From: Candidatus Heimdallarchaeota archaeon
GTDB lineage: Archaea > Asgardarchaeota > Heimdallarchaeia > Hodarchaeales > Hodarchaeaceae
Reading direction: 5' to 3'
Assembly (NCBI GenBank): GCA_019057635.1
Contig: DXJL01000121.1
Coordinates: 1 to 16,637 of the forward strand
DNA: 16,637 nt
Below are positions 1 through 16,637 of this stretch, in pieces. Within the stretch, counting starts at the first letter, position 1. Each line of letters begins with the position of its first letter. A program made the translations under genes and the position numbers. Below the pieces are notes generated by a model, which did no database searches, was not told the origin of the DNA, and worked only from the letters and a program-made list of their open reading frames with translations.

Positions 1-294
1 ATCACTTGATTTACCAAGACGATAAGATGCCTCAATTTTGCATAATAACAGATCTATAGCATTTAAACTTTGACCATACTTTTCTAGAATTTTGTCGATT
101 TCTTCTCTGGCCTTCTTATAATTTCCCTGTCGTATGTATAAGGTATTTATTAGCAAATCAAAATTAAATTGTGTTTCTTGATCAATTGGAATGCTGGATT
201 TTTCTGCTTGAAGTAGATTCAGGGCTTCTGTAAATCCTCCAGTTAACATGAGGGTCTTTGCTCGATTTAAAGAATCCTGATTATTTTTGGTCAA
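1..294 (-). CDS. TPR-repeat-like protein, 5' part (continues off the left edge); not in the ORF track
   Basis: Manual translation from TTG at 294: MTKNNQDSLNRAKTLMLTGGFTEALNLLQ...LYIRQGNYKKAREEIDKILEKY...LCKIEASYRLGKSSD. This is 98 open codons with TPR-like patterns (G-FTEAL, LY..QGNYKKA). A TTTATATA box lies about 24 nt upstream. Confidence 0.75.
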   Translation of the reverse strand, partial: MTKNNQDSLNRAKTLMLTGGFTEALNLLQAEKSSIPIDQETQFNFDLLINTLYIRQGNYKKAREEIDKILEKYGQSLNAIDLLLCKIEASYRLGKSSD

Positions 295-317
295 AGTTAT
301 GGAACAACACCAGAGTC

Positions 318-325
318 TATATAAA
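318..325 (-). promoter_or_regulatory. Putative TATA box (TTTATATA) for the TPR gene, likely a leaderless transcript
   Basis: Matches the archaeal TATA consensus about 24 nt upstream of the TTG at 294. The overlapping T-run on the minus strand could also terminate the ExoIII transcript. Confidence 0.45.
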
Positions 326-368
326 AAAAAATTATATGACAAATAAGTATTTTAAGGTAATGGTACAA

Positions 369-1136
369 TTAAAAAGACAGTTTAAGTCCTACGGGAGCGT
401 GATCAGATCCTAGTATTTCAGGTAAAATGAAGGCGTCTTTAACATTAGTTTTAAGATCTTCTGTAACCACAAAATAATCAATACGCCATCCAATATTTCT
501 TACTCTTGCATTTGAACGGTAAGTCCACCAAGAATAATGGTCTGGATCCTGAGTAAACATCCTCAATGTATCGATGTAACCGTGGTCTAATAATTCCGTA
601 AAGTATGCTCTCTCGGTGGGAGAAAAACCAGCATTCTTCTGATTAGTTTTAGGGTTTTTAAGATCGATTTCCTTATGAGCAACATTGAAATCACCACACA
701 AGACAATCGGTTTCTTTGTTTTCAACTTTTCCATATATGTCAATAGTGTTTGATTGAATTGCTGCTTATATTCTAAGCGTTTCAGTTCTCTTTGTGCATT
801 TGGGAAGTACAAATTGATTAGAAAGAAATTTTTAAATTCTAATTGTAAAAATCTCCCCTCTAAATCAAGGATCGAATGACCAGTCTTTGTAAGAGTACTA
901 AGTGGTTTATGCTTGGTTAAAGTTAAAACTCCACTATAACCTTTTTTTTCTGCGGAATTCCAGAATAATTGATAGTTCGGAAGATCAAATGACAAAGACA
1001 ATTGATCTGGTTGAGCCTTTGTCTCCTGTACACATAAAATATCGGGTTTTCGTTGTGCAACCCAGTTTATGAACACTCCCTTTGAAATACAGGCTCTAAT
1101 ACCATTAACGTTCCATGAAAGCAATTCTAATTCCAT
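369..1136 (-). CDS. xth: Exodeoxyribonuclease III / class II AP endonuclease (Xth/APE1 family)
   Basis: Motifs SWNVNGIRA, PDILCVQETK, KKGYSGV, EGR, YFPN, GDFNVAH, YSWW, WRIDY and SDHAPV are present. Start moved from the GTG at 1145 to the ATG at 1136 because the GTG lies inside an AGGTG Shine-Dalgarno (1143-1147). Confidence 0.96.
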   Translation of the reverse strand: MELELLSWNVNGIRACISKGVFINWVAQRKPDILCVQETKAQPDQLSLSFDLPNYQLFWNSAEKKGYSGVLTLTKHKPLSTLTKTGHSILDLEGRFLQLEFKNFFLINLYFPNAQRELKRLEYKQQFNQTLLTYMEKLKTKKPIVLCGDFNVAHKEIDLKNPKTNQKNAGFSPTERAYFTELLDHGYIDTLRMFTQDPDHYSWWTYRSNARVRNIGWRIDYFVVTEDLKTNVKDAFILPEILGSDHAPVGLKLSF

Positions 1137-1189
1137 TAGAAACACCTAAAGTTATCTATTCAGTTATGAAAGTTTTTGGGATAATGTTT

Positions 1190-1200
1190 GTATAAATAAT
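1190..1200. promoter_or_regulatory. Possible TATA element in the divergent xth / CoA-transferase promoter
   Basis: TATAAATA at 1191-1198 reads TATA-like on both strands and lies about 55 nt from each start codon. Confidence 0.35.
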
Positions 1201-1253
1201 TCTATGATTCGATTTATTCAACAAATTCAAGATAATATGGTGTTGGAGCAAAT

Positions 1254-2093
1254 ATGGTTGTTATCGGTACGATAGAAAATCTTGTTAAGAAGGTAATTAC
1301 GCCTGATATTAAAATTTCCTTTGGAGGGGCAGCATTATTCCTGAAACCTATGGAAGTAGTACGAGAAATCATACGTCAAGAAATCAAGGATTTAATTATC
1401 TACACATTGATCGGTGATCTTGACATTGATCTTCTGTTAGGAGTTAAGGCCATCAAAGAGCTGCACTCAAGTTATGTAGGATTGCCTATGATTGGAATGG
1501 CACGACACTTTCGGAAGGCCATGGAAAAAGAACAAAGTGTCGATTTCTATGAATGGACAGAACTAAGTATGGTTAGAGCATTTCAAGCGGGAGCAATGGG
1601 GACTCCTGCAATAATGTTACGATCATTACTTGGATCAGATTTGGTTAAATTACGGGAAGATTTTGAAGAAGTAACATATAGAGGGATGAAGTACATTCAG
1701 GTCCCTGCTATAACCCCTGATCTGGCAATAGTTCACGCTTATGCTGCAGATCAAAATGGTAATGTGTTTTATCCGAAACATCATGCCTTAGATGAATTTT
1801 CTACTCTTCCAGCTCAATGTGCGAAACAATTGTTTGTATCTGTTGAAAGAATGATAACAAATGAAGAAGGTAGAGAGCTAATACAGCAAGGACAATCTAC
1901 AATGTTTTCATCCATTGACGTAGATTTTGTTGTTGAAGCACCAAAAGGAGCTTGGCCATCTGGCTTTCCCCCATTTTATGCTAGTGATATGGGTCATATT
2001 ATGACCTATTCTGGGATGGCTAATATGCCCGAAACATTTGACATGTACCTCCGGGAGTATGTTTTTGGAAAGTCACAGGAGGCAGTCCAATGA
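1254..2093 (+). CDS. Family I CoA-transferase-fold protein, alpha subunit (GctA/IpdA-like)
   Basis: Motifs ISFGG, P(MEVVREIIRQ)..KDL, DLLLG, AGAMGTP..RSLLGSDL, VPAITPDLAIVHA..AD..GN, SVE, VD.VVEAPKGAWP and Y..D..H. ATGA overlap with the next gene. Confidence 0.9.
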   Translation: MVVIGTIENLVKKVITPDIKISFGGAALFLKPMEVVREIIRQEIKDLIIYTLIGDLDIDLLLGVKAIKELHSSYVGLPMIGMARHFRKAMEKEQSVDFYEWTELSMVRAFQAGAMGTPAIMLRSLLGSDLVKLREDFEEVTYRGMKYIQVPAITPDLAIVHAYAADQNGNVFYPKHHALDEFSTLPAQCAKQLFVSVERMITNEEGRELIQQGQSTMFSSIDVDFVVEAPKGAWPSGFPPFYASDMGHIMTYSGMANMPETFDMYLREYVFGKSQEAVQ

Positions 2094-2902
2094 GCAAGAG
2101 CACTGATTACGAACCAATCGATTTAATCGTAATATCATTAGCACGTGAAATTAACGACTCCGAATCCTGTTATACTGGAATAGCAATACCCTCTGCAGTT
2201 GTTGCAGTTCAACTTGCACGTATGACGCATGCGCCAAATCTTCAATTCTTTTATGGAGGTTATTGGATTAATCCTGATCTGGATGTTGATCTATTTACCA
2301 TTATGACTGATACCGAAGCATTTGTAGAGTCAATATCAAAAGCCCAAGGTTTTTCGCACTTAGTCCAACTTTATCAGTACTGGGAGGGGCCAAAACATAC
2401 ACTTTCTTTTGGAATCATCCGCCCAGCTCAAATCGACCAATTTGGAAATATTAATAATAGTGTAATAGGCGACCCACATCATCCCAAATTTCGTTTTCCA
2501 GGTGGCGCGGCTGCTGGTGATATAATTAATACTTGTTCCCGCGTGATAGCTTATGTTCCCCGTCACGATGTTAGAACGTTTGTACCGGAAGTTGATTTTA
2601 TCACTGGAAGAGGGAGCTCTCCAAAGTGGAGAAAAGATGTCGGATTGACCGATTATCAAGGAATTAAGACTGTGGTAACAGATCTAGCAATTTTAGAATT
2701 TCACCCATCTAGTGGAAAGATGTGTGTACGCTCAATTCACGAATTTTCAACTATAGATGAGGTTCAGGAGAATACAGGATTCGATTTAGAGATTCCTAAA
2801 GATATTCCAACTACTCGAGCCCCAACCAAAGAAGAGCTGGATATATTACAATCTAAAGCTGATCCCTTATCTATTCGTAACTTTGATTCACGTAACAGGT
2901 AG
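2090..2902 (+). CDS. Family I CoA-transferase-fold protein, beta subunit (GctB/IpdB-like); canonical catalytic Glu appears absent
   Basis: Motifs LAR.THAPNL, AQID.FGNIN.S.IG, RFPGG, H..RTFV..VDFITG, VVTDLA, S.H...T.DEVQENTGF and PT.EEL..L...DP. AGGAGG SD at 2077-2082; translationally coupled to the alpha subunit. Confidence 0.9.
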   Translation: MSKSTDYEPIDLIVISLAREINDSESCYTGIAIPSAVVAVQLARMTHAPNLQFFYGGYWINPDLDVDLFTIMTDTEAFVESISKAQGFSHLVQLYQYWEGPKHTLSFGIIRPAQIDQFGNINNSVIGDPHHPKFRFPGGAAAGDIINTCSRVIAYVPRHDVRTFVPEVDFITGRGSSPKWRKDVGLTDYQGIKTVVTDLAILEFHPSSGKMCVRSIHEFSTIDEVQENTGFDLEIPKDIPTTRAPTKEELDILQSKADPLSIRNFDSRNR

Positions 2903-2972
2903 TAAATTAAGAGCAAGATTAAAAGCGTTAGTTAGTCCTATTTAGCAAATTCACCCAGAATTAGGTGTATAA

Positions 2973-4244
2973 ATGGAACCTGTTATTACTCGTGCTCCTG
3001 TTTCGTATAATCGTGCAACTTGGGCAGCTGGATTAGCAACATTGTTTGCAAATCTCCCTCTTTTAATATATGGATTATATGTGAACATATTTTTAACAAC
3101 GGATTTATTAACAGTCATTCTTATAGTTACAATAATTGGAACTCTGCGGAATATACTCCAAATTTTCCTACGCATCCCGCTTGGAGAATTATCTCAGATA
3201 ATCGGCCGAAAACCGTTAATTGTTATGGGCCATTTTAGTTATACTCTTGCACTGTTCTTGATGTCTATCGCGACTGATTGGAAACTCGTTATTCTAAGTA
3301 CTGCATTTATTGGTATTGGGATGTCGTTATTTTGGCCATCAATCTTTGGCTATCTTGGGGATGTCGATATCGATCGTATGGGCGAATCACAAGGAAGAAT
3401 TTTTAGACAGAGTGATATAGGATCGATTCTTGGTGCAATTTTCGCTTTTTATCTTCTGGATAATTTACAGTTTTCACTTCAAGAACTATTTGGAGCAATA
3501 GCGATAATTTCATTTATCACTGGTATAGTGACTGTTCTTTTATTACCCGAATCATTGACGAAAGAAAATCGAAAATCCGTTGACAACGTTCCAAAAGCAC
3601 TTCTAAATTCCTGGTCAACAATGACCAAATCATTAAAAGAAATGAGCATGACGAATCAATTATGGCAAGTGTATTTTTTTCATTTCATTCTAGCGTTTAT
3701 AGAATTTACTACAAGCTATTATGTTCCACTAATTATAATTTCCAAAGGATTTACAAATGCTGATGTCTCAGCGATTTGGCTATGGTCATTAATACTGATT
3801 TTTTGGATAAAACCATACTTAGGAAGGTTAACCGATAGGTTTGAATTTGTTTCAGCGATTACTGTAACTTTAATGATAACTTGTGTGACGGTACTTGGTT
3901 ATGTATTCATTAATGATTTTATCCTACTTATTGGAGCATATATTTTAGTAAATAGTTCTATTCTGACTTCTTATATCGCAGCAAATGGTGAAACGGCACG
4001 AAGAGCACCAATTGAACATCGTGGTGTAGCCTTAGGTGTTTTTGGTGTCTATGTCTCACTTGGAAGAACAACATCAACGCTAGTCTTAGGGCCAATCTGG
4101 GAAATTTTCAATTTAACTACAGTTTTTGTGTTTACATCTGTTCTTATTTTTTGCTTGATTTTCCTTCTTCGTAGAGTAATAAATAGAAATCACAACGGAT
4201 CTAGTTTGAAAAAGAAGTTGTACTTGGATTTTGAGAAAAAATGA
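2973..4244 (+). CDS. Major facilitator superfamily transporter
   Basis: About 12 hydrophobic segments. MFS motif A variants GELSQIIGRK and GRLTDRFE, plus APIEHRGVALG. AGGTG SD at 2963-2967. Confidence 0.93.
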   Translation: MEPVITRAPVSYNRATWAAGLATLFANLPLLIYGLYVNIFLTTDLLTVILIVTIIGTLRNILQIFLRIPLGELSQIIGRKPLIVMGHFSYTLALFLMSIATDWKLVILSTAFIGIGMSLFWPSIFGYLGDVDIDRMGESQGRIFRQSDIGSILGAIFAFYLLDNLQFSLQELFGAIAIISFITGIVTVLLLPESLTKENRKSVDNVPKALLNSWSTMTKSLKEMSMTNQLWQVYFFHFILAFIEFTTSYYVPLIIISKGFTNADVSAIWLWSLILIFWIKPYLGRLTDRFEFVSAITVTLMITCVTVLGYVFINDFILLIGAYILVNSSILTSYIAANGETARRAPIEHRGVALGVFGVYVSLGRTTSTLVLGPIWEIFNLTTVFVFTSVLIFCLIFLLRRVINRNHNGSSLKKKLYLDFEKK

Positions 4245-4255
4245 AATTTTAAATT

Positions 4256-4288
4256 ATTTTTATATATTTAATTTTTCCCTTTTTTTTA
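4256..4288 (+). terminator. Oligo-T archaeal-type terminator region after the MFS gene
   Basis: Several T-runs, including T8 ending at 4287, in the short convergent gap between the MFS gene and lrpA. Confidence 0.5.
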
Positions 4289-4303
4289 GGTTTGAAAATG
4301 TTA

Positions 4304-4771
4304 TTATTTTAATTTTTGAGTAACCGTTGCGGGACAGATTTTTGTGATTCCAGGTAATTTTTCCAATTTTTCAATAAAACTATCTAAATGATCATTGTTT
4401 TTGAACCAGCATTCCATTAAAAAGTCGTGATCTAAACTCGTCTGAAAGATACTTCTAACTTCAGGCCATGCCTTAACTTCCTCTAAAGCTTGACGATATA
4501 AAACGGCATCAGCATCAAATCCAATAAATGAAGATATTTCGAAACCCAACTTTCTGGGATCAATTTCTATTGTAAATCTCTTAATTATTCCTTCTTTACG
4601 GAGCTTATTTACTCTCTTACGAACAGCAGTATCGGAGACATGAAATATATCCGCTAATTGTTTCCAACTACGACTAGAATCTTGTACCAAGATATCCAAC
4701 AAGTCTTCGATAACTATGAGTCCTTTATGTTCTTTATTTTCCGTTGCATGGGGCATATTAAACTGATCCAA
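4304..4771 (-). CDS. lrpA: Lrp/AsnC family regulator, Pyrococcus LrpA-like (start could be the ATG at 4756)
   Basis: wHTH L..DS.RS..QLA..F.VSDTAVRKRV..L..EGII..FTI.IDP.KLG and RAM domain DHDF...W....LEKLPGITKICPA...KLK closely follow the P. furiosus LrpA pattern. Confidence 0.88.
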   Translation of the reverse strand: MDQFNMPHATENKEHKGLIVIEDLLDILVQDSSRSWKQLADIFHVSDTAVRKRVNKLRKEGIIKRFTIEIDPRKLGFEISSFIGFDADAVLYRQALEEVKAWPEVRSIFQTSLDHDFLMECWFKNNDHLDSFIEKLEKLPGITKICPATVTQKLK

Positions 4772-4820
4772 TTGAGAAGGTTCATGTTTCGATATGTTGA
4801 ATGCGCAATAAATAGATATA

Positions 4821-4837
4821 GGTTCGAGATCCGAACC
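4821..4837. promoter_or_regulatory. Palindrome GGTTCG-N5-CGAACC, candidate LrpA operator
   Basis: Perfect 6-bp GC-rich inverted repeat in the AT-rich lrpA/ferritin divergent spacer. A further GGTTC half-site lies at 4779-4783. Confidence 0.6.
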
Positions 4838-4954
4838 ATGATGTACTAAAGTCTCTGAAAAAAACAGCAGTTAGATATCTTCTTATGCTAACAAAAAGCA
4901 TAATGATTACTATCAACCGTTGAAACATAAAAATTCCTTTTAGGATGTATCCAA

Positions 4955-5458
4955 ATGGCTTTAATTAGTGAAAAATTTAATGATGCGTTAAACGCACAAA
5001 TTCAAGAAGAATTATATTCTGCTTATCTTTATCTAGGAATGTCTTACTGGTTAAAAGAGCACAATTACAATAATTTAGGTGAATGGTATTTCATTCAGTA
5101 CAATGAAGAATTAGCCCATGCTTACAAATTTATGGATTATATCGTTGAGACAGGCGGTAGTGTTAAGCTATTAGCACTAGATTCACCAAAAATTGATTGG
5201 AAAAATGTCGAAGAAATTGTAAATGCGGCTTATGGACATGAGCAACATATTACTGGAAAGATCAATGACTTAGTCATTCTTGCCGAAGAATTAAAAGAAT
5301 TTGCTCCCCGTGAACTTCTCCAATGGTTTATTTCCGAGCAGATTGAAGAAGAAGCATCTTCTAGTGAGCTAGTTAATCGTCAAAAAGAATTCCACAATGA
5401 TATGTTATTCGATCATCACACCCATCGCGTTAGCGGATCAACAACATCAGAAGAGTAA
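4955..5458 (+). CDS. ftnA: Non-heme (prokaryotic) ferritin
   Basis: LN.QI.EELYSAYLY..MS, EELAHA.KF.DY, HEQHIT..IN.L and LQWFISEQIEEE supply the full ferroxidase-centre pattern; 167 aa. Confidence 0.95.
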   Translation: MALISEKFNDALNAQIQEELYSAYLYLGMSYWLKEHNYNNLGEWYFIQYNEELAHAYKFMDYIVETGGSVKLLALDSPKIDWKNVEEIVNAAYGHEQHITGKINDLVILAEELKEFAPRELLQWFISEQIEEEASSSELVNRQKEFHNDMLFDHHTHRVSGSTTSEE

Positions 5459-5489
5459 ATCTTCATACACTGACTTAAATCCTAAGTTA

Positions 5490-5509
5490 GTTTTTGTCTC
5501 TTTTTTTTT
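5490..5509 (+). terminator. Oligo-T terminator after ferritin
   Basis: T5 and T9 tracts about 30-50 nt after the stop, in the convergent gap with the helicase. Confidence 0.5.
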
Positions 5510-5521
5510 AACCTGGGTTCA

Positions 5522-7717
5522 TCATTCATATAAGAAGAGTTTGATATCATCTACGAGTTTATTTAACGCTCTTTTTTCGACTCTGGGGAGTAACATATCT
5601 TGAACATGTGGTTCGATCACATCATCGATACTGCGCGCCTCTGCAACTTCGTACTCATATTTTAGTTCCATTGGATCGATTACTAGTTCAAAGAGCTTCG
5701 CCACTTTACCGGGACGAGTCGCTCTCCCAACTCTTTGGATTTGTTCTCGCCGATTTTTTGTTCCAGAAACGATTATTATTGTATCTGCTGGGGCATCGAA
5801 TCCTTCATTAAGCATTTTTACGAGAATAAGGGTATTTATCTCCCTATGTCGAAATTTATCGAGAAGAATATTGAATTCTTTATCATTTAGAACCGTTTCT
5901 CCTGTTAATAATGTACTAGCGATTTTTCGCTCTTTTAGAAACTTGTGTATTGCCTTTGCGTGATTAATTCGACTTGTGAAGACAAGTGTCTGTGAAGTTA
6001 ATGGGGACTCCAGTAGTTTGTGTATGGCAAATAGCTTATACCGAGCTTCTCGTGATACTTTGCCGTGAGATGACTTTCCTTTTTGGGTGATAGTGGTTTT
6101 TTCTTCTGACGTTAAGGGTATGTAAATTCTTTCTGAGTAAATTGGAGCAATGAATCCCTCACGAGCTAATAATCCATAATTAATCTTGTGTATGATCGGC
6201 CCCATAGTAGCGACTACTAGACTTGAATGTAATGTCTTTTCGATGGTCGCACTGAGAGCCATTCGCCGAGGTATCTCTAGATCTACGGCTATGTGCCGAA
6301 ACGTTTCTGCCTGGATATGATGTGATTCATCGGCTATTAATAAGCCAAATTTATCTGTAAAAAATCCAATTGTATCTTTGACTAAAAGCTTATCACGGGA
6401 AACTTTTTCAAGTTCCTTCTGTTCTAATGCATGAAAATCTTGTAAGTATTGGGCAAGTAATTGAAATGTTGAGATTACGATCTGATATTGGCGAAATGCT
6501 TTCTTCTGGCCTGTAAAAATTCCTATTTCGGATGGTTCTATTCCTATAAATTGACCAATTTGACTAATCCATTGATCGACTAAGGCAAGATTAGGAACAA
6601 GTATCAGGGTCCGCTGTTGAACTTGTCTTATGGCATCAATTCCAATTATTGTCTTACCAGCACCAGTTGGTAACTGTATTGTCCCGAATTCCTGGTTTTC
6701 TACCCATTTCTCTATTCCAGCTTGTTGGTATGACCGCAATTCATAGTTGTGTTGCATTTCTGTCTTCCAAACTTTCTTATCAAGTTTTGGAGTGAATTGA
6801 GCGTATTGTAAGTCGAAAAGTGTATTCGTTTTGGATTCTTTGATGCTCTTTTCCACCATCCGCCAAAAATGATTTGCTCGGAATGCGGCCCAAAACGCCA
6901 CTTCTATCTCTCGTTCCCCTACTTGAGTAATACACGTCAAGTAGTCCGCATTCGGATCGTCTTCCGATCTTATCGCCATATACCGAGTAAAAATATCGAA
7001 TAATGTGTGAAACCAAGTATTAAAAGCTTTATTCCATTTAATCCTTAATTTATTCTCCACCGACTCTACAATAAGTGTATATTCTTGATGGCCTGTTGTT
7101 GAAAGCGATTGTAATTTTTCTTTCGCCCCTGGACTATATTTTATTGTTACTCCTGTTCTCTGCAAGAGCTGAATATCTTCCTGTACAAGATGTGGGAATT
7201 GTAGAATGAATTTTGTTGGTCTATGAGTCCGCTCATGTTCCCAATAGCTATTATGTTTTCGCCAATTGCGTTCCCAAATCCGGAATTGCTCTCCTACCCA
7301 CGAGAAATAAAAGAATTTTCTATCATATTCTTCCGACCCCTCCTCTTTTTTTAAATATTCAAAGTAATCTTCAACGTTCAGACTTCGTGACCGCTCTTTC
7401 TTGTAATGAGAACGTCGGATTGGTATCCAAGCGTTTATCTTGGTAAATGGGTACCAGGGGAAATCGACTAAGAAGCTCAAGTCTTCTTGAATTGTTATTA
7501 TGAATTCATTCTTCTTTGAACTTAAAAACGCTATCCAGGCTTCCTCTGTAACTGAAGCACCTTTCAGACGTGGACTTTGCTTTCCCCGTAATCCAAGATT
7601 GGGAGAAGAACAAACATGTGTTCTTATATTATGACGACAAAGAGGAGCAGAGCATTTACTACAACGGTAAATTTTCGCCCCGGCTTCCGCACATTCATTA
7701 CAAATTTCTAAGCTAAT
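5522..7717 (-). CDS. XPB/ResIII-like superfamily 2 (DExH) helicase with a long N-terminal region and an N-terminal Cys/His zinc finger; probable non-canonical start (ORF track start 7480)
   Basis: Motifs LRSYQ (Q motif), LPTGAGKT, LVP...LVDQW, DESHH, ALSAT, LNEGFD.P and QRVGR.TRP. The frame stays open upstream of 7480 to a TGA at 7729-7727 and encodes CNEC..CSKC....CRHNIRTHVC. The helicase call is firm; the start position is less certain. Confidence 0.8.
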   Translation of the reverse strand: MSLEICNECAEAGAKIYRCSKCSAPLCRHNIRTHVCSSPNLGLRGKQSPRLKGASVTEEAWIAFLSSKKNEFIITIQEDLSFLVDFPWYPFTKINAWIPIRRSHYKKERSRSLNVEDYFEYLKKEEGSEEYDRKFFYFSWVGEQFRIWERNWRKHNSYWEHERTHRPTKFILQFPHLVQEDIQLLQRTGVTIKYSPGAKEKLQSLSTTGHQEYTLIVESVENKLRIKWNKAFNTWFHTLFDIFTRYMAIRSEDDPNADYLTCITQVGEREIEVAFWAAFRANHFWRMVEKSIKESKTNTLFDLQYAQFTPKLDKKVWKTEMQHNYELRSYQQAGIEKWVENQEFGTIQLPTGAGKTIIGIDAIRQVQQRTLILVPNLALVDQWISQIGQFIGIEPSEIGIFTGQKKAFRQYQIVISTFQLLAQYLQDFHALEQKELEKVSRDKLLVKDTIGFFTDKFGLLIADESHHIQAETFRHIAVDLEIPRRMALSATIEKTLHSSLVVATMGPIIHKINYGLLAREGFIAPIYSERIYIPLTSEEKTTITQKGKSSHGKVSREARYKLFAIHKLLESPLTSQTLVFTSRINHAKAIHKFLKERKIASTLLTGETVLNDKEFNILLDKFRHREINTLILVKMLNEGFDAPADTIIIVSGTKNRREQIQRVGRATRPGKVAKLFELVIDPMELKYEYEVAEARSIDDVIEPHVQDMLLPRVEKRALNKLVDDIKLFLYE

Positions 7718-7980
7718 GATAAGCCCTCATACGGCTGGTTAGAGATTTTTTTGGTTAAATTGAATCGCGTTGAATATAGATTATCAGGGAGATGTCCCTT
7801 AGTATTAAAAAATGATTAGTGACGACAATTTTTCGATTATGGAAAAAATCCCTCTATTTGCTGTTTTCTTATGGGAAAATTAAATATTTTTCGTTATTTT
7901 TCTCGGTTCAGGAGTATGTGTTATGAATACCAAATGGATTTCTGATTTTTTCCATTAAAAATTCATCAAATCAGAATTGC

Positions 7981-10197
7981 TTATTTTTTCGGAAATATAA
8001 GAACAAATTTAGTCCCTGATCCCTTTCCTTCACTATAAGCTTTTATTGATCCTCCATGTGAGTTCATAATTTCTCTAGAAAGATAAAGGCCAATTCCAGT
8101 ACCATGTGTAGAATATTCTGTCTCAATCGTGACGAACTGATCAAAAATAATCTCGAGATCTGTTGGCTCAATACCTGCCCCTTTATCTATAATATCGACC
8201 TCTAGGCTTTTCTCCTCATTTCTTATGTCGATCTGTATTTCCCTATTATCTTGGGGACTATTTTTAATTGCGTTATCAATCACATTATCAAAAACTTGTT
8301 GAATTCGATCACTGTCAAGGGAAATATTTTGGGGAATACCTTCGGCAAAATTAACAAACTTGAATTCAAATTGATTCTCCAATAAGTTTCGATAGGGGGT
8401 TAATATTTTGATCATACACTCTTTGAAATCGACATTTTGGAGATTAATTTCGAATAATCCCCTTTCAAGTTGAGTAATGGCTTGACTATCTGAGATTAAC
8501 CTTTCTAATCGTTTTAGGTTTTTAGTAATTATCGAAAATATATCTTCTTTCTGCGTAACTGTCATTGCATCCATTTTCTTTTGTAAAAACTCATTGTATC
8601 CGAAAAGTACGGTTAAGGGAGTTCTTAATTCATGATTGACCATTCTAATAAAATTATCTCGTTTCTTCTGCAGCTTGATTCTAATCTCTTCTGCTTTCTT
8701 CCTTTCTTCAACGTCTCTAAAGATGCCAATATGATAAGTCATATCTTCTAGGATTACTGGAGAAACATTAACGTCTGCATGAAAAACGGATCCATCTTTT
8801 TTCGTGAGGGGGATTTCTGAAGCGTAAGTTGAATTTTGTCTATCAATTACAGCTGCAGCTTCTTTAAAGTTTTTATAGTTCTGTGTAGGACGAATATCTG
8901 TTAAAAACAATTTTTGACCCTCATCTTTCGTATAGCCTAGCATATCACAAAAGGATTGATTCGCTAGGAATACTTTTCCATTTTCTGGATTAGCTAGTAT
9001 GATTCCATCAGTCACATTTTCGAAAATAGTTTTGAAACGAGTTTCTGAATCTCTTAATTCTTTCTCAGACATTTTAAGATCAGTGATATCAAGGACTGTT
9101 ACGGTTGCTCTAGCGGATTTACCTTTATCAATATCCCACTTTGCTCGTAATAAAGCCCAAAGTTTTTTCCCTGATTTTGTAATGATCTGATATTCGACTG
9201 TATCCTTCATTTCCTCATTAGCCATTATCTTTGCTAATCGGTCCAACCAAATGTCTTTACTTTCATCTGTTAACATTTCATATAAGTTTAAGGAACGAGC
9301 TTCTTCTTCTGTGACTTCAAATAGCTCCAATAATAGATCGTTTGCAAATAAAATATGAACATCTCCAGTCAGGAAATCCATTTCTATTTCATAAATTCCT
9401 GTGGGTGCTTTTTTAACAAGCTGTCGATATCGCTGTTCGCTTTCACGAAGGTCCATTTCTATTTTCTTCATATCTGATATGTCAAGCATTACGCCACGTA
9501 ATCCGACAGGCTTTTTATCACGCAGTATGGGACTCGAGTAAATGAGAACAGGTAACGTACTTCCATCTTTATGCAACGCGTTATACTCATGATCTGTGAA
9601 TAATTCTCCTTGCATCACTTTACCAATATTCTGTCGGATACGATTAAGATCTTCGGGAATGAATAATTGGGTGACGCTTATCCCAGCTGTTAGTTCATCT
9701 TGCGTATAACCGAATGTATTGAGACCCTTTTGATTTGCATATAGAATTTTTCCAGTAGTATCCAGTTCAAACACGGTTTGTGGTAAGAGCTCCGCTAATT
9801 CTTTGAAATCCTTTTCACTGTATCTTAATTGTGTATCAAGTGCTTCAGCATGAATAAATTGTCGATAAAAACCATAAACCCCTAATATCGCTCCTAATAA
9901 GAAGAAAATCATGTCTATATCATCAATAGGGTCAGTAAAAATATAACTGTTCAAATTAGGAGCGAACGCTGTGGAAAAATCTTGCAACACATCAAAAAAA
10001 ACAGGAATAGTTAATATCAGTATTCCAGCAAATGCCCATGGACCCGCTCCACGCTTTAAAGCTTGATTTCTATTCAGATTGAGGTAGATAACAACTACGA
10101 GGGTACAAAGTAGAATTAGAGTAGCGAATCCAAAGAAAAATTCAAAGTAATCAAAGAAATTTGATGCTAAGCTTGTTATCAGAGTAATTTGAACCAT
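7981..10197 (-). CDS. Membrane-anchored multi-PAS sensor histidine kinase
   Basis: Three N-terminal hydrophobic segments and three PAS/PAC repeats each introduced by SE..[FY] and closed by D[IV][STE]..K. H-box NHELRTPL, N-box QVFDNVIDNAIK, D.G.GI, IF.QF, GTGIGL and S.G.G.GT.F. Confidence 0.95.
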   Translation of the reverse strand: MVQITLITSLASNFFDYFEFFFGFATLILLCTLVVVIYLNLNRNQALKRGAGPWAFAGILILTIPVFFDVLQDFSTAFAPNLNSYIFTDPIDDIDMIFFLLGAILGVYGFYRQFIHAEALDTQLRYSEKDFKELAELLPQTVFELDTTGKILYANQKGLNTFGYTQDELTAGISVTQLFIPEDLNRIRQNIGKVMQGELFTDHEYNALHKDGSTLPVLIYSSPILRDKKPVGLRGVMLDISDMKKIEMDLRESEQRYRQLVKKAPTGIYEIEMDFLTGDVHILFANDLLLELFEVTEEEARSLNLYEMLTDESKDIWLDRLAKIMANEEMKDTVEYQIITKSGKKLWALLRAKWDIDKGKSARATVTVLDITDLKMSEKELRDSETRFKTIFENVTDGIILANPENGKVFLANQSFCDMLGYTKDEGQKLFLTDIRPTQNYKNFKEAAAVIDRQNSTYASEIPLTKKDGSVFHADVNVSPVILEDMTYHIGIFRDVEERKKAEEIRIKLQKKRDNFIRMVNHELRTPLTVLFGYNEFLQKKMDAMTVTQKEDIFSIITKNLKRLERLISDSQAITQLERGLFEINLQNVDFKECMIKILTPYRNLLENQFEFKFVNFAEGIPQNISLDSDRIQQVFDNVIDNAIKNSPQDNREIQIDIRNEEKSLEVDIIDKGAGIEPTDLEIIFDQFVTIETEYSTHGTGIGLYLSREIMNSHGGSIKAYSEGKGSGTKFVLIFPKK

Positions 10198-10334
10198 TTT
10201 TGAGCTGTTCCCTCAATTAGGAGTTAAGATTAACATTTACTACAGTTTTAGATTCGTATGTGAGGTCGACTACAAGTTAAGAGATATCTTTCTTCCTCAG
10301 TGTTACTATTTATTTACTTCGAATTACTTATTCT

Positions 10335-11312
10335 TCACCTTTCGTTCTCTGTTTGCAAAGTGGTACCACACGTTTCACAAAAACGATCCTCTTTCAAAAC
10401 CATTTCCCCACACTGAGAACAATATCGCACAAAATCATCAATTTGAACATCTGGAACTGTCATAAATTGATCTAGGGAAGATTGTGCTCCTTCACCCGCT
10501 CGTTTTCGAACAGTTGCCATGTTTACACTTTCTAGTCTCTTAAGCGGTTGTTTTAACATGATAGCTAATTGACGAGCGTTGGCAGGAGCAGACCCTGATG
10601 GATGATTATTGAAATAGGTATAGATCTCCTTAGTCTGGTCTAATAATGAATCAATTTTTTCCTTCCAGACAAGTAATTCCTTCCGAGAATACAAATATCG
10701 GTACCATAGTTTTAAGCCATGACCATGGAGTCGTATGTATGAAAAATCAGCTGTAACCGGTGTGATAGGGGGTAACAGTGGTTCATCAACGATGCAGAAA
10801 GCTACGTTGAATTTCGAAAGTAGATCAACGGTCTGGTCAAGATGCTTACACCAGCTCATCTCACGAAATTCAACAGCCAGTTTTAATTCCGAGGGCCAGT
10901 GTCGGAGAAACACTCCCAGCGCTCGGCGATTTTCATCTGAGAATTTTGGGGGTAGCTGTAACAGTGCAGGTCCAATTTTTCTACGTAGTCCGCTCGACAT
11001 GGTATCTAGAAACCGATCAAGATCCGATTGAAAATCTACGAGCTTTTTCTCATGCGTAATCACTTTAGGGATTTTAAATGCAAATAAAAAGTTATTTGGA
11101 ACATGTTTTTCCCATCTTTGAACTACTCCGAGTCGGGGAAAATGATAAAAGCTGGTGTTTATCTCTACAGTGGAAAAAACTTCACTGTACCAGGCAAGGC
11201 GTTGTTGTTCTGCCAGTATAGACGGATAAAAAGGAATTTCTGTTTTCTCGTTTTTCGCCTGCCAATCTGAATAGCCAAAACCCGAAGTTCCAATTAACAC
11301 TTTAGCTGTCAT
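10335..11312 (-). CDS. DUF72 (YecE-like) protein with a C-terminal PIP-like motif and a 4-Cys zinc ribbon
   Basis: DUF72 signatures IGTSGF.Y.DW, FYP, Y...F.TVEIN.SFY..P, F.F.FK.P..ITH, LLQLPP.F, AVEFR..SW, Y.RLHG, Y.YS..EL and YFNN....A..NA. The tail contains QSSLDQFM and CSQC-x10-CETC. Confidence 0.92.
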   Translation of the reverse strand: MTAKVLIGTSGFGYSDWQAKNEKTEIPFYPSILAEQQRLAWYSEVFSTVEINTSFYHFPRLGVVQRWEKHVPNNFLFAFKIPKVITHEKKLVDFQSDLDRFLDTMSSGLRRKIGPALLQLPPKFSDENRRALGVFLRHWPSELKLAVEFREMSWCKHLDQTVDLLSKFNVAFCIVDEPLLPPITPVTADFSYIRLHGHGLKLWYRYLYSRKELLVWKEKIDSLLDQTKEIYTYFNNHPSGSAPANARQLAIMLKQPLKRLESVNMATVRKRAGEGAQSSLDQFMTVPDVQIDDFVRYCSQCGEMVLKEDRFCETCGTTLQTENER

Positions 11313-11372
11313 TTACTTCGAACTCCGTGTCGCAAGACTCCATTGCCAACAAACTGTATCTTTCCCATTTAC

Positions 11373-11580
11373 CAATTTCTGATTTGCCTCTAGGATTTAT
11401 CACAGATTTCCGATTAAAAATATTTAGATGACGGACTAAATTCTAGAGAATGAATTGCTATTCTTATCCTTGCCTCTGATTTTGAATATGAAAAAGGGAT
11501 CCTGAAATTGTAAATGCAAGACACAAACCTAATTTAGTGGAAATTGAGATTTACTAAAAACACTCATTTTCTTCATTTTC
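11373..11580. promoter_or_regulatory. Cluster of five CAWTTTC motifs in the divergent DUF72 / RadA-like promoter
   Basis: CAATTTC at 11373-79 (+), 11504-10 (-) and 11540-46 (-); CATTTTC at 11565-71 (+) and 11574-80 (+). Includes the inverted pair GAAATTGAG-N14-CTCATTTTC (11540-11571). Confidence 0.45.
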
Positions 11581-11642
11581 ACTGACGTCTCTGACTGTAT
11601 CAGAGTAATTAGATCGGATCGAAGTGAACTATCTGGTTACAA

Positions 11643-12440
11643 ATGGGTACAGATGCGAGTTCATGGACTTCAGCTTGGGAATTACAGCAAGAAGAGCGGT
11701 ATAAATCAGGTCTTTTAGCTCTTGATGCGTTGATTCCAGAAGGGATGTTACCAGGTAGCTTGATCCTACTACAAGGCGACATTAACCGAAAATTATTGCG
11801 TCATTTAGTGACAAAGCTCTCCGTGGGTTTTCTGACAACTAATGAGCCTGCAGAGCTGGCATTTGTTGATGGAGCTAACTTATTTCCCTACTATGAAATA
11901 GCGACTGAAGCCCGAAGACATGGTTATGATCCGCTGGTCATTTTGGATCGTATTCAGCTATCACGAGCATTTAATTTTCATCAAATGACCGAAATAATTA
12001 CCAAAAGGCTTCCTGCTCTTCTTGAAAGGAAGAAACAGCTCAGGATAGTGTTTGTTCCTCAGATTTCGTCGCAATACCTTTCCACGGAAGCATTACAATA
12101 TTTAGAATATGCAAAGCTATCCGTAGCAGAAGGAGCACTATCTGAATTAACTCAAGCAGTTGGTACCCTAAAGAGCCTAGCCTTACAGCATAATTTACTG
12201 GTTATCATGACGGCCGCTAGTGCCACAGGATCAAAAACCAAGGGCTTGGGAGGGACTTATCTTACTCATTCCGCTTCCTCGGTTATAAGAATGACTACTT
12301 CAACACAAAGCTCTGCCAAAGAGTATGATATTCACTTTTCATTACAGAAAGATCCAGCTCGACCTGTCATTCAGCTGACCCACTCACATCGACAAAAAAA
12401 ACCTGCAAACAATCAAACGTTACTTAATCGTTATTGGTGA
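11643..12440 (+). CDS. Catalytically inactive RadA/Rad51-fold paralog (ImuA-like accessory) with a C-terminal PIP box
   Basis: RecA-core landmarks SG..ALD.L..G...GSL..L.G, FVD..N.F, LDRI..SRAFN..Q, LA..HNL.V..T and LGG.YL.H.AS..I. Walker A is degenerate (QGDINRK, no GKT) and the Walker B Asp is replaced (IVFVPQ). No HhH domain. Ends QTLLNRYW. Confidence 0.82.
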   Translation: MGTDASSWTSAWELQQEERYKSGLLALDALIPEGMLPGSLILLQGDINRKLLRHLVTKLSVGFLTTNEPAELAFVDGANLFPYYEIATEARRHGYDPLVILDRIQLSRAFNFHQMTEIITKRLPALLERKKQLRIVFVPQISSQYLSTEALQYLEYAKLSVAEGALSELTQAVGTLKSLALQHNLLVIMTAASATGSKTKGLGGTYLTHSASSVIRMTTSTQSSAKEYDIHFSLQKDPARPVIQLTHSHRQKKPANNQTLLNRYW

Positions 12441-12444
12441 TAAT

Positions 12445-12723
12445 ATGGGCCGAACATTACCTTCCTATCGAATGGTATTAGAACATGAGCGAGCACTGTG
12501 GATAAAACACTTTGCTAAACGTCTACGAGAACCGTACCGAACAAGCTTTGACCACCTTTGGGAGAAGGCGTTTCAGCTTGCTGATGCTTCTTCTGCAAAC
12601 ACCAGGCCAGTAGCCTTAGACAATATTCTGATGAGTATGGTAGTGGCCCAACAGACAGAAATTCAGCGTTTGCGTAAAGAAATTACTACCTTGCAACAGC
12701 AAGTGAATGACATAGGTAATTGA
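12445..12723 (+). CDS. Small alpha-helical PolB2-associated protein (arCOG07300-like) with a C-terminal coiled coil
   Basis: MGRTLPSYR......W...F...LR.......F..L pattern typical of the small gene found next to archaeal PolB2. Gaps to its neighbours are 4 nt and 10 nt. Heptad tail QQTEIQRLRKEITTLQQQV. Confidence 0.8.
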   Translation: MGRTLPSYRMVLEHERALWIKHFAKRLREPYRTSFDHLWEKAFQLADASSANTRPVALDNILMSMVVAQQTEIQRLRKEITTLQQQVNDIGN

Positions 12724-12733
12724 CCTGATTCTC

Positions 12734-14965
12734 ATGGTTTTCCTACGTGCTTGGCTTCATGATGTGGCAGCAACCGATTGGGGAGTAAACACCTGCTGGA
12801 TTACTCGGACAAGAGGAATCGAAGCTTTTTATCCGCTGACGGCAGAGTTTTTCCTAGCTAGAACAGATCAAGAAACACGAAATCGTGTACTAAGTCATCC
12901 AGAAGTAGAGTCAGTCGAAGAAGCTTCCAAGTATGTATCTATCCACGACTGGCAAGCCAGTCCAGTGTTACGTATTCGAGTTAACCCAACTAAGATACGT
13001 TCTACTTTCGAAGATTTACGGAAATATTGGGGCGAGTACCTATATAATGCCGATCTCAGCATTTATCAACAGTTTTGCTTTCAAACTGGGTTGTTTCCAT
13101 ATGTTTACGCTAGAATTGAAGTAACTAATGGTAGATTGCAAAAGAATTGGGAACTAATCGAGAATTATTTGCAGGCTGACTATCGTTCTGTGCCTTTCCG
13201 AACTCTCTGGATGCAACCATTCTTTGCAGAGCAGAATTTTTCACGCGGCCCGATAAAAGAAATACACCTCCGTCATTCGCTCAATAAGGAAGAAGAAGAA
13301 CCGATAATCTTTGCTGAAGAATCGGAAACAGAAACAATACGGGAGAGTATGATGTACCTAAACAAGGTTGATCCTGATATCCTTTTTACTTCAGGTGGGG
13401 ATACTTTTTTCCCAATCCTTGCCCAGCACGCGACGGATCAGGGGATTGGTTATCTTCATCCAGGAAGAGGGAAGCGTCGACTGTATAGTTATGTAAGAAA
13501 GCAAACACGACCTCGTGGTCATAGCTATATGTCGTACGGCCGAATTTTCTATTCGCAACACGGAAGCTACCTGGATGGTGGCCGACATCATTATGACGTA
13601 GGTAATTCCTTCATGTGGAAAGATGGCAATATCGATGGCATTCATGAGCTTGTCCGTTTAGGATGTTCTGATCCCCAACGTATTGCTCGAGGTACGATTG
13701 GGACTACATTGACTACGGTTCAAATGCGTACAGCTTATCGACGTAATATTCTGATTCCAGGACGAAAAGCTGATAGTGAAGATTTTCGGCCTGCGTGGTC
13801 AATGATGAGCGACGTGGGAGGGTTGGTGTTCTCCCCCCAAGTGGGATTTCATCGAAATCTCGTCGAATTGGATTTCCTGTCCATGTACCCATCAATAATG
13901 ACATACAAAAACGTAAGCCCTGATACCATTAATTGTGCGTGTTGTAAGAATGAACAACGACAACCTGTACCAGAAACAGACCATTATATTTGTACACGAC
14001 GCCCAGGCCTAGTCAGTCTAGCACTTAAGAATATTCTTGAACGACGCGCGTATTTTAAAAGTAAACGATCCGAAGAATGTTATGACAGACGTCAGAAAGT
14101 CCTTAAATGGTTACTTGTTTGTTCATTCGGATATCAAGGGTATAGAAATGCTCGATTTGGACGAATTGAAGCACATGAAGCTATATCGGCATATGGAAGA
14201 GAGGCGTTAACCCGTGCGAATCAAATTGCGACGGAGTATGGTCTTCAAGTGGTTGCAGGCATAGTTGATTCGATTTGGCTAAAAAATCCTGATGACACAC
14301 CAATTGAACAATCACTGATCGACGAAATCTGTCAACGAATAGAAGCTGAGGTAAAACTACCCCTTGAACACGCCGCCAACTATCACTGGATCGTGTTTCT
14401 TCCACGTCGTCATGAACCAACAATTGGTGTTCTCAATAGATATTATGGTCTAAAAACTGATGACTCCTATAAGATTCGTGGAATTGAGATCCGGCAATCT
14501 AGTAGTCCCTTATTTGTCAAAAAGCTTCAACGACAGCTCTTGAAGATTCTGTCTGCTGCACGCACTCATGAGCAATTTGAGGAATGTGCACAAAAAGCAA
14601 AGCGAGTGATGAGAAAATACTTAGCTGATCTAAAATCAGGTAATATTCCACTGAGTGATCTATTAGTGACCATTCGTCCTTCACGAGGCCCAGATGAATA
14701 TGTTAGCAATACACGTCAGGCCATTGCTGCCCGTCAACTGGCGGCCGCGGGAGTGAAGGTTGAAGCAGGTGTCAAGCTTAGCTATTTAATTCTCGATGCT
14801 TACGCGTCTGACCCTTCCAAACGTGTTAAAGTGACTCAACTTTTAACTGGTAAAGAGCAGTATGACTATCAGGAATATCGTAAACTGTGTATTCGTGCCT
14901 ATGAAGGCTTGATTCCTCCTGAAATGGAACCAAAACGACAAACAATTGAGGAATACCTTTCTTGA
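12734..14965 (+). CDS. polB2: Family B DNA polymerase of the PolB2/Dpo2 group (proofreading-deficient, damage-tolerance type)
   Basis: Motif A ELDFLSMYPSIM..N.SPDT; motif B RQ.VLKWLLVCSFGY.GY.NARFG.IE.HE.I; motif C altered from YGDTDS to GIVDSIW; K.RGIE.R. No recognisable ExoI D.E motif; only a DPDIL..GGD.F remnant. Confidence 0.93.
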   Translation: MVFLRAWLHDVAATDWGVNTCWITRTRGIEAFYPLTAEFFLARTDQETRNRVLSHPEVESVEEASKYVSIHDWQASPVLRIRVNPTKIRSTFEDLRKYWGEYLYNADLSIYQQFCFQTGLFPYVYARIEVTNGRLQKNWELIENYLQADYRSVPFRTLWMQPFFAEQNFSRGPIKEIHLRHSLNKEEEEPIIFAEESETETIRESMMYLNKVDPDILFTSGGDTFFPILAQHATDQGIGYLHPGRGKRRLYSYVRKQTRPRGHSYMSYGRIFYSQHGSYLDGGRHHYDVGNSFMWKDGNIDGIHELVRLGCSDPQRIARGTIGTTLTTVQMRTAYRRNILIPGRKADSEDFRPAWSMMSDVGGLVFSPQVGFHRNLVELDFLSMYPSIMTYKNVSPDTINCACCKNEQRQPVPETDHYICTRRPGLVSLALKNILERRAYFKSKRSEECYDRRQKVLKWLLVCSFGYQGYRNARFGRIEAHEAISAYGREALTRANQIATEYGLQVVAGIVDSIWLKNPDDTPIEQSLIDEICQRIEAEVKLPLEHAANYHWIVFLPRRHEPTIGVLNRYYGLKTDDSYKIRGIEIRQSSSPLFVKKLQRQLLKILSAARTHEQFEECAQKAKRVMRKYLADLKSGNIPLSDLLVTIRPSRGPDEYVSNTRQAIAARQLAAAGVKVEAGVKLSYLILDAYASDPSKRVKVTQLLTGKEQYDYQEYRKLCIRAYEGLIPPEMEPKRQTIEEYLS

Positions 14966-15129
14966 TAGAATTTCTTTAGAAAATATCTCGTATTCTGAAG
15001 GATATATCTTACTGTCCATGAATCAGAACAATCATTTTTTCCCTGTTCGAAAGTCTATTATAATGAATAGGAATGTAAACTAAGGGAAGTAGATTATTTC
15101 TGGTTTTATGCTAGTTTAAGCTGATTTAA

Positions 15130-16389
15130 ATGGCAAGTAAACGTTTTATTTTAATAAATACACCCCCAATAGCTGTAGGTGTTGGGTTTCTTCTCATACT
15201 CCTGATTCCGCAGGTAGCTATGGCAACGATAAATGAAGATATACCAGTTGATACTGAATATACTTCTGGGATAATTACTCAACAAGATACAACCATGAAA
15301 ATTTCTTATGCTTGGGTTAATTCTAATTCATCGGAATTATTATCAATCTCATTATTTGATGATATATACAAAGTAGCCCTCTTTCGTCCCTTTTTTGGCC
15401 AATCGTATGAGGTAGATGAGAGCTCCTTTTTTGTTGGAACCATCCTCACAGGTTTTGAATTATTTCAGGATAGTAACGGGAACAATGTTCTTGATCAAGC
15501 TGAGGAACTCAAATACTATATTATGCTAAATGCTTCTCAGGAATACATTTTACCTACAGTAGAGAAAACAATTATTGATAATATTACTCGTTATACTTGG
15601 AAAATTTGTTATCTAGAAATAGATGGGTTTTTCAATCCATATGAAGGGCTTTATAATGCAATAACAATTATAGAAAGTTTTAATCTATCTTATACATATG
15701 ACATCCATGAAAACTATACAGAATTGAAGTTAGCAATCGAAATGGGAGAATGGGATGCATACGAATTTGATTTTGATATCGGCACAGGTGGACTAACTCG
15801 AATAGCTGACATAGATTTAGACGATTATAGTCTATCATTGCTATTTGGTACAACGGTTAGTAGTGAAGAACCCTTTAAGTTAACAATGTACAATGGTTCA
15901 ACTGGACTAGAGGATTTACGTGTCGAAGTAAGTGGGATACCAATTTTTCAATCGTTATTTCAAGACACATACGATTTGGGTTTAAATGGATCTGCCTATC
16001 AAGCAACCACTACACCAGCGAGTGTGGATACATTATATGATGAGCAATTACAAGTCTGGGGTACTCCTGCAGCTTTTTACACCTGGTGGCAAAACTGGTT
16101 TCCCGCAATGAGTAATTTAACATCCGTTCCTGCAATTGAACTCGAGGAAGTTTCATTTCTCTATAGAATATGTTACCCAACTTGGGGTGGTGAACCTTTC
16201 AATCACGATCCGAGATATCGGGCCTTATTCGATGGTGAACTGAATCTCCCTCAAACAACAACTCCAACTTCAACCACAATTCCCCCCTCGACTACTACTA
16301 CGGTGGATATTACCTCAATAGAACTATCTGTCGGGTTTATCGCATTATTTCTACTTGCTATCCCCTTTACTCGGAAACGCAGGAACTAA
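15130..16389 (+). CDS. Secreted, C-terminally membrane-anchored acidic surface protein
   Basis: N-terminal signal peptide (basic, hydrophobic, AMA|T), Asp/Glu-rich beta-type body, DSNGNNVLD Ca-loop-like motif, several N-x-S/T sequons, Thr/Pro linker, TM helix and RKRRN tail. Confidence 0.85.
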   Translation: MASKRFILINTPPIAVGVGFLLILLIPQVAMATINEDIPVDTEYTSGIITQQDTTMKISYAWVNSNSSELLSISLFDDIYKVALFRPFFGQSYEVDESSFFVGTILTGFELFQDSNGNNVLDQAEELKYYIMLNASQEYILPTVEKTIIDNITRYTWKICYLEIDGFFNPYEGLYNAITIIESFNLSYTYDIHENYTELKLAIEMGEWDAYEFDFDIGTGGLTRIADIDLDDYSLSLLFGTTVSSEEPFKLTMYNGSTGLEDLRVEVSGIPIFQSLFQDTYDLGLNGSAYQATTTPASVDTLYDEQLQVWGTPAAFYTWWQNWFPAMSNLTSVPAIELEEVSFLYRICYPTWGGEPFNHDPRYRALFDGELNLPQTTTPTSTTIPPSTTTTVDITSIELSVGFIALFLLAIPFTRKRRN

Positions 16390-16465
16390 CTGTTCCTGAA
16401 CATTTTTTCACAAGATTTTCCGCAATAAATGATTCCACGTAATTTTTATAGAATAGGTTAGTCGA

Positions 16466-16637
16466 TTAGCGCTTTTTTCTCCGAGCATAAAACAAATACT
16501 CATCCTTGCCCTGAATAAGTTCAATATCTTGATCATCTGTCAACCCCATTTGTGAAATAAACTCTTTTGGTATTAATAATTTACTTTCTTTAATTTTAGA
16601 GGTGAATTTTTCTGCTCCTTTGAATGATGGAGCAGGA
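16466..16637 (-). CDS. 3' end of a protein with an AbrB/MazE/SpoVT-like swapped-hairpin domain (starts beyond the right edge); not in the ORF track
   Basis: Manual translation ...PAPSFKGAEKFTSKIKESKLLIPKEFISQMGLTDDQDIELIQGKDEYLFYARRKKR*. It fits the AbrB pattern SK[IV]....L.IPKE....[LM]GL...D.[IV]E. Confidence 0.6.
   Translation of the reverse strand, partial: PAPSFKGAEKFTSKIKESKLLIPKEFISQMGLTDDQDIELIQGKDEYLFYARRKKR

Follow-up and report, generated by a model that had tools for sequence, protein, structure and literature searches.

A PolB2 mutasome operon beside a DUF72 zinc-ribbon gene with a conserved PIP-like box in a Heimdall-group Asgard archaeon

Gene content and motif states of the locus

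The window analyzed here is a whole stretch of 16,637 nucleotides from Candidatus Heimdallarchaeota archaeon (GCA_019057635.1 DXJL01000121.1:1-16637). Its host is a Heimdall-group member of the Asgard archaea, the archaea closest to eukaryotes, and the closest homologues of its DUF72 protein carry names such as Hodarchaeales and Candidatus Hodarchaeum. The four genes of interest lie exactly where the first-pass annotation had placed them, as a tight three-gene operon beside a divergent DUF72 gene. The gaps are 330 nt between DUF72-ZnR and iRadA, which are head-to-head, 4 nt between iRadA and PPB2, and 10 nt between PPB2 and PolB2. The features are the following.

10335-11312, minus strand: DUF72-ZnR gene (ORF, 325 aa)
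10356-10424, minus strand: zinc ribbon, residues 297-319, CxxC-x10-CxxC (Pfam Zn_Ribbon_1, E=4.7e-06)
10461-10484, minus strand: PIP-like box QSSLDQFM, residues 277-284, in the linker about 17 residues past the barrel (orthologue pattern)
10563-11228, minus strand: DUF72 TIM-barrel domain, residues 29-250 (Pfam DUF72, E=1.6e-65)
11313-11642, no strand: divergent intergenic region of 330 nt between the DUF72-ZnR and iRadA ORFs
11564-11601, plus strand: tandem TCATTTTC (11564-11580) followed by CTCTGACTGTATC (11589-11601), upstream of iRadA (conservation in the genus)
11643-12440, plus strand: iRadA, inactivated RadA/Rad51 paralogue (ORF, 265 aa; Pfam Rad51)
12414-12437, plus strand: C-terminal PIP box of iRadA, QTLLNRYW, residues 258-265 (conservation in the genus)
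12445-12723, plus strand: PPB2, arCOG07300-type small protein (ORF, 92 aa; N terminus)
12734-14965, plus strand: PolB2, B-family polymerase (ORF, 743 aa; Pfam and alignment)
14936-14959, plus strand: PIP-like tail of PolB2, RQTIEEYL, without the leading Q (conserved core in the genus)

The genes for iRadA, PPB2 and PolB2 are adjacent and co-oriented, and their order is identical in 12 other loci of the genus. They match the published operon of the error-prone PolB2/PPB2/iRadA mutasome (Makarova et al. 2014; Timinskas, Timinskas & Venclovas 2025), in keeping with the earlier remark that this three-gene core was already known, and the operon is a further member of that described system. The iRadA protein matches Pfam Rad51 (E=2.3e-05) and the RadA structure 1pzn (2.1e-10). 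In an alignment of 13 genus sequences with 1pzn, the Walker A motif of RadA (GEFGSGKT) is replaced by QGDxxRxxL and Walker B (LLIVDS) by IVxVPQ, which agrees with the prediction that this paralogue is ATPase-dead. Its terminal hydrophobic PIP core is present in 13/13 genus orthologues, nine of which also have the leading Q; the motif is of the class described for the iRadA C terminus by Timinskas et al. 2025. The 92-aa PPB2 starts with MGRTLPSYR and so carries the conserved N-terminal "MGRT" arm, with Arg3 and Arg9, that the same authors report for the family. Homologues of PPB2 with GRTVPSFR-type N termini adjoin PolB2 in 22 of 30 other Asgard loci.

The polymerase matches Pfam DNA_pol_B (E=1.5e-27), with an exonuclease domain that stays under the cut-off (E=0.089). 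When aligned to Thermococcus PolB (5vu5), it retains motif A (LDFLSMYPS) but has GIVD in place of SDTD at motif C, such that the first Asp of DxD is gone. The exonuclease region gives a weak local alignment (E=15) in which the Exo II motif NxxxFD is replaced. These degenerate motifs favor the view that PolB2 would be without proofreading, as had been proposed. The protein ends with RQTIEEYLS, and in 12/12 PolB2 proteins of the genus a core [LIMV]xx[FYW]Φ has its end in the final 10 residues. Taken alone, this core is weak evidence, because a relaxed core within the last 8 residues is found in 199 of 1751 background ORFs (11%). Both iRadA and PolB2 end in PIP-like cores here and, as judged by regular expression, in 12 of 17 other Asgard loci.

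PIP-like motifs in DUF72-ZnR and its relatives

DUF72-ZnR consists of a YecE/TM1631-type TIM barrel, a linker with a PIP-like box, and a C-terminal four-Cys zinc ribbon. Its membership in the family is clear: the DUF72 (PF01904) profile score is 221.6 bits against a cut-off of 25.3, a profile of 34 DUF72-ZnR orthologues matches TM1631 (1vpq) at 5e-39, and the polar residues found family-wide (E50, K80, H87, Q119, E148, R150, R194, H196, N236) are all retained. The cysteines of the ribbon (C298, C301, C312, C315) are invariant in the 34 sequences, and a barrel joined to a zinc ribbon occurs in only one of the best 150 representatives at 50% identity. We considered an NZF/UBZ-type finger for this ribbon and dropped it, as Pfam gives generic zinc-ribbon families only. 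A profile search of the PDB with the DUF72-ZnR orthologues returned, at E up to 0.01, DUF72 entries only, with neither Endo IV nor UVDE among them.

All 34 DUF72-ZnR orthologues match [QR]x[ST]L[ED]x[FY][LIMFW]; the L and the F/Y occur in every one, and the first position is Q in 28 and R in 6. This conserved motif lies in what would be an exposed linker, a setting proper to PIP boxes, its place after the barrel being deduced from the alignment with TM1631. The box is internal rather than terminal, with the zinc ribbon following it, and is preceded by the basic stretch VRKRAG; a basic stretch ahead of the motif is typical of PIP contexts. The host PCNA gene was identified and aligned.

The motif extends well beyond this protein. 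A second DUF72 of the same genome (279 aa), unlinked to the locus, ends in QMTLQEFFS. Twenty further Heimdall-class DUF72 copies were drawn from 20 genomes in five families. In 15 of them Q..[LIMV]..[FYW] ends within the last 8 residues, versus 14/1751 background ORFs (minimum length 200 aa); the hydrophobic PIP core is found in 17, versus the 199/1751 given above. Across the family at large, represented at no more than 50% identity, a terminal PIP is found in 14/149 DUF72 proteins versus 13/1751 in the background, and a terminal, β-clamp-like Qxx[LM]F in 9/149 versus 5/1751. Examples of the former come from Helarchaeota, Methanofastidiosia, Bathyarchaeia and Thaumarchaeota, and of the latter from Armatimonadota (QPRLFE). 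In the host genome, a strict PIP lies within the final 25 residues of 15 ORFs. Five of these have it at the very end: FEN1, a PolB that has an exonuclease domain, a Y-family polymerase, iRadA and the second DUF72. For a separate class of DUF72 proteins of about 390 aa, a terminal SWIM finger was considered and set aside, as Pfam gave no such match at E up to 0.01. The conserved PIP-like box in DUF72-ZnR and the widespread terminal PIP boxes in archaeal DUF72 proteins are new here; our literature search found no report of DUF72 as a clamp client or of PIP boxes in DUF72.

Could the QxSLxxF of DUF72-ZnR instead be a structural element, or a contact for another partner, within the linker-zinc-ribbon module? 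Its internal position would fit, as would the lineage-specific nature of the added ribbon. We nevertheless find this explanation very improbable. The basic VRKRAG lies ahead of the motif, and in sister DUF72 lineages the same motif forms a free tail at the C terminus. Hence, DUF72-ZnR looks like a PIP-tailed DUF72 with an appended domain. The clamp wiring put forward by the first-pass annotation is plausible, with QTLLNRYW, RQTIEEYLS and QSSLDQFM all conserved in relatives; PCNA binding itself is a prediction from these sequences.

Linkage of DUF72 to PolB2 and its possible meanings

The expectation that DUF72 genes would be found near PolB2 in related genomes held in part. Among 80 PolB2 loci drawn from Bathyarchaeia, Asgard and five bacterial groups, 16 have a DUF72 within 10 kb (11/36 when only loci with full flanks are counted), whereas our rough estimate of the chance level is 1-2%. 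The linked loci come from phyla as distant as Bathyarchaeia, Ignavibacteria and Armatimonadota, with differing gene arrangements, and in a tree built from 108 DUF72 sequences the linked copies occupy no fewer than five positions. Hence, the association arose or was kept repeatedly in unrelated lineages. An enrichment of DUF72 near polB2 was independently reported by Timinskas et al. 2025. In the genus of the host, the two genes are linked in 12 of the 17 genomes holding both, but linkage is seen in none of the 14 further genomes with PolB2 in the class and in 1/30 other Asgard genera. These counts do not support the idea that Asgard archaea regularly have DUF72 as a fourth component.

Within the genus, a ZnR-type DUF72 is present in 17/18 genomes with PolB2 versus 1/4 without it, with the co-absences involving incomplete assemblies. 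A further genome (G058) is without PolB2 and DUF72-ZnR; its PCNA is 99% identical but it has none of the DNA of the window, and its lack of the two genes is therefore uninformative. Synteny within the genus can be due to shared descent alone.

The intergenic region contains a candidate regulatory element. In the 250 nt upstream of iRadA, the coding strand carries the pattern TC[AT]TTTTC in 13/13 genus loci, and the count upstream of DUF72-ZnR is 0/13; the pattern may be regulatory for the operon. The tandem TCATTTTC form has only two copies in the 3.19-Mb genome, and the second is found ahead of an 87-aa ORF. Copies that stand alone and carry a TCTCTC tail are found ahead of multi-copy ORFs, which by eye resemble transposases, and of one TFB-like gene. 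From these copies, no damage regulon marked by the tandem TCATTTTC could be established; the tandem does no more than resemble the ANTTTC damage element of Sulfolobus.

These observations bear on whether DUF72-ZnR could be a genuine fourth subunit of a four-component clamp-wired mutasome, with co-regulation from the shared 330-nt promoter. Such an arrangement would account for the head-to-head genes of the window and for the co-occurrence of DUF72-ZnR and PolB2 in the genus, and it would supply one PIP-like motif for each of the three sites of the PCNA trimer. Yet only 2 of the 11 linked genus loci examined are directly head-to-head, the others having 1 to 5 unrelated genes in between (GH38, GTPase, regulator or secreted-protein genes). 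In one closed genome of the genus the two genes are 736 kb apart, they are unlinked in nearly all other Asgard loci, and no fusion of DUF72 with an operon protein was seen in the loci examined. The co-regulation from a shared promoter that had been suggested is not supported, direct adjacency being rare and the conserved element being confined to the iRadA side, and a fourth subunit seems to us highly unlikely. Together with the sparse linkage in Asgard archaea, these two facts suggest that DUF72 is an associated, separately transcribed partner.

One may also go to the other extreme and regard DUF72 as a DNA enzyme of general housekeeping that is bound to PCNA but not specially tied to PolB2, and whose position reflects inherited gene order. 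The PIP boxes of the unlinked second paralogue and of most Asgard DUF72 copies would be expected under this explanation, and so would the concentration of the Asgard linkage in one genus. It would also explain a histidine-kinase neighbor upstream of DUF72 that is retained beside it in several genus members, as plain synteny predicts. It is harder to reconcile with linkage in distant phyla, in differing arrangements and far above the chance estimate, with linked copies on separate branches of the tree, or with the enrichment reported by others. We give it a limited chance, on the unlikely side.

Our preferred reading, which we hold to be reasonably probable, is that of a known PolB2 mutasome with a separately transcribed DUF72-ZnR that is a PCNA client, functionally associated but not a stoichiometric fourth subunit. 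PolB2 would be the catalytic subunit of a damage-tolerance "extender" polymerase, possibly damage-induced, acting with the inactivated RadA and PPB2. This mutasome may dock on PCNA through the PIP box that ends iRadA, and probably through the weaker PIP-like tail of PolB2 as well. DUF72-ZnR is a lineage-specific DUF72 paralogue with an intact barrel, a linker PIP-like box and an added zinc ribbon. It is most likely a metal-dependent phosphodiesterase or nuclease for damaged or blocked DNA, and could act on the clamp-loaded primer-template before PolB2 extends it. The nuclease idea derives from computational papers on TM1631.

A broader scheme is more speculative, and we think it unlikely. DUF72/YecE could be a widespread, unrecognized class of clamp-bound enzymes for DNA-end or lesion processing (by PIP in archaea and QxxLF in some bacteria), providing a nuclease in trans to the exonuclease-less PolB2 mutasome. 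In this scheme iRadA, PolB2 and DUF72 would each take one PCNA site, DUF72 would clean or incise the damaged terminus before PolB2 extends it, and the zinc ribbon of Hodarchaeales would make a second contact, with DNA or a modified clamp. The DUF72/YecE proteins form an orphan family of considerable size, with 15392 members at E up to 0.001 in a representative library, and a conserved, predicted clamp-docking tail together with a recurrent linkage to a translesion polymerase is a testable clue to its function.

Comparison with known systems

The closest relative of the operon is the PolB2-PPB2-iRadA mutasome. Gene content and order (iRadA-PPB2-PolB2) agree, PolB2 has lost the first Asp of DxD and has degenerate exonuclease motifs, PPB2 has the MGRT arm, and the RadA paralogue is without Walker A/B and has a C-terminal PCNA motif. 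The first-pass annotation took the four-component clamp-wired version in an Asgard-like archaeon as not known to be described. This claim largely fails, since Timinskas et al. 2025 already present a heteropentamer PolB2:iRadA:PPB2(3), with a PPB2 trimer in the model, PCNA motifs in iRadA and PolB2, and the DUF72 enrichment; the word "Asgard" is absent from the main text of that paper. The paper reports that the PCNA motif is infrequently in both iRadA and PolB2 and draws a "shuttling motif" picture, whereas both tails are PIP-like here, although its profile search is stricter than our regular expression. That both proteins are usually PIP-tailed in the sampled Asgard lineages refines this picture. 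The Dpo2 of Sulfolobus islandicus, a damage-induced TLS extender (Feng et al. 2020; 2022 mBio paper; Sun et al. 2018), belongs to the same PolB2 family and has the same kind of active-site substitution.

The first-pass annotation also took the locus for a functional analogue of ImuABC. The functional likeness stands, but the locus is not a member of the ImuA-ImuB-DnaE2 system: its polymerase is of the B family, and there is no Y-family or DnaE domain in the locus. ImuA-ImuB-DnaE2 and Pol V (UmuD'2C-RecA) combine an error-prone polymerase, a RecA-family partner and clamp tethering. The logic is similar, but theirs are C- or Y-family polymerases, unrelated to the B family found here. Timinskas et al. 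2025 themselves liken the PolB2 mutasome to Pol V.

As to DUF72/YecE/TM1631 (PDB 1vpq, 1vpy, 1ztv), published papers predict a likeness to the TIM-barrel nucleases Endo IV and UVDE; our literature search found no enzymology for the family, though structures are solved. DUF72-ZnR belongs clearly to it by sequence and retains its polar pocket, but the solved bacterial proteins have neither the linker PIP box nor the C-terminal zinc ribbon. Eukaryotic TLS factors have PIP-plus-zinc-finger modules, which DUF72-ZnR would recall, although Pfam gives no support for a ubiquitin-binding finger. A parallel is also offered by the archaeal PCNA clients FEN1, PolB and Y-family polymerase, whose motifs in the host genome are of the same class and terminal.

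The PolB2 operon and its genomic setting

Our ORF calls concur with the first-pass annotation on the four genes at the center of the locus, both in their coordinates and in the spacers of 330, 4, and 10 nt that separate them in order. The NCBIfam assignments agree with those of Pfam:

10335-11312, minus strand: DUF72-ZnR, 325-aa ORF, Pfam DUF72 (1.6e-65) and zinc ribbon (4.7e-06)
11643-12440, plus strand: iRadA, inactivated RadA paralogue, 265-aa ORF, Pfam Rad51 (2.3e-05)
12445-12723, plus strand: PPB2, small protein, 92-aa ORF, N terminus MGRTLPSYR
12734-14965, plus strand: PolB2, B-family polymerase, 743-aa ORF, Pfam DNA_pol_B (1.5e-27)

The proposals that the RadA paralogue is ATPase-dead and that the polymerase lacks proofreading are both borne out by alignments with reference proteins. 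When 13 iRadA sequences of the genus are matched to RadA (1pzn), QGDxxRxxL is found in place of GEFGSGKT and IVxVPQ in place of LLIVDS. Aligned to Thermococcus PolB (5vu5), PolB2 retains motif A, has GIVD at the position of SDTD, and shows no recognizable Exo I or Exo II motif; Pfam finds no significant exonuclease domain in it. PPB2 matches no credible Pfam family, and its start corresponds to the “MGRT” arm, with Arg3 and Arg9, described for PPB2 in section 3.3.1 of Timinskas, Timinskas and Venclovas 2025. In four relatives of the genus (including L045:4268-8095), the motif B region of PolB2 is interrupted at query position 465 by an insert of ~530 aa, which in the one relative scanned is an intein with LAGLIDADG (Intein_splicing, 2.7e-12; LAGLIDADG_3, 3e-17). 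A PolB2 66% identical to that of the window lies on a 4.2-kb contig (locus L007, G101:C80) binned in another family of the phylum, which may reflect mis-binning or recent transfer.

The remaining genes of the window encode two CoA-transferase subunits, an MFS transporter, an Lrp/AsnC regulator, a ferritin, a PAS histidine kinase, and, in the same 16 kb as DUF72 and PolB2, an ExoIII-family nuclease (369-1145, minus strand) and an XPB/Rad25-like SF2 helicase (5522-7480, minus strand). Between positions 10000 and 15000, the G+C content is 0.40-0.43 over DUF72-ZnR and the operon versus 0.33-0.36 in the flanks; this could result from acquisition as a block or merely from gene-specific composition. 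The nearest homologues of DUF72-ZnR have the source names Hodarchaeales, Candidatus Hodarchaeum, and Promethearchaeota, which assigns the window to an Asgard archaeon of the Heimdall group. One genome of the genus (G058) has a PCNA 99% identical to that of the window's genome (G000) and nothing that matches the 16.6-kb window above ~74% identity.

Linkage of DUF72 and PolB2

The association of DUF72 with PolB2 proposed in the first-pass annotation stands within the genus and across prokaryotes, but not in the rest of the Asgard archaea. Among 22 genomes of the genus, including that of the window, PolB2 (E ≤1e-40) was found in 18, the long, high-scoring DUF72 type (E ≤1e-60) in 18, and both in 17. 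The two genes are linked in 12 of these 17: they share a contig at a distance of 1.5 to 11 kb, and DUF72 is upstream, on the divergent side of iRadA. One closed genome has them separated by 736 kb and another genome has them on two long contigs, and the other three assemblies are too fragmented for linkage to be judged. A directly head-to-head arrangement of DUF72 and iRadA is seen only in the window and one other locus among the 11 of 12 linked loci that were read; the genes intervening elsewhere encode a GH38 mannosidase, an Arf-type GTPase, a TrmB-like regulator, Ras-like proteins, and proteins of no family.

Outside the genus, DUF72 was on the PolB2 contig in 0/14 PolB2-bearing genomes of the class, most of them fragmented assemblies, and two of the 14 were without any DUF72. 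In the other genera of the phylum it was found at 1/30 PolB2 loci, 7.5 kb away. These loci, one for each of 30 other genera, were chosen among 150 matches with listed coordinates; 20 have the full ±9 kb and 10 are cut by contig ends. The sensitivity of the DUF72 search was adequate, since it detected the distant second paralogue of the window's genome at 1.3e-20. A control search gave a DUF72 match in Sulfolobus acidocaldarius. The linkage in Asgard archaea is thus essentially confined to the genus of the window.

For a wider view, we took 80 PolB2 loci from species-representative genomes of archaea (Bathyarchaeia, Asgard, Hadarchaeota, Nitrososphaerota, and Thermoplasmata) and bacteria (Ignavibacteria, Bacteroidota, Nitrospirota, Kryptoniota, Chlorobiaceae, and Armatimonadota), and searched 10 kb around them with a purpose-built DUF72 HMM (E <1e-5). 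DUF72 is present at 16 of the 80 loci, and at 11 of the 36 with full flanks; a rough estimate of the chance expectation is 1-2%, assuming a ~3-Mb genome with one or two DUF72 copies. Its placement varies: it may be upstream, divergent or on the same strand, or 8-14 nt downstream and convergent. We placed 108 DUF72 sequences in a quick maximum-likelihood tree (midpoint root; representatives sampled as every sixth one after P0170, none shorter than 230 aa), on which the PolB2-linked copies need five label changes, at least two of them forced by well-supported branches. Given this frequency, the varied arrangements, and the scattered positions on the tree, the association is real and recurrent, yet loose. 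At four Bathyarchaeia loci (L118, L133, L138, and L152), a second, divergent DUF72-like gene of ~306-321 aa adjoins the PIP-tailed DUF72 (PIP, PCNA-binding motif) at the PolB2 operon; the one scanned, in L152, matches Pfam DUF72 at 7e-27.

The promoter element of iRadA

An element consisting of TC[AT]TTTTC followed by CTCTGACTGTATC is present upstream of iRadA at 13/13 genus loci, and in the window TC[AT]TTTTC is in tandem at 11564-11580. It occurs upstream of DUF72-ZnR at 0/13 of these loci, among which we saw no sign of any cis element common to the two genes. According to Sun et al. 2018, ANTTTC, the damage-response element of Sulfolobus, is bound by Orc1-2 and controls dpo2 among others; the core of the iRadA element fits it, which is weak evidence from a hexamer with one free position. 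To present DUF72 as a fourth component co-regulated with the operon was an overstatement: the gene is mostly not adjacent to iRadA, it lacks the element that iRadA has, and its linkage is rare elsewhere in Asgard.

The tandem TCATTTTC has only two occurrences in the window's genome, within 11564-11601 of the window and on contig C79 (~4299, minus strand). Single copies of TCATTTTC with a TCTCTC tail and a TATA-like box are found ahead of multi-copy ORFs, transposase-like by eye, and of a TFB-like gene. At many loci of the phylum's largest family (L055-L071), iRadA is preceded, ~35-45 nt away, by a conserved box of different sequence, AGAAAATTGTCGG.

Predicted clamp-binding motifs and the published system

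The clamp motifs proposed for the operon and for DUF72-ZnR are present and conserved in relatives. iRadA ends in QTLLNRYW, with the hydrophobic PIP core terminal in 13/13 genus orthologues and the leading Q in 9/13. PolB2 ends in RQTIEEYLS, with a Q-less core in the last 10 residues of 12/12. Among 17 other Asgard loci with both genes, the core is in both tails in 12, in iRadA alone in 3, and in neither in 2; the background is 199 of 1751 ORFs of at least 200 aa. The putative PIP box of DUF72-ZnR, QSSLDQFM (residues 277-284), lies ~17 residues past the end of the barrel in an alignment with TM1631 and precedes a CxxC-x10-CxxC ribbon that is invariant. Among orthologues of at least 56% identity, 34/34 keep the pattern [QR]x[ST]L[ED]x[FY][LIMFW]. 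Coverage of this layout falls sharply beyond 33 homologues, and only one of the best 150 50%-identity representatives covers the profile from end to end; judging from these profiles, the architecture is lineage-specific.

Clamp-type tails are seen more widely in DUF72. The second DUF72 of the window's genome (279 aa, different contig) ends in QMTLQEFFS. In 20 short-type genes, hand-picked to cover five families of the class, the last 8 residues hold Q..[LIMV]..[FYW] in 15 and the hydrophobic core in 17 (background, 14 and 199 of 1751). Among 70 short homologues from outside the Hodarchaeales, a strict motif lies in the final 25 residues of 8 and a relaxed one in those of 53 (background, 15 and 341 of 1751). 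Among 149 representatives at ≤50% identity, 14 have a terminal PIP and nine a terminal, β-clamp-like Qxx[LM]F (background, 13 and 5 of 1751). The latter are P0178, P0214, P0225, P0233, P0240, P0241, P0248, P0255, and P0273; the only one with a source name, an Armatimonadota bacterium, has the tail QPRLFE. The few source names for PIP-type tails are Helarchaeota, Methanofastidiosia, Bathyarchaeia, and Thaumarchaeota, and PolB2-linked Bathyarchaeia copies end in QVGLTSFFE, QSNLGSFLS, and QMHLGSFFS. As a test of what the motif signifies in the window's genome, we looked at the 15 ORFs whose strict PIP lies near the C terminus; it is fully terminal in five, namely FEN1, an exonuclease-domain PolB, a Y-family polymerase, iRadA, and the second DUF72. 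The predicted PIP box is therefore not peculiar to the PolB2-linked copy. Since the zinc-ribbon clade (support, 97) is nested among PIP-tailed sequences in the tree, the most natural reading of DUF72-ZnR is that a PIP-tailed DUF72 acquired a zinc ribbon. A subclass of ~390 aa (P0040, P0134, and L133:4293-5471) has instead of a PIP tail a C-terminal extension of ~130 aa with a CKH-containing motif, to which Pfam assigns no family.

What could DUF72 do at the clamp? The proposals on its function in the literature that we found are all computational. Konc et al. 2013 proposed that TM1631 has a DNA-binding site like that of Endo IV, and Timinskas et al. 2025 likened the TIM barrel to UV-damage endonuclease. 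The window's DUF72 keeps all nine polar residues with at least 85% conservation across 51 diverse DUF72 sequences (E50, K80, H87, Q119, E148, R150, R194, H196, and N236), and so it looks catalytically competent, although we infer the chemistry. A full-text literature search returned no paper on DUF72 as a clamp client.

The core and its association with DUF72 are both already in print. The first-pass annotation rightly held the three-gene core not to be new: Makarova et al. 2014 predicted a single operon of PolB2, arCOG07300, and an inactivated RadA, and Timinskas et al. 2025 modelled a PolB2:iRadA:PPB2(3) heteropentamer. Its claim that the wider system was undescribed does not hold, since the latter paper reports that around polB2, in archaea as well as in bacteria, SRAP and DUF72 genes are “enriched to some degree”; its main text does not contain the word “Asgard.” According to that paper, a PCNA-binding motif is usually carried by iRadA, in some cases by PolB2, and “only infrequently” by both. 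What is apparently new, and was not found in print, is the predicted clamp-binding tail as a general feature of DUF72. Our best reading, from sequence, is that the known PolB2 mutasome adjoins here a lineage-specific, PIP-bearing DUF72 that would act on the same clamp.

Follow-up and report, generated by a model that had tools for sequence, protein, structure and literature searches.

A RadA-type FxxA motif on the ATPase-dead iRadA subunit of an Asgard PolB2 mutasome and its possible docking on host RadA

PolB2 is needed for damage-induced mutagenesis in Sulfolobus, and to our knowledge its holoenzyme is known only as a computed model. The locus described here bears on how archaeal translesion polymerases find their substrates and on how a cell with a stalled fork settles on recombination or on mutagenic bypass. 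The mutasome operon iRadA-PPB2-PolB2 (arCOG07763/04294/08101) has been described by Makarova, Krupovic and Koonin in 2014 (PMC4104785) and by Timinskas, Timinskas and Venclovas in 2025 (PMC11791011); both the complex of iRadA with PolB2 and PPB2 and the parallel to Pol V are already in print (PMC11791011, PMC4104785). In the published model, the conserved groove of the iRadA core would take an FxxA-like loop of PolB2, and a PPB2 trimer would complete the complex. The same study modelled 40 pentamers and mentions no RadA contact; it describes iRadA as being without an N-terminal oligomerisation domain, and reports that PolB2 scored poorly with RadA (PMC11791011, section 3.3.2). Clamp motifs on iRadA (section 3.3.3), an MGRT motif in PPB2 (section 3.3.1) and an enrichment of DUF72 genes beside polB2 (section 3.1) are also described there.

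Close comparisons come from two bacterial mutasomes and from the FxxA interface of RAD51 and RadA. Pol V resembles the present system in that a filament-type oligomerisation contact links a translesion polymerase to a protomer of the RecA family, in its use of a sliding clamp, and in having a small-subunit arm near the active site. Pol V, however, is a family Y polymerase that takes active RecA from the filament, whereas PolB2 belongs to family B and its RecA-family subunit is a dedicated, dead paralogue. ImuA, likewise, is a dead member of the RecA family serving a damage-induced mutasome; its partner binds it through an oligomerisation-like motif, and the Myxococcus xanthus protein is reported to bind active RecA1 (bioRxiv 10.1101/2020.12.14.422803, in excerpt). 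It differs from iRadA in being bacterial, in using a RecA-type interface, in being described as unable to self-associate, and in serving a family C polymerase together with a dead Y-family adaptor that bears the clamp motif. The FxxA motifs of RAD51 and RadA and the BRC repeats of BRCA2 present an aromatic-x-Ser/Thr-Ala sequence on the N-terminal side of the ATPase core, with a turn or helix after it (PMC4855620 and PMC5117717, both in excerpt).

We analysed a stretch of 16,637 nucleotides (the window) from a Candidatus Heimdallarchaeota archaeon, in which the following features surround the open reading frame of interest:

11643..12440 (stop codon included), plus strand: iRadA, the ATPase-dead RadA-family subunit of a PolB2 mutasome, 265 aa (Pfam, NCBIfam, hhalign, AF2/Foldseek)
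12445..12723, plus strand: PPB2, arCOG07300-type, 92 aa, helical, starting with a conserved MGRT arm (sequence and related loci)
12734..14965, plus strand: PolB2, family-B polymerase, 743 aa (Pfam DNA_pol_B E 1.5e-27; NCBIfam PRK05761-type models E about 1e-104)
13784..13795, plus strand: FRPA, FxxA-like motif in a PolB2 loop, residues 351-354 (sequence and related loci)
14261-14269, plus strand: PolB2 motif C reduced to I-V-D, the first Asp of DxD being replaced (sequence)
14939-14959, plus strand: PIP-like tail of PolB2, QTIEEYL (sequence)
10335..11312, minus strand: DUF72 protein, divergent, with a C-terminal zinc ribbon (Pfam DUF72 E 1.6e-65, Zn_Ribbon_1 E 4.7e-6)
10461-10484, minus strand: internal PIP-like QSSLDQFM in the DUF72 protein (sequence)

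The iRadA, PPB2 and PolB2 genes lie on a single strand with gaps of 4 and 10 bases, their order is repeated in 14 same-genus loci, and every one of the 15 related loci having a PPB2 homologue shows MGRT. Because the gene order, MGRT, the IVD form of motif C, the DUF72 neighbour, the RecA fold and the lost ATPase motifs match those published (PMC4104785, PMC11791011), the product of this frame is almost certainly the iRadA of a PolB2 translesion mutasome, encoded in an iRadA-PPB2-PolB2 operon with a divergent DUF72 gene, in a Hodarchaeales-type Asgard archaeon. An IxD motif C, the lack of an HhH N-domain, a C-terminal clamp motif on iRadA and an FxxA-like loop on PolB2 are likewise shared with the published system. 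The published description gives iRadA no role but that of acceptor for the PolB2 motif, whereas here it also keeps a RadA donor motif; in this lineage, moreover, both iRadA and PolB2 carry PIP-like tails, which PMC11791011 calls rare. A new kind of RadA-to-PCNA bridge protein can be rejected, the protein being a known one and the first gene of a published operon, and a wrong start codon is rejected by in-frame stops at most six codons upstream of the ATG.

Within iRadA itself, the features are as follows:

11664..11675, plus strand: WTSA, residues 8-11, polymerisation (donor) motif of FxxA type in the N-terminal arm, with a short helix after it at 11-15 (conservation, alignment, model)
11772..11792, plus strand: QGDINRK, residues 44-50, degenerate P-loop with the Walker A GK[ST] lost (sequence and RadA alignment)
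11859..11897, plus strand: AFVDGANLFPYYE, strand and loop corresponding to RadA YIDTEGTFRPE, with the catalytic Glu replaced by Ala78; half of the presumed acceptor groove (alignment)
11865..11879, plus strand: VDGAN, at the catalytic Glu region (sequence)
11940..11984, plus strand: ILDRIQLSRAFNFHQ, edge strand corresponding to RadA VLKNIMHGRAYNSDHQ; the other half of the presumed acceptor groove (alignment)
12048..12062, plus strand: VFVPQ, degenerate Walker B with Asp replaced by Pro139 (sequence and RadA alignment)
12414..12437, plus strand: QTLLNRYW, PIP box, the last 8 residues of iRadA (pattern and conservation)

Membership in the RadA family is seen in a Pfam Rad51 match (E 2.3e-5; 24.2 bits, cut-off 22), in an NCBIfam RadA match whose 30.5 bits (E 2.1e-7) lie far under the cut-off of 259, and in a profile-profile alignment by hhalign of the iRadA family with the host RadA family (probability 97.4%, E 1.4e-11, 199 columns). 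The AF2 monomer model (pLDDT 80.3, pTM 0.79) has a RecA/Rad51 fold, and its best Foldseek matches are Dmc1, RadA and RAD51 (E about 1e-15, TM 0.62-0.71), which rejects a non-RecA fold. Pfam gave no hit in iRadA for the N-terminal HhH domain that binds DNA, and alignment with RadA begins only at RadA residue 98. At the nucleotide site, G45-DINRK-LL of iRadA falls opposite G147-EFRTG-KT of RadA, placing K-L-L where GK[ST] would stand, and Walker A is thus lost; A78 falls opposite the catalytic E187, and P139 opposite the Walker B D248. iRadA therefore lacks the intact Walker A and B motifs and the HhH N-domain by which a RadA/Rad51 recombinase is recognised. The C-terminal PIP box is complete (Qxx[LIMV]xx[FYW][FYWLI]) in 17 of 29 iRadA orthologues and retains its hydrophobic core in 28 of 29; the genome has one PCNA gene (a single PCNA_N match).

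An earlier note on this DNA had described the frame as a dead RadA paralogue with degenerate QGDINRK, VDGAN and VFVPQ, an FxxA-like WTSA where RadA has its own motif, and a PIP box. That description holds down to the nucleotide positions: the three losses are borne out by the RadA alignment, and the structure search and the conservation check that it proposed returned a RecA/Rad51 fold and a motif retained among orthologues, respectively. What it did not recognise is that the protein belongs to the known iRadA family.

Inspection of the orthologue alignment suggests that iRadA has kept the presumed acceptor side of the RadA interface. AFVDGANLFPYYE is the most conserved part of the family, with F74, D76, G77, N79, F81 and P82 invariant; in ILDRIQLSRAFNFHQ, I104, R108, A109, F110, N111, H113 and Q114 are invariant, and R108 and F110 remain so even across 70 distant family members. 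The FRPA loop of PolB2 is likely the equivalent of the published beta-alpha motif that binds iRadA (PMC11791011, section 3.3.2). Of the 27 related loci covering this region, 24 have F and 3 have I at its first position; at its fourth, 18 have A, 6 have S and 3 have G. A Pro at position 3, as in FRPA, improves FxxA binding (PMC4855620, in excerpt).

The donor motif has been kept as well. Residues 1-10 of iRadA have a pLDDT of about 52 in the AF2 model, which points to a flexible arm, and a helix follows at 11-15. Profile-profile alignment sets W8..A11 opposite F106..A109 (FVSA) of host RadA, of which F106 and A109 are invariant among 24 host-clade RadA sequences; in iRadA the helix that follows has 4 residues fewer than its RadA counterpart. 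Of 29 aligned orthologues, reaching as low as 40% identity, 27 carry the pattern [FW]x[ST]A, whereas what precedes it varies in sequence and length; all 13 same-genus operon loci with the N-terminus included have it too. A single [FW]xxA would occur at random in a 20-residue arm with a roughly estimated frequency of about 7%; conservation among orthologues makes the motif more than chance and places it under selection. WTSA is thus, by alignment, a conserved FxxA-type motif, positionally homologous to that of RadA itself. Excerpts of PMC4855620 report that position 3 of FxxA is usually Ser or Thr, that Ala is required at position 4, and that WHTA binds humanised RadA about three times better than FHTA by ITC (93 vs 280 uM). 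Trp at position 1 is tolerated in these data, and WTSA should be chemically competent as a groove-binding motif. It differs from the RAD51/RadA and BRC motifs in lying on a dead paralogue without HhH, in its helix, shorter by 4 residues, and in having no LFDE-type second module, and it is known here from sequence and model.

We did not find an N-terminal FxxA-type motif on iRadA in the literature; the main text of PMC11791011 does not use the term FxxA at all, and the supplementary alignment (Fig. S5) and data files of that study may show the motif. The N-terminal RadA-type donor motif is accordingly the new element here, and the gain is incremental, since the iRadA family, its clamp motif, the DUF72 neighbour and the likeness to Pol V are already published.

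The arm motif is not universal in the iRadA family. A strict [FWY]xxA is present in the arm of 23 of 102 distant Walker-A-less representatives (9.1 +/- 2.7 in shuffles, maximum 19 in 1000) and a relaxed motif in 51 of 102, both counts using an approximate window before the core and representatives taken without genomic context, so that some may be RadA paralogues other than iRadA. Left out of the 147 new representatives were those with an intact Walker A, those whose profile match starts after position 45, and 12 with too-short N-termini. In Haloferax volcanii, iRadA lacks the N-terminal arm altogether. Since the motif is missing in many members, the mutasome works without it in many lineages. 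By cluster, the RadA donor motif is kept in a quarter to a half of the iRadA family.

Four Rad51-family paralogues in the host genome have Walker A intact, all of them encoded elsewhere than at this locus. FxxA is found on only two of them (FVSA and FETA); the other two, L003 and L004, are acceptor-only.

To model the arm against a recombinase, full-length iRadA was co-folded with the host RadA core (residues 117-361), from which RadA's own FxxA had been removed. The pair scored 0.84, against 0.00 for the best of 3 controls, a pass that does not by itself show binding and may come from solved RAD51/RadA filaments and BRC4 complexes already familiar to the model; the pass mark is attained by 116 of 157 solved complexes and by 2 of 215 mismatched pairs. 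Across runs, 88% or more of the contacts agree, and the partner's pLDDT does not fall below 79. Because the two alignments used were unpaired, the co-fold carries no co-evolution signal. In the predicted complex, iRadA residues 7-12 and 14-15 contact RadA 182-183, 190, 192 and 209-218 with the lowest expected errors, the lowest of all running from iRadA 8-12 to RadA 211-218; W8 also contacts I182, and A11 contacts P192. We take F190 and P192 of host RadA to be equivalent to the Ala pocket of human RAD51. By motif alignment, RadA I182 and G218 correspond to M158 and A192 of human RAD51, two residues of the Phe pocket (PMC4855620, in excerpt). The iRadA motif is thus predicted to sit in the groove that RAD51/RadA FxxA occupies, where Trp at position 1 is tolerated (PMC4855620, in excerpt). 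iRadA also covers the ATP-site face of RadA in the model, with contacts at RadA 149-161. Its own groove (73-85 and 100-114) lies outside the confident RadA interface, and PolB2 could therefore bind iRadA simultaneously.

We consider docking of the iRadA N-arm on host RadA, as predicted from sequence and model, a serious but tentative proposition, held at slightly less than even confidence. The docking proposed in the earlier note thus gains a conserved motif, a co-fold above the pass mark and WTSA in the canonical groove, tempered by the chance that the model recalls solved complexes; its further suggestion, delivery of PCNA to RadA filaments, drew no support from the present analyses.

Our best reading is that iRadA may serve as an adaptor with two ends: the N-arm would lie on RadA and the tail on PCNA, with FRPA of PolB2 in the groove of iRadA itself. 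The flexible arm (W8-T-S-A11 and the helix) would enter the Phe/Ala groove of a host RadA protomer, mimicking the way in which one RadA protomer binds the next. In a filament, this groove should be free on the terminal protomer only; for RecA, the oligomerisation surface is exposed solely on the 3'-end protomer (PMC6511836, in excerpt). By analogy with RecA, iRadA would then stand as one additional, dead protomer on that end of a RadA filament, with PolB2 plugged into it and with PCNA, to which the PIP box seen in the sequence would tether the complex, on the duplex side. The extender polymerase would thus be brought to the primer-template junction within a gap or D-loop that RadA coats. Such a relay, from PolB2 to iRadA to RadA in two possible steps, with iRadA perhaps docked on the filament end, would be unlike Pol V. 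By capping, iRadA could in addition hold RadA in check, an effect reported for ImuA on RecA1. This full filament-end arrangement, in which FxxA occupies the terminal RadA groove, FRPA holds PolB2, the tail holds PCNA and the polymerase is thereby positioned at the primer end, seems to us possible but doubtful.

If true, the arrangement would amount to a hard-wired archaeal version of Pol V activation by RecA*, and would also be a prokaryotic forerunner of recombinase-paralogue capping in the archaeal lineage nearest eukaryotes. The locus also shows separate reuse, within one operon, of the two sides of the RadA interface, donor and acceptor, and a putative RadA docking peptide retained on a dead-RadA subunit makes a physical link from recombinase filament to clamp to polymerase a simple hypothesis that mutations can test.

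The arm might instead act within the mutasome or among paralogues rather than on the main recombinase, binding a second iRadA, L003 or L004, or packing on PolB2, PPB2 or DNA. Since iRadA keeps its own very conserved groove, the arm of another iRadA could in principle bind there; the two acceptor-only host paralogues offer further grooves, and the published pentamer models required no RadA (PMC11791011). Against this, the published model fills the iRadA groove with the PolB2 loop and has one iRadA per complex, and the co-fold puts the arm confidently in the RadA groove, which is weak evidence because the RadA core was the sole partner offered. On balance, we regard an intra-mutasome or inter-paralogue role as unlikely.

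A second alternative, which we judge quite improbable, accepts binding to RadA and denies it any part in recruitment: like a BRC repeat or ImuA, the arm would cap or sequester RadA and stop filaments from growing, so that damaged gaps pass to translesion synthesis by PolB2 instead of to recombination. FxxA peptides block RAD51 oligomerisation (PMC4855620, in excerpt), the dead RecA homologue ImuA of M. xanthus inhibits DNA binding and strand exchange by the RecA1 that it binds (bioRxiv 10.1101/2020.12.14.422803, in excerpt), and the ATP-site face of RadA is covered in the co-fold. A stoichiometric cap from one operon, however, must compete with an abundant recombinase, and the PIP tail and link to PolB2 suggest localisation rather than titration. 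Least probable of all, in our estimate, is that the motif is a leftover of the RadA ancestor with no partner, conserved through a contribution of the arm to core folding or solubility. Its absence from many family members, armless Haloferax among them, and the low confidence of the arm in the monomer model would fit such a relic; yet 27 of 29 orthologues of at least 40% identity retain it amid freely varying flanking arm residues, distant clusters show it more often than shuffles do, and the positions conserved are those that matter for groove binding, namely the aromatic, the Ser/Thr and the Ala (PMC4855620, in excerpt).

Among the best structural matches of the iRadA model are eukaryotic RAD51 paralogue complexes (PDB 9svx, 9zzr and 9q29, in excerpt), in which RecA-fold paralogues sit on the end of a recombinase filament. 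The likeness is one of fold only, at 15-16% identity; unlike iRadA, the RAD51 paralogues bind ATP, promote recombination, are not polymerase subunits and have no PIP box. A tblastn search of plasmids with PolB2 returned 112 records, haloarchaeal throughout among the matches listed, and a protein search with the iRadA family alignment returned 76 proteins, with Asgard names only except for one called RadB by its source.

Among the 28 ORFs in the window (60 aa or longer), we assign one with high confidence as the iRadA of an iRadA-PPB2-PolB2 operon. The iRadA motifs described in the earlier note were re-located in the translation, and all of their coordinates proved exact.

10335-11312, minus strand: DUF72 protein with a zinc ribbon (Pfam), divergent, upstream of iRadA
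11643-12440, plus strand: iRadA, 265-aa product
11664-11675, plus strand: WTSA, residues 8-11 of iRadA
11772-11792, plus strand: QGDINRK of iRadA
11865-11879, plus strand: VDGAN of iRadA
12048-12062, plus strand: VFVPQ of iRadA
12414-12437, plus strand: QTLLNRYW, the final eight residues of iRadA, a PIP box
12445-12723, plus strand: PPB2, a 92-aa helical protein starting MGRT, directly next after iRadA
12734-14965, plus strand: PolB2, a 743-aa family-B polymerase, next after PPB2
13784-13795, plus strand: FRPA, residues 351-354 of PolB2, directly ahead of SDVGG

PolB2 matches NCBI PRK05761-type polymerase models (E ~1e-104), and its motif C reads I-V-D in place of DxD. Makarova et al. 2014 (PMC4104785) first noted that PolB2 is accompanied by arCOG07300 and by an inactivated RadA, and Timinskas et al. 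2025 (PMC11791011) modelled iRadA-PPB2-PolB2 as a heteropentameric 'mutasome' that they compared explicitly with Pol V. The same paper reports that PPB2 has an MGRT arm, that a loop of PolB2 binds iRadA just as the oligomerisation motif of RadA/Rad51 would, that many iRadA proteins carry PCNA-binding motifs at their C-termini, and that DUF72 is enriched beside polB2. Thus, the PIP box, the idea of a bridge to PCNA and the Pol V analogy put forward in the earlier note are not new.

In-frame stops lie no more than six codons 5' of the iRadA ATG, so the shortness of the N-terminal arm does not come from a misplaced start codon. By sequence, the protein matches Pfam Rad51 weakly (E 2.3e-5, 24.2 bits against a cut-off of 22) and the RadA and Dmc1 models of NCBIfam with scores far under their cut-offs (E 1e-7 to 1e-6); the closest solved structures are P. 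furiosus RadA cores (E ~1e-4). An AlphaFold2 model built with 29 orthologues (mean pLDDT 80.3, pTM 0.79) leaves residues 1-10 at low confidence (~52) and forms a short helix at residues 11-15, and Foldseek matches this model to Dmc1, RadA and RAD51 chains in the PDB (E ~1e-15). Together, the model and these matches establish a RecA fold and dispose of the non-RecA fold that the earlier note had raised against its own proposal. Profile-profile comparison of the iRadA family with 24 RadA sequences drawn from this genome and related ones (probability 97.4%, E 1.4e-11) shows other residues in place of the Walker A GK[ST], and Ala78 and Pro139 where RadA has its catalytic Glu and Walker B Asp, in agreement with the proposed loss of all three elements. 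The same alignment places W8-T-S-A11 on RadA columns F106 and A109, both invariant (24/24), and the helix that follows is four residues shorter in iRadA than in RadA.

Whether [FW]xxA is kept among orthologues, a question posed in the earlier note, can be answered in the affirmative. A search of 2165 candidates gave 54 matches, the named orthologues being MAGs labelled Hodarchaeales, Heimdallarchaeota, Hermodarchaeota, Promethearchaeota and Thorarchaeota. Of these, 29 were aligned after fragments and near-duplicates were left out, and 27 carry [FW]x[ST]A (as WTSA, WNSA, WSSA, FTSA, FISA, FVSA or FDTA); one exception has a called start downstream of the arm and the other reads FVDG. The 7-16 residues ahead of the motif vary freely. 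Searching the whole genomes of 81 members of the class at E <= 1e-30 found PolB2-like matches in 46, from which 30 loci were analysed. The operon has the same order at 14 same-genus loci, and the motif is present in 13/13 of these that cover the iRadA N-terminus. No iRadA was found within the short locus in 14 of the 16 others, the remaining two having weak matches, one with LITA and one without a clear motif.

A wide profile search of 1.84 billion representatives (E <= 1e-3) yielded 516 matches, of which 150 were listed; 102 of those listed lack Walker A and have an arm long enough to score. Among them, strict [FWY]xxA occurs in the arm window of 23 (1000 shuffles: mean 9.1, sd 2.7, max 19), and a relaxed pattern that also admits L, I or M at position 1 in 51 (shuffles 27.5 +/- 4.1, max 39). 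This enrichment over shuffles marks the motif, at the level of sequence, as a patchy trait of the family and no peculiarity of a single gene. The motif was not found in the iRadA copy on Haloferax volcanii pHV4 (NC_013966.1 53864-63408), where the arm is absent altogether; that protein ends in an LLDAW-type motif, and a TnpB-family gene lies between its PPB2 and PolB2. A Walker-A-less subgroup (representatives P0087, P0095, P0106, P0112, P0119, P0146, P0167 and P0186) carries an N-terminal CxxC...CPxCG zinc-ribbon extension of ~100 residues, followed in several members by F[EQR][RT]A immediately ahead of the core.

Both W-T-S-A of iRadA and F-R-P-A of PolB2 fit the published peptide-binding rules (PMC4855620). 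In peptide work on humanised RadA, WHTA bound ~3x better than FHTA (93 vs 280 uM), position 3 is usually Ser or Thr, Ala-to-Gly at position 4 abolished binding, and Pro abolished binding at position 2 and improved it at position 3 (PMC4855620). FRPA lies in the region where Timinskas et al. place the iRadA-binding motif of PolB2 (PMC11791011); the 27 related loci that span it have F (24) or I (3) at position 1 and A (18), G (3) or S (6) at position 4.

Besides iRadA and a single PCNA gene, the genome has four strong, full-length Rad51-family genes with intact P-loops (L001, L002, L003 and L004, on contigs C72, C68, C20 and C165). Two of these are very RAD51-like, with FxxA (FVSA, FETA) and a GEFRTGKTQ P-loop; FxxA was not found in the other two. 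A weak sixth family match lies at C165:25115-25615.

We co-folded full-length iRadA (29-row alignment) with the best host RadA core (residues 117-361, own FxxA removed, 24-row alignment), using a mark reached by 116/157 solved complexes and 2/215 mismatched pairs, a calibration set that did not include the alignments used here. The pair scored 0.84 against 0.00 for the best of three controls, a pass that may show likeness rather than binding, since RAD51/RadA filaments and BRC complexes are already among the solved structures. Across three runs at least 88% of contacts agree, with partner pLDDT of at least 79; the lowest expected errors pair iRadA 8-12 with RadA 211-218, and W8 contacts I182 while A11 contacts P192. 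Using the YIDTEG and RAxN motifs as anchors for alignment with the human sequence, we take RadA I182 and G218 to correspond to human RAD51 M158 and A192, and F190/P192 presumably to the human Ala pocket. M158 and A192 are among the Phe-pocket residues of human RAD51 (PMC4855620). Segments 73-85 and 100-114, which form the conserved groove of iRadA itself, fall outside the confidently touching residues, so the model is compatible with PolB2 binding iRadA at the same time.

We tentatively rank filament-type docking on a RadA protomer first among the possible roles of the arm. The RadA core was the sole partner offered to iRadA in the co-fold, and the arm may instead bind a second iRadA, whose core has a groove of its own, or one of the two paralogues in which FxxA was not found. 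It might also pack inside the mutasome, the complex in which PolB2 is modelled to engage iRadA, or be a relic, a reading to be set beside the retention of the motif in 27 of 29 orthologues and its patchiness across the wider family.

In RecA filaments, the oligomerisation surface is exposed only at the 3'-end protomer (PMC6511836). If docking on RadA is correct, iRadA could by analogy be seated on the equivalent end of a RadA filament, with PolB2 plugged into this terminal iRadA and PCNA held by the iRadA tail, an arrangement that would put an extender polymerase at the primer end. The contact might also restrain RadA; in Myxococcus, ImuA, a dead RecA homologue, is reported to restrain RecA1 (bioRxiv 10.1101/2020.12.14.422803).

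An FxxA motif on iRadA was not found in the literature searched; the term 'FxxA' has 0 occurrences in the main text of PMC11791011, whose supplements, outside that search, may include an alignment with the motif, and a 2026 review, in the part consulted, restates the published mutasome model (PMC13324097). On conservation and one in-silico prediction, we regard the FxxA-type arm as a novel trait within an established family.

Two DNA-repair-type genes also lie in the window.

369-1145, minus strand: Exo_endo_phos family nuclease, which we take to be ExoIII/AP-endonuclease-like
5522-7480, minus strand: 652-aa ResIII/Helicase_C protein matching the ERCC3/RAD25/XPB C-terminal helicase

In four same-genus genomes (G014, G008, G006 and G009; loci L048, L049, L050 and L051), the PolB2 match is split at ~residue 465 within a single open frame of 1075-1288 aa, which points to ~530 aa inserted in frame, perhaps as an intein, without counterpart in the window's copy. 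Clamp-type motifs occur in three nearby genes: QTLLNRYW of iRadA; a canonical PIP-like QSSLDQFM at 10461-10484 in the DUF72 protein, between its TIM-barrel domain and C-terminal zinc ribbon; and QTIEEYL of PolB2, with its Q one position off. The PolB2 tail is PIP-like both in the window (14939-14959) and in same-genus relatives (L038-L047; e.g. TLDSFL, NLNQFF, KLDQFL), such that this lineage bears clamp-type tails on both iRadA and PolB2, a combination described as rare (PMC11791011).
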